From an uncultured virus (IMG/VR IMGVR_UViG_3300029305_003094) (Duplodnaviria > Heunggongvirae > Uroviricota > Caudoviricetes), in IMG/VR virus record IMGVR_UViG_3300029305_003094: a stretch of DNA of 64,000 bases, one strand, 5' to 3'. The position numbers and the translations under genes are program-made. How positions within the stretch are numbered: the stretch's first letter is position 1; the number at the start of each line of letters is the position of its first letter. This document shows, in pieces, positions 1-64,000 of the stretch. Below the pieces are notes generated by a model that worked only from the letters and a program-made list of their open reading frames with translations, had not been told where the DNA came from and did no database searches.

Positions 1-34
1 CACCTTCCGAGTAATTTCCCGGAAAGTGGCGTTT

Positions 35-1702
35 TTACCCATATTTAGGGTAAATCCCAGTATAATAATAAAAAAAGTCCACGCCAACTCTATCAAAGTT
101 AGCGTGGACATATGGTACACCGGAAGCGGTACCCACAGTATTTGTCACTGGGGAGTCGGTTCCGGTGGCGGCCAATGGGTAAATAAGCGGAGAAATGGAT
201 ACACCGGTGGCGGTGTAGTCGATTTCACCGGATGGGTCTGTGTCGAAAATGGTCCAAATGGTGATCTCGTTTATTCCGACTTCCACACGAGAAACGATGG
301 AAAGCAGGGCAGAGGCGTCTTCATTTGAAGAAACGATGTGATCAATGATGCCGCCAAGCAGTTCATCCGGGATCATGGAGCCGTCAACGCTGGACTTCAG
401 GGACTTTGCTTGAGCGTCCAGCGCGGTTTTTTTGTTTTCCAGCTCTCGCACCTTGGAAAGCAAAGTCGGACTGGAGAGGCCTGCCAGAATGGCGTCGGTG
501 GCGTTCTCCAACTTCTTTTCAACATCCCTACGCTCCACGATAATAGCCTGCAAAGTTGTGGCGGCGCCGGCGTGGATACGGGCGCGTTCTTCCTGCAGAA
601 TCCTGATCAAGTTTTTCCGATTTTCCGGTGGGGTTAGAACTTGGCGCACGGAATCGACCACAACACTTTCCAATTCGTTTGCGGAAATTGGTGAGGAAAT
701 GCAGGTATGCTTCCGCTTCTTGCCGGAGCATTTGTAATAATCGTACTTCATCTTTGAAGTGGAAATGATCATGGCGCTCTTGCATTCCGCACAGAACACC
801 TTTCCTTTTAACGGGTAGTCCCTTTTCTGCGCCGGCCGGCCACCCTGTTGGCGCTTGTTTGCGGCCATTTTTTCTTGAACCTTTTGGAAGAGCTCCTTGC
901 TGACGATGGGTGGAATTGCGTCTTCAATCCTAATGACGTTGGCCCCGTCTTTCTTGTGGGTGTTCCGGGAACCGTCCTCACGATATGGGGAGGCGCCGTA
1001 GGTCAGGACGCCGATATACTTTTCGTTACGGAGCAGATCGTGGAGGCTGTTTGCGCCAAAGGCACTTCCACGCTTTGTTTTTAGACAGTCACGGTTGAGC
1101 CCTTCGATAATTTGCCGGTAGGAATAACCGCCGGCATATTCCTGAAAAATGCGGCGTACAATGGCGGCCTCGGCCTCACAAACGACGAGACGGCCGTTTT
1201 CTACCATGTAACCCAGTGCAGGTTTGCCACCGGTGTGCTGACCGTTGCGAGCCATGAACCGCATCTTCTCCACAGTCTTTTGCCGGCTTTGCAGCGCCCA
1301 AATCTGATTGAAGAGCGCCATGCTGCCTTCCGTAAGAAAATTGGTGGGGTCGCGTAGATCCTTGCCGATCATGGGCTGCGTGACAGAAACGACCTTTACC
1401 CCCAGGGCAGAGAGCTCGTCACGGAAGGCAAACCAAGCAGTCATTTTGCGGAACATACGGGACTGATCGTAGATCACGACGGTATCTGCAATGCCTTGGC
1501 GCAGCTGCATCATCATGTTTTCGTACTGCGGCCGTGAATCCTTCATACCGGAGGTGGCTTCATCGGAGAAGATGCCCAGAATCGGAATGTTATTTCGATG
1601 GCACCACTCGGTACACTTTTCCACCTGCACCTCGATGCTGTCAGGATTCTGATTGTCTGTGGAGTATCTGGCGTTGATAAACGCACCGGGTATCCGGTCC
1701 AT
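35..1702 (-). CDS. Large serine recombinase (phage integrase)
   Basis: ARYSTDNQ catalytic Ser motif, recombinase domain (GGKPALGY, LLRNEKYIG), Zn ribbon CAEC/YYKC, coiled coil; AAAGGAG RBS. Confidence 0.95.
   Translation of the reverse strand: MDRIPGAFINARYSTDNQNPDSIEVQVEKCTEWCHRNNIPILGIFSDEATSGMKDSRPQYENMMMQLRQGIADTVVIYDQSRMFRKMTAWFAFRDELSALGVKVVSVTQPMIGKDLRDPTNFLTEGSMALFNQIWALQSRQKTVEKMRFMARNGQHTGGKPALGYMVENGRLVVCEAEAAIVRRIFQEYAGGYSYRQIIEGLNRDCLKTKRGSAFGANSLHDLLRNEKYIGVLTYGASPYREDGSRNTHKKDGANVIRIEDAIPPIVSKELFQKVQEKMAANKRQQGGRPAQKRDYPLKGKVFCAECKSAMIISTSKMKYDYYKCSGKKRKHTCISSPISANELESVVVDSVRQVLTPPENRKNLIRILQEERARIHAGAATTLQAIIVERRDVEKKLENATDAILAGLSSPTLLSKVRELENKKTALDAQAKSLKSSVDGSMIPDELLGGIIDHIVSSNEDASALLSIVSRVEVGINEITIWTIFDTDPSGEIDYTATGVSISPLIYPLAATGTDSPVTNTVGTASGVPYVHANFDRVGVDFFYYYTGIYPKYG
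70..109 (-). terminator. Intrinsic terminator, originally downstream of host tRNA-Arg
   Basis: 13-bp stem GTCCACGCTAACT/AGTTGGCGTGGAC (one G-U) followed by U7 on - strand, 3 nt after the CCA of the duplicated core. Confidence 0.85.
113..150. repeat. Left attachment junction: core 113-126 plus attP arm 129-150
   Basis: Core identical to the tRNA-Arg 3' end; 129-150 is a 19/22 inverted copy of 31568-31589. Confidence 0.92.
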
Positions 1703-1775
1703 ATGGCGCTCCTTTCTTTTATCCCCTCCAGGCTACGGCCGATGGAGGGGGCTCATTGTGTTCGTTTGATAAATG

Positions 1776-2408
1776 TTAGTGGCTATTGGAGGTGATAATT
1801 TCACCGGTATCAAAATCGATAGTCGTGAACTGGATTTTGGTGTCGATACCAGCAATCATGTGGTAGAAAGCTACGTTAATAACAAGCGTAGTCTCAGCAA
1901 AGCAAATGTCGCTCTCGTATCCTTTGCGATTAACTTTCATGGTGAATGAAGAATAATCCTCGTTGTGCTCAATGTCTTTGATATAAGGATATGCTAAGCT
2001 GTTCTTGTAATCTGTGATTGTAGAATTGATCGACACAGATAATTCGTTAAGAAGTTCTTCGTGTCTAGATTTTGTCATAAGCACACTCACAGACCCGTCT
2101 TCCTGTACCTTTGCAGATAGAAAATCGTTCTCTTTTATATACGCTTCGCTATCAAACGTATTTGCGTTCAGATCTTCAAAATAAGATGCAGGAAAAATAA
2201 GCTCAACAGTTAACAGGTTTTTATCGACTCCAATCTGACCAGCAGCGGTATCGCTAGCGGAAGTACTTGCGGATGGTTCAATTGGTGTGGCGCTTGGAGA
2301 AAGCTTGTTACCGGAATACTCCGTGGACATGGGGGCAGACGGTTTGCATCCTGCAATGAAGACGATCAGGGTGACACAAAGAATTGAAGAAAACAATTTT
2401 CTCACCAT
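1776..2408 (-). CDS. Lipoprotein, possible superinfection exclusion protein
   Basis: Signal peptide with lipobox IAGC, Ser/Thr/Pro linker, GGAGG RBS, located between repressor and integrase, AT-rich. Confidence 0.7.
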   Translation of the reverse strand: MVRKLFSSILCVTLIVFIAGCKPSAPMSTEYSGNKLSPSATPIEPSASTSASDTAAGQIGVDKNLLTVELIFPASYFEDLNANTFDSEAYIKENDFLSAKVQEDGSVSVLMTKSRHEELLNELSVSINSTITDYKNSLAYPYIKDIEHNEDYSSFTMKVNRKGYESDICFAETTLVINVAFYHMIAGIDTKIQFTTIDFDTGEIITSNSH

Positions 2409-2660
2409 ATAAAATTACCTCCGATATTATAGCTGCGACCGGCCAGAATAACTGTGCTACGATAGTAATAAAACTGTACACTGGAGTTGCTTGTGATTGT
2501 TATCATGATGCCTTAAGCTTAAGATACAACAGCACTTTGTTATTTTCAATATGTAATTTCATAAAATGAAAAATAAGAACGATATATTCTTCGGCGCAGA
2601 TCCGTGACTGCCAAGCTTAATTATCCGAAATATTGGACACATAAAAAAATATACTGTTTG

Positions 2661-2674
2661 CGAACGGATGTTCT
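2661..2674 (+). promoter_or_regulatory. LexA/DinR (SOS) box
   Basis: CGAACGGATGTTCT fits the Bacillota GAAC-N4-GTTC box, just upstream of the RBS of ORF 2692. Confidence 0.65.
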
Positions 2675-2691
2675 AAAAGGAGGATGTACAA

Positions 2692-2892
2692 ATGGTAAAC
2701 GGTATTCGGAAAAAGAAAGATGTGAGATCTGCGGTGCGTGGGCTGGGTAAGCCTGCAAAAGAGAAGTCTATGAGCAAAGAGGAAATGATAGAGAAAACTG
2801 CTGATAATTTAAGGGTGCTCTATTATGAGGATCTGGAATTTGTGTACAAAATGGTTGAAGGATTGATACAGAAAAAATACAGGTTGAGATAA
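2692..2892 (+). CDS. Small hypothetical protein, possibly SOS-inducible antirepressor
   Basis: AAAGGAGG RBS, SOS box upstream, convergent with the repressor. Confidence 0.55.
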   Translation: MVNGIRKKKDVRSAVRGLGKPAKEKSMSKEEMIEKTADNLRVLYYEDLEFVYKMVEGLIQKKYRLR

Positions 2893-2918
2893 AAAGAAGT
2901 GACCAGGGAAAGCCTCGG

Positions 2919-3299
2919 TCACTTCTTTTTTAGGTTATCGGCGTATTTGCGTGTAATGTCGGCCACCAGCGGCCAAAACTCCGGAGGGAGATCTGCCAGT
3001 GCAGCGATGAATGCGCTGCGCTCATCCGGGGCAGTGGCCAGAACATCAGAAAAGAAGTTCTGCAGCTTGTCGCGCTGGGAGTCGGCAATCTGCATCTCCC
3101 CTTCGCCGGTGCGCAGCCACTGTTCATTGATGCGGAACTGTTCACAGACGGCGCCAATGATTTCGTCCCGTGGAATTACTTTATCGTAAATGATGTTTGC
3201 GACCTCTCCACGGCTTCGCTTGATCCTTTTAGCAAACTTTTCTTGGGATAAGCCTGTGTGATCGAGGACTTGCCGAAAACGTGCGTTGATTTGGTACAT
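2919..3299 (-). CDS. XRE-family HTH phage repressor (CI-like, no peptidase domain)
   Basis: GLSQEKFAKRI...INEQWLRTGEGEM signature; GGAGGTG RBS before ATG at 3299. Confidence 0.88.
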   Translation of the reverse strand: MYQINARFRQVLDHTGLSQEKFAKRIKRSRGEVANIIYDKVIPRDEIIGAVCEQFRINEQWLRTGEGEMQIADSQRDKLQNFFSDVLATAPDERSAFIAALADLPPEFWPLVADITRKYADNLKKK

Positions 3300-3321
3300 T
3301 GTTGCACACCTCCATGGCTGC

Positions 3322-3350
3322 ATTCTACAACATTGGGCTTGTTGTGTCAA
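3322..3350 (-). promoter_or_regulatory. Leftward (lysogenic) sigma-A promoter
   Basis: TTGACA-17 nt-TAGAAT on - strand. Confidence 0.8.
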
Positions 3351-3383
3351 GACAAAAAATAGAAAAAATAACGAAATCATGTA

Positions 3384-3412
3384 TTGACATTACAGAAACA
3401 GTGTGATATATT
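3384..3412 (+). promoter_or_regulatory. Rightward (early lytic) sigma-A promoter
   Basis: TTGACA-17 nt-TATATT with TG extension; quasi-palindrome TTGTAGCCACACGACAA just downstream (possible operator). Confidence 0.8.
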
Positions 3413-3608
3413 GTAGCCACACGACAAGTTATAGCCGTGAAGCGACAAAACGAGCTGCGACATTGTGGGCGCCTTCTCATTTATGGATCTGGGTATTCGG
3501 TATCCATCCCGATGTAAAAGACACGATCACCCAGAAATTGCCTTGAAGGCTCGGCAGCTGTAGCATGTGCTAAAACAAAATTCAACTTTTTCTATAGGAG
3601 GTAATTCG

Positions 3609-3761
3609 ATGAGCGAAGAAAAGAAGCAGGAGTGCCTGAGCGAGATCAAGAACTCGCTGGCGGAGATCCCTGCAGAGATCCAGCCGGAGGTGGCCAAGCT
3701 GATCACTCATGACATTGGCGTAATTGCCAAAGCCATCAAAATCGCAAACGCTTGCAAATAA
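3609..3761 (+). CDS. Small hypothetical protein (first early gene)
   Basis: AGGAGG RBS, 50 aa. Confidence 0.7.
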   Translation: MSEEKKQECLSEIKNSLAEIPAEIQPEVAKLITHDIGVIAKAIKIANACK

Positions 3762-3781
3762 AAATGAAAGAGGGAGCAACG

Positions 3782-4024
3782 GTGAGCATCGAGAAGTATT
3801 TCGGGCAGTACACGCCGATCTGCGATTACTGCGAAAAGACTTTGCCGGGGTCGTACAGCTACGAGGGGGCAGCAAGGACTGCTGCAGCGGCCGGATGGGA
3901 GACCCGTGGTGGAACGGATGATCGGATCCACGTATGCACGGATTGCCAGTTTGAAGAAAAGGGTTATTCGGAAGAGGATGCCCCTGATCCCCGTAAAGGA
4001 CTTTTGGAAAACAGAAGGTATTGA
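3782..4024 (+). CDS. Hypothetical Zn-finger protein
   Basis: CDYC and CTDC motifs; GGGAG RBS before GTG. Confidence 0.65.
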   Translation: MSIEKYFGQYTPICDYCEKTLPGSYSYEGAARTAAAAGWETRGGTDDRIHVCTDCQFEEKGYSEEDAPDPRKGLLENRRY

Positions 4025-4036
4025 TGGAGGTATAGT

Positions 4037-4174
4037 ATGCCAATTGTTTGTGACAGAAAGACCGGCACTGTAAAGACTGTGCCGACCATTACCCCGGAGC
4101 AGAATAGCAAGGCGTGGGAGATCATTCTGCGAGAGTACATAAAAAAGCACCCCGAGGTGCTGGGTGGCAAGTAA
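4037..4174 (+). CDS. Small hypothetical protein (45 aa, MPIVCDRKTG...)
   Basis: GGAGG RBS; read manually, below the ORF-track cutoff. Confidence 0.65.
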   Translation: MPIVCDRKTGTVKTVPTITPEQNSKAWEIILREYIKKHPEVLGGK

Positions 4175-4502
4175 AACACCTTCTGGGCGGTTGTGGTAAA
4201 CAGCCGCACCACAGACCGAGTCCTCGATAACGTATCGCCATAAGAGGTTGGTTGCCGAGCTGCCGGCAGCTGTAAAACGGTCTTGCAGTAATTTTAGAAG
4301 GGAGGGACGAGCAACATGAATAATGTGTGTGTCATTTTTGGCGCATTGCCGTGGCGGACCGGATATCCGCTGCCGTCCTTTCCTTGGGCCCTGCCCTTGG
4401 CACCCCCGACAAGGGTGAGCCCTAAACGAGCACACAATCAACTGATCAGCTGGTATACAGCCGGCTTCAAGTAGTGCCTCGCTTCGGGGGAGCAATTGAT
4501 AT

Positions 4503-4579
4503 GGACCCGTAGCTCAGAGGGTTAGAGCAGCGGACTCATAATCCGACGGTCTTCGGTTCAAGCCCGAACGGGGCCACCA
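4503..4579 (+). tRNA. Phage tRNA with CAT anticodon (Ile2-like; Met not excluded)
   Basis: Cloverleaf, CTCATAA loop, GGTTCAAGCCC T arm, encoded CCA; A3-G70 and G27-A43 mismatches. Confidence 0.85.
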
Positions 4580-4716
4580 ACACCCCCCGGTGCAGCAGCC
4601 ATCCCTGCGGCCGGAGTGGATCATGCTTCCTCTTTCTTGCCATGCGTGTGTCAGACAAAAGGGTGTGGGATGGCACACCCGAAAAAACCAAACGATTCAG
4701 AAAAGGAGAATGCACA

Positions 4717-5133
4717 ATGAGCGATATTGAACAGAGCATCTTGGATGATGAGATCATGGAAATGGCAAACCAGGGCTGCAATAAACCTGAAGCTGCAGAG
4801 CAGCATTGCGAAGGCTCACGCCCTGTGGAGAAGTGCTGCGAAGGAACTGAAGGTGCTGGAAACTGCCGTTTTTGGCCTGACGTCATGAAGTCGATCGAGA
4901 AGGAGAAGAAGGAAGCCGAAGAAAGGGAAAAGGCCATGCACAGAAAATGGCGCCGCCGCAGGATCATCATGACGGCAACGTGGGTTTCGATTTGTGCTGC
5001 CGCTGTGGCTGCGCTGATCACCGTGCTTTATGTACCCAGCGCAATCCCTTGGGTGGTGAATATTGGAACTATGTGCTTTGTGGTGGCAGGGGCGATCCTT
5101 ATTGACCGTGCGTTTATTCGGTGCCGCATATGA
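4717..5133 (+). CDS. Hypothetical membrane protein (two C-terminal TM helices)
   Basis: AAGGAG RBS; two hydrophobic segments after an Arg-rich stretch. Confidence 0.7.
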   Translation: MSDIEQSILDDEIMEMANQGCNKPEAAEQHCEGSRPVEKCCEGTEGAGNCRFWPDVMKSIEKEKKEAEEREKAMHRKWRRRRIIMTATWVSICAAAVAALITVLYVPSAIPWVVNIGTMCFVVAGAILIDRAFIRCRI

Positions 5134-5309
5134 GATACAAAATTCCCGACGAGACGCAGACGGTGTGGCTGCAGGAAAACGGCATCAGCCCGGATGGAAT
5201 GTTCGTGGTGCATGATGGCGGAAGCTACCTGCTTGTGCAGAACTACAAAACCGGTGACGAGATCGTGATCCGCCGGAATGCGAATAAAAAGAAAGAGGTG
5301 GCATCGTGA
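5130..5309 (+). CDS. Hypothetical phage protein
   Basis: ATGA overlap with the upstream gene. Confidence 0.65.
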   Translation: MRYKIPDETQTVWLQENGISPDGMFVVHDGGSYLLVQNYKTGDEIVIRRNANKKKEVAS

Positions 5310-5875
5310 TAGTGAAAGAAAAAGGCCTCCTTCGTCTGATGAAGGAAGCCTATAAGGGCAGCGGCTACACCGTGGCTGCTGATAAAGGCGAAGAGGAAGA
5401 TTACCTGTGCATCAGCTACTGGGGCTGGAAGGTGGGCATCGCCTTTGATGCGGTACCTCGGAAGGTGTTGGGTCTGTTGGCGGAGCACATTGGCAAGCTG
5501 CCCACCCTGGGCGAAGCCTTTAAGGTGCAGAAGGACGAGGTGCAGCGAGAGCTGTTTGAAACCGCAACGGCACCCTTCGATGATCTGCGCCAGTGCATCG
5601 AGCACTGGGAGACCCACAAGATGATGAAGCCGACCAAGCTGGAGTGGGACGGTGCCCGGATTTGGCAGGCCCCCAGGGACAAGACCATCGTGTTGCTGGA
5701 TCCTCAGATGGCGCAGCTGGCCATGTTTGGTGACGGCAGCATTGACGTGCGGCTGGAAGGGCGGCAGCTGATGATTCAGGGAAAGCGCAGCTATGCCGCC
5801 GTGAACAAGGGCTACGTCAACGACGGAGACAAGGAGCTGCTGGAGCACCTTGTTGAGGTCAAATGGACAGTATAA
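5306..5875 (+). CDS. Hypothetical phage protein
   Basis: GAGGTG RBS, GTGA overlap, 189 aa. Confidence 0.75.
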   Translation: MIVKEKGLLRLMKEAYKGSGYTVAADKGEEEDYLCISYWGWKVGIAFDAVPRKVLGLLAEHIGKLPTLGEAFKVQKDEVQRELFETATAPFDDLRQCIEHWETHKMMKPTKLEWDGARIWQAPRDKTIVLLDPQMAQLAMFGDGSIDVRLEGRQLMIQGKRSYAAVNKGYVNDGDKELLEHLVEVKWTV

Positions 5876-5976
5876 AAAGAGCCGGTGCCTCCACCGACCA
5901 AAGCGAAGCACCGGATCCGAAACACAACCAAAAGAGGCTGTATATCCAGTATAGCATACAGCCTCCTACAAATCAA
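5874..5976 (-). ncRNA. Candidate antisense sRNA with its own promoter and terminator
   Basis: TTGATT-17-TATACT (5976-5948, TG extended); CCGGTGC/GCACCGG hairpin followed by U tract near 5874. Confidence 0.5.
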
Positions 5977-5985
5977 GGAGGATTT

Positions 5986-6363
5986 ATGAACGATATGAAT
6001 AACTGGGCCAAGCAGGCTCAGGAGAAGCTGAAAACCGAGGCAAAGACAGTCAGTGGTCAGAAGGAGAAGGTCATGGCAGGCCCGGTAATGGAGGCCATCA
6101 AGAATTTCTGTGCACAGGACGAAGAATTTGCGCAGGCCGTGGTGCAGGGCGGCACCTTCGCCGACTGCATGAAGGCCGTGGCGGCCGGTGTGGGTAGTTC
6201 GATTTCGGATATCGATGCCTACGAGAAAGCTGTCCGGTTTTATTTTCCCGGAGCAAAGGTGCAGATGCAGCTGACCATCGATCTCATCGGCGATGCCGCT
6301 AAGCCCACCAATGAGGAAAAGCAGACCGGTCCTATTATTCTGGATCTGATGAGCTTCTTCTGA
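5986..6363 (+). CDS. PcfK-like protein
   Basis: FAQAV...TFADCMKAV...ISD.DAY..AV.FY pattern, upstream of a PcfJ-like gene. Confidence 0.6.
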   Translation: MNDMNNWAKQAQEKLKTEAKTVSGQKEKVMAGPVMEAIKNFCAQDEEFAQAVVQGGTFADCMKAVAAGVGSSISDIDAYEKAVRFYFPGAKVQMQLTIDLIGDAAKPTNEEKQTGPIILDLMSFF

Positions 6364-6376
6364 GCGAGGTGGCGGC

Positions 6377-6925
6377 ATGATCGCGTATAAGGGATTTAAC
6401 AAGGGACTTGTGTGTCGTGGCTATAAATTCAAAATGGGAATAAATACCACGGAAAAGGCACAAGCGGTTGAGTGTGGTTTTCACTGTGCAGAGGATCCGC
6501 TGGATTGTCTCTCTTATTATCCAAACATGAACATGTCTGAGTACTACATTGTAGATGCTGGTGGAGATGTCGACGAGGATGGTACAGATACCAAAATCAG
6601 CTGCACAGAGCTCAACATAATTAAAAAGCTTAGCAAGGAGGACTTTGTCCTTCATGCGTTAGCGTATATGGTAGATCACCCGAAAAGAAAGAAGAATGGC
6701 CACGTAAAAACCGACAAAGCTGAAGCCAATAGTAATGGATTTGTGATCGTAATAGGAGAAGATCCTACTGCTCGTGGCAAGAAAAACGATATCCTTGCTT
6801 TTGTAAAGCAAGCGACGAGTGGCGAAATTGTTGAGGTTTCAATGGCCATCGTCGATGGAAAGACGATTTTTCCGGGAATTTGGTACGGCGCTGATCTTTC
6901 GGAAAGGCAGGTGGCAGTACAGTGA
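6377..6925 (+). CDS. Conserved phage protein (YKGF...CGFHCAEDPLD motif)
   Basis: Recurrent phage N-terminal domain; GAGGTG RBS. Confidence 0.7.
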   Translation: MIAYKGFNKGLVCRGYKFKMGINTTEKAQAVECGFHCAEDPLDCLSYYPNMNMSEYYIVDAGGDVDEDGTDTKISCTELNIIKKLSKEDFVLHALAYMVDHPKRKKNGHVKTDKAEANSNGFVIVIGEDPTARGKKNDILAFVKQATSGEIVEVSMAIVDGKTIFPGIWYGADLSERQVAVQ

Positions 6926-9093
6926 TAAAATCAGAACTGTTGAAGCTGCGCACCTTGAAGGCAACGCCAAAAATGATGGAAATGGCGAGAAACGATAAGA
7001 AGGAGATGCGAACGGTGACCTCGAGCTGGGGCTGGTCGCATCCAAAGAAGGCATACCAGTATTCGCTATTTCTAAGATGCCAAACCCTAAAAGGTTACTT
7101 GAAGATTGCATTCTTCGATCCAAAACAAATGCGGTGTGGAAGCAATATGCCGGTTTTTGAATTGTTTATCAGCAAAAAGGCCGGACAGTTTTTGACCTAT
7201 GACCGAGCAAACCAAAAATGGTCAAGGGCAATGGTTCATAATTTGGATCTTCCTGATAAGGAGGAACGGACTGAACGGTGGATCAACCCGGAGGGCGCTA
7301 AAACGATCAAGCAATATCTTGGCGTCGATGAGCCAGTCTTAAGAGGGGTTAGAGCTTATCAAGAAAAGATCCGAGAAGATGATTTGATCAGATCATACAG
7401 ACGAGAGACTGATCCGTGGGATTTGGAATTGAAACAGACCCCCCAGCTTCCGAAGGATTGGAAAAAGTGGGTGGCAAAGACTGCTATCCAAGAAAACTAC
7501 ATTTTTTACGATTATGAGAAAAGCGGAGCAAAAACAGGATACTGCAGCTTTTGCGAGAAGACAGTTCCGATAACCCAACCGAGGCACAATCAGAAAGGAA
7601 AGTGCAAGTGTTGCGGCAAGCCAATCACATTTAAGGCGAACGGAAAAAACAGTAAGGTCGAAAGTAAAAAACAATATGTGTATCTGATCCAAAGAACGGA
7701 GTCCGGGTTTGTGATCCGAGAGTTTCAAGCGCAGAAGTATTATGTCCGCGGAAAAAACTGGGTGGAATCTGTGTGGACACATGAAAGCCGCCGATCCTTC
7801 TTTGATAAAGGGGCAAGGCCGCTTAGTGCGTACTACTGGGGAGTCTACAGAAACAGAGAAGTACGCTTTGTAAAATCTGGAATCTGTAGCATTGGATGGT
7901 GCGGTGTCGAGAAAGGAAAAGTGTACGGAAGGACAATTCCATCATTATCCCAATCGGAGCTGCTTCACACCGGCTTACCGGAGTACATGAAGCGGATAGA
8001 TATTCTAGATCCCGAGAAGTACTTGGCGATATGGAATCGATATCATCAACTAGAACAATTGGTGAAAGCCGGGTTGCATGCCTTAGTGGATGAATGCGTG
8101 GACAGCTCGTCAAAAATGGATGAAGCACACAGTGGCAAGGCCGGCGGCTTGGCGAAGCAGATGCGAATTGATGAGCAGCGGCTTAAGAGGCTACGGAAAA
8201 ACAACGGCGGTCTTTTCTTTTTGCGGTGGCTTAGGTATGAGAAGAAGAACAGCAAGAGCTTTCCTGATGAAATGATCTGCTGGTTTAGTAAGAATGGTGT
8301 GGATCCCGGAGGAATCGGATTCATCCGGGACAGAATGAGCGATCTGCAGATATACAACTACATCCGCCGGCAGATGGTTGAAACCGGTATGAAGTGCCAA
8401 GAGGTAATCACAACATGGAAGGATTACCTTTCAATGGCGAAAAAGTACAAGCTGGATGTGAATGATGCAATTGTATATCGGGCATCCAAACTGAAACAGA
8501 GACATGATGAGCTGGTGATTCGTGGAAAACGCTTAGACCTTGAAGCCGAGGCGAAAAAGGAGCAGAGGAAGTATCCACATGTGGAGCAGATCTTGCACGA
8601 AATCAAGGAAATATATTCGTTCCAAGGTGAAGAATACAGTGTAGTGGTTCCGGATGGCATAGTCGATATCATGATAGAGGGCCAAAACCTAAGCCATTGT
8701 GTTGGCAGCAGTGAGCGTTATTATGACCGGATCGAGCGTCAAGAAAGCTACATTATGTTTTTGCGGAAAACAAAAACGCCGGAGCAGTCCTATTACACCC
8801 TTGAGGTGGAACCGGGTGGAACGATTCGCCAGAAGCGTACTATGTTTGATCGCCAACACCCAGATGTGGATCAAGCAACTAGATTCTTGAAGCAATGGCA
8901 GAAAGAAGTATCTAAGCGATTGACAGAGCAGCAGCGGAAACTTGCAGAAAAAAGCAAGCAGCTTCGCACAGAAGGTTTTGAACAGATGCGACGGGATCGA
9001 GTAATCATCAATGCCGGAGAACTCCGAGGACGGATGCTTGTGGACGTTCTTATGGCAGACCTTATGGAGAATCAGGAGGAGAAAACAGCATGA
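6922..9093 (+). CDS. PcfJ-domain protein
   Basis: C-terminal WKDYLSMA...LKQRHD...EGQNLSHCVG...YYTLEV; CSFC/CKCC Zn ribbon. Confidence 0.85.
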   Translation: MIKSELLKLRTLKATPKMMEMARNDKKEMRTVTSSWGWSHPKKAYQYSLFLRCQTLKGYLKIAFFDPKQMRCGSNMPVFELFISKKAGQFLTYDRANQKWSRAMVHNLDLPDKEERTERWINPEGAKTIKQYLGVDEPVLRGVRAYQEKIREDDLIRSYRRETDPWDLELKQTPQLPKDWKKWVAKTAIQENYIFYDYEKSGAKTGYCSFCEKTVPITQPRHNQKGKCKCCGKPITFKANGKNSKVESKKQYVYLIQRTESGFVIREFQAQKYYVRGKNWVESVWTHESRRSFFDKGARPLSAYYWGVYRNREVRFVKSGICSIGWCGVEKGKVYGRTIPSLSQSELLHTGLPEYMKRIDILDPEKYLAIWNRYHQLEQLVKAGLHALVDECVDSSSKMDEAHSGKAGGLAKQMRIDEQRLKRLRKNNGGLFFLRWLRYEKKNSKSFPDEMICWFSKNGVDPGGIGFIRDRMSDLQIYNYIRRQMVETGMKCQEVITTWKDYLSMAKKYKLDVNDAIVYRASKLKQRHDELVIRGKRLDLEAEAKKEQRKYPHVEQILHEIKEIYSFQGEEYSVVVPDGIVDIMIEGQNLSHCVGSSERYYDRIERQESYIMFLRKTKTPEQSYYTLEVEPGGTIRQKRTMFDRQHPDVDQATRFLKQWQKEVSKRLTEQQRKLAEKSKQLRTEGFEQMRRDRVIINAGELRGRMLVDVLMADLMENQEEKTA

Positions 9094-10169
9094 GCAATAT
9101 TGTATCTGTACGGGACATTGAAACCGTAACAGCTGAGATCGTAACCATCCATGCACACACGCAGCGCATGATGCTGACGGGTGCCATTGAGATCGGCCGC
9201 CGGTTGGTGGAGGCTAAGAGCATGGTTGCCTATGGTGAGTGGGGACGCTATTTGGAAGAGCGAGTGAGCTACAGCGTGTCCACCGCCAATAACCTGATGA
9301 AACTGTTTCAGGAGTACGGTGATAATCAGGCGTCTTTGTTTGATAATTTTGCAAATTCCCAAACATTTCAGAATTTGACCTACACAAAGGCGCTGGCTAT
9401 GCTGGCGCTGCCGGCAGAGCTGCGGCAGACTTTTGCCGAGGAGCATGATGTGGAAGGGATGTCCACCCGTGAGGTGCAGGGTGCCGTGCAGGCTGAGCTG
9501 GACAAGCTGAAGGCAGAGAAGGCCCAGACGGAGAAAAAGCTGGACGAGGCCTGCGAGCACAACGATGACCTGCGGCAGCGGCTGGAAGAAGAACGAGCCA
9601 AGAAAGAGGATCTGCAAGAGCAGACCGGTACCCTTGGTGTAAAAATCGACAGGCTGCAGAAGGAAAAGGAGAAGGCTGAGCTCTCGGAGCAGAATGCTCT
9701 GCGGCTGGTGGAGAAGCTGAATAAGAAGGTGGCGGCAGCGGAAAAGGCAGAACAGGCCGCCAAAGAGGCGCTGAAGAAGGCGCAAGAAAATCCCGAGATC
9801 CCGGATGCTGTAATGGAGGAAATGCGCCAGCAGGTGGCGGCAGATGCCGCGGCCAAGGCTACGGAAGATCTGCAGAAGCAGCTTGCCGATGCCAAGGAGC
9901 AGCTGGCGGCAACCGTAAAGGCCAGACAGGAAGCCGAGGAGGCGGAACAGAAGACCCGGGAGAAGCTGGCCGCCGCCGAGCGTGCTGCCAAGATGCAGAA
10001 TCCCGATGTGGCGGTGTTCCAGAGCTTGTACATTCAGCTGCAGGAGACATGGAATCGCTGCGTTGGTGCCTATAACAAGGTGAAGCAGAGTGATGATACC
10101 TCTGCCGCCAACTGCAAGAAGGCGCTGGAGGCGGCGATCGCCAAGTTCGGAAGCGACATTGCCGGCTGA
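9090..10169 (+). CDS. DUF3102-type protein with long coiled coil
   Basis: IEIGRRLVEAK...GEWGRYLEE...STANNLMK. Confidence 0.8.
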   Translation: MSNIVSVRDIETVTAEIVTIHAHTQRMMLTGAIEIGRRLVEAKSMVAYGEWGRYLEERVSYSVSTANNLMKLFQEYGDNQASLFDNFANSQTFQNLTYTKALAMLALPAELRQTFAEEHDVEGMSTREVQGAVQAELDKLKAEKAQTEKKLDEACEHNDDLRQRLEEERAKKEDLQEQTGTLGVKIDRLQKEKEKAELSEQNALRLVEKLNKKVAAAEKAEQAAKEALKKAQENPEIPDAVMEEMRQQVAADAAAKATEDLQKQLADAKEQLAATVKARQEAEEAEQKTREKLAAAERAAKMQNPDVAVFQSLYIQLQETWNRCVGAYNKVKQSDDTSAANCKKALEAAIAKFGSDIAG

Positions 10170-10171
10170 TC

Positions 10172-10531
10172 ATGTTCTTTTTCTTTATGCCGGAAGAAGA
10201 AAAGGATTCCGTGTGGCGGCCCTACATGGACGAGCTGGGTATGACCCGTGCCATTGAGAACATCAAGCGACAGGGATACCGCTACGGCTGGGTGACAAAA
10301 GCGTTCGGCCCGGAGGATGGCGCAAGCTACCATCCAAAGGGTGGTGCCTTCCACAAAAGCAAATGCCCCTACTATGAGGGATGGTGGTGGGCCGGTGGCT
10401 TCGGTGCGGTGCAGTGCAATGCCGTGCCGGAGCTGCTGCCCGGATTTGTTCACGATAGCACGTGCGAGCGCCGTCATACGGAATGTCCGTTTTACAAAAA
10501 CAAGGAGGCTGAGAAATGCCCAAATACATAA
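10172..10531 (+). CDS. Hypothetical protein
   Basis: ORF fills the operon gap; Cys/His rich. Confidence 0.55.
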   Translation: MFFFFMPEEEKDSVWRPYMDELGMTRAIENIKRQGYRYGWVTKAFGPEDGASYHPKGGAFHKSKCPYYEGWWWAGGFGAVQCNAVPELLPGFVHDSTCERRHTECPFYKNKEAEKCPNT

Positions 10532-10815
10532 CAACTGAAAATCTGTTGGCAGGCGCCGGTGATTATCTCGCCGGTGTCGCCTTCGCCAAAATGGGGCGTG
10601 GCAGTGGAAAATCGCAGCTGGCCATGATAGAAATGCTGAACCACCTGACCAAAACTGTGCCGGCAGAGGATGTGCGGCCTGTGGTACCCTGCAAGATCTG
10701 CAGTAAACGTGAAATGAAGGACGGGTTCTACTGGTGCAAGCCCTGCGGCTACCGCTGCCACGATGAAAACTGGTACTGCCCGGCAGGTGTGAGGAGGGTG
10801 AAAGATGAGTCGTGA
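10516..10815 (+). CDS. Hypothetical protein (DVRPVV.C..C motif)
   Basis: AAGGAGG RBS; Cys-rich C-terminus typical of early-region genes. Confidence 0.7.
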   Translation: MPKYITTENLLAGAGDYLAGVAFAKMGRGSGKSQLAMIEMLNHLTKTVPAEDVRPVVPCKICSKREMKDGFYWCKPCGYRCHDENWYCPAGVRRVKDES

Positions 10816-11116
10816 GTATCCGTGCATATATCACAAGGCTGGATGTTGTACGAAATTCCCTCCTGAGCCGGATTACACGGATTTTTGCGTATATGGTCCG
10901 TGCGGCCTCCAGAAGAGATCAAATGGTGATCGACTGCGAGCGATGGAGGATGATGAACTGGCGCTGTTCTTGGCTGAACGAATGGCAAAGCAGAGTATTC
11001 TGCGGCTGGCCGATGAAGGCGTGAGGGTTACTGAAACTCAGAAGCGTGCCCTTGTGGAACAACTGTATTTTGTGTGGCTGCGATGGATCACTGCCCCGGA
11101 GGAGGTGGAGACGTGA
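10805..11116 (+). CDS. Hypothetical protein (NGDRLRAMEDDELA motif)
   Basis: RBS; common phage early-region motif. Confidence 0.7.
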   Translation: MSREYPCIYHKAGCCTKFPPEPDYTDFCVYGPCGLQKRSNGDRLRAMEDDELALFLAERMAKQSILRLADEGVRVTETQKRALVEQLYFVWLRWITAPEEVET

Positions 11117-11262
11117 AGCTGGCAACGGCTATTGCTCGTGTGATCGAAGAATATGAGAGGGCAAAGAAATTGGACTTTATCTACAATCCTGTGGCTTGGG
11201 CGCTATACAAGGTGTGGAAAGAAGCGGACAACGCGCCTCCGAAAAGTGGGGTGAAGAAATGA
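11113..11262 (+). CDS. Small hypothetical protein
   Basis: GGAGGTG RBS, GTGA overlap. Confidence 0.65.
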   Translation: MKLATAIARVIEEYERAKKLDFIYNPVAWALYKVWKEADNAPPKSGVKK

Positions 11263-11555
11263 TTTGCGATAACTGCATAGTAGAGAACTGCTCAGATCGG
11301 GAGAATAAGACGGTCGTAATTGCCTGCTCTGCATATAAAAAACCGCCGACCAATGCAGACCGCATCCGGGCCATGAGCGACGAGGAACTGGCGAAGGGAA
11401 TTTATAGACATTGGCAGGATGGTGATGACTTAGCTATGGCGTGGTGCGACGGCATAGATAAGAGAACTGGTCGTGAATGCTACGAGTGTAATAGGAAAAA
11501 GATCCTAGATTGTATTCTCAGATGGCTACAACAGCAGGCAAAGGAGAAGTTGTGA
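11259..11555 (+). CDS. Hypothetical protein (TNADRIRAMSDEELA motif)
   Basis: ATGA overlap; shares motif with ORF 10805. Confidence 0.7.
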   Translation: MICDNCIVENCSDRENKTVVIACSAYKKPPTNADRIRAMSDEELAKGIYRHWQDGDDLAMAWCDGIDKRTGRECYECNRKKILDCILRWLQQQAKEKL

Positions 11556-11758
11556 TGGATGGCAGATGGGATCCGGTACGCAAGGCACCCAGATATTTTG
11601 GCATTTGCGCAAAATGTGGAAAAGAGCGTGAAAAAAGAGTTATGGCACAGCTTTACATTAAGGCAGACAGCTATCGGCCGATGCGTGTACTCTGCCACAT
11701 TTGCCAGAGATGCTTGCCGGAGTTGCTGGACGAACTGGAAGTGTCTATGCCGGAATAG
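11555..11758 (+). CDS. Hypothetical Zn-finger protein
   Basis: CAKC/CQRC; AAGGAG RBS. Confidence 0.65.
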   Translation: MDGRWDPVRKAPRYFGICAKCGKEREKRVMAQLYIKADSYRPMRVLCHICQRCLPELLDELEVSMPE

Positions 11759-11763
11759 GAGGA

Positions 11764-12147
11764 ATGACCGTGGCAGGTGGATTAAGATATCAGACGGGGC
11801 GACAGATGCCGCCAGGGATGCAGGAGCTTTACGGTGTGAAGGTGGCGGCTGAAATGCTGCAGCAAGGGTTGGTCGATCCTACGCACAAGGAGCAGCTGCT
11901 TAAGGGAGTTCTAGGAGAACAACCGCAGCAGCCTACGGCGACAGATCTTTGTCAGAGGATGCCATACTGTGGAGAAGCTCCTGAGGCAGAAAATCTGCCG
12001 GCATGTCCCTTCTGCGAAAGCGAGAATCTACTGATCGACCGGGACTCGGAAGGCTGGTTCGTGGAATGCAACGGCTGTCTCGCGGAAGGCCCACGGGCAA
12101 AGACCCAATCGGAAGCCGAGAAACGCTGGGCAAGGAGGTTTATGTAA
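11764..12147 (+). CDS. Lar (restriction alleviation)-like Zn-ribbon protein
   Basis: C-terminal CPFC...VECNGC..EGP...EAEKRW pattern. Confidence 0.6.
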   Translation: MTVAGGLRYQTGRQMPPGMQELYGVKVAAEMLQQGLVDPTHKEQLLKGVLGEQPQQPTATDLCQRMPYCGEAPEAENLPACPFCESENLLIDRDSEGWFVECNGCLAEGPRAKTQSEAEKRWARRFM

Positions 12148-12308
12148 TGCCAGATGAAGAGCTGATAAACGAGCTGCAGACCAAAGCCAAAGAGCTTGGT
12201 GCGGATTTTAGGTGGCTCATTGATGAGCTTATCAAACGCTTTAAGATCGCCAAATTCAATCAACAAATCAAAATGGGAAGGACTATAGAACATGAAAGTC
12301 GCCGATGA
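12147..12308 (+). CDS. Small hypothetical protein
   Basis: AAGGAGG RBS, TAATG coupling. Confidence 0.6.
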   Translation: MPDEELINELQTKAKELGADFRWLIDELIKRFKIAKFNQQIKMGRTIEHESRR

Positions 12309-12549
12309 AGAAAGAAACGACTATGCCGTAGATGCACTGGTGCGCGAGGTGGAGCGCCGCAGGGATGAAAAGCCGTGCCGCCGGTACAGTTATGGAAGAC
12401 TGGTGGCGGATACCACGATGGAGGAACGGGAAGGCATTGCAGAGCGCTACCTTGCCCGTATATCCAAAGTTCCGCAGCGTGCCGAACGATTTGAAGAGCC
12501 GGACGATGATCGCGCCATACAAAAAGTAGCGGCTATGGCTGAGAAATGA
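12292..12549 (+). CDS. Hypothetical protein
   Basis: ORF in operon, AAGGA RBS. Confidence 0.6.
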   Translation: MKVADEERNDYAVDALVREVERRRDEKPCRRYSYGRLVADTTMEEREGIAERYLARISKVPQRAERFEEPDDDRAIQKVAAMAEK

Positions 12550-12621
12550 ATATGGACCACATCCCGGTAAGGGTCGCACGAAAAGGTGCTGCAGCTATCT
12601 GCTGAGCCGGGATCGACCGCA

Positions 12622-12720
12622 ATTTGATTTTGTATGGATGCCACCCGTGCGGTGGTATCCATAGAGAATCAAATAAATTTTTATCGCGCGCACGCGCGAT
12701 TGTGGGCTAGGTAAAGCCCT
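12622..12720. promoter_or_regulatory. Inverted-repeat cluster, candidate Rep origin
   Basis: Long hairpin 12622-12674, ATCGCGCGCACGCGCGAT palindrome, GGGCT/AGCCC hairpin, directly upstream of the HUH Rep. Confidence 0.5.
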
Positions 12721-12756
12721 AAGTTCTCAACCATTTACACCTAAGGAGGAAGTCTG

Positions 12757-13629
12757 ATGGCAAAGGAAGGCTACTTCGTGATCCGCACATACGTTGCAGG
12801 TGATATCGGGGAAAAGACAAAGTTCTTTGTCCCCGGTAAGAGACCTGCAAATAACAACTTGTCAAGACGCCAAAGAAATGCGATCAAGAAGCAGGAACAG
12901 AATGAGCACTCTGCTGTGAAGAATCTAGCACGGGGCATCAACGCAAACTTCCGCGCAGGTGATCTTCTCTTGGGGTTGGACTACAGTGATGAGGGCCATG
13001 CCCGGATCCTGAAGTGGGGTAGGGAACACGGTCTTCCGGTTGATTCCGAAAACGAAGAAGAAAAACGGGACGCTATCTGGGCATCGGCTTCTCATGAACT
13101 GGAGATCGCACTCAGAAGAGTGGTCCGCAGACTGAAAAAACAAGGCATTGAACTGAAGGCATATTATTGCACATCGGATATGGATGGAAAGACGAAGAAG
13201 CAAGTCCGTGTGCATCATCATCTGGTAGTCAATTCTGAGACCAGGCAGGCGTTCGTGGATGCGTGGCAGAAATACGGACTTGGTGGCGTGGAGTGGGAAG
13301 CGCTCTGGGATAATCAGATCGACCGTACGCCAATTGCGAAGTACATAATCGATCAGGTGCGCCGGATCCCGGATGCAAAGAAATATCGACACACCAAAAA
13401 CATTGTGCTGCCGGCTCCAAAGAACAGGGTCGTGGTGACGGATAACGAGCTGCTTGTGCCACGGGGCGGAAAGCTGATCTACCGTCAGGAGTACGAAAGC
13501 AAGGGAGATGTTTCAGACTACTGCAGAAATTACCAGCCGCAGTATATCCGGTACATAACGCCTGATGCGCTTCGAAGGTTGGAAAAAGAACGGGAAAAAC
13601 GGGCCGAAAAGAAGGAGGCAAATCAATGA
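12757..13629 (+). CDS. HUH-family rolling-circle-type replication initiator
   Basis: RVHHHLVV (HUH), IAKYII catalytic Tyr motif, INANF...LGLDY motif I; no other replication gene in the prophage. Confidence 0.75.
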   Translation: MAKEGYFVIRTYVAGDIGEKTKFFVPGKRPANNNLSRRQRNAIKKQEQNEHSAVKNLARGINANFRAGDLLLGLDYSDEGHARILKWGREHGLPVDSENEEEKRDAIWASASHELEIALRRVVRRLKKQGIELKAYYCTSDMDGKTKKQVRVHHHLVVNSETRQAFVDAWQKYGLGGVEWEALWDNQIDRTPIAKYIIDQVRRIPDAKKYRHTKNIVLPAPKNRVVVTDNELLVPRGGKLIYRQEYESKGDVSDYCRNYQPQYIRYITPDALRRLEKEREKRAEKKEANQ

Positions 13630-14069
13630 GTAAGCCGAGATATAACTGGTGGCCGTTTGTGCTGAACATCATCCGCGACTATCCGGAAAGGCGGTTGGAG
13701 CTGAAGCGGATGAAGGAGCAAAAGACCACCGCCAGTATGACCGGAATGCCGAGAAGTGGGGGAGCTGGCCGGAGCGTTGAGAACCTTGCCACCAGAAGCC
13801 TGCCACCGCAGGAGCAAAAGGAACACGATGCCGTTCTGAAGGCGTTAAACAAGACAAAAGCAATGCCGGACGGAAAGCTCCGTCTGGGTGTGGTTCGTCT
13901 GACCTTATGGAGAAATTTTAACACGGCCGGCGCAGCAATGCAGCTGAACACCTCAGAAAGGACAGCGAGGCGGTATCGATGGCAGTTTGTGCTGTTGACG
14001 GGGTTTGCATATGGATTTCTCACAGAGGATGAGTACCGAGCTGCAATCAAAAAAGATATGCCAGTGTAA
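13626..14069 (+). CDS. Late transcriptional activator (ArpU/RinA-like)
   Basis: C-terminal AAMQLNTSERTARRY HTH; last gene before terminase. Confidence 0.75.
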   Translation: MSKPRYNWWPFVLNIIRDYPERRLELKRMKEQKTTASMTGMPRSGGAGRSVENLATRSLPPQEQKEHDAVLKALNKTKAMPDGKLRLGVVRLTLWRNFNTAGAAMQLNTSERTARRYRWQFVLLTGFAYGFLTEDEYRAAIKKDMPV

Positions 14070-14072
14070 AAC

Positions 14073-14105
14073 TGGACTCCCAGCGCCAAGAAAATGTGCT
14101 ATACT
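14073..14105 (+). promoter_or_regulatory. Late promoter candidate
   Basis: Extended -10 TGCTATACT without a consensus -35; TGGA...GCCA element upstream. Confidence 0.5.
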
Positions 14106-14220
14106 GCTACCATCGAACGAGCAGGATGACGGGGAAAAGTCACCCTTGCTCTTTTGGGTTCCGGCACAGAAAACGCTGGAGGGTGGGACTGGGGAATTCA
14201 AGAAAAAGAGGGGCGGTGTT

Positions 14221-15810
14221 ATGGCTGCACGTTTGACAGATAAGCAAAAGGCAAAGATCGTATCAGACTATGTCGAAATGGGCAGTTATAATGCCGTGGC
14301 AAAAAAGCACGGTGTGGCTCGTAATACAATTAAAGCGATCGTTCAGAAAAGTGAAGAATTTGCCACAAAATGCGCAGATAAAAAAGAGGAGGTCCAGAAA
14401 AGCATCTTGGACCACATGGAAAGTAAGCGCGATGTGGTAAACGAGATCATCACCAAGGGGCTTGATGTGCTGAATACACCGGGCAAGATGCAAAGCGCCA
14501 CGCCGGCACAGATCACTACTGCGCTGGGGACTTTGATCGATAAGTTTGTCCCGGTTGATGGCCGCACAGAAAATGAAACGGCATACGAGCTGCCGGCACG
14601 GGTGCTGGGCAGGGCTTTTGTGGATCTGAACCGTGAGATACGGCCAAATATTTCCTATGTACTGGAGGGCGGCAGAGGCTCGCTGAAGTCCTCTTTTGTC
14701 TCGTTGAAGGTTGTTGAGCTGATTAAAAATAATCCGCAAATGCATGCTGTGATCACCCGTCAGGTGGGAAATACGCTGAAGGACTCGGTCTATAACCAAA
14801 TGCGGTGGGCCATTAACACGCTGGGCCTTGCGGAGGAATTTTCCTTCAAGGTGAGTCCGTTGGAAATAGTCTACAAGAAGACCGGACAGATCATCTACTT
14901 CCGCGGACTGGACGATGAGACCAAGCTGAAGGGCATAAAAGTGCCATTCGGGTACATCGGCATCCTGTGGAAAGAAGAAAAGGACCAAATGAAGGGGCCG
15001 GCGCAGGAGCGATCCACAAACCAGTCAGTGCTCCGTGGCGGTGCGGAATCTTACGACTTCAGCACCTACAACCCACCGAAGAGCAGATCTTCGTGGGTGA
15101 ACAAGGAGAAGCTCACACCCAACGAAAACAGGGTGATCCATTTCTCCACCTACAAGGATGCGCCACCGGAATGGCTGGGCGCAAAGTTCCTCAGTGATGC
15201 TGAGCACCTGAAGGAGGTAAACCCGTCAGCATATGAGCACGAATACATGGGTATCCCCAACGGCGACGGCGGCGCCGTTTTTGAGTATTTGGAGATACGA
15301 AGAATAACCGATGAAGAAATAGCGCGAATGGACAGGATCTATCAGGGTGTAGACTTTGGCTGGTATCCTGATCGATTCGCGTTTTTGCGTACCTATTACG
15401 ATGCTGCCCGGGAGAAGATCTACCTGCTGGACGAGCTGTACGTAAACAAGTGGAGCAACGCACAGACGGCCAAATGGATCTTGGACAAAAAATACGATGA
15501 TTATACGATCACCTGCGACAGCGCCGAGCCCAAATCCGTAAACGATTACAGGGATGCCGGGCTACCTGCCCGTGGAGCAGAAAAAGGACCCGGTTCCGTG
15601 GAGTATGGCTTCAAATGGCTGCAGGGGCGTACACTCGTGATCGATCCGCACCGTACACCTTATGCCCATGAAGAGATCATTGCTTACCAGTACGACAGGG
15701 ATAAGGATGGCAATGTGATCAGCGGATACCCGGACCGGAACGATCACGCCATATCAGCGCTCCGGTACGCATACGAACAGCTTTTTAACAGAAGGGGCAC
15801 CAGCGCATGA
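14221..15810 (+). CDS. terL: PBSX-family terminase large subunit with N-terminal TerS-like HTH region
   Basis: GGRGSLKS Walker A, WKEE Walker B, GVDFGW nuclease motif, NDHAISALRYA; extra ~120-aa N-terminus. Confidence 0.92.
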   Translation: MAARLTDKQKAKIVSDYVEMGSYNAVAKKHGVARNTIKAIVQKSEEFATKCADKKEEVQKSILDHMESKRDVVNEIITKGLDVLNTPGKMQSATPAQITTALGTLIDKFVPVDGRTENETAYELPARVLGRAFVDLNREIRPNISYVLEGGRGSLKSSFVSLKVVELIKNNPQMHAVITRQVGNTLKDSVYNQMRWAINTLGLAEEFSFKVSPLEIVYKKTGQIIYFRGLDDETKLKGIKVPFGYIGILWKEEKDQMKGPAQERSTNQSVLRGGAESYDFSTYNPPKSRSSWVNKEKLTPNENRVIHFSTYKDAPPEWLGAKFLSDAEHLKEVNPSAYEHEYMGIPNGDGGAVFEYLEIRRITDEEIARMDRIYQGVDFGWYPDRFAFLRTYYDAAREKIYLLDELYVNKWSNAQTAKWILDKKYDDYTITCDSAEPKSVNDYRDAGLPARGAEKGPGSVEYGFKWLQGRTLVIDPHRTPYAHEEIIAYQYDRDKDGNVISGYPDRNDHAISALRYAYEQLFNRRGTSA

Positions 15811-17216
15811 GTATTTACAGCAGAATCAAGGGGTGGTTTTCTATGCTCATAAAGAGCAAAGCAAAGGAAGAATTCAATATCGAGCCCATCAGCTCGGAAC
15901 AGATGCAGTCGTGGATCAGCGAGTGCGTGAACATCTACCGGGGAGATCCTTGCTGGTTGGATGAAGAGGACGGCATTGACACAGTAAACTTTGCGAAGGC
16001 TGTGTGCTCTGAAACGGCACGTCTTGCCACGCTGGGTATTGGAATCAAAATCAGCGGTTCCGTACGGGCTGACTGGCTTAAAGCGCAGATCGAGAAGATC
16101 TACTACCAGCTGCGGTCTTGGGTGGAATACGGCTGCGCGTATGGTACGATCATCCTGAAGCCGGATGGCGAAACCGTCAGAATGTACACGCCTATGGAGT
16201 TTGAGGTCACGCACCATACGGATGGTAATATCGACGGAATTGTTTTCCACAACTACAAGCGCCGGGGAAATAAATGGTACACGATGCTGGAGTACCACCG
16301 TTTTGAAGACGGCCTCTATGTGATCACCAACAGGTGCTATGTGGGCGAATCGCCCGATGATACAAAGCGGCCGGTGAGCATGAAAGCTTCTCCGTGGTCT
16401 GAGCTTGATGATGAAGCGTATGTGGAGAATGTGACCGGCAACCTCTACGGCGTTTTTAGGATGCCCCAGGCAAACAATATCGACCTGAACTCCCCTTTAG
16501 GTCTGCCCATCTTTTCGGAAGCCATTCAGGAACTACGGGATTTGGATATCGCCTATTCTCGCAATTCCGAGGAGATCATTGACAGCAAGCGCATTGCACT
16601 GGCCGACGAAGCTCTTCTGACCTTCTCCGGTGAGCCGGTGGCAAAAGGCTTGGAGGCGGCACAGAGTAAGGCTCGGCGGATGAAGTTCCCGGACATGGTC
16701 AAAATGGTTCGGGGTGACGGACGGGAGACCTACTATCAGGAGATCAACCCGGAACTCAACACAGATATGCGCATCAGGGGCATAAACAATCTGCTCAGTC
16801 AGATCGGCTATAAATCCGGATTTTCCAACGGGCATTTTGTGTTCAGCGAAACAACCGGCTTCCAGACGGCGACCGGTGTGGAGGCAGCTCAGCAACGTAC
16901 GGTTCAGACGACAAAGGACGTCCGGGACAAGCTGGAGTGCTGCGTAAAAGGGCTGATCTACGCGCTGAATGTTTTTGCTGACCTCTATGGTTTGGCGCCT
17001 GCCGGTGCTTATGAGGTGGCGCTGGACTTTGGCGATATCACCTACAATCGAGATGAAGACCGGGCACGGTGGTGGAGCTATGTGGTGTCGGGTAAGATCC
17101 CGTTCTGGTACTTCCTGATGAAGTTTGAAGGCTTCACGGAGGAGGATGCAAAGGCGCTTGAGGCAGCCTCAATTGCGGCACATCAGCCGCCGAAACTTTT
17201 TGCTTTGGAGGAATAA
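15807..17216 (+). CDS. Portal protein (A118-type)
   Basis: Follows terL; ANNIDLNSPLGLPIF and TATGV motifs. Confidence 0.9.
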   Translation: MSIYSRIKGWFSMLIKSKAKEEFNIEPISSEQMQSWISECVNIYRGDPCWLDEEDGIDTVNFAKAVCSETARLATLGIGIKISGSVRADWLKAQIEKIYYQLRSWVEYGCAYGTIILKPDGETVRMYTPMEFEVTHHTDGNIDGIVFHNYKRRGNKWYTMLEYHRFEDGLYVITNRCYVGESPDDTKRPVSMKASPWSELDDEAYVENVTGNLYGVFRMPQANNIDLNSPLGLPIFSEAIQELRDLDIAYSRNSEEIIDSKRIALADEALLTFSGEPVAKGLEAAQSKARRMKFPDMVKMVRGDGRETYYQEINPELNTDMRIRGINNLLSQIGYKSGFSNGHFVFSETTGFQTATGVEAAQQRTVQTTKDVRDKLECCVKGLIYALNVFADLYGLAPAGAYEVALDFGDITYNRDEDRARWWSYVVSGKIPFWYFLMKFEGFTEEDAKALEAASIAAHQPPKLFALEE

Positions 17217-17235
17217 CCAAAAGGAGTGGTAATGC

Positions 17236-18831
17236 GTGCTTTCTCCGGAATATCTTGAAACAATTGCAGAGGGCGGAGAAGCGATCGCAGAGCTGCTGCA
17301 TCATGAAATCATCCAGCAAATCGTTGAACGGATAGCGATCCGGTTAGACCGGGGCGAAGACTATGTGCTGACGGCCAGAGATAAGTGGCAGCTGGAGGTG
17401 CTTCAGGACGCCGGCTATCTCCGGGAGGATATCGAAAAGGTTCTGGCAAAGTATACCGGCTTGATGCAAAAAGAGATCGCCGAGGCCATGGAGGCAGCAG
17501 GGGTCGAAAACATGGAGTGGGATGATGCGGTATACCGGGCTGCAGGCTTGGACCCTGCGCCCCTTGCTCAGTCCCCGTATTTGGTACGTCTGATGCAGAG
17601 GGCCTATGAAGCAACGGTGGGTGAGTGGATAAACTTCACCCGTACAACTGCCGATGCCTGCCAGCAGTCTTTCGTGGCGGCTTGTGACAGGGCCTACACT
17701 ATGGTATCGTCCGGAGCGATGGGATATTCCCAAGCGTTTGCGGATGCGATCCTGCGGTTGGCCAATGAGGGTGTGGCGGTAGTCAAGTACACGAAGACTG
17801 ATCCGGTCACCGGAGAAGAGCGTGTTCATACCGACACCATCGAAACGGCCACAATGCGCTGCATCCGCACCGGTGTTTCTCAGGCAACGGCGCAGATCAC
17901 AGACGCCCGTATGGACGAAATGAACTGGGATATTATTCTGGTATCTTCCCACTTCGGCGCCCGTGTCACCGAGAAGGAGGACTTCACAAATCATTTTTGG
18001 TGGCAGGGGAAATTTTACTCCAAGAGTGGAAACAATCCCCGTTTTCCTCCCTTCTCCGTGTGCGGCTTTGGCCACGTGCAGGGCATCCACGGAGCAAACT
18101 GCCGGCACCACAAGGGCCCGGGCGACGGAGAACACAATCCGTTCAAGGAGTTCGACAGCGAGAAAAACAAAAAGGAATATGAGCTGCAGCAGAAACAGCG
18201 GACCATGGAGCGCCGGATCCGGAAGACCAAGCAGGAGTGTGCGACCCTTAAAAAGGCTGTGGACAGCGCCGGCACCGAGGAAGGCAAGCAGCAGGTGGAG
18301 GAAGCCTACCAAAAGAAGGTGGCGCTGCTTAAAAAGCAGAATGAGGCCTACAACGAATTTTGTGAGGATAACAATCTGAAGCGACGTAGTGAGCGGATGC
18401 AGATCGCCAAGTGGGACCGTGAGCAGGCCAGGGCATCGATAAAAGCGGAAAAAGACTATCAAGCAGACCTTGCAAAAAAAGAAAAGTATGATAAAATGAT
18501 AGTTGAAATAAGAGAGGCTGCCAGTGTGGCAAAAACAGCGCCAGTACATATTCCACCAAGAGGAATAGAGGTGGAATCTCTTTCGTTCGATGAGAAACAC
18601 ATAAATGCTGAACGAGATCACAATGTGAGCCGAGAGATAGCTGAAAAGTGGATTCGGGAAAGCAGGGTATCGATTACCGTGTGGAATGGAAAGTTTGAAC
18701 GGTTCTATGGAACAGACGGAGCCGTATATGTCGATATGGAAGAGCAGCACATCAGGACGGCATTTGGTAAAGCTGAGTTTAAAGAAAAAGTACAGAAATT
18801 GCTGGAGGTGTTGGAGAAAAATGGATATTAA
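17236..18831 (+). CDS. Minor capsid (MuF-like) protein with C-terminal extension
   Basis: SSHFGAR...WWQGKFY...GANCRH motif; AT-rich extra ~130 aa at the C-terminus. Confidence 0.85.
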   Translation: MLSPEYLETIAEGGEAIAELLHHEIIQQIVERIAIRLDRGEDYVLTARDKWQLEVLQDAGYLREDIEKVLAKYTGLMQKEIAEAMEAAGVENMEWDDAVYRAAGLDPAPLAQSPYLVRLMQRAYEATVGEWINFTRTTADACQQSFVAACDRAYTMVSSGAMGYSQAFADAILRLANEGVAVVKYTKTDPVTGEERVHTDTIETATMRCIRTGVSQATAQITDARMDEMNWDIILVSSHFGARVTEKEDFTNHFWWQGKFYSKSGNNPRFPPFSVCGFGHVQGIHGANCRHHKGPGDGEHNPFKEFDSEKNKKEYELQQKQRTMERRIRKTKQECATLKKAVDSAGTEEGKQQVEEAYQKKVALLKKQNEAYNEFCEDNNLKRRSERMQIAKWDREQARASIKAEKDYQADLAKKEKYDKMIVEIREAASVAKTAPVHIPPRGIEVESLSFDEKHINAERDHNVSREIAEKWIRESRVSITVWNGKFERFYGTDGAVYVDMEEQHIRTAFGKAEFKEKVQKLLEVLEKNGY

Positions 18832-19003
18832 CTACCCCGTAAATTGTCCGCTCATGGAGCAAGAAATCGGTGCCGATGAGTGCTTTGATATTCACATGGT
18901 CGTAGATGGATGGGCACCAAAGTATACTGCGCCGGAAAAAGCAACTTCAAAAGAAGGATTCGGAGAAATATGTAAGAATTGCCCATATCACAGAAATGAT
19001 TAA
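18821..19003 (+). CDS. Small Cys/His protein, candidate immunity protein
   Basis: Overlaps the MuF stop; CPL...C...CKNCPYH; same AT-rich block; terminator follows. Confidence 0.65.
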   Translation: MDINYPVNCPLMEQEIGADECFDIHMVVDGWAPKYTAPEKATSKEGFGEICKNCPYHRND

Positions 19004-19032
19004 GCACCATGCAGAAATGCTGGTGCTTTTTC
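19002..19032 (+). terminator. Intrinsic terminator
   Basis: AAGCACCA.GC/GC.TGGTGCTT stem followed by T run. Confidence 0.7.
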
Positions 19033-19067
19033 TATGCCACAACAGCTATTTTGCGTAAAAACTTGCT

Positions 19068-19232
19068 ATGTACGAATATCAAACAATACTGAATGAGATC
19101 GAAAAGCTGGTTGATCAGCTTCCGTACCGGTCTGTTGAGATCGAGGTGGAGCTGAAGGAGCAGACGCTCGTGCTTAAAAAGAGCAGATCCCGAAAGATCG
19201 GCTTCGCAGCAGAAGATCCGGATAATAACTAA
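19068..19232 (+). CDS. Small hypothetical protein (54 aa, ends RKIGFAAEDPDNN)
   Basis: Open frame with phage-like codon use; no clear RBS; followed by hairpin plus T run at 19240-19274. Confidence 0.5.
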   Translation: MYEYQTILNEIEKLVDQLPYRSVEIEVELKEQTLVLKKSRSRKIGFAAEDPDNN

Positions 19233-19276
19233 ATAAACGGCCAGACCCGGCATAAAGTCGGGCCTGGCTTTTTTAT

Positions 19277-19352
19277 GCCATCATAGCTCAGCTGGAAGAG
19301 CAGCTGCTTTGTAATCAGCAGGTCGGCGGTTCGAATCCGTCTGGTGGCTCCA
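19277..19352 (+). tRNA. Phage tRNA-Thr(TGT)
   Basis: Cloverleaf GCCATCA/TGGTGGC, TTTGTAA loop, GGTTCGAATCC, CCA; C31-U39 mismatch. Confidence 0.9.
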
Positions 19353-19431
19353 ACCTTGCCGGGGGTATATCCGGCTCAATCCATTACCGCTGACGGGCGG
19401 TCAATAAATTACGATATAGGAGGATCTAAAA

Positions 19432-20025
19432 ATGAAGAACATCTACACCATTTTGTCCGAGGTGGGCATCGAAATCCCCGAGGACAAGAAAGCCGCGTTC
19501 GACAAGGCCGTAGCGGAAAACTACAAGACCATTGCCGAGCACGAGAAGAAGGTCGATCGCTTGAGCGAAGATCTGAGCGCCATGACCACCAGAGCTGAGA
19601 CCGCAGAGCAGACCCTCAAGGGCTTTGAGGGCAAGGATTTTGATGCCATCACCCGTGAGCGTGACGAGTGGAAGACCAAGCACGACAACGCAGTTGCCGA
19701 ACACCAGCGTCAGCAGGACGAACGGGAGTTCAGCGATCTGCTTTCTTCTGCCATCACCGAAGCCAAGGGCAGAAATGCCAAGGCAATCGGTGCGCTTCTT
19801 GATCTGGACACGCTGCGTTCCAGCAAAAATCAGGAGAAGGACATCAAGGCCGCGCTGGATGCGCTGAGAACAGAAAACGGATATCTGTTCGAAGACAATG
19901 GCGGCACACCTCGCTTTGCTGCAGGTGGTGCCGGTGGCGGCGGACAGGGTGGCGCCGGTGGCGGTACAAAAGACCTTGGCAAACTGACGATGGCGGAATA
20001 TATCGCCGCCAGAAAAAACAAATAA
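19432..20025 (+). CDS. Capsid scaffolding protein (GP20-type)
   Basis: Coiled coil, KGRNAKAIGALLD...YLF motif, Gly-rich tail, precedes the capsid gene. Confidence 0.85.
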   Translation: MKNIYTILSEVGIEIPEDKKAAFDKAVAENYKTIAEHEKKVDRLSEDLSAMTTRAETAEQTLKGFEGKDFDAITRERDEWKTKHDNAVAEHQRQQDEREFSDLLSSAITEAKGRNAKAIGALLDLDTLRSSKNQEKDIKAALDALRTENGYLFEDNGGTPRFAAGGAGGGGQGGAGGGTKDLGKLTMAEYIAARKNK

Positions 20026-20037
20026 GGAGAATGAAAC

Positions 20038-20892
20038 ATGACTATTTTGACCCCCGAAATCATTGCGCGTGAGGCACTGATGGTGCTGCGCAACAACGCT
20101 GTTATGGCTAACCTCGTCCACCGTGACTACTCTGATGAGTTTGTGCAGGGCGTGGGTGATACCATTACGATCCGCAAGCCTGCCAGCTTTACGGCAAAGG
20201 AATTCAACGGTGAGATCGAAGTGCAGGATTCTGTGGAAGAAGGCGTTGCCGTTAAGATGGACAAGCTCTTGGATGTGTCCTTTGCTGTTACCGCAAAGCA
20301 GCTGACTTTGGACATTGAGGACTTTTCCAAGCAGCTGCTGGTACCTGCCATGCAGGCCTTCGCCAATAAGGTCGATGGGCTGCTTCTGGCTCTGAAGGCA
20401 GACATCGATCAGAGTGTTCCTGCCACCGCTGTGGTGCAGGACGATGTGGTTGATGCCCGTGCTTATTTGACCAAGGCCGGCGCGCCCCTTGCCGACCGCC
20501 GCTTCGTCTATGGCTCCGATACTGAGACCAAGCTGCTGAAGACCGATCTGTTTGTTTCCGCTGAGAAGGTGGGCGACGAGGGCACCGCGCTGCGTGAAGC
20601 TTCCCTGGGCCGCAAGTACGGCATGGACTTCTATGTTGATCAGAATGCGGACACCGCCGGTGTTGCGGCTATGGCCTTCCATAAGAATGCCTTTGCTTTC
20701 GTTACCCGGCCTCTTGCACTGCCTCAGGGTGCTGCCAATGCTGCCATCGTGAATTATGATGGCTTTGGTCTGCGTGTCGTGCAGGCATACGACATCAACA
20801 AAAAGACCGATACTGTATCCATCGACATGATCTGCGGCGTCAAGACTCTGGATCCCAAGCTGGCCGCCATCATCGAAGGCGCCGTAAACTGA
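20038..20892 (+). CDS. Major capsid protein (P22 coat-like family)
   Basis: GDTITIRKP...AFHKNAFAFVTRPL...IDMICGVKTL. Confidence 0.9.
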   Translation: MTILTPEIIAREALMVLRNNAVMANLVHRDYSDEFVQGVGDTITIRKPASFTAKEFNGEIEVQDSVEEGVAVKMDKLLDVSFAVTAKQLTLDIEDFSKQLLVPAMQAFANKVDGLLLALKADIDQSVPATAVVQDDVVDARAYLTKAGAPLADRRFVYGSDTETKLLKTDLFVSAEKVGDEGTALREASLGRKYGMDFYVDQNADTAGVAAMAFHKNAFAFVTRPLALPQGAANAAIVNYDGFGLRVVQAYDINKKTDTVSIDMICGVKTLDPKLAAIIEGAVN

Positions 20893-20914
20893 CAAGAAAA
20901 GGGCGGTGTAAGTA

Positions 20915-21403
20915 ATGTACATAACCAAGGAAAAGTACAACGAACTGTATGACGCCATCGACGAGAAGCTATTTGATCGCCTTTCCTTTGATGCCTGCCG
21001 TTGCATCGACGGGCTCACAACAGGCGCAGATGGGGTTAAAAAGCTGAAGGTGGCCTTTCCTTCCGATGCGGATTCTGCCACCGCCGTCAGGCGCTGCGCC
21101 GCCCAAATCGTTCATTTTCTTTACCAGATCCATGAGGCGGAGCGATCCGCCTCTATGGGTCGGGGACTTGAACAGACGGAAGGTGGCCTGCGTGGCCGTG
21201 TGATCACCAGTGTATCGTCGGGCAGTGAATCTGTATCCTATTCCGCAAGCCAGCATGCACAAACCGCAGCTGACCTTGCTGCAATGGATGCCGCCCAGAA
21301 GGAGCGCACCATCCGGGAGATCGTAAAGGAATATCTTTCCGGCGTGGCGGATGGCAACGGTGTAAACCTGCTGTATATGGGGTTTTACCCGGTAAGGAGG
21401 TAA
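20915..21403 (+). CDS. Head-tail connector/adaptor
   Basis: Position; SVSSGSESVSY and NLLYMG motifs. Confidence 0.75.
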   Translation: MYITKEKYNELYDAIDEKLFDRLSFDACRCIDGLTTGADGVKKLKVAFPSDADSATAVRRCAAQIVHFLYQIHEAERSASMGRGLEQTEGGLRGRVITSVSSGSESVSYSASQHAQTAADLAAMDAAQKERTIREIVKEYLSGVADGNGVNLLYMGFYPVRR

Positions 21404-21407
21404 ACCC

Positions 21408-21863
21408 GTGTTTTCCCAAACGATTACGTTTTTTAACCGCAAGAAGATTGACGAAGGCGATGTCTGGTACCCGACAGTGATCCGCAATGTTCATGTAGAT
21501 CTGGACCGGGCGGCGGTCCTTGCGAAGTACGGCCCGAAAGCGGCCGACAACGCCGCCCTTTATGTTCCATACAGCAAGGATATAGAGGGGAATATTCTGG
21601 TCGCCGGCAAGTGTTGGCTGCCACCGAAAGAGTGGGCAGCACGACCGGAGATCGTTGGCTTTGTTACCTTTACCCCCGGAGACCGCTTTGACTTCTTCTG
21701 GCTGGGTGATTGGGGCAGTGAAGAGGCGATATATGATGCGGACCATGTGGCGGACATGGGGTTTTACAACCACATGAACCGGTTGCATGATTTTGTGTTC
21801 GCGGTTACCTCTGTGGGTGGTCCGTACCGTCTGATTCCCCATTTTGAGATCATGGGTAAATAG
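21408..21863 (+). CDS. Head closure / minor capsid protein
   Basis: Position; C-terminal IPHFEIMGK. Confidence 0.7.
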   Translation: MFSQTITFFNRKKIDEGDVWYPTVIRNVHVDLDRAAVLAKYGPKAADNAALYVPYSKDIEGNILVAGKCWLPPKEWAARPEIVGFVTFTPGDRFDFFWLGDWGSEEAIYDADHVADMGFYNHMNRLHDFVFAVTSVGGPYRLIPHFEIMGK

Positions 21864-21864
21864 T

Positions 21865-22368
21865 ATGGCGAAGAAAATCGAAAAACTGAAATTCAAATTC
21901 TCCTATACCGACAGGACGATAAATGGCGTTATGCGGTTGGATCTGTCTCGCTTTGATGCTCAGTTTTCCCGGGCGCAGCGTGAGCTGGACTCCATGGTCA
22001 TGACATCAATGATTCCCTTTATGCCAAAAGAGACGGGCGTCTTCATCAACGAGACACAGGGCATGTCTCAGGCGCTGGCAGGCTCCGGTATTGTTGTGGC
22101 GGCAGCTCCGTCCAGGGGTCGATACCTTTACGAGGGCAAGAAGATGGTGGATTCCGTAACCGGTAAAGGCCCGGCAAAAATACCTGTTGGACCGGGCGAG
22201 TATCTTTTGCGGTACCGAAAAGGTGCCGAACTGAAGCCCACAGAGGAACCGCTTCATTATTCTACCCATGTAAATCCGGATGCAACAGATCACTGGTTTG
22301 AGCCTGCGAAAAAAGCCGATGGAGAAGCGTGGGTGAAGAAAACAAAAAAACTGGCAGGAGGTGGATAA
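21865..22368 (+). CDS. Minor capsid / neck protein
   Basis: PFMPKETG...RYLYEG...HWFE motif. Confidence 0.75.
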   Translation: MAKKIEKLKFKFSYTDRTINGVMRLDLSRFDAQFSRAQRELDSMVMTSMIPFMPKETGVFINETQGMSQALAGSGIVVAAAPSRGRYLYEGKKMVDSVTGKGPAKIPVGPGEYLLRYRKGAELKPTEEPLHYSTHVNPDATDHWFEPAKKADGEAWVKKTKKLAGGG

Positions 22369-22866
22369 ATGGCAGAGGTCAAACCGATTGGCGTTGATGC
22401 GGCCGGATATGAGATCGTTACCAAAGCTGTGAAGGCTTTGCTGAATCAATTCCCTGGGTTGAATGATCAGAGGATTTGTTTTGAAGAACAGAGCGAGGAT
22501 GCTGGGATCGCATTCTTTGCGGATGCCGGCGCACTGGTGCTTTCCGAGCGAAGGTCTATCACCGACCATGTATACCAAACCTGCCAGTACCCGTTTCTCG
22601 TTAGCTATCGTACAGCTGCAACGGGTGAACTGTACAAGCTGTATGCCACAGAGTTCTTGGATGCGCTGGGCAAGTGGCTTTGCAGGGAGCCTGTGGAGAT
22701 AGATGCTGTGGCGGTACAGCTGAAGGAGTATCCCGTGCTTTCCGATGGGCGAGCGATCACCCGTATTACCCGTAACAATGTCTACGGCACAATTCCAAAC
22801 GACAACAAAACCCAAGACTGGATCCTCCCGATTACGATCCAGTATACCTATGAATTCGATCTGTAA
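22369..22866 (+). CDS. Tail terminator / completion protein
   Basis: Immediately before the tail tube gene. Confidence 0.65.
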   Translation: MAEVKPIGVDAAGYEIVTKAVKALLNQFPGLNDQRICFEEQSEDAGIAFFADAGALVLSERRSITDHVYQTCQYPFLVSYRTAATGELYKLYATEFLDALGKWLCREPVEIDAVAVQLKEYPVLSDGRAITRITRNNVYGTIPNDNKTQDWILPITIQYTYEFDL

Positions 22867-22878
22867 AGGAGATATGAA

Positions 22879-23370
22879 ATGAAGGCTGAAAGAAAGTATC
22901 TTGCCCACTATCTGGACTCCGCGTTCGCTAAGACCTACGAGGCTGCTGCCTATGTCCTCTTGGGCAAGGATCTTGAAGAGCTGAGCATCGATCTCAGCCC
23001 CGATGTGGAAACCAGCAAGAATATTCTGGGCGAGAATTCTGTGAAGCACAACGGCTACGAAGCTACCAGTACTGCAGACCCCGTTTACTATGAGTACGAC
23101 GATGCTCTGACCGAGAAGATCATGGAGATCGCTATGCTCCGCAAGTCCGGCGACGAATGCAAGACCTCCTATGTGGAAGTGCTGCTGAAGCCCGGCGAGG
23201 ACGGTGGAAAGCCTACTGTGATTCGCGCCGTGCGTGAGGATGTGGTCGTGATCCCCACGAGCTATGGCGGCGATACCTCCGGTGTGAAGGTGCCTTTTGA
23301 GATCCGCTTTGCTGGCAACAGAACGGTGGGCACCTTCGATCCCGAGACCAAGACGTTCACGGCCCAGTAA
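22879..23370 (+). CDS. Major tail tube protein
   Basis: LGKDLEELSIDLSPDVETSKNILGE...SYGGDTSG; strong RBS and codon bias. Confidence 0.8.
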   Translation: MKAERKYLAHYLDSAFAKTYEAAAYVLLGKDLEELSIDLSPDVETSKNILGENSVKHNGYEATSTADPVYYEYDDALTEKIMEIAMLRKSGDECKTSYVEVLLKPGEDGGKPTVIRAVREDVVVIPTSYGGDTSGVKVPFEIRFAGNRTVGTFDPETKTFTAQ

Positions 23371-23385
23371 TAAGGAGGAATCACC

Positions 23386-23802
23386 ATGGCTGATATCAAT
23401 GTAAACATAGGGTCTTCCCTTGTAAACTTTTATTTCCGGGACGAGGAGGGGAATGTGATCTCCTCCTTCCGCCTGAATCCTGCAGATGTGAAACTGGCGG
23501 CGCGCTGCGCCGAGGTTTCCGAGCACCTGAAGGAAATGGGTAAAAGCATCCCAGAGAACGCAAGCATGGAAGATATGCTGCGGATGAACGATGAGATGGA
23601 GGAACGGATCTGCTATATGCTGGGCTATGATGCCAGAAAGAGCGTTTTCGGAATGGTGTCTGCCACATCCCTCATGGAGGATGGCGAGATGTTCGCAGTG
23701 CTCCTGATCAACACCATCAACGAAGCAGTGAAGCCTGCTGTTGAAAAGAGAAAGAATGCCATGGAATCCCTGGCGGCACGGTATGCCGCACGGTACCAGT
23801 GA
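23386..23802 (+). CDS. Tail assembly chaperone
   Basis: Between tail tube and Gp15-like gene. Confidence 0.7.
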   Translation: MADINVNIGSSLVNFYFRDEEGNVISSFRLNPADVKLAARCAEVSEHLKEMGKSIPENASMEDMLRMNDEMEERICYMLGYDARKSVFGMVSATSLMEDGEMFAVLLINTINEAVKPAVEKRKNAMESLAARYAARYQ

Positions 23803-24353
23803 ACGCTTATGACCTGCCCACCTCCCTGACTGTCGGGGAGGTGGGCTATCCCATTCGCTACGGATGGAGGGCGGTGGTGGATGTTCTGGAGGTGTGCGCC
23901 GATCCGGAGGTGGACGAAGTGGGGAAGGCCATGTATATGCTGATGGTCATGTTCCCCACATGGAAAGACATGCCCGGAGAGCACATTCAGGAAGCTTTGG
24001 AAAAGGCTGCTGCCTTCATTGACTGCGGACAGAAAGCTGACAGATCCAAGCCAAAACTGATCGACTGGAAGCAGGATGCATCCATAATCGTGGCGGAAAT
24101 CAACAATGTGGCGAAAAGGGAAATACGGCTGGATCCGCAGCTGCACTGGTGGACGGTGTTCGGCTGGTTCATGAGCATCGGCGAAGGCCGTCTTGCTGCC
24201 ATGATTCATATTCGGCAGAAAAGGTCCAAGAGACAGAAGTTGGAGAAATGGGAGCAGGATTTTTACAGAGACAATAAGGCTCTCGTGGACTTCCAAACGG
24301 TAGAGTCGGAAGAGGTCCGCAGAGAGAAGGACAATATACTTAAATTTTTGTAA
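23799..24353 (+). CDS. Gp15-family tail assembly protein
   Basis: IDWKQDA..I...LHWWTV...IHIRQK motif. Confidence 0.8.
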   Translation: MNAYDLPTSLTVGEVGYPIRYGWRAVVDVLEVCADPEVDEVGKAMYMLMVMFPTWKDMPGEHIQEALEKAAAFIDCGQKADRSKPKLIDWKQDASIIVAEINNVAKREIRLDPQLHWWTVFGWFMSIGEGRLAAMIHIRQKRSKRQKLEKWEQDFYRDNKALVDFQTVESEEVRREKDNILKFL

Positions 24354-24384
24354 TTGCAGTTAACCTGCAAACGGAGGTGGTTCC

Positions 24385-26508
24385 GTGAATGTTATTAAAG
24401 CAGACGGTACTGTTTTGATTGACACCAGAATGCATACTGAAGGCTTTAACAAGGGTACCGGTGAAGTAAAAAGCCAGTTTGCCGCTATGGCTTCGAAAGC
24501 AAGCGAAGCAGCCAAACAGATCGAGACATCAATGAACGTGGGTTTCTCTAAGTCGGTGGAAATGGCGAGGGCCAGACTGCAGAGCTTGGAGATCCAGTTT
24601 GCAACGGTATCTGATTTGCTTAAGGAAGCGGTATATCTGGACGATGACAGGAATGCGGAACGTCTGGGAGCAAAGCAGGAAAGGCTTTACGATCAGATGG
24701 CGGATGCCCGGCGCAGGCTGGAGATTGAGGTTGCGGATGCGGCAAGAAGGCAGGCGGATGAAGAGGAGAAGGCTGCGGAAAGAACGAGGCGTGAAGCTGA
24801 GAAAAGTGCGAGGGCGGCAGAAGCTGCAGCCCGAAGACAAGTCACAGCGGAGGAGCGTGCGGCCAAGAATCAGGCCAGATATACTGCTGCCATTTCCGAT
24901 TCTACCAAGAGTACCGATAAGCTGGGAAAAGCGACAGGCAGATTTGGTACCCGGCTGTCCTCTATCGTAAGCGGCGCTCTGTTTTTCAATGTCATAAGCT
25001 CGGGTCTTTCTTCCCTTACGAGGACTCTGTGGGGCGCTATATCCTCCACAAATGAGATGAAGACTGCGCTCAACAATCTGAAGGGCGCTGCATCCGTGGC
25101 GGCTGCGCCGCTGGTAAATGCGCTCTCAAAAGCCTTTGCTGTGTTGACGAACGCGATTGCGGATGCATTCGGCTGGCTATCCAATTTCTATTCCTTGCTT
25201 ACCGGCAAGAGCATATCTTCCATGAAGCAGCAGGCGCAGCAGATGAACAGCATGGCATCCAGTGCCACGAAAGCACAGAAAGCACTTGCTGGCTTTGATG
25301 AGATTACCGTCCTTCAGGATAAATCCTCCGGATCCGGTGGCGGATCCTCTTCTCCCAACTATAACTATGGACTAACCAGTAAGGAAAGCTATGAAAGTGC
25401 GGCAAAAGCAGTCGAGAAATTCCGGAAGGTTCTGGAGCCTTTGCAGAAGATCGACTACAGCAAGCTGACAAAATCGACCGAAAATCTTGAAGAGGCGAAT
25501 AAAAATTTATCGGATACGATAAACAAAGCTTTGGCTGATGCGTACAACAATGTTTTGGTGCCGCTGGCAACGTGGTTCATTGAAGACTTTGCGCCGACAT
25601 CCGTAGACACGCTGACTGAGGCGTTTGATTTCTTGGAAGCAATCGTTTCGGCCACCGATTCTGCGCTTACTGCTTTTCACGAACACACGAAACCAATATG
25701 GGAGTACTTAGGTGGAATTGCCACAGATTTCGTGGACGGTCTGGGTGGCGCATTCTCCAGATTTGCAGCTACCGTCAACGAAAAGAACCCGGAGATCACG
25801 AAGGCTTTTGATGATCTGGGCTGGGTCATTGGAGAAGCGTACCGCATCTGCGAGCCGTTGCTTAATGACCTGAGAGATTTGTTCAAGCTTAACATGGAAA
25901 CGATCGCTTCGGTGATCGATAGTGAGCTGGGAAAGGGAATCGATTCGTTCACGAATTTGGCAGCTTTTATACGGCAAGTGTTCTCCGGTGATTTCTCCGG
26001 AGCACTGGGGACCATAAAAAAGGCGCTGGACGACTGGATCATAGGATCGATAGAAACGCTAAATGTGCTTTTGATGTCATTCGGTGTTGGCTTGAATAAG
26101 TTGCTGGTGAAGCTGAATGCAATACAGTTTACGATACCGGACTGGATTCCGGGGATTGGCGGAAAGACATTTGATTTGAATGTAAAGCCAATAAATGTAG
26201 CTAATCTTCAAATCCCAATCCCTGAGCTGGCGTCCGGCGCAGTCATTCCGCCCAACGCACCGTTTTTGGCCATGCTGGGCGATCAGCGACACGGTACCAA
26301 TATTGAGGCGCCGCTGGCAACGATTCAGGAGGCTTTCCGTCAAGAGGTCAGCGATATGGTTGGTGGAATGATGGCAGGTTTTCAGGCGAGTGTGGCAGTG
26401 CAGGAGCAAATCCTGGCCGCTGTTATGAGCATTGAAATTGGCGATACGACCATCGGCGAAGCGGCAGCACGCTACAATGTGGCGGAGCGCATCGTCAGGG
26501 GAGGGTGA
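24385..26508 (+). CDS. Tail tape measure protein
   Basis: ADGTVLIDT start, helical Ala-rich body, LAGFDEI, IPELASGAVIPPN. Confidence 0.9.
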   Translation: MNVIKADGTVLIDTRMHTEGFNKGTGEVKSQFAAMASKASEAAKQIETSMNVGFSKSVEMARARLQSLEIQFATVSDLLKEAVYLDDDRNAERLGAKQERLYDQMADARRRLEIEVADAARRQADEEEKAAERTRREAEKSARAAEAAARRQVTAEERAAKNQARYTAAISDSTKSTDKLGKATGRFGTRLSSIVSGALFFNVISSGLSSLTRTLWGAISSTNEMKTALNNLKGAASVAAAPLVNALSKAFAVLTNAIADAFGWLSNFYSLLTGKSISSMKQQAQQMNSMASSATKAQKALAGFDEITVLQDKSSGSGGGSSSPNYNYGLTSKESYESAAKAVEKFRKVLEPLQKIDYSKLTKSTENLEEANKNLSDTINKALADAYNNVLVPLATWFIEDFAPTSVDTLTEAFDFLEAIVSATDSALTAFHEHTKPIWEYLGGIATDFVDGLGGAFSRFAATVNEKNPEITKAFDDLGWVIGEAYRICEPLLNDLRDLFKLNMETIASVIDSELGKGIDSFTNLAAFIRQVFSGDFSGALGTIKKALDDWIIGSIETLNVLLMSFGVGLNKLLVKLNAIQFTIPDWIPGIGGKTFDLNVKPINVANLQIPIPELASGAVIPPNAPFLAMLGDQRHGTNIEAPLATIQEAFRQEVSDMVGGMMAGFQASVAVQEQILAAVMSIEIGDTTIGEAAARYNVAERIVRGG

Positions 26509-26882
26509 ACATGAAAACGACGGATTTATTTCTGATCGATGGGAAACCGATGCTTTGCCCGGATGCCGGTGTGAAGCTCAGCTATGAGGATCTGGATTCC
26601 TCAGAATCCGGAAGAGACCAGTCCGGATTTATGCACCGTGTTGTCTTGCGCTATAAAGTACCGACGTGGGGGTTCTCTTATTCCAGAATAACGACCGAAG
26701 AGAAGAATTACATCGAATCGCTTTTTCCGGATAAGGAAACCTTTATGTTTACGCATCCATCAAGGACAGATCCCAGCGTGCAGGAGACCACGAAATGCTA
26801 CAGATCCAAGTACAGCCTGACTTGGCAGAATGCCGTAACAGGGCTTTGGGGCGGCCTGTCATTTAATATCATTGCGTGCTGA
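26505..26882 (+). CDS. Distal tail (Dit-like) protein
   Basis: After TMP; DLDSSESGRDQSGFMHR motif. Confidence 0.7.
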   Translation: MNMKTTDLFLIDGKPMLCPDAGVKLSYEDLDSSESGRDQSGFMHRVVLRYKVPTWGFSYSRITTEEKNYIESLFPDKETFMFTHPSRTDPSVQETTKCYRSKYSLTWQNAVTGLWGGLSFNIIAC

Positions 26883-26890
26883 GGTGACCC

Positions 26891-28429
26891 ATGAAAAGAA
26901 GCTTGATTGTTTTGAAGGATGGCAGCGAGGTTTTTTCCGGAACCGGTGAGCTTCCTGCCATCAAATCGTTAAGCTACAGAAGGACGGCCGTTTCCACCAC
27001 TGACTTCTTTTACGGAAGTGCCTGCGCGGCAACTGTCGATGTTTCCGTCATTGAGAAAAGCGCTGAGATACAAATGTCTGTTGGGGATGAGTTTGACTAT
27101 TACGAGGTGGATCAGGACGGAACCCGTGAGAAAATAGGCAGATTCATCTGCACGACTGCGAAACGGTCTTCTCCTTATGCGATGAAGTTTTCGGCGCACG
27201 ACCGCATGACCAGATTTGATGTTGACATTTCCATCTGGTTAGCGGAGCTGACCGAATGGCCATATACCATAAACCAGCTTCTACAGATGACGGCTGATTA
27301 TTGTGGAGTTGAAATAGACGGGAGCACGGAGCTCATCAACGGAGAGCATCAGGTTCAGCGATTTATCGCATCCGTCACGGCCAGAAAACTGCTGCAGTGG
27401 ATCTGTGAGGCCAATGCCTGCTTTGCCATCATGAACGAGAATGGGATTCTTGTTTTTGGGGAATTGACAGATCGTGGAGCATTGACGGCTGATGTGAAAA
27501 AGGCCTCGGTGGAAGACTACTGTACGAAACCGATTGCACGAGTTGTTGTGAAGCAGACCGAAGAGGATATCGGAACGCGCTGGCCGGATGTGGAGGGAGA
27601 AACATATGAGATCCTGCGAAATCCGCTATTGGCTGCCTTCTCTGAAGAAGAGATCCTTCCGGCAATTGAAAACATTGCAGGAAAGATCCTTGGGCTGACG
27701 TACACGCCGGCAAAGGTTGAACTGTGGGAAGATGGAATGAAGGTGAAAGCCGGAGATGTCTTTTCTTTTCAAGTTGGCGACAAGGAGTACAAGACGATCG
27801 CATTTTCCGAAAATAGAACAGGGTCGTTAGTAACGTTGAAGAGCTCCGGTGCCAGTAGCAGATCAGCTCCATCTTCTATTTTCAGCAAAAATGCTGTGGA
27901 TCAGCTGCAGGGAAGGATCACAGAAATTAAGGCAACCTTGGGGGAGATTTCCACCAGAATGGAAGAGACCACCATATCTCTTGAAGAGGTACGGGAGGAA
28001 TCTTCCACCGTAAAACAGACAACGGAAAGCTTGGAGCTGACGGTTTCAGAAACGAAGACGAAAGCGGAAGAAACTGCCAGCAAATTAGCTGCGCTGGAGG
28101 TCAAATCGTCTTCGGTGGAGATATCCATTCAAAAAATAACCTCTGATGTATCCCAAAAAGCCGATAGATCTTCTGTGGAAGAACTGACTGAAAAATTCCG
28201 CTTTGATGAAAACGGAATGACGATCTTTAATAGCGCCACAGGCATGGGCGTTGAGATCTCGGAGGAGAAAGTTGCTTTTACCGGGGGAAACGATGAGCCT
28301 ACAACGCAGATTACGCCAACCGAGATGGAGACAACAAATCTTCAAGTGCAGGAGCAGCTGGACATCAAAAACTTCAGCTTTATACCAAGAACGAACGGAA
28401 ATATGAGTGTCCGCTGGACGGGAGGCTAA
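26891..28429 (+). CDS. Tail hub/spike protein
   Basis: Position; hub-like N-terminus, coiled coil, beta-rich C-terminus. Confidence 0.75.
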   Translation: MKRSLIVLKDGSEVFSGTGELPAIKSLSYRRTAVSTTDFFYGSACAATVDVSVIEKSAEIQMSVGDEFDYYEVDQDGTREKIGRFICTTAKRSSPYAMKFSAHDRMTRFDVDISIWLAELTEWPYTINQLLQMTADYCGVEIDGSTELINGEHQVQRFIASVTARKLLQWICEANACFAIMNENGILVFGELTDRGALTADVKKASVEDYCTKPIARVVVKQTEEDIGTRWPDVEGETYEILRNPLLAAFSEEEILPAIENIAGKILGLTYTPAKVELWEDGMKVKAGDVFSFQVGDKEYKTIAFSENRTGSLVTLKSSGASSRSAPSSIFSKNAVDQLQGRITEIKATLGEISTRMEETTISLEEVREESSTVKQTTESLELTVSETKTKAEETASKLAALEVKSSSVEISIQKITSDVSQKADRSSVEELTEKFRFDENGMTIFNSATGMGVEISEEKVAFTGGNDEPTTQITPTEMETTNLQVQEQLDIKNFSFIPRTNGNMSVRWTGG

Positions 28430-28430
28430 T

Positions 28431-30272
28431 ATGGCAGAAGTAACTTTATCAACGCCGGCATTCTACGCAAAAGGGTCTAGTGGAAAGTCTGCGGTCGTTG
28501 GCTACGAAAGTAACCAAAACCGTATTGCTCGGCACACACTTGTTGTGCCAAGCACCGGTGCCAGTCATATAGAGTTTTCGTTCAAGGGCGGCACCTCCGG
28601 AAAAGGAACTGTTCCCAATACGCTGTATTTCTACATTGGCACAGATCCTGCGAGCCATGGAAGCGCTGGATCCGGATCTGAGTACACGGGGAAACTCACA
28701 AGAACGTCCGGAACATACAACTACACCGGTGCTGCTGACATAATCCTTATGCCAAATACGACCTACTATGTGTGGGTGTTCCCGACCAACAAGGTATTTG
28801 GTTGGATATATTGGAGCAGAGCGTCCGGAAAAGCAAAGGCAACGCTTACCGGCGGAGCAATGTCGGCGCTGAATGCAAGAAGTGGAATTCTCGGAGAATC
28901 CCAAACGCTTGAGGTAACAAAGTATCAGGAAAGCTTTGTACATACGATTCGCTATGCGATTGGTAATGCGGTGGGAGTGATCTGCGATAAGATTGCAGAC
29001 ACCACAATTTCGTGGACTCCTCCTTTTGATTTGGCATATCAAATGCCAAACGCTGATAGAGGATCGTTGGTACTTACAATTGAAACCTATAATGGAGATG
29101 TGCTGATCGGGAGTCAGAAGACAGAAACGGAGCTTTTGATTCCGGACAGCATTGTTCCTGCGGCCAGCGCTACATGGGAAGACACGTCGGCGGCATATGA
29201 GATATTTGGCTCATTTGTACAACGTGTTTCTCGGCTAGTAGTGGAAGTGACGGGCGTCGGTTCGTATGGCAGCTCAATTTTAAACGCCACCGTGATGCTT
29301 GACGGAAAACCTTATAGTGGAGGAGCAATCAGTGCGGTAGGCAATGTAGTGCTTCAGGTTGGAGTAACAGACAGCCGAGGTCGCTCCGGATATTCGGAAT
29401 ATAAAATTACTGTAGAACAGTATGATCCTCCGAAAGTAAATGTGGCGGTGCATAGATGCCAAGAGGATGGTACGGCAGACGACATGGGCGAATATGCTCA
29501 AGTGCGCATATCCGGCAGTGTTTCAAATGTAAAGGGAATAAACGATGCAACACTGACCTTCAAATATGGCACAGAGACTGTTACAGAAGGTTATGAAGCA
29601 GGAGCGTTTGAGTACTCGTCAATCATACCAGCCCCATCGGCATCCACGCTAACTTTATCAGCATTATTGGCCGATAAGTTAAGAACAGCACCGCCGGTAA
29701 CTAAGGTGCTGTCGGTGGGTTACGCAACAATGGACTTCTTGGCAGGTGGCAAGGGAATTGCCTTTGGTACCACCGCACAGAAGGAAGGCTTCGTCTGCGC
29801 AATGAATACCGACTTCTGCGGCAAAACCGTCACCGGCCTTCCTAAACCTGCAGAGGATACTGCGCCGGTTACGAAGGAAAGTCTTTTGGACCTGGTATAC
29901 CCCGTGGGCAGCATTTATATGTCCGTCAATGCCACAAACCCTTCAGTTTTGTTCGGCGGCACATGGGAGCGAATTCAAGATCGTTTCCTGCTGGCTGCCG
30001 GCAGTACCTATGCCGCAGGCGCCAGTGGCGGCAGTGATAAGCATTATCACAGCTTAAGTGACGCGGCGGTGGCGCTGATAAACCACCATGACGGCAAGTT
30101 TTGGTTTTATGAGATAGAGGGCGTCAGCTTTGTGGCCTCCGGCAGCGGCGCGGCCACCGGCGCCAATGTGAATGCCCAGCAGAGCGCCGGTATCCCTCTG
30201 CGCGGCGGCACCGATACCGCAAGCACCATGCCGCCCTACTTATCGGTTTATATCTGGAAAAGAACAGCATAA
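28431..30272 (+). CDS. Tail fibre / receptor-binding protein
   Basis: Ig-like central region (VTDSRGR), C-terminal YPVGSIY...GGTWERI...MPPYLSVYIWKRT tip domain. Confidence 0.85.
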   Translation: MAEVTLSTPAFYAKGSSGKSAVVGYESNQNRIARHTLVVPSTGASHIEFSFKGGTSGKGTVPNTLYFYIGTDPASHGSAGSGSEYTGKLTRTSGTYNYTGAADIILMPNTTYYVWVFPTNKVFGWIYWSRASGKAKATLTGGAMSALNARSGILGESQTLEVTKYQESFVHTIRYAIGNAVGVICDKIADTTISWTPPFDLAYQMPNADRGSLVLTIETYNGDVLIGSQKTETELLIPDSIVPAASATWEDTSAAYEIFGSFVQRVSRLVVEVTGVGSYGSSILNATVMLDGKPYSGGAISAVGNVVLQVGVTDSRGRSGYSEYKITVEQYDPPKVNVAVHRCQEDGTADDMGEYAQVRISGSVSNVKGINDATLTFKYGTETVTEGYEAGAFEYSSIIPAPSASTLTLSALLADKLRTAPPVTKVLSVGYATMDFLAGGKGIAFGTTAQKEGFVCAMNTDFCGKTVTGLPKPAEDTAPVTKESLLDLVYPVGSIYMSVNATNPSVLFGGTWERIQDRFLLAAGSTYAAGASGGSDKHYHSLSDAAVALINHHDGKFWFYEIEGVSFVASGSGAATGANVNAQQSAGIPLRGGTDTASTMPPYLSVYIWKRTA

Positions 30273-30288
30273 CAAGGAGGAAAATACA

Positions 30289-30942
30289 ATGAGCTACAGT
30301 AATTTGGTAAGCTATGTGCAGGAGAGCCCCAACAAAAGCGTCCGCAAGAATGCAACCTACAACCCCAAGGGTGAGGTATGGGTCATTGTGCCCCACCATG
30401 TGGCTGGTGTTACGGATGTGGAGGATCTGGGAGCGTTGTTCGCAAACCCGGCCCGGCAGGCAAGCAGCAATTACGGCATCGGCAATGACGGCCGCATTGC
30501 CTGCTTTGCGCCGGAGGAGTACCGCAGCTGGTGCACCGGAAGCAGAGAGGTGGACTACAAGGCAATTACCATCGAGGTCTCCAACAGCGCCGGTGCGCCG
30601 GACTGGCCGGTCAGCGATGCCGCCTACGAGTCTCTGATCAAACTTTGCGTGGATATCTGCAAGCGACACAATTTCCGCCTGAACTATACCGGAGATAAGA
30701 CCGGTAACCTGCAGATGCACAAATGGTATCAGGCCACCGGCTGCCCCGGCCCTTATCTGGAGGCACGCTTCCCGGAGATCGCCGCGGAGGTCAACCGCCG
30801 GCTGGATGCCGACGGAAAGAAGGATGTATTCTACCGGGTGCAATGTGGTGCTTTCAACAGCCATGACAATGCGGTTCGCTTCCGGGATGAGCTGCGTGCG
30901 AAGGGATATAGTGACGCCTTCATTGTGCAGGTGGAAAAATAA
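30289..30942 (+). CDS. Endolysin: amidase_2 plus SPOR-like binding domain
   Basis: PHHVAG, ASSNYGIG, ITIEV, HKW...TGCPG; YRVQCGAF. Confidence 0.9.
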   Translation: MSYSNLVSYVQESPNKSVRKNATYNPKGEVWVIVPHHVAGVTDVEDLGALFANPARQASSNYGIGNDGRIACFAPEEYRSWCTGSREVDYKAITIEVSNSAGAPDWPVSDAAYESLIKLCVDICKRHNFRLNYTGDKTGNLQMHKWYQATGCPGPYLEARFPEIAAEVNRRLDADGKKDVFYRVQCGAFNSHDNAVRFRDELRAKGYSDAFIVQVEK

Positions 30943-30961
30943 GAAACTGGAGGAAAGAAAA

Positions 30962-31504
30962 ATGCAGGAAAATATGATGACTTTTAAGGCTGCTGTGGCA
31001 GCGTTCTTTACGGCGGCTGGAGCTCTCTTGGGCTGGCAAGGTGTGATGATCGCCGTGTGGGTAGGTATGATGCTGCTGGATTATTTGTCGGGTACTTTCG
31101 CGGCAATGAAAAGCGGCGAGTGGTGTAGTGCCACAGCTAGGCAGGGTCTCTGGCATAAGGGTGGTATGATCGTGGTGGTGGTCGTGGCAGGCATTGCGGA
31201 CCTTGTTATGAGCATCATCTGCCAGCACATCCCCTTAGATATGACGTGGCCGGTGCTGATTCTTCCGCTGGTGCTTGCGTGGTACATATTGACGGAGATG
31301 GGCAGCATCCTTGAAAATGCGGTGAAGATGGGCGCCCCGATTCCGGAATGGCTCATAAAGGTTCTGAAGGTCGGTGTAAATATTATTGATCGCAAAGGTG
31401 ATAAGCTGAAGGATCAGCTTTCTGCTGGCGGAGTTGAAGCGGAAGAGCATTCGCAAGATACAGTAGAACCCGAACAGAATAGCGATAAGAATGTCGCAGA
31501 ATAA
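30962..31504 (+). CDS. Holin (phage holin family 4)
   Basis: LDYLSG...S..ARQGL.HK...EMGSILEN..KMG.PIP.WL. Confidence 0.9.
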   Translation: MQENMMTFKAAVAAFFTAAGALLGWQGVMIAVWVGMMLLDYLSGTFAAMKSGEWCSATARQGLWHKGGMIVVVVVAGIADLVMSIICQHIPLDMTWPVLILPLVLAWYILTEMGSILENAVKMGAPIPEWLIKVLKVGVNIIDRKGDKLKDQLSAGGVEAEEHSQDTVEPEQNSDKNVAE

Positions 31505-31540
31505 AGAAAAAGACGCCTCTTTACAGAGGCGTCTTTTTTC
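31505..31540. terminator. Bidirectional intrinsic terminator
   Basis: AAAAAGACGCCTCT-TTAC-AGAGGCGTCTTTTTT. Confidence 0.88.
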
Positions 31541-31567
31541 TTGGCACAACGATCTTCAAAGCTGAAG

Positions 31568-31597
31568 CAGTGACAAAAACTCTTGGTACACCGGAAG
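31568..31597. repeat. Right attachment junction: attP arm 31568-31589 plus core 31584-31597
   Basis: CAGTGACAAAAACTCTTGGTAC is a 19/22 inverted copy of 129-150. Confidence 0.92.
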
Positions 31598-31659
31598 GGA
31601 CTCGAACCCCCAACCCTCGGAACCGGAATCCGATGCTCTATCCATTGAGCCACCGGTGC
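31584..31659 (-). tRNA. Host tRNA-Arg(CCG), reconstituted by prophage 1
   Basis: Cloverleaf, TTCCGGT loop, CCA; TTTACA-16-TATAAT promoter at 31698-31671. Confidence 0.95.
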
Positions 31660-31809
31660 GTAGCTTGCTTATTATAGCACAATTTTGCGATTTGTAAAGT
31701 CTGCGTATCCATTTTATTTGTTTATTTTCTGCATAAGTTCTGCAAAAACAGTTGTTTTTCTTGTTTTACCGTGTTATAATCCAAAAAGATATATATTTAG
31801 GAGGTCTTT

Positions 31810-32397
31810 TTGACCATGGTCCAGAATTTCAGAAAATCCATCGGCGGTTTTAACCGTGAAGATGTTGTCCAGTACATCGAGTTTATTAACAATCGCCACA
31901 ACACGCAGGTCAATCAGCTTAAGGCCGAGCTGCAGACCGTGAAGGATGAGCTTGCCGCTGCTCAGCAGGACGCATCCGTCAAGGAGGAACTGGAGTCCGT
32001 TCGCGCCCAACTGGATGCCGCTTTGGCAGAAAAGGCGGAAGCAGAGCTTCTGAAGGCGGAAACCGAATCCCTGAAGGCAGAGGTCGCTGCGCTGAAGACC
32101 GAGCTTGAGGCCAAGTCCAACGAGTGCGCTGACCGGGAACTGGAGGCTTATCGCCGTGCTGAGCGTGTGGAGCGCACAGCCAAGGAGCGCGTTACCCATA
32201 TCTACGCGCAGGTCAACTCCGTTCTGGAGCGTGTGACCAGAAATTCCGAGTGCACTGCAGATCAGATCTCTCAGGTGGTGGATTCCTTCGCCCGTCAGAT
32301 CACCGATATGCAGGCCGCGCTGGAAAAGAGCAAGCAGAGCATTCGTGAGGCTGCGGAGACCATGAAGACCATTCGCCCCGTGGAGCCTGACTGTTGA
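31810..32397 (+). CDS. Host coiled-coil protein with DivIVA-like N-terminus
   Basis: FRKSIGGFNREDVVQYI followed by coiled coil; AGGAGG RBS; terminator at 32404-32434. Confidence 0.7.
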   Translation: MTMVQNFRKSIGGFNREDVVQYIEFINNRHNTQVNQLKAELQTVKDELAAAQQDASVKEELESVRAQLDAALAEKAEAELLKAETESLKAEVAALKTELEAKSNECADRELEAYRRAERVERTAKERVTHIYAQVNSVLERVTRNSECTADQISQVVDSFARQITDMQAALEKSKQSIREAAETMKTIRPVEPDC

Positions 32398-32444
32398 TTT
32401 TTGAACGAGCTGCCACATCGGCAGCTCGTTTTTTAGGAGTTACA

Positions 32445-33422
32445 ATGAAGATTTCAAAACCTTGCTACTATGATTCTTTCCGCTGCATCGCAGGCGCGTG
32501 TCCGGACAGTTGTTGCCAGGAATGGGCGGTTGTGGTGGATGATGATAAAGCTGCCTTTTATCGCAGCCTGCCCGGCGATTTGGGAGACCGCCTGCGCAGC
32601 GTGCTGGTTGAGGAGGATGGCGAAACGGTCATGGCTATTGAAGACCGGCGCTGTCCTATGTGGCGCGCCGACGGGCTATGCCGCATTCAGGCAGAACTGG
32701 GAGAACAGGCGCTGTGTAAGACCTGCCGGGAGTTTCCTCGTCTGACCCATGATTACGGCGACTTTACAGAACTGCAGCTGGAGCTTTCCTGCCCAGTGGC
32801 GGCAGAGCTGATCCTGCACGGTGACGATACCGCTGCAGAGCAGGAAATTGCCGGCGGTGAGGCGGAATACGATCCTGAAGTCATGGAAACCTTGCGCCGC
32901 AGCAGGGGAGAGGCGCTTCGATTTTTACGGGATACTGCGGTGCCCGTGGGTGAAGCGCTGGCACAGCTGCTTTTGTTTGCCTACGATGTGCAGGAGGAAC
33001 TGGATGGAGGCGAGAAGGCTGCTTTTGTGCCTGCTGATTTGCACTTTTCCGTGAGGGGAGATGCAGCTGCGCTTCTGCGTTTCTTAGGCAAACTGGAGAT
33101 TTTGACAGACCGTTGGCGTGCCAGACTGGACGATCCGCAGAACAGTACTTGGACAGAGGAGCATCGCGCTCTGGCACGCTATTTCGTGCAGCGCTATTGG
33201 TTGCAGGCGATTTCTGATTATGATTTGGTGAGCCGGGCAAAGCTGGTGATCATCTCCTGCCTGACTATTAAGCTTTTGGGCGGAGATGTGGTATCCACCG
33301 CGCAGCTATATTCCAAAGAGATCGAAAACGATGCCGATAATGTGGATGCTCTTCTGGACGGAGCATATACCGACGTTGCCCTCACCGATTCCAATCTGCT
33401 GGGTCTGCTGCTGCACCCATGA
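32445..33422 (+). CDS. fliB: Host FliB-family (flagellin lysine-N-methylase-like) protein
   Basis: P.YYDSFRCIAGACPDSCCQEW...CP...LCRIQ...LCKTCREFPR...LSCP. Confidence 0.8.
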   Translation: MKISKPCYYDSFRCIAGACPDSCCQEWAVVVDDDKAAFYRSLPGDLGDRLRSVLVEEDGETVMAIEDRRCPMWRADGLCRIQAELGEQALCKTCREFPRLTHDYGDFTELQLELSCPVAAELILHGDDTAAEQEIAGGEAEYDPEVMETLRRSRGEALRFLRDTAVPVGEALAQLLLFAYDVQEELDGGEKAAFVPADLHFSVRGDAAALLRFLGKLEILTDRWRARLDDPQNSTWTEEHRALARYFVQRYWLQAISDYDLVSRAKLVIISCLTIKLLGGDVVSTAQLYSKEIENDADNVDALLDGAYTDVALTDSNLLGLLLHP

Positions 33423-33808
33423 CTGCACACATCAAATACAACGCTGCCAATTGCATTTTGCGCTCCGGAGCGCCTCACGTGGTGAAGTTGTTCCATGCAT
33501 TTTGCGCCGATCTCTTGCTGGGGAACGGTCAGCCGCAATGGTCTAACGCCCTCTGTATGCAACGCTGCGGTTAGTATTCCTCTAACCGGCTTTCTCAATA
33601 GCGCCACCTACATTCCGGGATTCCTTTATCGAGCGATACCACGTCTGCGCCGCGTGTATTAGCGTATCGAGTGCTTTTGCGGCTGTTGGATGAGATTGAA
33701 ATCGTCTTCCATAGATCGTGACCGCATATCTGCCAGACTTGTTCAGCGATGATCAATGCATACAAACCGTGTGGGATCAAAATAATACTTCTTTTTATGA
33801 AAAAACCC

Positions 33809-33837
33809 TTGACAAATCGCTTTCTTGTTGCTATAAT
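33809..33837 (+). promoter_or_regulatory. tRNA-Ala promoter
   Basis: TTGACA-17-TATAAT. Confidence 0.85.
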
Positions 33838-33868
33838 GCAAAAGCTGTCTGAACAGCGAACCGAATAT

Positions 33869-33944
<76 letters not shown>

Positions 33945-33945
33945 C

Positions 33946-33990
33946 AAAAGTCCCTAAAAGCCTGTAAAATCAAGGCTTTTGGGGATTTTT
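33946..33990 (+). terminator. Hairpin/terminator after tRNA-Ala
   Basis: AAAAGTCCCTAAAAGCCT/AGGCTTTTGGGGATTTT followed by T run. Confidence 0.7.
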
Positions 33991-34060
33991 TCTTTTTTAT
34001 TATTTCCTAAAATTTCGAGAAATTTTTTCCTATGACCACCATAGTGACCCCCAATGTTCA

Positions 34061-34171
34061 AGCATGGAATCTGCCAAGTTGGGTGGACACAGGGCATCAA
34101 AAGTTGGTTGGCATGATTCTTGCTAGTGTTTCCGCAAATGACGGAAGAAAAAGTTGGCATGATTCTTGCTA
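34061..34171. repeat. Three sigma-54-like (-24/-12) boxes
   Basis: GTTGGCATGATTCTTGCTA at 34107-34125 and 34153-34171; inverted TTGGCAGATTCCATGCT at 34077-34061. Confidence 0.65.
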
Positions 34172-34179
34172 TGGTAAAC

Positions 34180-34211
34180 AAAAAAAGGGGGAGCGAAATG
34201 CTCCCCCTTTC
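34180..34211 (-). terminator. Late-operon terminator of prophage 2
   Basis: AAAGGGGGAGC/GCTCCCCCTTT stem with U7 on - strand. Confidence 0.85.
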
Positions 34212-34247
34212 TCTGTCCCTGTGACCGCCTGTGGGCGGTTTTTATTT

Positions 34248-34412
34248 TTATGCTTGCTCTTTCCTCTTGCCAGAGTTGCAAAGGCGGTTGACCTCTCTCT
34301 GCACTTCCTTGGGATTGTAGCCAGCTGCGGTCAGGTTCTCTTTCCTGACGGCACCGTTGCCATACTTACCCTTCAGCACCTCTCTGGCAATCTTGGTGAT
34401 TTCTCTGCTCAT
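34248..34412 (-). CDS. Stand-alone Cpl-7 (CW_7) cell-wall-binding domain protein, 54 aa
   Basis: MSREITKIAREVLKGKYGNGAVRKENLTAAGYNPKEVQREVNRL...; AAGGAG RBS; below the ORF-track cutoff. Confidence 0.8.
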   Translation of the reverse strand: MSREITKIAREVLKGKYGNGAVRKENLTAAGYNPKEVQREVNRLCNSGKRKEQA

Positions 34413-34430
34413 TCGGTTCTCCTTATCTGT

Positions 34431-35273
34431 CTACACACCCAACAGTTTGCTCCATGTATCAGTTCCAACTATGCCGTCAACACCGATGCACTTGTCCTTC
34501 TGGAATTTACGGACAGCACCATCGGTAGCAGAACCGAAGTCACCATCAGCACCGTAACTTCCACAGGAATAGCCATTGCCGATGAGAAGGATCTGGAGAG
34601 CCTTGACAGAGTTTCCCTTACTTCCCTTCTGCAACATACTGACATTCACGGAACAGCCACTCCCTGTGTGTTTTGTGGTAGGTGTTGCAGTAGGTGTTTC
34701 GTTTTTAGAAACACCCACCTCGTCAACTCCATAGGTCACATACGGCAACTTGCCGTGTTTAGTCCAGCTTCTGCCGTTGTAGCCTGGCTTCTTGCCGATA
34801 TTGTGAACAGCTGTAATCTGCACACAATCCTTCCAAGCTGGAGTACATTCCACCGCCAATCCATTGCCGATGTAAATACCGACATGACCTTGCATCCACA
34901 GCAACTCACCGACAGCAACATTGGAGAAGTTCGTGGACACACCACTACACACACCAATCATCTGCTCCGTGCCAATATCAGGAACACCATTGGATGCGTA
35001 CTTAGCACCGCCATAGGTCTTGGTGGTGTCACCATTCCAACCCCACAGCAAACTCTTAATTAGGCAGACACAATCGAAGCCGAAGGTGTCTGTGGATGCC
35101 GACAGAATCTTGGACTTTCGGTCTGCCTTCATATTGTAGGACAGATTATTGGTGTATCGGTTTTTGTTGCTCTGTGTCATAGGCGAACCGATGCACCCCA
35201 AGACATACAGAGATTTGTAATTTTTAGCCACATTCTCACAGGCGGTGGCTAACTCTTTGCCAGTTTTAATCAT
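34431..35273 (-). CDS. Endolysin: NlpC/P60-like peptidase plus PG_binding_1 domain
   Basis: FDCVCLIK...GHVGIYIG catalytic Cys/His; LQKGSKG..VKALQ..L...DGDFG..T..AV..FQ...DGIVG..TW. Confidence 0.88.
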   Translation of the reverse strand: MIKTGKELATACENVAKNYKSLYVLGCIGSPMTQSNKNRYTNNLSYNMKADRKSKILSASTDTFGFDCVCLIKSLLWGWNGDTTKTYGGAKYASNGVPDIGTEQMIGVCSGVSTNFSNVAVGELLWMQGHVGIYIGNGLAVECTPAWKDCVQITAVHNIGKKPGYNGRSWTKHGKLPYVTYGVDEVGVSKNETPTATPTTKHTGSGCSVNVSMLQKGSKGNSVKALQILLIGNGYSCGSYGADGDFGSATDGAVRKFQKDKCIGVDGIVGTDTWSKLLGV

Positions 35274-35332
35274 AGAACATACCCCCTTGGAGTGTAGATA
35301 TATTTGCCTTCCTTTTTGCTGAACAGCTTGGC

Positions 35333-35509
35333 TTATTTCTTCTCCATCTGCGTACCAAAGTAGAACGCAATCACGGTGGACACAATGACCATGACATTGT
35401 CAGCGGTGATGTCACCACGCAAGGCGAGGACAGCGAACACCGCAATGACCACCATGGTCACAATGGTCTTGACCTTCACAAGGTTTGCCAAATTCTTCAA
35501 AATATCCAT
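35333..35509 (-). CDS. Holin (2 TM, 58 aa)
   Basis: MDILKNLANLVKVKTIVT...VIAFYFGTQMEKK; read manually. Confidence 0.8.
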   Translation of the reverse strand: MDILKNLANLVKVKTIVTMVVIAVFAVLALRGDITADNVMVIVSTVIAFYFGTQMEKK

Positions 35510-35511
35510 TT

Positions 35512-35802
35512 TTAATCCCCCTTGAAATTTAGTTCTTCCAGAAGTGTGTTGTATAGCCGTTTCACAGCACCGTTTCCACCACCTTTGAGATATGCATCAC
35601 CAGCTGCGATGCGTTCCTCTAATGGCATATACGGAGATGTGATGACCAACCGCTTGATGTCCAGATAGTTTTCCCTGATGTGTCTGTCATTGTCTTCGGC
35701 TCGTTTGTTGATTTTGATGGCAACCTTGATGACCTTGACACAAGTCACAATGATGGTTGTCAACGCACCAAGGCACGAACCGACCAAAATGATTGTCTGC
35801 AT
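35512..35802 (-). CDS. Holin-like / lysis accessory protein (N-terminal TM)
   Basis: One TM helix plus Y...GGNG motif; in the lysis cassette. Confidence 0.65.
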   Translation of the reverse strand: MQTIILVGSCLGALTTIIVTCVKVIKVAIKINKRAEDNDRHIRENYLDIKRLVITSPYMPLEERIAAGDAYLKGGGNGAVKRLYNTLLEELNFKGD

Positions 35803-35815
35803 TGCTTTCCCCCAA

Positions 35816-36289
35816 TTAACTTATTCGTTGCCACACATACACCGCCAAATAGGGTGGCATTGTGCTTGCGACATCTACACTACCTCGCAACGGCACACCA
35901 GAGGTTTGATTCGCACTAACATTTGCACCAGTAGAAGCACCGCTACCAGTTGCGGTGTAGCTAACTCCATCTTTTTCAACAAACCAAAACTTGCCATCAT
36001 GGTGATTCATCAGGGCAATAGCACCATCACTTAAAGTATGGTAATGAGTAGCACTACCGCCAGTAGCACCAGCACTATAAGCAGAACCAGAAGCCAGCAA
36101 GAAGCGGTCTTGTATCCGTGACCATGTGCCACCAAGGAAGGTGGATGGACTCGCATTGTTAGCGGATATATAGATACTTCCCACAGGGTAAATCAAATTT
36201 AGTAGATCCCCTTTGGACACCAGTTCGTTGCCAAGTTTATCTGGGTTGTAAGGTGTAGCAACAGGGACACCATATATTTTTTTACTCAT
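35816..36289 (-). CDS. Tail-tip / receptor-binding protein
   Basis: YPVGSIY...MPPYLAVYVWQRI domain; 88/129 identical to the prophage 1 fibre tip. Confidence 0.85.
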   Translation of the reverse strand: MSKKIYGVPVATPYNPDKLGNELVSKGDLLNLIYPVGSIYISANNASPSTFLGGTWSRIQDRFLLASGSAYSAGATGGSATHYHTLSDGAIALMNHHDGKFWFVEKDGVSYTATGSGASTGANVSANQTSGVPLRGSVDVASTMPPYLAVYVWQRIS

Positions 36290-38148
36290 CCACTCACCTC
36301 AACAATACTTGCCTGAATTGTGTAGTCATTCTCTGGCTTTTGACCAATAACATACACCGTCACCACACCGCCATCGTTCTCGGTGGTGAATGTGATGTCC
36401 TTCTCATAGAAAATAGCAAGCTGTTCCACACTAGGAGTCAAGTTGACTTGGCTATTCTCCGTAATGCCACTAATGGTGACCACCTGAGAATATTGCTTGC
36501 CTGTTCCTCTCCAAGCAGAAGCACGAAGTGTGACCTCGGTGATTCGTGTGGTCGATGCGTTGCCGAATTCAGCGGTTTCACCACTCGAAACATCAGCAAT
36601 GACCAAAACACCGCTGTCATTTATGGTTATCTTGAAGGACTTGTTTGCGGTTTTCAGCACGATGCCGTCTTCAAAACAGGCAACACCGCCAGCCACCCTG
36701 AGTGATTCACCTTCGCTTGGGAATTCGTTGATGCCCACCGCATTCTTTTCCGTATCAATGAACAGCGGAAACTTGCCCTTCGGCAAAGTGAATTCTTTTG
36801 TGATGCTACCGCCAAAGGAATCAACCACGGTGATGCTGAATGTGTGTACATAGTTCTTATCACACTCAATCGTGTACTTGTGTTTGTTCTCAATTTCCTC
36901 TGGATCACTATACTCGCCACCGCTCTGCATGACCATGTATGTGATGGTCATATCATTTTTGCTGTTGACGGAAGATATTGAAGCATCAACTGTCAAATAG
37001 GTTTCGTCTTCGTAGTTGTTCAACCGCTCAATGGTGGCGGTGAAGAAAGGCGGTGACCATGCAAGCACGGACACAGTTTTGCTCACAGTTGTTTCGTTTC
37101 CTCGGCTGTCCTTTGCTGTGATGGTCAATGTCACATCTTGGCTTGAATTGATAGCACCGAAACTGATGTCACCGATTCCTGTGACCGTCTTGACCAATCC
37201 ATTCACCGACACAATATACTGCGTTATGGTTGCACCCTTGTTTGCGATAGCTGCGGTGTCAATGGTGGCGGTCAAAGAAGATTTGTTCTGCACTATGTGC
37301 TGATTATTCCCTGTGATTGCAACAACCGCTGTGTTTCTATCGGCATACGATATTTGTGATGCCGTGAATGTGGGATTTGCGTTGACGATACGCAAAGTCT
37401 TGGGCATTGTCGATGTGTAGGTCACACCACCTATGATGGTCTTGACGATGAAACACACAGCAATGGTGTTGCTCGTTCTGGTCGCATTTCTCAGCACCGT
37501 TCTTTCGGCATCCGTCAAATTGAATGTGTAGGATGTTCCACCTTCGGCTAGATCCCTATAACCCACATTAGCGGTTGAACCATCAAGTGAAATGCAAGCC
37601 ATCAGCGAGGACACCGCACCACCAGCTGGATTTGAATAGTTGATTGTGGGATTCTCTTCATCGGTGAAGTTGGGAGCATAGGTAATCGTTGCAGAACGAG
37701 GAATGTTTGTAAGTACAATAGTACTACTTCCAGTAAATTTCTTACCGCTTCCATAGCTTCCGCTGGTTGTAAACAATGCCACATCTACATCAATGACAAT
37801 GTTTTTTGATCCATCGGCATTGTGAACGATTTGCTCGTTGGTACTCCAAGGTGGTGCTGTTCCGCTATCTCCAGCCTTTATCCCATAATAGGTATTTTGT
37901 TTTTCGATTCTTACATTATGCGAACCGCTACCTGAATAAAACTGGACAGCAACAGTACCATTGACTTTGACAGTTCCTCTAGGGAAATAACCAACACCAT
38001 ACCAGTTAGAGCTTTTTACCTCTACACTATCAATGCTGACAATAGATGTATTGCTGTCAATATCATACACTTCGCTCCAAGTAACTCTGCCAGAGAAAGG
38101 GTTGCCAGCAATCTCAAAGCTACCGCTTTTGCCTTTTATATATGCCAT
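36286..38148 (-). CDS. Tail fibre / baseplate protein
   Basis: HNADGSK...LTNIPRS, AKDSRG Ig-like segments; position. Confidence 0.8.
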   Translation of the reverse strand: MAYIKGKSGSFEIAGNPFSGRVTWSEVYDIDSNTSIVSIDSVEVKSSNWYGVGYFPRGTVKVNGTVAVQFYSGSGSHNVRIEKQNTYYGIKAGDSGTAPPWSTNEQIVHNADGSKNIVIDVDVALFTTSGSYGSGKKFTGSSTIVLTNIPRSATITYAPNFTDEENPTINYSNPAGGAVSSLMACISLDGSTANVGYRDLAEGGTSYTFNLTDAERTVLRNATRTSNTIAVCFIVKTIIGGVTYTSTMPKTLRIVNANPTFTASQISYADRNTAVVAITGNNQHIVQNKSSLTATIDTAAIANKGATITQYIVSVNGLVKTVTGIGDISFGAINSSQDVTLTITAKDSRGNETTVSKTVSVLAWSPPFFTATIERLNNYEDETYLTVDASISSVNSKNDMTITYMVMQSGGEYSDPEEIENKHKYTIECDKNYVHTFSITVVDSFGGSITKEFTLPKGKFPLFIDTEKNAVGINEFPSEGESLRVAGGVACFEDGIVLKTANKSFKITINDSGVLVIADVSSGETAEFGNASTTRITEVTLRASAWRGTGKQYSQVVTISGITENSQVNLTPSVEQLAIFYEKDITFTTENDGGVVTVYVIGQKPENDYTIQASIVEVSG

Positions 38149-38158
38149 TCACTCACCC

Positions 38159-39817
38159 CTAACTAATAGCCACGAAGCCAACACCAACATTGTCATTGGT
38201 TGCAACTGGCACAACCTTGATTTTGCCAGCAATCTTGATTTGGTTTTCGACTTCGGCATTCCTCATGTGGAAGGTTTCTCCGTCTGCCCAATACACTCGA
38301 TTTCCGTGTGCATCGTAACCGACAAAGCCTTCCTCTGCGTTCAGCTGCACATAGTCACCACTCTTTGCAAAGACGGTCAATCCTTGCTTGTCCATAAGGG
38401 CAATCAATGTGTTGGATTCATCGTGCAGTTCAAAAGTACCGCTAGAGTTGCCAGCACCGCCCAACCGAAGGACACCGCCCTTGATAAGGGATGCCGACAT
38501 ATTGATGACATTGATGTTCTGCATATTCAAAGTGCCATCCAATGTCCAAGCGGAAGTGAATGTGCCGTTGACACCGCTGTTGCTGAAACCAATGCCACCG
38601 CTGGAGATCCGCATCACATTTCTCGCATTCTCTTTGGGCAACGCATCCACCACAAGGATTTGACTTCCTTCGTTGATGACATAGGAATTGCCAAGCACAC
38701 CGTTGATTTGAGCGGTGGCTTGGGCAAGTTCCGTCTGCAACAGACTCTGTGTTTCCTTCGCAACCTCGTCAGTATGCTTGTTAGCTTCTGCTGTGATGGT
38801 CTGCGAGAGGTTTTTCAACTCGTTCTTGAAATTGCCAAACTCAATCTTGGTATATTTATTCCTGATGGCATCATACTTGACAGAAATCACATCGGTCAGG
38901 ATGTCCACCTTGCACTTTGGATGCTTGACATGGATGGTGTCACCCACATCACTCACATTGTCGATGCTTGAAGACACCGAATAGTTGACCTTTGGCATTT
39001 TGTTGGCTTCGATGTAGGCATCTGCCTGTGCGTGAAGCCAGGTTTTAATAGTTGAATGGAATTCCTCTGTGCTGGCAAATTCCTCGGCATCGAAACTGTG
39101 TTCAAACTTGACAACTTTTGTGTATGGCACATCATATAGTTGCTCCGTTGTACTCACATAGGTATCATCAAGCATGATTGCAGATTCTCCGTCTGTGGTA
39201 TACGGCAAAACCTTGGTGCAAACACCATCCCAATCCTCTTTGACCTGAATGCTTGTGATGTTTTTGCCAACCGCCAGCACAACACCCCTGTCCTCGCCAC
39301 ACCTTGCCTTGATTCCAAGTGTCCAGTTGTCACGATACCAATGACCGCCATATTTATCCTCGCCTAAAAGCAACCCATAGACCTCATACAGAGTCTTGCG
39401 GATGGCTCTTGTGGAGCAAATGGTGGTGATGTCACTCAGGGTGGTGAAGGGAGATGGGACATCCGTGCCATCATTGAAGTGTGCAAGAGCATCATTGCAG
39501 TTTTTATCCACCGCATAGGAATCCTTGATGATGTAATTCTTCGCATCATAGGACAGATGCCATGCCTTGACAGAAACCTTCTTGTTTTTGACCGTGGGAT
39601 TGGTCATGCGGAATCCCTGGACACCCCAAGGTGTAGGGATTCGCACAATCAAGCCGTTCTGGTAAAAGTCAAGGTTCTCAATGGTGTCCTCAAGTTCCGC
39701 ATAATAGTCACCATTGTCCTTTTTTGTGATGTCTGCAACCAAAGGATGCAAAATCTTGATTCCGTTATGGTTGAACAGCCTTTCGTTGCTGTCATAGACC
39801 TTTATCATCACAACCAC
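38159..39817 (-). CDS. Tail spike / Tal-like hub protein
   Basis: Prophage tail endopeptidase-like N-terminus; GIGFSNSGVNGTF.SAWTLDG. Confidence 0.85.
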   Translation of the reverse strand: MVVMIKVYDSNERLFNHNGIKILHPLVADITKKDNGDYYAELEDTIENLDFYQNGLIVRIPTPWGVQGFRMTNPTVKNKKVSVKAWHLSYDAKNYIIKDSYAVDKNCNDALAHFNDGTDVPSPFTTLSDITTICSTRAIRKTLYEVYGLLLGEDKYGGHWYRDNWTLGIKARCGEDRGVVLAVGKNITSIQVKEDWDGVCTKVLPYTTDGESAIMLDDTYVSTTEQLYDVPYTKVVKFEHSFDAEEFASTEEFHSTIKTWLHAQADAYIEANKMPKVNYSVSSSIDNVSDVGDTIHVKHPKCKVDILTDVISVKYDAIRNKYTKIEFGNFKNELKNLSQTITAEANKHTDEVAKETQSLLQTELAQATAQINGVLGNSYVINEGSQILVVDALPKENARNVMRISSGGIGFSNSGVNGTFTSAWTLDGTLNMQNINVINMSASLIKGGVLRLGGAGNSSGTFELHDESNTLIALMDKQGLTVFAKSGDYVQLNAEEGFVGYDAHGNRVYWADGETFHMRNAEVENQIKIAGKIKVVPVATNDNVGVGFVAIS

Positions 39818-41187
39818 CTACTTCTCGGTAAGATTTCGATGCTTTCCACATATCCAGACCACTCAATTTTGTTCGTGCCAACCAGCAGAACAGGGAATTC
39901 TCCGTTCATGTTGCGGTTCTTAAGCACATTGCCAAGGTATGCATCCTCTTTTTCGCTGTCAATGACCACTTCTCTCTCGCCTTCAGGGAAGGTGTAGTCA
40001 AAAAAATGGATGCCGTTGACGGAGATGCCCACAGTTCCGCTACCACGAAGTTCCATTCTCGGCTTGCTGTTCTCCAGACCTTCGTTGAACACTTCAAAAG
40101 TCTTGAAATACTCCAGTTTCATGTGGGCATTCCCATCGTTCGTGATGGTGGTCTGCTCGTTTAGTGTTTTGTATGTTGCGATTTCTTCCTCGGTCAAGGC
40201 GGTTTCAACTGGTGTGGCAAGGCAACACACAAGTTCTACTGGTGTGCCATTTGCAATTTGATTAGAAAGAAATTCTTGCCATTTGCTCACACTATTTGAT
40301 ACATGATAAAAACCAAAGCCTACAGACCCACCAAAGAAATAACCGCTCCCACTCGTTGTGCCTCGGACAAAATGGCTACAATAAGGTGTCCCAACGGATG
40401 CACTCCCAAGAATAGAATGGTGTAAAACGAAATACTTTTTGTTGTTTTCGTACTCCCAGCCTTCAGTACCATCAAGAATTTTTACACAAACCCTCTGCAC
40501 ATACACACCCTTTGCGAGGTCAATCTCGTCACAGATCCATTGCTGACCATTTGCATCGGTGTAGTTGCCACCAGATGTAACAGGGATGCCACGCAGACCA
40601 TTGGGTGTTGCAATGGTCATGCTCTGTTCGCCAACATCCACAGTAATGCTACCGCTCTCACCGATGCTCACAAGTTCCACAGGGGAATCAGGTGTGGGTG
40701 TGCCGTTCTGTGTAGTTTTGCCGTAGATGCTGAAGTATCTCTGTTTGGCATCACCAACATCAGGCACAACGATGCTTGTGCCTGTGGCTGTGATGGCTTG
40801 TGGCTCGTTGTGGGCTTCGTTGTACTTGTGCTTGAAAGGTTGCACTCTAAAGGTCACAACAGCCGTCCTGAACCGCAGAAGGCGGTTATAGTCTATCTGT
40901 CCAATGACCTTTGCAGTATAAACCTTGTCAGGCTCATTGCTGAATACAATCTCGCCTTCGCCTGTGAAGTATTTGATGACCTTGTTGATGTCAAAGTTGC
41001 CACGCAGACCAATGGAGATGGATTTGTCATAAGCACCAAAACCAAGATCCTCGCTGATGCTCCCATCTCTGCCGTCAATGGTGGTTTCTTTCACTCTCAA
41101 AGGCGGTTTGGTGATGGGTGGTAGTTCGCAAATGAGCAAGCCATCAATCGTGGTGCTTGGTACACCTTTCCAGATAATCGTATTCAT
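39808..41187 (-). CDS. Distal tail protein (Dit) with large insertion
   Basis: IDGRDG...FSNEPDKVY...F.VQPF, C-terminal FP.L..G.N.I.W...PRSRWL; ~240-aa insert. Confidence 0.85.
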   Translation of the reverse strand: MNTIIWKGVPSTTIDGLLICELPPITKPPLRVKETTIDGRDGSISEDLGFGAYDKSISIGLRGNFDINKVIKYFTGEGEIVFSNEPDKVYTAKVIGQIDYNRLLRFRTAVVTFRVQPFKHKYNEAHNEPQAITATGTSIVVPDVGDAKQRYFSIYGKTTQNGTPTPDSPVELVSIGESGSITVDVGEQSMTIATPNGLRGIPVTSGGNYTDANGQQWICDEIDLAKGVYVQRVCVKILDGTEGWEYENNKKYFVLHHSILGSASVGTPYCSHFVRGTTSGSGYFFGGSVGFGFYHVSNSVSKWQEFLSNQIANGTPVELVCCLATPVETALTEEEIATYKTLNEQTTITNDGNAHMKLEYFKTFEVFNEGLENSKPRMELRGSGTVGISVNGIHFFDYTFPEGEREVVIDSEKEDAYLGNVLKNRNMNGEFPVLLVGTNKIEWSGYVESIEILPRSRWL

Positions 41188-43727
41188 TATGCGAACACCG
41201 CCCTTTCAACAACATCGGTGACAAAGCCACCCATTTCTCGGTCATCCATGACCACTTTCACCTCGGTCAATGCCTGTTTGAATGCGGAAACCATCATGTC
41301 ATAGGTGGACAGCTGCGTGTTGCCAGATGCCATGTTCGTGTTGATGTCTGCATCAAATTCGGTTGGAATTGCCCCTTGCATATCAGCAGAAACATCTGCC
41401 ATTGTATCAGCGAAGCCTTCACCGACACCCAAGGCAAGGTTTTTGCCGACCTCGTCTTTGAACACAGTAGAAGGTGAATGGATGCCGAAGAATGACTTGA
41501 TGCCGTTCAGCACGGATTGACCAAATCCCTTGATTTTACTAAGAATCCAACTAGTTGCATTGTTGATGCCGTTCCACAATCCCTTGACCAAGTTCAAGCC
41601 AACATCTCCAACCTTACTGATTCCGCTTGAAAGTCCGTTGACGATGCTGGTGATAATCTTCGGTAGTTGCTTTGCCAGTTCCACAATGATGACAGGGATT
41701 GCTTCAACGATTCCCATGAACAACTTGATTGCACCTTCAATCAAATCAGGAAGTCTGTCAATCAAGGTATCAATGATGGCAAAAACAATCTGTGGCAAAT
41801 CTTCCACCAGCACAGAAACGATGGTGGGGATTGCTTCAACGATTGCCATGTACAACTGAATTGCACTCTCCAGAAGTAAGGGAAGTGCATCAAGCACAGC
41901 ATCAATGATTGTGTTGATGATGTTGGGGAGTTCCTCGACCAAGGTTTCAATGATGACAGGGATCGCATTGACGATTGCCATAAACAATTCAATAGCTGCC
42001 TGAATGACGATGGGAATTGCAGAAAGCAAACTACTAATAATCGTTTGAATCAAACTCGGCAATGCTCGAACGAGGTTCTGGATTATCGTGGGCAATGCCT
42101 TGACAATGCCGATAACCATTTGCAGAACCGCATCAATCAGCAAGGGCAACATCTCAAACAGTTTCTCAATCAGGACAGGAATCATCCCAATGACCGTTTC
42201 AATGATTTGAGGCAAACTCTCAGCCAACGCAGAAATGATGTTGACAACCATTTCAAGCAAGGACTCAATCAACACAGGAATCATCGCAACCAATGCGTTG
42301 ATGATGTCAGGAATCAACTCTGTGACCATAGTCACAATGGCTGGCAACTGTTGTGCAAGGACGGTCAGCAACTGCGGAACAATCGCAAGAACCGAATTGA
42401 TTATTTTGGGCAGATTCTCTGTTATCACAACCACAATGTTTGTGAACAGATTCATTACCAAATCAATCAGTCCTGGGAGCATTGCGGAAACACCTTCGAC
42501 CATTTCGCTGACTTGTTCGCTTATCATGGTCATGGCACTTTCGATGCCACCTTCATCACCAGAGATGATTGCAGAAAGCAGTTTGTTGAAAGATCCAGCC
42601 AAAGCATTGACACCTTCCATCGCATCACCCATTGCTGGAGCAAATGCGGATGCCAAAATGTTCTTGGTGGAATCCGTTGTGCTGGAGAATATCTGCATTT
42701 GGTCATCCAAAGCACCCAATGCTTGCAGACCTTCACCGCCAAGGACAGCACCCATGTCAACCGCCATCTGCGTGTACTCGGCAACACCTTCACTTCCCAT
42801 CTCAATGATGGTGTTCAGGTCTTGTGCCTTCTTGCCAAACAGTTCCATTGCAAGGGCATCTCGCTCAGTTTCGTTTTCAATGCCCTTTAGTGCATCGACA
42901 GTTTCCCAATACACGGCTTCGCTGTCACGCAAGTTGCCATTTGCATCGGTAACAGTTACACCAAGTTTCTTGTAGGCTTCTACATACTTTGCACCGCCTT
43001 TTTGTGCTTCGCTCATTGCCTTGACATTTTTCGCCATCGAACCAGTTAAGGTTTCCATGGAAACATCGGTCAGTTCTGCCACGGCATTGTATTTCTCAAG
43101 GGTGTCGGTGGAAAGTCCTGTCTGTGCCGATAATGTCAGGATGTTGTCAGCATAAGCTGCACCAGCCGTCAGGCATTCGCCCATTGCACTACCGATTGCC
43201 TTGAACCCATCTGCTAAAGCGGACAGACCACTCTTGATTAAATCACTAATCAAGTTCGCCTTGATGATGTCACCCAATGTCAAGGATTCCTTTTGTGCCT
43301 TCTTCTCGGCTTCTGCCATTTCCTCAATGGACTTGTAACCCTTGCGTGTGGCTTCTTCGGTTTCGTTCATCAGCTGCGTGTTGGTGTCGCACTCTCGGTT
43401 CAACTTGTTCAGTTCTGCTTGGGCATTGTTCAATTCGGTCTGCCACTTTTTTGTGGTTTCGCTGTTCTCGCCTGTTTCCTGTGCCGACTTTGCAAGTGCA
43501 TCCTTCAGGATGCCGACCTTTTTTTCCTGTTCCTCAATCTTCTTGTTGAGGACTTCGTTTTGCGAAGAAAGGTTTTCAACGGACTTGTCATTCTTATCGT
43601 ACTGTGAAGTGACGGACTTCATCTCGCTGTTCAGCACCTTCAGGTTGCTGGAAATCTCGCTCAATGCTTTCCTGTATTCACTCTCGCCAGTAAGTTTGAC
43701 AGTACCGCCAAAACTGCTCATAAGCAT
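41187..43727 (-). CDS. Tail tape measure protein
   Basis: GGTVKLTGESEY start, amphipathic repeats, FFGIHSPS. Confidence 0.92.
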   Translation of the reverse strand: MLMSSFGGTVKLTGESEYRKALSEISSNLKVLNSEMKSVTSQYDKNDKSVENLSSQNEVLNKKIEEQEKKVGILKDALAKSAQETGENSETTKKWQTELNNAQAELNKLNRECDTNTQLMNETEEATRKGYKSIEEMAEAEKKAQKESLTLGDIIKANLISDLIKSGLSALADGFKAIGSAMGECLTAGAAYADNILTLSAQTGLSTDTLEKYNAVAELTDVSMETLTGSMAKNVKAMSEAQKGGAKYVEAYKKLGVTVTDANGNLRDSEAVYWETVDALKGIENETERDALAMELFGKKAQDLNTIIEMGSEGVAEYTQMAVDMGAVLGGEGLQALGALDDQMQIFSSTTDSTKNILASAFAPAMGDAMEGVNALAGSFNKLLSAIISGDEGGIESAMTMISEQVSEMVEGVSAMLPGLIDLVMNLFTNIVVVITENLPKIINSVLAIVPQLLTVLAQQLPAIVTMVTELIPDIINALVAMIPVLIESLLEMVVNIISALAESLPQIIETVIGMIPVLIEKLFEMLPLLIDAVLQMVIGIVKALPTIIQNLVRALPSLIQTIISSLLSAIPIVIQAAIELFMAIVNAIPVIIETLVEELPNIINTIIDAVLDALPLLLESAIQLYMAIVEAIPTIVSVLVEDLPQIVFAIIDTLIDRLPDLIEGAIKLFMGIVEAIPVIIVELAKQLPKIITSIVNGLSSGISKVGDVGLNLVKGLWNGINNATSWILSKIKGFGQSVLNGIKSFFGIHSPSTVFKDEVGKNLALGVGEGFADTMADVSADMQGAIPTEFDADINTNMASGNTQLSTYDMMVSAFKQALTEVKVVMDDREMGGFVTDVVERAVFA

Positions 43728-43742
43728 TTCCCCCTTTCTGTT

Positions 43743-43976
43743 TTAATCAGGCAGAAACTCACCTTGATGGTCGATGTAATCTTCCACTTCGTGATAGGAT
43801 CTGCCACTCAGTTTGAAATCGTAGTTATTTTTGTAATGCTTATACATAAGCATCAGCCTTTTGAAGGTCATCCGTCCAACTTCATGGTCGGTGTACCCCA
43901 ACAGGCAATGCCCAATGAAATACAACCACGAAAAGTCAACCTCTGCGGTTTCGTCTTCGTGGATTACTCGTTTTTT
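43743..43976 (-). CDS. Tail assembly chaperone, -1 frameshift extension (gpGT-like)
   Basis: A AAA AAC at 43976-43970; -1 frame open to 43743. Confidence 0.75.
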   Translation of the reverse strand, partial: KKRVIHEDETAEVDFSWLYFIGHCLLGYTDHEVGRMTFKRLMLMYKHYKNNYDFKLSGRSYHEVEDYIDHQGEFLPD

Positions 43977-44314
43977 GATTCACCATCAGCTTTCACAGAT
44001 GCGACGGTAATCTCCTGAATAGCGGAAACAATCTCTTGGATGCCAACCTCGGTCATAATTCTGCCGACTTGCTTTGCGGTCAGCATCGGCTCTTTCGTGC
44101 CGTTGCTCTCGTTCTCCATATCAATGCCTTCATTCAACATTGCCATGACACCGCACTTCAGGTCTTTGACCTTCGGCTCTCCTTCACCCTGTGTCACTTT
44201 GCCCCACGCATCAAGCGAACCATAATGCTCCTGAATCTCTTCCATGACATTCAGGTTAAAAGCAAGAGGATATTTCTTGCCATCAGCTTCGATATATACA
44301 ACCGTGTTTTTCAT
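43964..44314 (-). CDS. Tail assembly chaperone (gpG-like)
   Basis: YPLAFNLNVMEEIQEHYGS; between tail tube and TMP. Confidence 0.8.
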   Translation of the reverse strand: MKNTVVYIEADGKKYPLAFNLNVMEEIQEHYGSLDAWGKVTQGEGEPKVKDLKCGVMAMLNEGIDMENESNGTKEPMLTAKQVGRIMTEVGIQEIVSAIQEITVASVKADGESKNE

Positions 44315-44380
44315 TTCAATTCTCCAATCTAACAGAATAAGGGCAGATTGTTACATCTGCCCTTGCTCGTTTCGTTTGTC

Positions 44381-44959
44381 TTACGCAACAGGAGTCAGGC
44401 ACTCATCAAGATATGCCTCGGCTTCTGCTTCGGTGGCGAAGGTCTGGTGCTTCTCCCAAGTGCCAGCGGTCATGCCGTTGAAGTCAGCATCAAGGGGGAA
44501 CACGGTGCCTTCAATTGCAGTAGTGCCAAACTCGACACTCTCACCCCTGGTCTTGGCATCTGTGGTGATTTTCGTCCACTTCACTCTGGGGAAGAATTCG
44601 ACCTTGTACTTGCGGACACCATTCACCATCTTGGTGACGATGTGACCATAGCCAAACTCAGGAGCGGTGTCACCTACCTTCTTGACAACCTCGTCCTCGG
44701 TGATGGTGTTGCCCATCAGTTCAGCTTCTTTCTTGTCATCATCATTTGCAACGGTGATGGAAAGAGTACCCTTCTTAAAAGAGTAATCGCATTCTGCCAG
44801 AACATCATCCGCATACAGTTCAGCGGAATTGTACTCGGCAGAGAATTTTTCATCGATGACCTTTTCCAAGCAAGGCACAGCACCTTCAACAGCTGCATAC
44901 TTCTTGGTTTCGGTATCAATCTTGTTGTACTTGCCCTTCTTAAAGCCAATTCGTGCCAT
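44381..44959 (-). CDS. Major tail protein (phi13-like)
   Basis: MARIG...LYADD...TRGESVEFGT. Confidence 0.88.
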   Translation of the reverse strand: MARIGFKKGKYNKIDTETKKYAAVEGAVPCLEKVIDEKFSAEYNSAELYADDVLAECDYSFKKGTLSITVANDDDKKEAELMGNTITEDEVVKKVGDTAPEFGYGHIVTKMVNGVRKYKVEFFPRVKWTKITTDAKTRGESVEFGTTAIEGTVFPLDADFNGMTAGTWEKHQTFATEAEAEAYLDECLTPVA

Positions 44960-45291
44960 TATAAGTTCCTCTCTTTCTCAAATGAGATAGTTCTGTGGTA
45001 CAGTTCGGTGTCTTCCTCATACATTTCAGGGGAATCTCCTGTCCATACCCATTCATGTTGCTTCATCAGTTGCTTTATTTCTGCCACTATTGCCAAATAG
45101 TTGCCCTTGCTGAACACATCCACATCTACCGACACAACCGAATACAAAGGCTCATTGTCAGCACTCAAGGCTGGGTTCTCTGCGGTGATTGTCCATGTGA
45201 CAAAGGTTGTTTTCTTCCCCTTATACCGCAGATGTGCCACAGGCACCGTGCCTATTGCATCACCGAATATGGCTTTCAGTTCTTCATTCAT
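44959..45291 (-). CDS. Tail terminator protein
   Basis: VDVFSKGNY...YEEDTELYH. Confidence 0.75.
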   Translation of the reverse strand: MNEELKAIFGDAIGTVPVAHLRYKGKKTTFVTWTITAENPALSADNEPLYSVVSVDVDVFSKGNYLAIVAEIKQLMKQHEWVWTGDSPEMYEEDTELYHRTISFEKERNL

Positions 45292-45725
45292 TGCCCATCA
45301 TCCTCAATGTAGCGGTTTTGTACTTCCATCATGGCTTCTTCGATTTCCTTCTTGGCAAAGGACTTGCGGAAGAACGGCTTTTTCTTCTCGCCTGAAGATG
45401 TGCCGTATTCTCTCGCCATTGCAATCAGCGGAATCGGTTTGCCTTTGGGATAGGCTTTTGAAGCACTCTCTGCATCATAGCCATAGAAACCAATATGCAC
45501 ATTGATGCCACCATCACTCGGTGTTTCGTACACCTTTGTTATTTTCAATCCCTTGAGCAATGTTTCCGTCCGCTTGAAGGCTCTGCCCAAACCAGAAACA
45601 ACCTTGTTGTAGACAACAGTTGCACCAGCCTTGCACATTTCGCCCATCATCATCGGTGCATTGGTTTCCAGTTCGTCAAAAACCTTTATCAAGTCATTTG
45701 GAAGTTCCGCATTGAATTTCGCCAC
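45288..45725 (-). CDS. HK97 gp10-like neck protein
   Basis: EYGTS...KPFFR. Confidence 0.8.
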   Translation of the reverse strand: MAKFNAELPNDLIKVFDELETNAPMMMGEMCKAGATVVYNKVVSGLGRAFKRTETLLKGLKITKVYETPSDGGINVHIGFYGYDAESASKAYPKGKPIPLIAMAREYGTSSGEKKKPFFRKSFAKKEIEEAMMEVQNRYIEDDGQ

Positions 45726-46060
45726 TACTTTGTGACTTCCTTTGCCTGGATTTCCAACTCCACATTTGCTTCGTCCACATTGTTCAGGTATTCAATGGTA
45801 TATGACTTTCCATTGTAACGCACCATCATATCCCTTGTGATACTGGTCTTTGGGAATCGAATTGTGAAATTGGTGTATGCCTTCTCAAAATCGGTGTTGT
45901 TTGCAATCAGGGTGAACCCCTTGGTGGTCTTGACCTTTGCGTACACAGAAAGGATGACGGTTTCAGCTTTTACCTTGAAACCGCCACCATCTTCCTGTTC
46001 GGTCAGTTGGTAGATTGTTATGCGTTTGTTATACTCGCCAGCATTTATCACAAATTGCAC
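45725..46060 (-). CDS. Head closure protein (SPP1 gp16-like)
   Basis: NAGEYNKRITI...FTIR...DM...Y.I. Confidence 0.8.
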   Translation of the reverse strand: MQFVINAGEYNKRITIYQLTEQEDGGGFKVKAETVILSVYAKVKTTKGFTLIANNTDFEKAYTNFTIRFPKTSITRDMMVRYNGKSYTIEYLNNVDEANVELEIQAKEVTK

Positions 46061-46344
46061 CTTGTGTGCATATCCAAGATGGTCTGCACAACCTTATTGG
46101 GATTATTCTTGTCGATATACAAGCTGCGGTTGTCATACATATCCTGACACAGGACATATACGGCAATCACAAGGTCTGCATATTCGTCCAAGTCCGTAAG
46201 TGCGGTGTAATTGGCAATATAATCTTTGGCAACTGTGAGAAATGTCTGCAACTGGATTTCTTCAGCACCGCTGACCTCACCCAAACGGATGAAGTCAGCA
46301 ATGTCCTTTGTGGTGATTTCGCTCACCTTTGTGACCATATTCAT
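46048..46344 (-). CDS. Head-tail connector (gp6-like)
   Basis: A..YI..YT...MYDNR. Confidence 0.82.
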   Translation of the reverse strand: MNMVTKVSEITTKDIADFIRLGEVSGAEEIQLQTFLTVAKDYIANYTALTDLDEYADLVIAVYVLCQDMYDNRSLYIDKNNPNKVVQTILDMHTRCNL

Positions 46345-46350
46345 TCCCCC

Positions 46351-46500
46351 TTAAGAGGATTTCTTTTTAGGCTTCTCAATCGGTTCGACATAGCCAGCAC
46401 GGATCAAGTCCGTGACAATGTGCTTGTCACGGATATTCTTGACCTCGTTCTTTCTCATGGACACCAGACCGCTGAAGCCAACTAATGCCCTGACTTCCAT
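46351..46500 (-). CDS. Small hypothetical protein (49 aa)
   Basis: MEVRALVGFSG...DLIRAGYVE; fills the gap after the capsid gene. Confidence 0.65.
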   Translation of the reverse strand: MEVRALVGFSGLVSMRKNEVKNIRDKHIVTDLIRAGYVEPIEKPKKKSS

Positions 46501-46502
46501 AA

Positions 46503-47618
46503 TTAAGCCATGGTCAGCTTGGCAATCTTCTGGGCATTCTCAACCTTGGCATCAAACTCGACCCAAGCATTGACACCGACAGCGTGCTGGGTGGCAAACT
46601 TCTCACGCAGAACATTCAGTTCCAGAGCATCACTTCTCTGCTTCAGGGCAAGACCGCTGAAGTTGCCGAAGTAAATGACAACCTTCTTGGTTGCAATGTC
46701 AGGCATATTGTCAGACACCTCGACAGGGTAACCCAGCAGATAGCCGTCATACTCGCCACTCATATCGTTGTGGAACACCAGGCGGTCATCACCATCCTTC
46801 AGGCACTCAATGGCGGTCAGGGTGGCATTGGACATGATCCACTTTGCACCCTTGCGGAAACCCTTCTTGACGGAGTTCTTCAGCTTGACCAGTTCATCAG
46901 CGGTGATGGCGGTGGCAGAAGCTGCGTTCACATTCAGGCTGACACCACGCAGACCCTGAACCTTGCCGTCAGTACCAATCAGGCACTCTCGCTCCATGAA
47001 ACGAGCAACAACCTCGGCAACCAGATTGACCACGGTGTTCTCAAGGTCGATGTCGGTGTTGTTAATCAGGGACTTGCCCAGCTTGACCAACGCACCAGCA
47101 AGGAAGTTCTCCAGATTGACGGAAGTAAACTTGCCGACCTTGCTCTCCAGTTCGGTGAAGTCCTCGGCATAAGCCATGGTGATGTCGGTAGAACCATCAG
47201 CACCATACACAGGGACTGCCAGAGTACCCTTGGTGTCATACTTGGTTGCATCACGCAGAATGTTGGACATATCGTAGGCGGTGCTGATAATCTTCTTTGC
47301 AATGGTCTTGGGGATAATGGCACCGTTGTTGCCAATGGTCAGGTTGGCATCGGCACGATTCTCAATCACACCACGCACATAGTCAACAAACTGCTTGCTC
47401 TCACGGATCTCCACATCGGTTCTCTGCTCATTCTTGTTCATATTCTTGTCCTCTCTTTCAATGGTTTCATCAATGTTTTTGATTTCGTTTTCGTACTTTG
47501 CGAAGTTGTCTGCTTCTGCCTTGGTCAGGCTTCTCTTTTCCGCTTTGGCGGTGTTGAGAATGTCCTGAAGCTGACTCAGCAAATCGTTTCGCTTTTCCTC
47601 AAGTGCTTTGCGATTCAT
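46503..47618 (-). CDS. Major capsid protein (HK97 fold)
   Basis: Coiled-coil delta domain, GAIIPKTI, LLGYPV, YFGNF. Confidence 0.93.
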   Translation of the reverse strand: MNRKALEEKRNDLLSQLQDILNTAKAEKRSLTKAEADNFAKYENEIKNIDETIEREDKNMNKNEQRTDVEIRESKQFVDYVRGVIENRADANLTIGNNGAIIPKTIAKKIISTAYDMSNILRDATKYDTKGTLAVPVYGADGSTDITMAYAEDFTELESKVGKFTSVNLENFLAGALVKLGKSLINNTDIDLENTVVNLVAEVVARFMERECLIGTDGKVQGLRGVSLNVNAASATAITADELVKLKNSVKKGFRKGAKWIMSNATLTAIECLKDGDDRLVFHNDMSGEYDGYLLGYPVEVSDNMPDIATKKVVIYFGNFSGLALKQRSDALELNVLREKFATQHAVGVNAWVEFDAKVENAQKIAKLTMA

Positions 47619-47630
47619 TTTGCTTCTCCT

Positions 47631-48476
47631 TTACTTCGTCAGTTTGGCAAGCCGTGCTTCAAATGCGGAATAATCGATGGAACGGCTTTCCTGTTCCTCG
47701 GTTTCTTCCTCGGTCTGCTCGGCTTCGGCATCCTCTGCCTTTTCCTCGGTCTGCTCCTCGGCATCCTCGGCTTCGGTTTCTTCAGTTTCCTCTTGCGTTT
47801 CCGCTTCGGTTTCTTCAGTTACCTCGGTTTCCTCTTCAGTTTCCTCTGCCTTTTGCTCGGTCTTTAGTGCTTCAATCACTTTAGCTGCGACCAACTCAGC
47901 CAACTCCTCAATGCTGATGGTAGGCTGTTCGGTCTGCTCGGTTTCAGCGGTCTGCTCCTGTTCAAAGGCATCTGCTCGAATTTCCTTCATTCTTGCACCC
48001 CCTTCCCTTGTTTCGATACTAGTACCATAATAGGCTGGTGCTTTGGTGTCATCCAAGATGGACACCTCATGCAGATCCAAGTCTGTCACGGTTCTAATTT
48101 CGTCATTGCCTTCGGTGGTGATAACATCATCGTTGGCAATGAACCCAAAACTCCAACCAGACAGCTTGCCGTCCCTTGCTTTCTGCACAACCTCTTTGTC
48201 CGTGATGGTGATTTCGGCTCTCAAGCCAATGTTGTCTTCCTCAAGCACGGCACTTCCGTCTTCGGTGGATGCAAGAACCCTGTTTTCATCGTGGTTCAGC
48301 AACACAAGCACATTGCTATTCTTCTTCAGGGCATTGCGGAACACTCCAGCCTTGATGCGTTCGAGAAAAGTCCTGACCCTTCCGTGCAATGTTTCACGGA
48401 TAGGCTTGGACAATCTCTCAACTGCGTTCACATATCCATGAATGAATACACTATCGTTTCTTATCTCTACTCGCAT
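47631..48476 (-). CDS. Prohead protease (HK97 type) with acidic C-terminal tail
   Basis: LLNH, GWSFGF, LHEVSI...PAY; Glu/Thr-rich tail. Confidence 0.9.
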   Translation of the reverse strand: MRVEIRNDSVFIHGYVNAVERLSKPIRETLHGRVRTFLERIKAGVFRNALKKNSNVLVLLNHDENRVLASTEDGSAVLEEDNIGLRAEITITDKEVVQKARDGKLSGWSFGFIANDDVITTEGNDEIRTVTDLDLHEVSILDDTKAPAYYGTSIETREGGARMKEIRADAFEQEQTAETEQTEQPTISIEELAELVAAKVIEALKTEQKAEETEEETEVTEETEAETQEETEETEAEDAEEQTEEKAEDAEAEQTEEETEEQESRSIDYSAFEARLAKLTK

Positions 48477-48509
48477 TATGTCACCCCCTTCCTTGCGTTC
48501 TAAGCGGTT

Positions 48510-49745
48510 TTATTTTTCGGTGTCCACTTTCACCTCGTTGGTGCTGTTCTGTCCGTCCTCGCTGACAGGCTCACCGCCACCCATATTCACAGTAGAATTG
48601 GTGTTTGGTGTGTAGATGTTGCCTGTCTTGGTGTCCAGAAGCACATCACCCAAGCCAAGGTTGATGACATCCAAGCCTTCAAGAGCATCGTCATCTTCCA
48701 TGTAGCGGATCTCATTCCTGGTCTTGAAACCGCACTCAATAGCAATCTTGTAGGACTCAAACCGCTCCTTCATGCTACCCTTGTACAGTTCCTTTGTGTC
48801 AGGTGCAAAATAAAAGGACTTCTTTTCTTTCTCAAGCAAGAAGTCCCTGTTCAATGCCGTGGCAAATGCCACAGCAATCGGCATGATTGCGTTTTTGATG
48901 GTTTCCTCATAGGTAGAACCGATGTGGAAGATGTCCTTGATTTCGCTATTGAATGTGATTTGCTTTGCACTAATCTCGTTCTCTTTGGAAGTGTTGCTTG
49001 CCTCTTGGAATTCCATGCCATCGTTCAGGATGACCGTGTTGGCATTGCCAGCATAGTATTTCTCCCACGCATCCTTCAATGCTTGGATGGATTTTTGATC
49101 CAAGTGCTTCTGCGACTTGATGAAGCCTTTTCTGCTACCGCCTGTGACAGCAATGTCATAGTCATAACACAACCGCTTGAAGGCGGTCTGCAATGCCTTG
49201 CTGATTTCGTCCGTCAATCCTCTGCCAGCTGCACCATCCTTGCTGTTCCGCAACAGTTTGATAAACTGATGCTTTTGGAACATATCGGCATCCACCATCA
49301 AGGTGAAGTCCTTGTGGATGGCTTTCTCGTTCTTCTGCACCATCACCTTGTCGCATGGTACATAGTACAAAGCGGTGAATTTGTTCCCCATCTTGCCGAT
49401 GTAGGCATAACCGCCTTTACCAAGCAGATAGTCCTCACAGATTGCCTTCTTAAACTGGAATCCGTCAAGTGTGTCCCTTGTGTCATCGTTAATGATGGTC
49501 ACTCGTTCATCGGTGACTTCCTCGGTCACTCGCTTTCCGTCTTTCACAGTTTCCTTGTACAGTTTGAAGGGGATCTGTGCGAAGGTATTGCAGATAAAGT
49601 CAACACAACTCGCCACCGAAGGAATGGACAAGGTGCTTTCTCTGCTCATTTCGTAGCCGTTCAGCACGGCTCTCAACAGAACATCATCAACCTTGCCTTC
49701 GTTCAGCACTTCCTCTCGCTGTGCTTTCTTCTTAAACAACCCCAT
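48510..49745 (-). CDS. Portal protein (HK97 type)
   Basis: SVASCVDFI...IPFKLY...TRNEIRYMED. Confidence 0.92.
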   Translation of the reverse strand: MGLFKKKAQREEVLNEGKVDDVLLRAVLNGYEMSRESTLSIPSVASCVDFICNTFAQIPFKLYKETVKDGKRVTEEVTDERVTIINDDTRDTLDGFQFKKAICEDYLLGKGGYAYIGKMGNKFTALYYVPCDKVMVQKNEKAIHKDFTLMVDADMFQKHQFIKLLRNSKDGAAGRGLTDEISKALQTAFKRLCYDYDIAVTGGSRKGFIKSQKHLDQKSIQALKDAWEKYYAGNANTVILNDGMEFQEASNTSKENEISAKQITFNSEIKDIFHIGSTYEETIKNAIMPIAVAFATALNRDFLLEKEKKSFYFAPDTKELYKGSMKERFESYKIAIECGFKTRNEIRYMEDDDALEGLDVINLGLGDVLLDTKTGNIYTPNTNSTVNMGGGEPVSEDGQNSTNEVKVDTEK

Positions 49746-49763
49746 ATTTTCACCCCCTTCCTG

Positions 49764-51452
49764 TCAAAATGTTTGGACGATGAATCCGTCCTCGAAAATA
49801 GTGTCTTGCTGGAGCAGATATGTTGCATTCAGCATTGCCATGACCATATCCACCTTTCCCTTTGACCGCTTCTTGTGTATGTAGCGGTTCATGTTCGTGT
49901 CGAATGTGCATCGTGCGTTTTCAAAGTTGATTTCCAGAAGGTTGTTCGGCTCATACTGGAATTCCTTGTTGACTATCTTTTCATACAGAAGTTTGGTAGG
50001 GGAGTGAAGTGTGTCACTATGCTGGCGAATCTGTATGCAGTTGATGCTTGCGTACTTGCCACCATCACCGCTTTCCCATTTTTGTGCCGATGACAGGGCA
50101 TTGAAGCGGTCATATCCCAAAGCCTTGATATGCACACCATACTTCTCCTCAATGTGGAACACAAAGTCCTCTATGACTCCATAGTCAACGGTCTTGTTAC
50201 CACAGGCAATGCACTTCATGGCTTCGATAAACTTTCTGTAATCCACTCGTTCAAACTGGCTCTTCTCTTCGATTCGTCCTTCAGGGATGAAAGCAATGGC
50301 ATCTGCCAGGATGATGCCATCTTCCTCGGCAACCATGCCAACAGCACAGTTATCATTTGTCATTGCAAGGTCAACACCGATGTATACATCTCGGTCTTTC
50401 CAATCAATGTGGCTGACTTTGCATTGCAGAACATCGTTGATGTCAACAAAGGATTCCGTGCCAGCACCTTGGTATATGATGTTTGCGTGTTTGGTGAGGA
50501 AGTTTTCTCTTGCACTCTCGATGGCAATGGCTCTCGCTCTTTTCTTCAGCAAGTCTTCCCATATTTCAGGGATCTCCAAAGCCACAGGATTGCTGTGCTT
50601 GAGTATCATGTCATCGGTTGTCCAGTTCTTGGGATTGTCAGGCTCATACAACAAAGCGAATACTGTTTCGTCATCCTCGATGCCGTCCAAAACTCGCTTT
50701 GCATAGCTGACTTCATCCTCAAAGGGATTGTTTGCGGTGGGATATTTCGTGGAAATGATGCATCCCAGCTTGTTCAGGATGTTCAACTGTCCTGACCGCA
50801 TGGCTTCAATCGCATAGGAATTCGGCAATGCACCGACCTCATCCGCAAGGAACACATTCGGCAACTTGCCGTCAAAGCGGTTTGCGGAATAGTTCAGCGG
50901 ATAGTATCGGCTTTCGGTCAGGTTGAATTGAATGTAATCTCTCAACAGCCTGAACCTCGGCACTTCCTTGTACAGATAGACAAGGGGAGATGACCGCAAG
51001 GTTTCCTCAATGGCTGTTTTCACCTCTCTGGACAGCGAACCATCAGGTGCAACCGAATAGAATTTTGAATATTTCGGCTCTAATAAAAAAAGCAGAATGA
51101 ACATTGTCGCAACCGTGTAGGTTTTGAAGTTCTTTCTGCAAATTTCCAGTATGGCGGTTTCATATCTCCGCTTTTTGGGATTGTCCCTGTGTACAATGGC
51201 AAGCACCGAAGTGTAGAACAGCCATTGATACTGCGTGGAGCATTCATACAAACTGCACCCAGCCTTCAAGCCTTTCGGCATTACCAATAATTTCAGGACA
51301 TTCTCAATCTGTGTGACCTTGGTGGTGTCTAGGAAATACTTTTGATCCTTCCCATCAGCAATCTTGATGAATACACGGCATTGTTTCTTGACATATCGTG
51401 GGACTTCCTTTGACTTGACCGCCCACTTTGCGTATTCATAAGCCTTGTTCAT
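49764..51452 (-). CDS. terL: Terminase large subunit
   Basis: ICRKNFKT, LADEVG, GVDLA, KVDMVMA. Confidence 0.94.
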   Translation of the reverse strand: MNKAYEYAKWAVKSKEVPRYVKKQCRVFIKIADGKDQKYFLDTTKVTQIENVLKLLVMPKGLKAGCSLYECSTQYQWLFYTSVLAIVHRDNPKKRRYETAILEICRKNFKTYTVATMFILLFLLEPKYSKFYSVAPDGSLSREVKTAIEETLRSSPLVYLYKEVPRFRLLRDYIQFNLTESRYYPLNYSANRFDGKLPNVFLADEVGALPNSYAIEAMRSGQLNILNKLGCIISTKYPTANNPFEDEVSYAKRVLDGIEDDETVFALLYEPDNPKNWTTDDMILKHSNPVALEIPEIWEDLLKKRARAIAIESARENFLTKHANIIYQGAGTESFVDINDVLQCKVSHIDWKDRDVYIGVDLAMTNDNCAVGMVAEEDGIILADAIAFIPEGRIEEKSQFERVDYRKFIEAMKCIACGNKTVDYGVIEDFVFHIEEKYGVHIKALGYDRFNALSSAQKWESGDGGKYASINCIQIRQHSDTLHSPTKLLYEKIVNKEFQYEPNNLLEINFENARCTFDTNMNRYIHKKRSKGKVDMVMAMLNATYLLQQDTIFEDGFIVQTF

Positions 51453-51808
51453 TACTTGATGCCCAAAGCCTTCAGCAATTCGTCCTCGCCTTCGTTCTCA
51501 TCGTCACCATTACGCAAGGACTTGATAATTTTGATAAGGGTGGCAACTGTTTGGTTAGCTGCCGTACTGGTCTTGTTGTATTCACCGATTGCTGGGTGGG
51601 TGTAAATGTTCTCTCTGCCTTTGACATATTCCTTGGTCACCAAGGCACCGTCCTCTTTGATTTTCTCTTCAAGGTCGGCAAGGATGTCCAACTGGACTCT
51701 GTATCTGTTGAATGTGGTTATGAAGAAGAAGTTCTGCTCTACACCATGCTCGGTTGCAATCCGCAACACTTCTTCTGCCTGTTGCTGAAGTGTAGGTCTT
51801 TCTTTCAT
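51452..51808 (-). CDS. terS: Terminase small subunit (P27-like)
   Basis: IKEDG.LV...HPAI.EYNK; immediately upstream of terL. Confidence 0.85.
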   Translation of the reverse strand: MKERPTLQQQAEEVLRIATEHGVEQNFFFITTFNRYRVQLDILADLEEKIKEDGALVTKEYVKGRENIYTHPAIGEYNKTSTAANQTVATLIKIIKSLRNGDDENEGEDELLKALGIK

Positions 51809-51809
51809 T

Positions 51810-51912
51810 CCAAAAATCCTCTCTAAATTTTCTGTTGGTGTGTTCGCCTGGGCGATGTGAGGTCTTTTTCGACAAAATTTGTTTTTTATTTTTCCATGGG
51901 GGGGATTGTTTT
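51810..51912. other. Probable cos region
   Basis: Non-coding gap between HNH and terS with a C7 run and GC-rich core, usual for HK97-like phages; exact cos not determined. Confidence 0.45.
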
Positions 51913-52308
51913 TCATTCCTTGTGGACTTTGTTCACCAAGTCAATCAATACTTCCCTTGGGATTTCTCCCTTATCAGCCATCTTGTGGTGGTAGCTGCAT
52001 AGGCTTATTAAATTTTCATTGTCTAGCCTTCTGTTGTAGTCCTCTTGTAGCGGTGTTATGTGATGGACTTCAACTGTCTTGTAGTTCAACCATTCGATGG
52101 TGTTGTATAGGTTATTCAAACAGCATTGACAGAGGAATCTATCTCGCTGACGGATCTCCACACTTTTATCTGTCCATGCCTTTGTCTTCCTGAAGCGGTC
52201 ACTCTGCCTGTCACCGCTCTTTTGTCGGCTCTTTTTGTGTGGGCATTGGTGTCCCCTTGGGACGATTCCGCAGTATCTGCAAGTCACCAGGTCTTTCACC
52301 GCTCTCAC
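51913..52308 (-). CDS. Packaging-associated HNH endonuclease
   Basis: RDRFLCQCC...VHHI.P...NLISLC..HH. Confidence 0.88.
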   Translation of the reverse strand: MRAVKDLVTCRYCGIVPRGHQCPHKKSRQKSGDRQSDRFRKTKAWTDKSVEIRQRDRFLCQCCLNNLYNTIEWLNYKTVEVHHITPLQEDYNRRLDNENLISLCSYHHKMADKGEIPREVLIDLVNKVHKE

Positions 52309-52424
52309 CGCTTTTCTGTTCCATCTCTCGTTGGTATTCGCCTTCGCATATTCTGTTCAGCGGACACCGCTTGCAAGTGTTCGCATATCTCATGCATAGT
52401 TCAATTTCACGCATATCCACCACC

Positions 52425-53498
52425 CTAAACATAATGTATTGAGGTGAGTCTATCGTGCGAATACTCAAACAGCTGGAATCTCTTGTGGTTGCCAACATAG
52501 CCGTTTTTGCTATGCCAAGCATCTGTTTTGTTCCCTGTTGACAATCTCCGCACAACCACACCACTCTCATCACCATCTTTAATTTCGGTGTGCAAATGCC
52601 CCAGATGGATTTCCCTTGTTTTTGAATGTGCAAACTCAAGAGGAAACTCTATCGTAAACTGGCACCGTATATCCTTTGGCGAGGTTCTCCCATCATCGCA
52701 ATGTCCATATCCAATGAAAATGTCATGCCAATGGATGCACTTTCTCGGCTCTCTAGAATCATCAAAGGTGATTTGCTCACCAAACACCTCTTTCAACACT
52801 TCAAAGAAGAACCAGCCAGTTGTTTCATCGTGGTTGCCTTCGCTATAATGCACTCGAACATCATCGCAACATTGCTTTGCTTTTCTTAATATGCTGAAAT
52901 ACATCTGTCTTGCATCAGCATATGCCTTTTCCATGTCCACTTGTTGTATTGGTGTACCCTTTGCGGTTTTACCCCTAAAATCGTTATTATGGAACAAGTC
53001 CTGACCGATAATAACTTGAATGCACTCCCATTTTTTGCTTTCGATAATCACCAAGATGCGGTTTAAGGTTTCCTTGTAGTATTCAATGTCATTTATACCG
53101 AAATGCACATCGAATAAGGGAATTTCAAGCATCCCTTCAGGAGCATCCGTTTTGATAGGCTCTATATATTCAACCTTGGGAAGTTGTTTTGCGATTTCGA
53201 TGAGTCTTTCAAGGTTTTCTCGTTCTGCTGTTTGCTTAATCCAACATTGAATAACATTTCCCTTGCCGTCAACCTGAACCGTTGCACCATGAGGAGTAAA
53301 CCCTTTATAAGTGCCAGAATTCAAGGTGAGTTCATCCGCATAGGTTTTTTTCTCCCACTTGTTCAATGACCTTCTAAAAGATGCAAAAGATTGACCACTA
53401 TGCTGTTTTTTGAAAAAGTCATTGTATATTTCCCTAGAGGATAAACCTTGCTTTGCAAGTTCAACGCATTTCCGCTTTGTTTCCAGGTCAATCTTCAC
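52425..53498 (-). CDS. Calcineurin-like metallophosphoesterase with N-terminal HTH-like region
   Basis: DVHFG, GQDLFH, GNHD, GH, GHLH motifs. Confidence 0.8.
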   Translation of the reverse strand: MKIDLETKRKCVELAKQGLSSREIYNDFFKKQHSGQSFASFRRSLNKWEKKTYADELTLNSGTYKGFTPHGATVQVDGKGNVIQCWIKQTAERENLERLIEIAKQLPKVEYIEPIKTDAPEGMLEIPLFDVHFGINDIEYYKETLNRILVIIESKKWECIQVIIGQDLFHNNDFRGKTAKGTPIQQVDMEKAYADARQMYFSILRKAKQCCDDVRVHYSEGNHDETTGWFFFEVLKEVFGEQITFDDSREPRKCIHWHDIFIGYGHCDDGRTSPKDIRCQFTIEFPLEFAHSKTREIHLGHLHTEIKDGDESGVVVRRLSTGNKTDAWHSKNGYVGNHKRFQLFEYSHDRLTSIHYV

Positions 53499-53571
53499 AT
53501 CTTCACCTCGCCATATAGCAAAAGAGCAACCGCCTGAACGGTTGCCCTTTGTGCTGTTTTCCTATGGTAGC

Positions 53572-53605
53572 ATTATATCACATAACTTATGGGCATTGTG
53601 GGCAT
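53572..53605 (-). promoter_or_regulatory. Late promoter of prophage 2
   Basis: ATGCCCA direct repeats (activator-site-like) upstream of TG-A-TATAAT. Confidence 0.6.
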
Positions 53606-53642
53606 CTTTTTTGAAATTGTTTGAAAATTCCTAAAATAATGC

Positions 53643-53671
53643 TTGACATACTGCTAGCAGTATGCTATAAT
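53643..53671 (+). promoter_or_regulatory. Consensus promoter with palindromic operator
   Basis: TTGACA-17-TATAAT; perfect 18-bp palindrome CATACTGCTAGCAGTATG at 53647-53664. Confidence 0.88.
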
Positions 53672-53694
53672 ACAGACAGAAAGGGGGTGATGAT

Positions 53695-53802
53695 ATGAAA
53701 GTTAGGGTAAAGCGAAAGCCTACCGCCTTCGTGGTAGCTAAGTTGATTATCGAAGCAATCCTTGCACTGGCAGCTTTGATAACAGCTATCCGTTGGTGGT
53801 AG
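53695..53802 (+). CDS. 35-aa hydrophobic peptide, type I toxin-like
   Basis: MKVRVKRKPTAFVVAKLIIEAILALAALITAIRWW; GGGGGTGA RBS. Confidence 0.7.
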   Translation: MKVRVKRKPTAFVVAKLIIEAILALAALITAIRWW

Positions 53803-53855
53803 GCTAGCCTAGGGTGGGTCGCATGACCCACCCCCCTTGTGGGGATGGCATTGGT

Positions 53856-53884
53856 ATTATAACTTATTGAAAGGAGTTTTTCAA
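53856..53884 (-). promoter_or_regulatory. Antisense promoter facing the peptide gene
   Basis: TTGAAA-17-TATAAT on - strand. Confidence 0.6.
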
Positions 53885-54061
53885 GTGCTTTTAGATAAAT
53901 TCTGGTTTATTACTTTATGTGTGCTTATGATTATATCCGTAAATATCGGCTTGAGCATTCCGTTGCGGATCGCACTCGCCATCAATGCTGTTGTTATCCT
54001 GTGTGATGTGATTAAGGGAGTTAGGAGATTGTACAATGAATGTTGCGAAGCGGAAAACTAA
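53885..54061 (+). CDS. Small 2-TM membrane protein
   Basis: AAAGGAG RBS, GTG start, two hydrophobic segments. Confidence 0.65.
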   Translation: MLLDKFWFITLCVLMIISVNIGLSIPLRIALAINAVVILCDVIKGVRRLYNECCEAEN

Positions 54062-54227
54062 AACTTCCACAGAGGTGAAGGCACGATACAATCAAAAGAC
54101 TTATGATATTGTATCGGTTAGAGTACCCAAGGAAATGGCTGAAGCATTCAAGGCGAAGTGTGTTGCAGATGGTGTACCACAAGCACAGATTATCAAACAG
54201 GCTATTGAAGAATTTTTGCAGAAGTGA
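54036..54227 (+). CDS. Ribbon-helix-helix DNA-binding protein
   Basis: RYNQKTYD.VSVRVPK...F...C...G......I...I..F; terminator at 54226-54256. Confidence 0.78.
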   Translation: MNVAKRKTKTSTEVKARYNQKTYDIVSVRVPKEMAEAFKAKCVADGVPQAQIIKQAIEEFLQK

Positions 54228-54270
54228 GGGAGCATTTTCGCTCCCTCTCTTTTTTAGCCTTGCATCGACC

Positions 54271-54648
54271 TTATTTCTCCGCATCCATCTTTGCTTCACA
54301 CATAGGACAGCACTTCCAAAAGGGAGAGCCAACGGTGTTACACCTAGAACACTCCACCCAATTGTTTTGCCCCTTGTTGTGGGAAATCCACCGCCCATGC
54401 ACCACTTCCACGGCATCCACGATTTCCAAAGGTTGAACCATAAGCACATTCTGTTCTTTTGCAGTTTTTGCACCGCCCCAAAACTGCTCACCGCTGTCAA
54501 CGATGAATGCCTCGATTAAGCCGTTGTTACATCTGTATTCGCTCTTTACGGCAATGCAATCATCACCGAAAGCAAATAGTGTTCCGCAAGGCAATTCATC
54601 AAGTGTGCATTTCTCGCCACACGGAATCAACCGCTTTTCATTTGCCAT
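54271..54648 (-). CDS. Hypothetical protein with C-terminal Zn ribbon
   Basis: VVHGRW...CSRC...CPMCEAKMD. Confidence 0.72.
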   Translation of the reverse strand: MANEKRLIPCGEKCTLDELPCGTLFAFGDDCIAVKSEYRCNNGLIEAFIVDSGEQFWGGAKTAKEQNVLMVQPLEIVDAVEVVHGRWISHNKGQNNWVECSRCNTVGSPFWKCCPMCEAKMDAEK

Positions 54649-54790
54649 CTTCCGTCCTCAACTTTCTGCCACAGTTAGGGCAATATTCAAAGACCATCTG
54701 GAATCGCTTGCCATATGCGGTAATGATGGTCACAGGCTTTTTGGTGTAGGCTCTGCCTTTGCAGAAATCACAAGGCTTTTTATTTTCCAT
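54638..54790 (-). CDS. Small Zn-ribbon protein (50 aa)
   Basis: CDFC...YCPNCGRKL; read manually. Confidence 0.65.
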   Translation of the reverse strand: MENKKPCDFCKGRAYTKKPVTIITAYGKRFQMVFEYCPNCGRKLRTEDGK

Positions 54791-54829
54791 CTTTCTTCCG
54801 CCCTTTCTGCACAATGATGACAGGACCGT

Positions 54830-55021
54830 TCAAATCATTTGGATTGATGCCGTCCGTGGCGAATCGAACCAAAGGTCTTCTTCCTTCATAGTTCCTGTTG
54901 CCACTCGTTTCGCTGTAATCATCTTCAACACATCCGTGTCCAGCAACATGGCGGTGTCTAAATTGCGACATGATGAACGGATGATTCTAGCCTCGCTTAT
55001 CACTAGACATACTCTTTCCAC
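54830..55021 (-). CDS. Hypothetical protein (frame uncertain)
   Basis: One of two overlapping candidate frames filling the gap. Confidence 0.35.
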   Translation of the reverse strand: MERVCLVISEARIIRSSCRNLDTAMLLDTDVLKMITAKRVATGTMKEEDLWFDSPRTASIQMI

Positions 55022-55227
55022 TCCCTATATCCTTCAAGAATCATGTTCTTGTAATACTTCCGTGCAACCTCGCTTCTGGATCTGGTCGCAATATCAACCC
55101 ATGCTGGGTGATGTCGGTTCGCCCATGCCTTTGCATCGTGCCATTCAATCCACGCACCAACCGAATGCTTGATGGTGTACCAAATCTGTTCCAAGCTGCC
55201 AACCTTACGATATGCCATTACTTCCAC
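55003..55227 (-). CDS. Hypothetical protein
   Basis: AAAGGA RBS, in operon. Confidence 0.6.
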   Translation of the reverse strand: MEVMAYRKVGSLEQIWYTIKHSVGAWIEWHDAKAWANRHHPAWVDIATRSRSEVARKYYKNMILEGYREWKEYV

Positions 55228-55571
55228 TTTCCTTTCATGTAGTCAAATTCAGGTGCAAACTCATATCTCTTGTGAAAACTGTCATGGAGTCCTTCTCCGT
55301 AGGCTTCTGCCAAGGCACCGTCAAGTTTATCTCTGTAATAATCGGTTTCGTCATCCTTCTCCCATGCTTTTTGATAGGTGTCGATGTATTCACCGATCCC
55401 CTTGACTACCTTGCAAAGTCTGTCCTTGCCGAAGGTGTCCTTGCCCATGATGTCAGCATCTCGCAGAACCAAGGACATCATGTCAAGGATTTGCTGTCTG
55501 CCACACCGCAAGCCAGCTTCAAAGAATCCCCTTTGAATTGCCCTTTGTTTGTCTAAATAAGCATTACCCAT
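55218..55571 (-). CDS. Hypothetical protein
   Basis: AAGGAG RBS, in operon. Confidence 0.7.
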   Translation of the reverse strand: MGNAYLDKQRAIQRGFFEAGLRCGRQQILDMMSLVLRDADIMGKDTFGKDRLCKVVKGIGEYIDTYQKAWEKDDETDYYRDKLDGALAEAYGEGLHDSFHKRYEFAPEFDYMKGKWK

Positions 55572-56061
55572 TAGATTTCAGCAACTCCCTTCTTCTGTAG
55601 TACGAAGCCACAGAACCGCAGTTTTTACAACAGAACATTTGATTGCTCTTGGATGCCTCAAAGGACTTCCCACACCACTCACACTTCTTTATCAACGGCA
55701 CATAGACCAAATTCCGTTTGTAGTATAGCTTTTTGCAATCCTCATCGCAGAACACTTTCTCCCTACCCTTGCGTTTATATATGAATTCCTTACCGCAATT
55801 CTTGCATACTTGCCTTGTGCCAGTTGGCTGTGGCTTTGAAGTGACAACAGGCTCTTGCACGGCTTTCCTGTGGTTTCTGCGATATTCGTGCCACTCTTTT
55901 CTTGTGCAAGTCCTTTGCCGAATCTTCTGCTCCAGAACCTTTCCGCGTTGCATCTTTTCCCATTGCAATCCCTTCCATTTGCCGTATGACATACCAGCTG
56001 CGATTGCCATGCTTGATTCAATTGCGAGTCTGTCAGGCTCTCTTGTTTTCTTTCTTGCCAT
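55564..56061 (-). CDS. Hypothetical protein with two Cys4 Zn-finger-like repeats
   Basis: GMSYGKW motif; CKNCGKEF...FCDEDC, CEWCGKSF...FCCKNC. Confidence 0.7.
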   Translation of the reverse strand: MARKKTREPDRLAIESSMAIAAGMSYGKWKGLQWEKMQRGKVLEQKIRQRTCTRKEWHEYRRNHRKAVQEPVVTSKPQPTGTRQVCKNCGKEFIYKRKGREKVFCDEDCKKLYYKRNLVYVPLIKKCEWCGKSFEASKSNQMFCCKNCGSVASYYRRRELLKSNG

Positions 56062-56065
56062 ACTA

Positions 56066-56476
56066 TCACCGCCCTGTGCTACCGAAGCCGTTGTTTCCTC
56101 GCTCGGTTTCGTCCAGTTCATCAACCAGTTCAAGGTCAGGTGTCAAAATGGGAAGGATGACCAACTGGCTGATTTTGTCACCCTTGTTCACCTGATACCC
56201 TTTATCACCGTGGTTGTACAACTTCACCCTGATGCTCCCTGTGTACCCCACATCGATGACACCTTCGCTCTGGATGCCGTGCTTGACATTCAAGCCACTT
56301 CTGCTCTTGACCATGCCCACCGTGTTCTTGGGGAGTTCGATGTGAACCCCTGTGTCGATGGTCATTGCGGATCTCCTTGGAACGATGACAGTTTCAGGGG
56401 AATACAAGTCAAGTCCAGCATCCGCGTCATGTCCCCTTGTGGGCATATATGCACCCTTGTCCAGTTTGATTCTCAT
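56066..56476 (-). CDS. dut: dUTPase (trimeric)
   Basis: AGLDL, RSG, GVIDVGYTG, Q, ERG..GFGSTG motifs. Confidence 0.96.
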   Translation of the reverse strand: MRIKLDKGAYMPTRGHDADAGLDLYSPETVIVPRRSAMTIDTGVHIELPKNTVGMVKSRSGLNVKHGIQSEGVIDVGYTGSIRVKLYNHGDKGYQVNKGDKISQLVILPILTPDLELVDELDETERGNNGFGSTGR

Positions 56477-56631
56477 TTTTCCACCCCCACAAAGATGACA
56501 TTGCTCAAATGCGTTTCATACTTCACACCGCTTGTGTCAACGATGATGGTATAACCGCTGGAATCAACAGACCGCCACTTGACCTCGACCTCTGCAAAGT
56601 TGCCTGTGCAACCCTTGATGAATGCTTTCAT
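56473..56631 (-). CDS. Small hypothetical protein
   Basis: AAAGGA RBS, TAATG coupling. Confidence 0.6.
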   Translation of the reverse strand: MKAFIKGCTGNFAEVEVKWRSVDSSGYTIIVDTSGVKYETHLSNVIFVGVEK

Positions 56632-57011
56632 TAGTTTTCGTCCTTTCCAAAGTAGTTCTCCAGTTTTCTGCTTACTGTCCTTCTGTCCATGTGGCATTCC
56701 TCGCCAATGTCCTCATACTTCATGCACTCAAGGTATCGTTTCCTTGCCAGTACACGAATCTCGGCATCCTCAACCGCTTCTATGTAGGTTTCAAGCCGTT
56801 CCATCTCCTTGGCAACCTTCTCCTTGGCTTTTCCCAACTTGGTGCGAAGTTTATCCAGGCGGTTGTAGAATTGCTCAACAGGGGATGACACCGAATGTCC
56901 TGACGGCATACCGCTCATTTCAAAGGCACTCAAGATGGTCAACTCTTTGATTTGATTCTCAATCTGTATGACCTCTTGCTTCAGCCAGTACAGTTTGTTC
57001 AGGTTCTTCAA
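56631..57011 (-). CDS. Late transcriptional activator (ArpU-like)
   Basis: SGMP motif, RYL....E.I......DRRTVSRK HTH. Confidence 0.78.
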   Translation of the reverse strand: MKNLNKLYWLKQEVIQIENQIKELTILSAFEMSGMPSGHSVSSPVEQFYNRLDKLRTKLGKAKEKVAKEMERLETYIEAVEDAEIRVLARKRYLECMKYEDIGEECHMDRRTVSRKLENYFGKDEN

Positions 57012-57844
57012 AACAATCCCCCCTTGGATTTTCTTCGGTAACTATCACCAGACAACCGAATCATTGCCGTGGACATCTCACCGATGCGGTCAACGGTCTT
57101 CTTCATCATTCCTCTGTCCTTGATGAGTTCATTCATGGAATAGTTGCTGGAGAAGATGGTCGGCTTCTTGTTGTTATACCGCTTATTGATGATGTCGAAC
57201 ACCTGACCTTGTAGCCAGTTGTCCTCACCGCCCTTGGTCAGTATCTCCGTCCCCAAGTCATCAAGGAACAGGAAGTCAACATCGCAGATCCGCTTGATGA
57301 CCACCGCTGAATCAGCATTGCCGTTCCATGTGGATTGAATCAGCTTGGATATTTCAAAGAAGTTGGTGAACAGGCATTGCTTCAGCTGCGACATCAACTC
57401 ATTGCACATACAAGCGGTCAAATGTGTCTTTCCTGTGCCTGAATCTCCGTAGATATACAAACCATATCCATGCTCAAGTGCCATGTCAGGGATTTGGCAA
57501 TATTTACGGCATCTTTGGAAAGCCTTTTTGAAGTCATCAGGGCGGTCAAGGTCAGTTTTGTCGAATGTGGTGTCCTTGTATCGGTCACCCAACAAACTCG
57601 CCCCACGCAAGCGGTCAAGTTGTGCCTGTTTCACCTTTTGTTCCTCTTGTTCCTTTTCCTTGCGTTCCGCTTCTTTCATGCACTCGCAAGTCACAGGCAT
57701 TCTCTTGCCGAATGGCTCGACAATGTCCTTTGTGCATCGTCTGGTGTGGCACTTGGTGCAGTAAAGCAGACCATCCTCGCCTTCATAGGTGTTCTCAATA
57801 TTCATCTGGATATGGTTCAAAATCATCTCTGCTATTCCGTCCAC
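57008..57844 (-). CDS. DnaC/IstB-like helicase loader ATPase
   Basis: GDSGTGKTHL, LFLDDLG, IINKRY...PTIFSSN. Confidence 0.92.
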   Translation of the reverse strand: MDGIAEMILNHIQMNIENTYEGEDGLLYCTKCHTRRCTKDIVEPFGKRMPVTCECMKEAERKEKEQEEQKVKQAQLDRLRGASLLGDRYKDTTFDKTDLDRPDDFKKAFQRCRKYCQIPDMALEHGYGLYIYGDSGTGKTHLTACMCNELMSQLKQCLFTNFFEISKLIQSTWNGNADSAVVIKRICDVDFLFLDDLGTEILTKGGEDNWLQGQVFDIINKRYNNKKPTIFSSNYSMNELIKDRGMMKKTVDRIGEMSTAMIRLSGDSYRRKSKGGLF

Positions 57845-58472
57845 TTTTACCGCTCCTTTCCCATGTTCTCACGGCTGCCTTCCAATCCTTCATAGGATTC
57901 TTGCCAACCTTCCAGCCGTTTGCAGAATAGTAGTTGTACCACTTTTCCGCATCCACATTGTTGTTCCGCTCCTGGCAATATGCTTTCACATCATCAAGAG
58001 TTGGTTTGGAAAACCGCCTTTTATATTTCTCTTTCTCTATCTCTGTATCTATCTCTATCTCTTTCTCTTTCTCTGTCGGACATTTGGGGGACAAAAGAGG
58101 GACATTGTCCTTCTGCCGTTGCACTCGCTTCTTTTCTGCCCACCTTGTTTCGCTCCCAATCATGGTGTTAACCTCTTTCATGTAGATGGTTGCATCGTCC
58201 AGAACATCCATCATCTTCAGTTCAATGAACAGCTTCATGGCTGACCGCACAATGTCGATGTTGGTGTTGGTAATCACCGAAAGCATCTGCTCGTTGTATG
58301 GCACCGTGTCACTAAATCGCAACGCACCTTCATGGTCGATGCTCTCCACCAGCAACTTAAGATAAAACAGGAGATATTCCTTGCCGTTGGGAAGTTCTTC
58401 AATGATGCGGATGTCATGCCGTTTGAAGAAGTCCCTTTTCAGCTTCAGCCAGTAGTATTTTTTCTCTGCCAC
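57795..58472 (-). CDS. Phage replisome organizer / replication initiator
   Basis: YYWLKLKRDFF...YLKLL; EKEKEIEIDTE linker; NGWKVGKNPMKDWKAAVRTWE. Confidence 0.9.
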   Translation of the reverse strand: MAEKKYYWLKLKRDFFKRHDIRIIEELPNGKEYLLFYLKLLVESIDHEGALRFSDTVPYNEQMLSVITNTNIDIVRSAMKLFIELKMMDVLDDATIYMKEVNTMIGSETRWAEKKRVQRQKDNVPLLSPKCPTEKEKEIEIDTEIEKEKYKRRFSKPTLDDVKAYCQERNNNVDAEKWYNYYSANGWKVGKNPMKDWKAAVRTWERSGKSGRNSRDDFEPYPDEY

Positions 58473-59465
58473 TCATATCACCTCGCAATCTTGCAAAACC
58501 TCTTTGTAGAATTCCCTGATGGGGATGCCATCAGTTCTTGGCACATAATCGAAGAAGTCACAGGACTTGTACAACATTCTGTTGTTGCACCATCTTTGCA
58601 AATCCCTTAAGATGTGCCGTTGGGGAAGGGATGTCTTTCTGTAAATACGCACATCTGGCATATATCCCACTTCCTTAAGCCGTTTCACTCTGTACAAATC
58701 CTCTTTGATGGATGTGTCATAGTTGGTCAGCATATAAACCACCGAATTCCGTTCGTCCAGTTGAATGTGTTCCTTCGCAAGTGCCAAACCCTTGATGATG
58801 TTCTTCTCGTTCTTCATGAAATCAAACGCAAAGTGTACCATCTTCATTTTCAGGCTGGACAGCAATTTGACATTTTCCTCATTGATGAATCTGGCATCCA
58901 ATCCCTGTGTGAAGTCAACCCAAGCACCGCTTTTCAACAGCTGCACCAAAAGGTCGATGTGGTCAGGGCAAGCAAGGATGTTTGGGTCAAGCAACTTGAT
59001 GTTCTTCTGTCCATCCCAAAATTCACGAAGGTCGGCAACCTTCCGTGATGCTCGTCCTTCTTTTTTGCTCACAATGCAGAAACTACAGTTGTTTGGGCAT
59101 CCTCTTGTCAAGAAACCATAAGCCGTGTCCTTGGTATGCTCTGGATATAAACTGTAATCAGGGAAACTGTGTTCAATTTCATCAGGCAGTTCCGTGTCAT
59201 TCGATTTGGTGTACACTTCCTTGCCATCAACCACGGAAATTGCAAACCCTGTGCCACCTTCGATGATTTTGTCTGCCTGAATGATGGTCGGATCTAGGTA
59301 TGTGTATTCGTCACCGAACACTTTGCTTGTATAAACCACATCGTAGTGCTTCAAGGGGATGCACCACTCAACCGAATCACCTTTCGCCTTGTGGTATGCT
59401 GATATTTTCATCAATGCAAGGTTTGGGAAATTGTGGCTGTCAACATCAATCAAGCCGATTTGCAT
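58473..59465 (-). CDS. Radical SAM protein
   Basis: TRGCPNNCSFC (CxxxCxxC); N-terminal PNLALMKISAYHK...GGTG domain. Confidence 0.88.
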   Translation of the reverse strand: MQIGLIDVDSHNFPNLALMKISAYHKAKGDSVEWCIPLKHYDVVYTSKVFGDEYTYLDPTIIQADKIIEGGTGFAISVVDGKEVYTKSNDTELPDEIEHSFPDYSLYPEHTKDTAYGFLTRGCPNNCSFCIVSKKEGRASRKVADLREFWDGQKNIKLLDPNILACPDHIDLLVQLLKSGAWVDFTQGLDARFINEENVKLLSSLKMKMVHFAFDFMKNEKNIIKGLALAKEHIQLDERNSVVYMLTNYDTSIKEDLYRVKRLKEVGYMPDVRIYRKTSLPQRHILRDLQRWCNNRMLYKSCDFFDYVPRTDGIPIREFYKEVLQDCEVI

Positions 59466-59684
59466 TTATACCACCTCTCGGTCTGCCAAAATATATCTGG
59501 CATACTGTCCTTTTTTGCCTGTGATGCTGTGGACGAAGGTCACATCCTCACTTTCAATCACATAGCCTTCCTTGCGTAACAGATAGATGTAATGGGACAA
59601 CCTTGTACAATGGTACAGTTCGATTGCCACAAGGCTTGTGATGCTCCCATACTCCAGTAAATGATCCAGAATGATTTGTTTCAT
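59466..59684 (-). CDS. Winged HTH protein
   Basis: GSITSL.A......RLS..IY.LRKEGY.I. Confidence 0.75.
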   Translation of the reverse strand: MKQIILDHLLEYGSITSLVAIELYHCTRLSHYIYLLRKEGYVIESEDVTFVHSITGKKGQYARYILADREVV

Positions 59685-60022
59685 TTTCCCACCACCGTTT
59701 CAAAGTATTCTTTGTACAATTCCATCCAATCAGGCAACCGCATCGTGACCAACCACTCGCTGTGGTTTCTCCTGTGGAACACAGACGGCAATTCTCCGTC
59801 CTTTGCATCGTGGATGGCTTGTGCCATCGCATCATATAAATTCAACCGCTCCACTCGCTTGCTTTCGATGTGGATGCCCTTCAACCCCACAAGGTCAGCT
59901 TGTCCTTCATCGGCTTTGCCGTTGTACTGGACCGTTCGCCTTGTGCTGAAGCCGTACTCGTTCAGTTTTCGTGCCAGTTCTCGCTCACCAGCTGCACCCT
60001 TCGCTCTGCTATTGACCGCCAC
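59681..60022 (-). CDS. Holliday junction resolvase (PD-(D/E)XK)
   Basis: SRAKGAAGERELA...ADL...HIESKR. Confidence 0.8.
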   Translation of the reverse strand: MAVNSRAKGAAGERELARKLNEYGFSTRRTVQYNGKADEGQADLVGLKGIHIESKRVERLNLYDAMAQAIHDAKDGELPSVFHRRNHSEWLVTMRLPDWMELYKEYFETVVGK

Positions 60023-60031
60023 ATAATCACC

Positions 60032-60325
60032 TCAATCTAGATAATTTCTCCCATAAGCCTTGATGAAGTCATCAGCGGTCTTGCCATAGTGTTCCATCCA
60101 TGTCCGCTGTCCTCTTTGCTTCAGCCGTGTATCATTGGCTTTGTTGAAATGGACTCCATTCGGTGGCTCGTTGTGACACCAATGGCACAGATAGACCGTC
60201 ACACCATCCTCATCGGCTCTCTTTCGGTTTTTCCCACGGAAGATGTGGTGCTTCTCCGTCTGCCCATACCGCTTGCAGATATAGCACACACCCTTCATGT
60301 CACCCTTGATGATGCTTTCACTCAT
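60032..60325 (-). CDS. HNH-like recombination-associated nuclease
   Basis: CYIC...HHIFRG..R...LCHWCH. Confidence 0.75.
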   Translation of the reverse strand: MSESIIKGDMKGVCYICKRYGQTEKHHIFRGKNRKRADEDGVTVYLCHWCHNEPPNGVHFNKANDTRLKQRGQRTWMEHYGKTADDFIKAYGRNYLD

Positions 60326-60758
60326 ATTCGTACTCCCATGTTGGAATTTCCAACTCACCGCACAGTTGCAAGGTGATGTCCAGTAGTTCGGTCATTTCCT
60401 TGGTGTTCATTTTGGAAGAACCGATGTACACCTTGTAGATGTTGCAATCCTTGCCGTTGACCTCTTGCTTGCGGACGAACCGAACACCCCTGAAGCACTT
60501 CCTCAATTCATCTTCCATGTCATAGGCTGTGATGATGTAGTCACTCAGGGCATCGGCTCGTTCAAGCAAGGCACAATACACTTCCATGTCATCCTGGTGC
60601 TGTTTCTTTGCTATGGCATGGATAAGTTGCCAGAGCATCTTGTTCTGTTCGATTGACCGCTTTGACTTCGGTTCACGAACCTCGATGGTGTACAACTTAT
60701 CCATGTCCAGCTTCAACAGTTCAGGAATGATGTCTTTGACCTTTCCTGAAACCTTCAT
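60318..60758 (-). CDS. NinB-like recombination protein
   Basis: KRSIEQN..LW...GSSKMNTKEM..LLD. Confidence 0.75.
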   Translation of the reverse strand: MKVSGKVKDIIPELLKLDMDKLYTIEVREPKSKRSIEQNKMLWQLIHAIAKKQHQDDMEVYCALLERADALSDYIITAYDMEDELRKCFRGVRFVRKQEVNGKDCNIYKVYIGSSKMNTKEMTELLDITLQLCGELEIPTWEYEYE

Positions 60759-60768
60759 CGTTCACACC

Positions 60769-61143
60769 TCAAAAGGGGAGCATTGCATCAGGCTCGTCAA
60801 TCGGCTCAAAGGCACCGTTGTCTTGCTTCTTGCTCTCAAGGAAGTCAAACTCGGTGACCTTGACCTCTGTGACCTTGACCTTCTTGCCTTCCTTGTTTTC
60901 GTAGCTGCGTGTTGCTAGTTTGCCGACCACAGCGAAGCGGTCACCCTTGTGAACATACTTGCTGATGGTTTCGGCTCTCTGCTCAAAAGCCACGCAATCA
61001 ATGAAATCGGCATCATAACCGCCTTGCTCGTTCTTGTAGTCCTTGTTCACCGCCAAGGTGAAGGATGCCACAGCCTTGCCAGATCCAGTTCTCCGCAGTT
61101 CCACATCTTTGGTCAGTCTGCCAATCAAATTTACGCTATTGAT
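60769..61143 (-). CDS. ssb: Single-stranded DNA-binding protein (start uncertain: ATC at 61143 or TTG at 61128)
   Basis: (I)NSVNLIGRLTKDVELR...ADFIDCVAF...MLPF. Confidence 0.92.
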   Translation of the reverse strand: MNSVNLIGRLTKDVELRRTGSGKAVASFTLAVNKDYKNEQGGYDADFIDCVAFEQRAETISKYVHKGDRFAVVGKLATRSYENKEGKKVKVTEVKVTEFDFLESKKQDNGAFEPIDEPDAMLPF

Positions 61144-61702
61144 AGGTCATCAATCCTTTCTTGTTTTCATGTCTTTCTTTGTTGTGCATACTTATGTGTG
61201 CCGATTTCGTCATCAGCACAAGGTTTTCAATTCTGTTATCATCACGGATTCTGTTGATGTGGTGTACAACCTCGCCTTCGGTCAAATGTCTGCCGATGTG
61301 CTTTTCCATCACCAGAATATGCTCCATGACATATCCTTCTTTGGTTGCGTTCTGGTGGTTCGGTGCGTACACATGCACATAGCCGTCCATCCGTTTCTTC
61401 TTGTGCCCACCAAACTCTGTGTTGTGCTTGTACACACCCTTTTTGGCATCACTCATCTTTTGCCTAGTTTCGGCAGACACAACCTTTCCCTTTTGTGCAA
61501 GGCTCATTCGCTTCAATGTTTCTGGTGTGTGTTTCCATCCCTTGCGACCTATCTGCCTTGACGGAATACCATAACCGATTATCAGCTTGTGAACCTTTCC
61601 AACGGACATATTCAACTCTTTGGCAACCCTGTGCATCGGCATTTGCTCGGCAATGTACAGTTGCTCCAGCACCGCCTTTGATGGAGTTGACCAATTTCTC
61701 AT
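61136..61702 (-). CDS. Free-standing HNH homing endonuclease with NUMOD3-like repeats
   Basis: HTPETLKRMS, SAETRQKMS; EH.LVME...VHHIN..RDDNRIENL. Confidence 0.88.
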   Translation of the reverse strand: MRNWSTPSKAVLEQLYIAEQMPMHRVAKELNMSVGKVHKLIIGYGIPSRQIGRKGWKHTPETLKRMSLAQKGKVVSAETRQKMSDAKKGVYKHNTEFGGHKKKRMDGYVHVYAPNHQNATKEGYVMEHILVMEKHIGRHLTEGEVVHHINRIRDDNRIENLVLMTKSAHISMHNKERHENKKGLMTYQ

Positions 61703-61703
61703 A

Positions 61704-61907
61704 TCAAAACACCTCTTCTTCAGTTTCCAGTTTTTCTTCCTCAATCTTTTGAACCACCGCAATATCATCCTTTGCGAACACCGTGTCACCGATTTGGATG
61801 AACGGCTCTCTATTGTTCAATCCGCTGTGAAGGGTGTAAATATCAAGCCACTTGTTCTCGGCTTCAAACACCTTTCCGCTTTTCAAAGTCACTCTGTATC
61901 TGTTCAT
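61704..61907 (-). CDS. Hypothetical protein
   Basis: AAGGAG RBS. Confidence 0.65.
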   Translation of the reverse strand: MNRYRVTLKSGKVFEAENKWLDIYTLHSGLNNREPFIQIGDTVFAKDDIAVVQKIEEEKLETEEEVF

Positions 61908-61908
61908 A

Positions 61909-62496
61909 TCAATTCTCCTTCAAATAATCGTTTATAACCTCGTCAACGAGGTTTTCATTGATGGGGATGTCAATGTACTTCCGCACATCGTTTCTAAGGT
62001 GTACACCCCTTAAAAAGTCGATTTTGGCACAATAGCATTGTTGGTATGCAACCCTGTACAAGTTCAACTGGTAGGTCAGGTATTTCTTGTCCAAGGTGGA
62101 TGTCCGCTTGATGTCACCCAAGCCGATGCAATCCTTTTCCACCAACACAAGGTCAAGTCTGCCACAAGCCACCGCTTCGCCATCCTTGAAAAGCACCACA
62201 GGCACTTCGTTGTCCAGACAATCAAAGTTGTATGCCTTCTTCAGGAATTTCCAGTTCCGCAGTTCTGGAAGGTCGGTTTCGATGCCTTCTCTTTCAAAGT
62301 CCTCGATAGCTTTGTGAACCGCTGTCCCTTGTTCAGCTGCACGATGCAAGGTTGCCTTTGGGATGCCGTCATACTTGCCACCAAACTTGCACTTGAGAAG
62401 CTGGGTGATGGAAGGGAGTACAATGCCGTCACACAGATAGGTGTGTGTTTCGTCTATGTATTCCAGCACACCGCCATTGATTTCCCATTGCTCCAC
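61909..62496 (-). CDS. PD-(D/E)XK exonuclease (Cas4/lambda-exo-like)
   Basis: PSITQLL...GTAVH...CGRLDL...DIKR...QL..Y. Confidence 0.82.
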   Translation of the reverse strand: MEQWEINGGVLEYIDETHTYLCDGIVLPSITQLLKCKFGGKYDGIPKATLHRAAEQGTAVHKAIEDFEREGIETDLPELRNWKFLKKAYNFDCLDNEVPVVLFKDGEAVACGRLDLVLVEKDCIGLGDIKRTSTLDKKYLTYQLNLYRVAYQQCYCAKIDFLRGVHLRNDVRKYIDIPINENLVDEVINDYLKEN

Positions 62497-62500
62497 CGAA

Positions 62501-63205
62501 TCACCCCCATTGTTCTGCCATTGCTTTCGCAATGCCCTCGAATGTTTTGCTTCGTGCTTTCTGTCTGTTTCCATCTACGGTCTTGTTGTACCAATCAGAA
62601 AAACGCACAGTTTTTCCCGCATTTTTACCTCGCTTTATCACAAATTCCCTCATATCTTCCACTCCTACAACTTGGGTGGGAACCAGGGGAGAGAGTCCTT
62701 TCAGCCATAGACAAGTTTTTTTGCTTTGAGGATGTCCGTATTCGTATGGCTGAATGATTTGTGTCGGTTTCTTTGGCAATCCGTACCTCTCGGCAAGGTC
62801 AGGGAAGTAGGCTTGTACATACTCACCGCTGATGACACCAACAGGATTCTCTATTGCGATTCGGTCACAATCCGCATTCAAGAATTGGCAGAAGAATTCA
62901 ATGCCTTCTCGTTGCCTTCCGTCTGCTCTCTTTTTATCAAAATGTCTTGCTCCGCTGACAGCCAGGTGGGTGCAAGGGGGGAAGGCAATAATCATATCCC
63001 ACTTGCCCAGGATGTTGTGTTCTTCTCCATCACTAGTTACGAATTCGCAATAGCCATTCAGCAACGGCAACACATCACCTTGAATGTGCCACTCTGGATG
63101 CCCACCGCTACAAGGGATAATGTCGCAGCTGAATGCGTTGTGTCCTTTCTCTCTAAAAGCGGAACATACTCTCTGCGATTCCTCGCAAGCAACTAATACA
63201 TTCAT
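62501..63205 (-). CDS. Phage DNA cytosine-C5 methyltransferase-like protein
   Basis: VLVACEES, AFPPCT (PC motif), IENP, RSKTF.GIA.AMA.QWG. Confidence 0.82.
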   Translation of the reverse strand: MNVLVACEESQRVCSAFREKGHNAFSCDIIPCSGGHPEWHIQGDVLPLLNGYCEFVTSDGEEHNILGKWDMIIAFPPCTHLAVSGARHFDKKRADGRQREGIEFFCQFLNADCDRIAIENPVGVISGEYVQAYFPDLAERYGLPKKPTQIIQPYEYGHPQSKKTCLWLKGLSPLVPTQVVGVEDMREFVIKRGKNAGKTVRFSDWYNKTVDGNRQKARSKTFEGIAKAMAEQWG

Positions 63206-63217
63206 GTGATTTCCCCC

Positions 63218-63295
63218 TTACCTCTTGAATTTGCTGATACAGTACATAATCAGCAGAGTTCCACAGATGATGGAAGTGATAATGATGCCGTTCAT
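63218..63295 (-). CDS. 25-aa hydrophobic peptide
   Basis: MNGIIITSIICGTLLIMYCISKFKR; ATGA overlap with upstream gene. Confidence 0.5.
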   Translation of the reverse strand: MNGIIITSIICGTLLIMYCISKFKR

Positions 63296-63678
63296 TTGCT
63301 CACCACCTTCATTCGCACACTTGCCTTGCACAGGCTGATGTTGACATATTCGTCATAAAGGTCAGGATGGTCTTTGCGGAAGGTCTTACTGTCAAAGGTT
63401 TCCTTGGTGTACGGTGCCACATAGGAAATGGTCAGGTCAGGTGACTTGATGCTGACGATGCCCTTGCTCTCCATTTCCTCAAGGATTCTCTGCTTCAATT
63501 CCGCTTGCTTCGCCTTGATTGCTTCGACTTGCCGTTCAAACTCTGCCAGCAATGCCGATGCAGAAGCATTCAGCACCGCTTCGTTGTTCTCCAGAACAAT
63601 CAGGGCATCCGTGGTCTGCACATCATGCTCTCTCGCACCTCTGGTGTTCTTGTAAAGACCGCTAATTCCAGTAGACAT
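63292..63678 (-). CDS. Hypothetical recombination-module protein
   Basis: Coiled coil plus FDSKTFRKDHPDLY motif; AAGGAG RBS. Confidence 0.7.
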   Translation of the reverse strand: MSTGISGLYKNTRGAREHDVQTTDALIVLENNEAVLNASASALLAEFERQVEAIKAKQAELKQRILEEMESKGIVSIKSPDLTISYVAPYTKETFDSKTFRKDHPDLYDEYVNISLCKASVRMKVVSK

Positions 63679-63679
63679 A

Positions 63680-64000
63680 TCAATTCTCCTTTTTCTTTAA
63701 TTTGCCAATCAGTTTGCTTGCCTTTGCCATGCTGATGTCCTCGATGCGATCCACACCATTCGCCTTCAGCAACTTGGTCAGGTTCTCGCCTGTGTAGACC
63801 TTCGCCAGGATTTCAATCTGCTTCGCTGTTGCCTTGCGGTCATCTCCTGTGGCGGTTGCTTTGGTGTACTTTGCGGTGTCAGGACTATGCTCTTGGTCAG
63901 GATCTTCGCCTGTGATGATTTTGTATGCCTTGAGCAATGCGTACTTGTCTGCGTAGGTCATTGCCTTGCCAACCGCCTTGTCCTGTGTGTCGATGCCGTC
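63680..64000 (-). CDS. ERF-family single-strand annealing protein (5' end outside window)
   Basis: DKAVGKAMTYADKYAL.......GEDPD. Confidence 0.85.
   Translation of the reverse strand, partial: DGIDTQDKAVGKAMTYADKYALLKAYKIITGEDPDQEHSPDTAKYTKATATGDDRKATAKQIEILAKVYTGENLTKLLKANGVDRIEDISMAKASKLIGKLKKKEN

Follow-up and report, generated by a model that had tools for sequence, protein, structure and literature searches.

A large serine integrase gene that encloses its own attP and exchanges its conserved 3' end for host sequence upon integration

The left end of the window, by which we mean the whole 64,000-nucleotide stretch of viral DNA that was analyzed, is the attL of a 31.5-kb temperate siphovirus. 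The source is a prophage of a gut bacterium, and the phage is one that is integrated by a large serine integrase. The whole attP of this phage, approximately 56 bp, lies inside the integrase ORF, about 20 codons ahead of the natural stop codon. Integration swaps the conserved last 20 residues of the enzyme, together with its stop codon, for host sequence, and the free circular phage encodes a 550-aa enzyme whose stop codon lies within the phage terminator. What is new here is that this attP-in-integrase layout is family-wide.

The prophage, which is of the siphovirus type, occupies positions 113-31597 of the window and lies in the 3' end of a tRNA-Arg(CCG) gene (31584..31659, minus strand). 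A 14-bp string, TGGTACACCGGAAG, is present twice: at 113-126, where it forms the attL core and reads (A)S G V P on the integrase strand, and at 31584-31597, where the last 14 nt of the tRNA gene form the identical attR core. Between the two copies we observed a complete set of phage modules (terminase, portal, capsid, tape measure, endolysin and holin), the last phage gene at the right end being a holin-like gene (30806..31504, plus strand; phrog_199, E 9e-16). The left host flank inside the window is 112 nt long. Metagenome contigs from two public runs (two contigs in run X2 and one in run X4) carry the empty attB, with window positions 70-126 joined straight to the tRNA body, of which 14 letters follow position 126. 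The same host flank (38..112) runs on into the tRNA in contigs of runs X2 and X4. It also follows a different integrase (63% identical) in L008, and run X1 has a loose contig end at 133; a different phage occupies the same flank.

No contig with the attP junction of this phage at position 113 was present in runs X1-X4. Since contigs drop rare forms, this absence is weak evidence and is silent on excision. Likewise, an empty site for window positions 1-112 was not found in 301 genomes of the family to which genome G003 belongs. The seven matches in those genomes all correspond to the hairpin part (query 61-112, approximately 80% identity) and sit behind other tRNA genes (tRNA-Ala, Ser, Leu) or, in L127, without a nearby tRNA. 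We rejected these seven as empty attB sites, as they represent a terminator motif shared behind other tRNA genes.

The lack of a close relative with an empty site in the 301 family genomes would be in keeping with mis-assigned ends, such that the 14-bp repeat is a coincidence, the element is bounded elsewhere or moved by another recombinase, and the read-through of the integrase ORF is an annotation artefact. However, the empty-site contigs break exactly at position 126, a different phage is found at the same flank, and no second integrase-type or resolvase-type gene is present among the 30 prophage ORFs scanned. Three further observations, described below, also speak against mis-assignment: 76 relatives have tails homologous to the orphan tail, the L022/L119 prophage repeats the split, and the dyad of the reconstructed attP is centered inside the core. 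We consider mis-assigned ends to be extremely improbable.

The prophage form of the integrase is encoded on the minus strand at 35..1702 and has 555 aa, of which residues 1-530 derive from the phage and residues 531-555 from the host. It is a large serine recombinase, as indicated by Pfam matches to Resolvase (PF00239, residues 9-155, E 3e-25), Recombinase (PF07508, 176-281) and Zn_ribbon_recom (PF13408, 297-353), and it matches the phrog_95 integrase family with an E of 1e-99. R12, Y13 and S14 (the R-Y-S motif) show no variation in alignments of 30 and of 76 homologues, and S14, judging by its position, is probably the nucleophile. In agreement with the original prediction, which was made from this sequence alone, the ORF spans the 14-bp core at 113-126 and runs 25 codons into host DNA (38..112, minus strand; YVHANF...PKYG), so that its C-terminus reads ...GTASGVP and then YVHANFDRVGVDFFYYYTGIYPKYG before the stop codon at 37-35. 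The same prediction had placed a host tRNA terminator ahead of that stop codon in the integrated state, and we observed the intrinsic terminator of the tRNA-Arg gene within the integrase frame at 70..109 (minus strand). Its hairpin at 109-77 (-23.5 kcal/mol, 15 pairs, 7 GC) is followed by TTTTTTTATT, with the T tract at 76-70, and the integrase stop codon (35..37) lies 33 nt beyond the end of the T tract.

An orphaned integrase tail of 20 codons lies at the other end of the prophage, in frame with the core (31524..31583, minus strand). When the prophage ends are joined in silico, the result is a 550-aa junction-form ORF ending in RVFVTASALKIVVPRKKTPL. Its TAA stop codon (31521..31523, minus strand) falls, as had been claimed, in the 4-nt hairpin loop of the phage terminator, with the T tract after the hairpin. 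This terminator (31503..31542) is bidirectional, with calculated hairpin energies of -27.0 kcal/mol on the minus strand and -25.7 kcal/mol on the plus strand. On the plus strand it ends the holin-like gene, and on the minus strand it ends the junction-form integrase gene or, in the lysogen, the displaced tRNA-Arg transcript. P0002, the closest junction-form homologue (integrase 85% identical), agrees with the orphan tail at 15/20 positions of its C-terminus. Given this match and the existence of empty-attB contigs, the split layout is beyond what chance would produce.

The best dyad center of the reconstructed attP has 20/28 symmetric positions, and the next best has 13. Dyad symmetry, the sole basis for this assignment, predicts a central (crossover) dinucleotide at 123..124 (TC on the integrase strand), which falls within the 14-bp core that is identical in the tRNA. 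The integrase-side half-site (125..152, minus strand) lies inside the codons for PVTNTVGTA and contains an outer motif, CAGTGACAAATACT, at 150-137, as well as an inner motif, GGTAC. The second half-site is formed by the first 18 nt of the orphan tail, with its outer motif at 31568-31581. A short, dyad-symmetric attP around a central dinucleotide is what is expected of the large serine recombinase class (40-60 bp). In this attP, the motifs that the protein recognizes are at the same time codons of its own gene.

A survey of 119 homologues for in-frame attP sites indicates that this layout is general across related serine integrases, with 117/119 reading into or through the core instead of stopping before attP. 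The conserved tail is present in 76 homologues, 35 have an unrelated tail, six stop at the core and two are unclear. The survey comprised 120 proteins including that of the window, whose own tail, when counted as unrelated, makes 36; tails were sorted by a classifier for 108 of the 120 proteins and by eye for the other 12. The conserved tail follows the pattern x-V-F/I-V-T-x-x-F-I/V-R-I-x-V-A-R and ranges from 15 to 21 aa in length, and the replacement tails that come from host DNA are different in each host. A tail with this pattern is still present in more distant members (49-57% identical) whose cores are different, and the strand-turn-strand-basic arrangement persists in subfamilies with different cores and targets. 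The layout is kept in members that target tRNA-Arg genes, other tRNA genes (in either orientation) and the tmRNA gene.

The gene split itself is also seen in an independent 35.6-kb prophage. The integrase at locus L022 (61% identical) reads FPSGVP and then unrelated sequence, and 35.6 kb away on the same contig, at L119, a tRNA-Arg(CCG) gene is followed in frame by KVIVTAGFIRITVAR, a stop codon and a terminator. Loci L027 and L122 provide a second split case, at a tmRNA-like 3' end. For these comparisons, a 9-nt genome pattern gave counts below those of its own reversed control, and only matches on integrase contigs were used. L035/L120 was rejected as a replicate: its second core copy, 13.9 kb away, is a tmRNA-like 3' end followed by KRP and a stop codon, and it may represent a tandem or decayed element. 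On two junction-form contigs (L005 and L014), eight of the nine ORFs located 3' of the tail have no PHROG match, and one is HTH-like; a lysis module next to the integrase gene, as joining the window's ends would give, was not recognized among them.

Nine junction-form loci were compared by the NG86 method, with pairs that are not independent of one another. Synonymous divergence (pS) is 0.16-0.33 across the core and both attP arms, as compared with 0.69 in the gene body; it is 0.33 in those codons of the relatives that are equivalent to the integrase-side half-site, and 0.25 in the first five residues of the tail. This low synonymous divergence over the core and arms is a DNA-level footprint of attP. 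In the 10 codons beyond attP, pS is 0.57 and pN/pS is 0.46 (0.38 in the last eight). For comparison, pN/pS is 0.49 in the adjacent C-terminal region, and windows of the gene body have a median of 0.26 and a maximum of 0.65. Constraint is weaker in the tail than in the gene body (0.46 versus 0.28). Synonymous turnover is visible in the tail, where arginine is encoded as CGG, CGA, CGT or AGG. These patterns indicate that the tail past attP evolves like coding sequence and is under purifying selection.

In an AlphaFold2 model of P0002, the tail occupies strands 513-516 and 520-526 (model confidence 55-74), which are predicted to be the two final beta strands of an extension beyond the canonical fold. 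Long helices at 359-406 and 412-442 of the model are consistent with the coiled coil that characterizes large serine recombinases, and VIA-align yields Z scores of 12-16 to structures 9dxh, 9iu2, 9u2s and 4kis, including 15.9 to the SPbeta integrase and 13.5 to the LI integrase (4kis). The LI integrase aligns with model residues 140-485, and the phiC31, Bxb1 and SPbeta integrases align up to approximately 486-522. Since the solved integrases align only to approximately 485-522, the swapped segment lies outside the canonical fold, and all of the catalytic and DNA-binding domains survive integration. The model is therefore consistent with a prophage-form integrase that may still be active, perhaps fully, and this form must support excision if these phages are viable. 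By sequence, no solved relative of the C-terminal extension was found, and sequence matches to solved structures span residues 54-313 only.

That the swapped region lies outside the canonical fold would also be expected if the overlap were neutral. On that account, a short attP drifted into a dispensable 3' end of the integrase gene under genome compaction, both forms of the enzyme are equal, the tail is a minor structural decoration, and the placement of a terminator before the stop codon is an accident without regulatory use. Its variable length of 15-21 aa fits such a decoration, the last 28 residues of the SPbeta integrase are described as disordered in cryo-EM maps (PMC11722253), and DNA-level constraint on the attP arm explains the first five tail residues (pS 0.25). 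A late stop codon is also likely to arise by chance when a terminator directly follows the tRNA gene. However, the 10 codons past attP keep a protein-level pattern despite synonymous turnover, and the same tail pattern recurs across subfamilies with different cores and targets. Moreover, if the tail were dispensable, it should have decayed or been cut short by an earlier stop codon, and it is retained in 76/119 homologues. Neutral overlap is a possible account, though in our view a somewhat doubtful one.

We next consider the transcription context of the reading that we favor, in which integration acts as a regulatory switch. An intact HTH repressor-like gene (2919..3380, minus strand) lies on the same strand as the integrase gene, 2.8 kb from the core, and has a strong promoter-like site at 3350-3322. 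Between the two genes is an ORF (1776..2408, minus strand) with an N-terminus that by eye resembles a signal peptide with a lipobox, and for which no family match was found. The hairpin at 109-77 is the only terminator-like site on the minus strand over positions 4146-1. Given that the integrase gene and the repressor-like gene share a strand with no terminator-like site between them, the integrase gene may be transcribed in the lysogen.

The order of terminator and stop codon was scored at the 34 junctions that are not of the junction type. A terminator was detected in 19 and, under a strict rule, none in 12, a set that includes two misparsed junction or other forms (L011 and L101); the three further junctions have too little downstream DNA. 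Among the 19 with a terminator, the stop codon lies past the T tract in 16 and before or inside the hairpin in two, and in one the ORF runs off the contig. Since the window and L001 are the same sequence, this corresponds to a stop codon beyond the T tract in 15/18 scorable distinct junctions, which supports the regulatory reading, as does the conservation of the tail only on the phage-junction side. The direct stop at the core in 6/119 homologues indicates that a non-stop message is not the universal mechanism.

Recombination at the core moves the 20 tail codons and the phage terminator 31.5 kb away, so that in the lysogen the integrase gene reads into host DNA and has 25 unrelated codons and the tRNA's own terminator before the first stop codon. 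The switch that we propose would operate from there as follows. The gene would be transcribed in the lysogen, perhaps along with the repressor-like gene, and most of its transcripts would stop at the terminator of the tRNA, ahead of any stop codon, and be directed to trans-translation. The lysogen would then make little integrase, and any read-through product would lack the conserved tail. In this way, a full-strength enzyme would give way to an attenuated or altered one upon integration. The non-stop mRNA, the tagging of its product and the throttling of the enzyme by recombination are steps that we infer. Taken as a whole, an integration-made switch that works through the lost tail and the host tRNA terminator has, in our estimation, an even chance of being correct. 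Given that the whole family shares this layout, selection has most likely acted on losing the tail together with the gene's own 3' end; insertion immediately upstream of a tRNA or tmRNA terminator would yield a non-stop message frequently, though not universally.

Tail loss could instead serve primarily as a directionality device, in which the tail strands cover or shape the factor-binding and coiled-coil hinge surface of the second DNA-binding domain. The tailed enzyme would then be integration-only, and the tail-less enzyme would either admit a directionality factor or carry out attL x attR recombination unaided, so that the direction of the enzyme would follow from the state of the DNA. Strands 513-516 and 520-526 extend the domain in the model past its canonical end at approximately 485, and some large serine recombinases are reported to have extra C-terminal beta strands that could block the directionality-factor site, with the same report asking if such enzymes solve directionality in another way (PMC12286644). 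In the SPbeta integrase, F532, which is near the C-terminus, is reported to matter for directionality and is flanked by residues of the factor (PMC11722253). Contact between the tail and the factor-binding surface is, however, conjecture, and no directionality factor was identified in this prophage. We know of no family common to recombination directionality factors. In addition, the replacement tails differ per host, such that a gained function could only be due to the tail having been lost. We regard a pure directionality device as quite unlikely.

The regulatory switch and the control of direction might also be combined. The integrase gene would then record, as a single bit, the location of the phage DNA: the junction form, with its C-terminal extension complete, would be proficient for integration, and the enzyme of the lysogen, without the last two strands, would be kept scarce through trans-translation and be structurally ready to accept a directionality factor or to recombine attL x attR by itself. 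This combination strikes us as unlikely; if it were true, the substrate DNA itself would carry a solution to the directionality problem of large serine integrases.

For placing large DNA into genomes, large serine integrases are leading tools, and the control of their direction is an active structural question. A natural family that loses a C-terminal extension on integration would provide a direct test of the role of such extensions. The layout also bears on annotation and enzyme mining, with 35/119 homologues carrying host-derived C-termini, six stopping at the core and 76 carrying the junction-form tail. Since database homologues are often host-tailed, cloning such an enzyme from a prophage yields a chimeric protein. 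If the stop-less message proves real, site-specific recombination would be creating a substrate for trans-translation.

The SPbeta (SprA), Bxb1, phiC31 and Listeria LI/A118 integrases share with the present enzyme the domain order, the fold and a short dyad-symmetric attP with a central dinucleotide. None of them is known to have its attP inside the integrase gene, and the canonical phage large serine integrases usually target protein-coding genes. The serine integrases described here act at the 3' ends of tRNA and tmRNA genes, sites that have long been associated with tyrosine integrases; a 2014 paper describing Islander named tyrosine integrases as the sole class known to use tRNA or tmRNA genes as targets (PMC4383910). 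Our literature search, which covered few subscription journals, did not find an attP inside a phage large serine integrase gene with a conserved junction-side tail.

Rewriting of a gene by integration has been described for mycobacteriophage BPs, in which attP lies in a regulatory gene and the prophage and virus proteins are reported to differ in C-terminus and stability, with an ssrA-like tag (PMC4557955). In BPs, the rewritten gene is that of the repressor and the viral form is unstable, whereas here the integrase is rewritten and the repressor-like gene (2919-3380) is untouched. The prophage-form integrase message would be stop-less, as is that of arfA, if its transcripts end at 76-70; the arfA message lacks a stop codon and is reported to be repressed by trans-translation (PMC10107115). 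The arfA truncation evolved in the gene itself, whereas here site-specific recombination would create the stop-less message.

The closest precedents are Mx8 IntP/IntX and Dehalococcoides DsiB, neither of which was part of the original prediction, and the SSV integrases are also a precedent. SSV integration splits the integrase gene into two large parts and does not merely trim a short tail. The fusellovirus integrases of the SSV type likewise act at tRNA genes, but they are archaeal tyrosine recombinases. Their gene is described as extending across attP (PMC4383910). As in Mx8, the attP core here lies inside the integrase ORF and integration gives a different 3' end, an arrangement that is replicated in L022/L119. 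Mx8 targets tRNA genes. In that phage, attP is reported to lie within the int coding sequence, and integration makes a recombinant gene with a new 3' end and modifies, rather than inactivates, the integrase (PMC6070905). The Mx8 enzyme is a tyrosine recombinase with a long arm-type attP, whereas here a large serine recombinase has an attP of approximately 56 bp wholly in its ORF, the swap concerns only 20 residues beyond the canonical fold, and the layout is common to a family with several targets. Given that serine recombinase domains are the sole matches, the present system works like that of Mx8 but stands outside its family.

DsiB is described as a CcrB-like large serine recombinase that inserts its island at the tmRNA gene's 3' end and is perhaps fully functional only on the circular element, the end of the DsiB gene overlapping attL in every case and its stop codon being found only outside the island; the islands are mobilisable, they have a second, small serine recombinase, DsiA, and the overlapping portion of the gene diverges (PMC3146451). 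We found no resolvase match that would indicate a DsiA/CcrA-like partner in the ORFs at 1776-2408 and 2919-3380, next to the integrase gene, or elsewhere among the 30 prophage ORFs scanned. The 3' end of the integrase gene here likewise overlaps attL with its stop codon outside the element, as a general rule in this phage family, and one phage subfamily also lies at a tmRNA-like 3' end. In contrast to the DsiB islands, the elements here are complete phages whose junction-side tail is conserved and under purifying selection, and the two systems are likened by their layout.

The minus-strand open reading frame at 1702..35 encodes a 555-aa product (int) with Resolvase, Recombinase and zinc-ribbon recombinase domains (Pfam). 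The product also matches the PHROG integrase family (E 1e-99), and int encodes a large serine recombinase. The 14-nt string TGGTACACCGGAAG is present twice, at 113-126 and 31584-31597, and the second copy forms the 3' end of a tRNA-Arg(CCG) gene (31584-31659, minus strand). These core copies flank a complete temperate siphovirus gene layout comprising a repressor-like HTH gene, replication genes, genes for the large terminase, portal, major head protein, tape measure, tail proteins and endolysin, and last a holin-like gene ending at 31504. Thus, the element is a prophage of 31.5 kb in which int occupies one end and reads outward. It also carries two tRNA genes, tRNA-Met(CAT) at 4503-4579 and tRNA-Thr(TGT) at 19277-19352, the latter between head genes. 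The original prediction held that the int frame crosses the att core as ...GTASGVP, continues for 25 host codons and stops at 37-35, and translation of the frame bore this out. Joining the prophage ends in silico likewise produced the anticipated second form, a 550-aa frame in which the core is followed by RVFVTASALKIVVPRKKTPL. Its TAA (31523-31521) lies, as proposed, in the 4-nt loop of a hairpin (-27 kcal/mol) followed by a T tract, and this hairpin also terminates the holin-like gene on the opposite strand. The host terminator said to precede the prophage-form stop is a hairpin of 15 pairs (109-77, -23.5 kcal/mol) followed by a T tract at 76-70. All details of the earlier observation are therefore confirmed, and its interpretation is partly supported, in that the anatomy is upheld and the non-stop mRNA, tagged product and throttled enzyme stay a proposal. 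As read from the DNA, integration exchanges the last 20 residues of the enzyme together with its stop and terminator. In the integrated state, over window 31521-31597, the displaced tRNA-Arg gene leads into the orphan tail codons and has its end at the bidirectional terminator of the phage, and phage and tRNA effectively swap terminators.

We traced the left flank in contigs of public faecal metagenome runs. Two contigs of run X2 and one of run X4 continue past 126 into 14 letters identical to 31598-31611, in the tRNA body, and represent unoccupied attB. The prophage ends are real. Mean word depth is ~57-63 for the flank contigs (X1-X3) and ~5-6.5 for the int contigs, values that are not shares of cells but are consistent with a minority of the host population carrying the prophage. 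Among the 301 family genomes, no empty attB was found. A different phage, with a 63% identical integrase, sits on the same host flank (locus L008), and in X1 the C-terminus of a related integrase is encoded at a loose end at window position 133. Since a second phage uses the same site in the same host lineage, the attB of this lineage is contested by related phages. Separately, window 61-112, the tRNA-Arg terminator hairpin, recurs at ~80% identity in 7 of the 301 family genomes (L123-L129) and is apparently a shared terminator motif; a tRNA-Ala, tRNA-Ser or tRNA-Leu adjoins it in six of these loci, and no tRNA was found at L127.

The window also contains a second, unrelated prophage on the minus strand, running from ~36.3 kb to beyond the window end (region 33869-64000), with only ~2.3 kb of host DNA between the two prophages. 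It begins beside a tRNA-Ala(GGC) gene (33869-33944), where G+C falls to ~46% and the GC skew flips. An exact 19-nt direct repeat is present at 34107 and 34153. Its structural genes encode a tail protein, Dit, tape measure, major head protein, protease, portal and large terminase, and further genes encode an exonuclease, a DnaC-like loader, a radical SAM protein, an HNH protein and a methyltransferase. Dense direct repeats with a 12-nt period (D1, D3-D5) occupy 47690-47865, where the head protease gene meets the major head gene, and their coding strand would give an acidic Glu-rich repeat.

In all prophage-form junctions inspected, in which int reads into host DNA, a hairpin with a T tract begins a few bases from the tRNA CCA. 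In a heuristic survey of 34 non-junction-type junctions, a strict rule detected a terminator in 19. The first in-frame stop lies past the start of the T tract in 16 of these 19 (15 distinct, the window and L001 being the same sequence) and ahead of or within the hairpin in two, and in one the frame runs off the contig. By the same rule 12 of the 34 have no terminator, two of these being misparsed, and in three the downstream sequence is too short. The terminator-before-stop arrangement is systematic across junctions, though expected from geometry because a terminator follows most tRNA genes. We observed that int and the repressor-like gene share a strand, that the latter has a strong promoter-like site (3350-3322), and that host 109-77 is the sole minus-strand terminator-like site downstream of that gene. 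Given the shared strand, the promoter-like site and the lack of an intervening terminator-like site, transcription of int in the lysogen is plausible. The lysogen int message would then mostly end without a stop codon, and trans-translation would tag its product, while any read-through protein would be without the conserved element described below. Tagging and loss of this element would together leave integrase function in the lysogen lowered or altered, an attenuation that we consider an even prospect.

The C-termini of 119 homologues (63-85% identical) were read along with the window's own protein, and tail classes were assigned by an automatic classifier (108 of 120) or by eye (12). In 76 of the 120, the core is followed by a conserved x-V-F/I-V-T-x-x-F-I/V-R-I-x-V-A-R tail of 15-21 residues. 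Another six stop immediately after the core, 36, the window's own included, have unrelated tails of 2-91 residues, and two are not classifiable. The orphan tail at 31583-31524 is of the conserved class and shares 15 of 20 positions with that of P0002, the closest junction-form homologue (85% identical integrase). All 117 classifiable homologues reach at least the core, and hence the objection foreseen with the original prediction, that homologues normally stop before attP, falls away. Distant members (49-57% identical) have other cores, and their C-terminus is still a hydrophobic strand, a turn, a second strand and basic residues.

The dyad of the reconstructed attP is best centred on a TC dinucleotide of the core (int strand, window 124-123), with 20 of 28 positions symmetric versus 13 at the next centre; from this symmetry, we infer that crossover occurs at TC. 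Both arms carry the motifs CAGTGACAAAWACT (outer) and GGTAC (inner), in keeping with the serine integrase sites of phiC31 and LI, which are described as about 50 bp long with two motifs, and the entire attP lies inside the codons PVTNTVGTASGVPRVFVTA. Synonymous divergence among 9 junction-form loci, whose pairs are non-independent, gave a pS of 0.69 for the gene body, 0.33 for the left arm, 0.16 for the core and 0.25 for the right arm. This drop spans ~18 codons, the size of attP, which shows DNA-level constraint over the attP codons and accounts for the conservation of V-T ... V-F-V-T. Mirrored arm motifs, GTGACAATAACT and AGTTTTTGTCAC, are also evident in the codon alignment. For the 10 codons past attP, pS is 0.57 and pN/pS is 0.46 (0.38 for the last 8; 9 loci). 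The tail value compares with 0.49 for the preceding C-terminal region and lies inside the spread of 89 windows of ten codons from the gene body (median 0.26; 0.46 or more in 10%). Together with the alternation of CGG, CGA, CGT and AGG among the Arg codons of the tail, these values argue that the codons past attP evolve as coding sequence. The tail is a protein feature in one part and a DNA feature in another. That attP and int overlap neutrally is conceivable, but we think it rather unlikely.

An AlphaFold2 model of P0002 (76-row alignment, mean pLDDT 74.6) has strands at 470-475, 479-485, 501-504, 513-516 and 520-526 after the coiled coil, the last two of which are the tail (pLDDT ~66-74). 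LI integrase aligns to about residue 485 of the model, up to its own last residue, 452, and the phiC31, SPbeta and Bxb1 integrases align only to about 486-522. Since the solved integrases align no further, the core loop and tail belong to an extension past the canonical second DNA-binding domain, and every canonical domain is retained after integration. An exchange of tails that switches directionality seems improbable to us; this reading draws on publications in which extra C-terminal beta strands are described as possibly blocking the directionality-factor site (PMC12286644) and F532 of SPbeta Int is reported to matter for directionality (PMC11722253).

The splitting of int recurs elsewhere. 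L022, in a Faecousia genome bin, encodes a 61% identical integrase that reads FPSGVP and then unrelated residues, and the same contig has, 35.6 kb away, a tRNA-Arg(CCG) with KVIVTAGFIRITVAR in frame behind it, then a stop and a terminator; we take this locus to be an independent replicate. The integrase at L027 (G006:C28) has the core S-A-P-P (...TCGGCTCCACCA), and a second contig of that bin (L122, G006:C93:2200-2900) carries a tmRNA-like 3' end followed by the conserved tail IIFVTSDFLRIVVANKMPPG, which indicates that the split is repeated at a second kind of target. By eye, this S-A-P-P subfamily seems to sit in the tmRNA gene, at its 3' end, where ARAGORN, in tRNA mode only, found nothing. 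A serine integrase that possibly depends on trans-translation yet targets the tmRNA gene is worth a look. L035/L120 (G005:C2:7175-21119) was rejected as a split replicate, as host-like hairpins and not the tail follow its tmRNA-like 3' end, which is 13.9 kb from an S-A-P-P-group integrase; the pair may represent a decayed element or a tandem array. One subfamily (L024, L026, L029, L030, L037, L046 and L052) reads the tRNA-Arg core on the opposite strand (G-T-P-E/K-G...). Its prophage form runs antisense through the whole tRNA, as in GTRTPNPRNRNPMLYPLSHRC, the antisense of the window's tRNA-Arg, and its junction form (L049) continues with SPSIVITSSAIGILLP. The att core falls in the same protein loop in either orientation.

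The principle of an int rewritten by integration is not new. In Mx8, attP is described as lying in int, with integration giving the gene a new 3' end and so modifying the enzyme (PMC6070905), and the Islander paper describes the Mx8 and SSV integrases as extending across attP (PMC4383910); like theirs, the int gene of the window spans attP. As of 2014, the same paper gives tRNA and tmRNA genes as known targets of tyrosine integrases only (PMC4383910). McMurdie et al. report that the 3' end of Dehalococcoides dsiB always overlaps attL, and propose that full function of dsiB may be confined to the circle (PMC3146451); the window int resembles this serine recombinase in the overlap of its 3' end with attL. 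BPs-type phages are reported to rewrite the repressor in the same manner (PMC4557955), whereas the rewritten gene in the window is the integrase. Added here are a large family of complete gut-Oscillospiraceae phages, a junction-side tail that is demonstrably conserved and selected, attP recognition motifs that are codons of the enzyme itself, targets at tRNA and tmRNA 3' ends, and a recurrent terminator-before-stop geometry.
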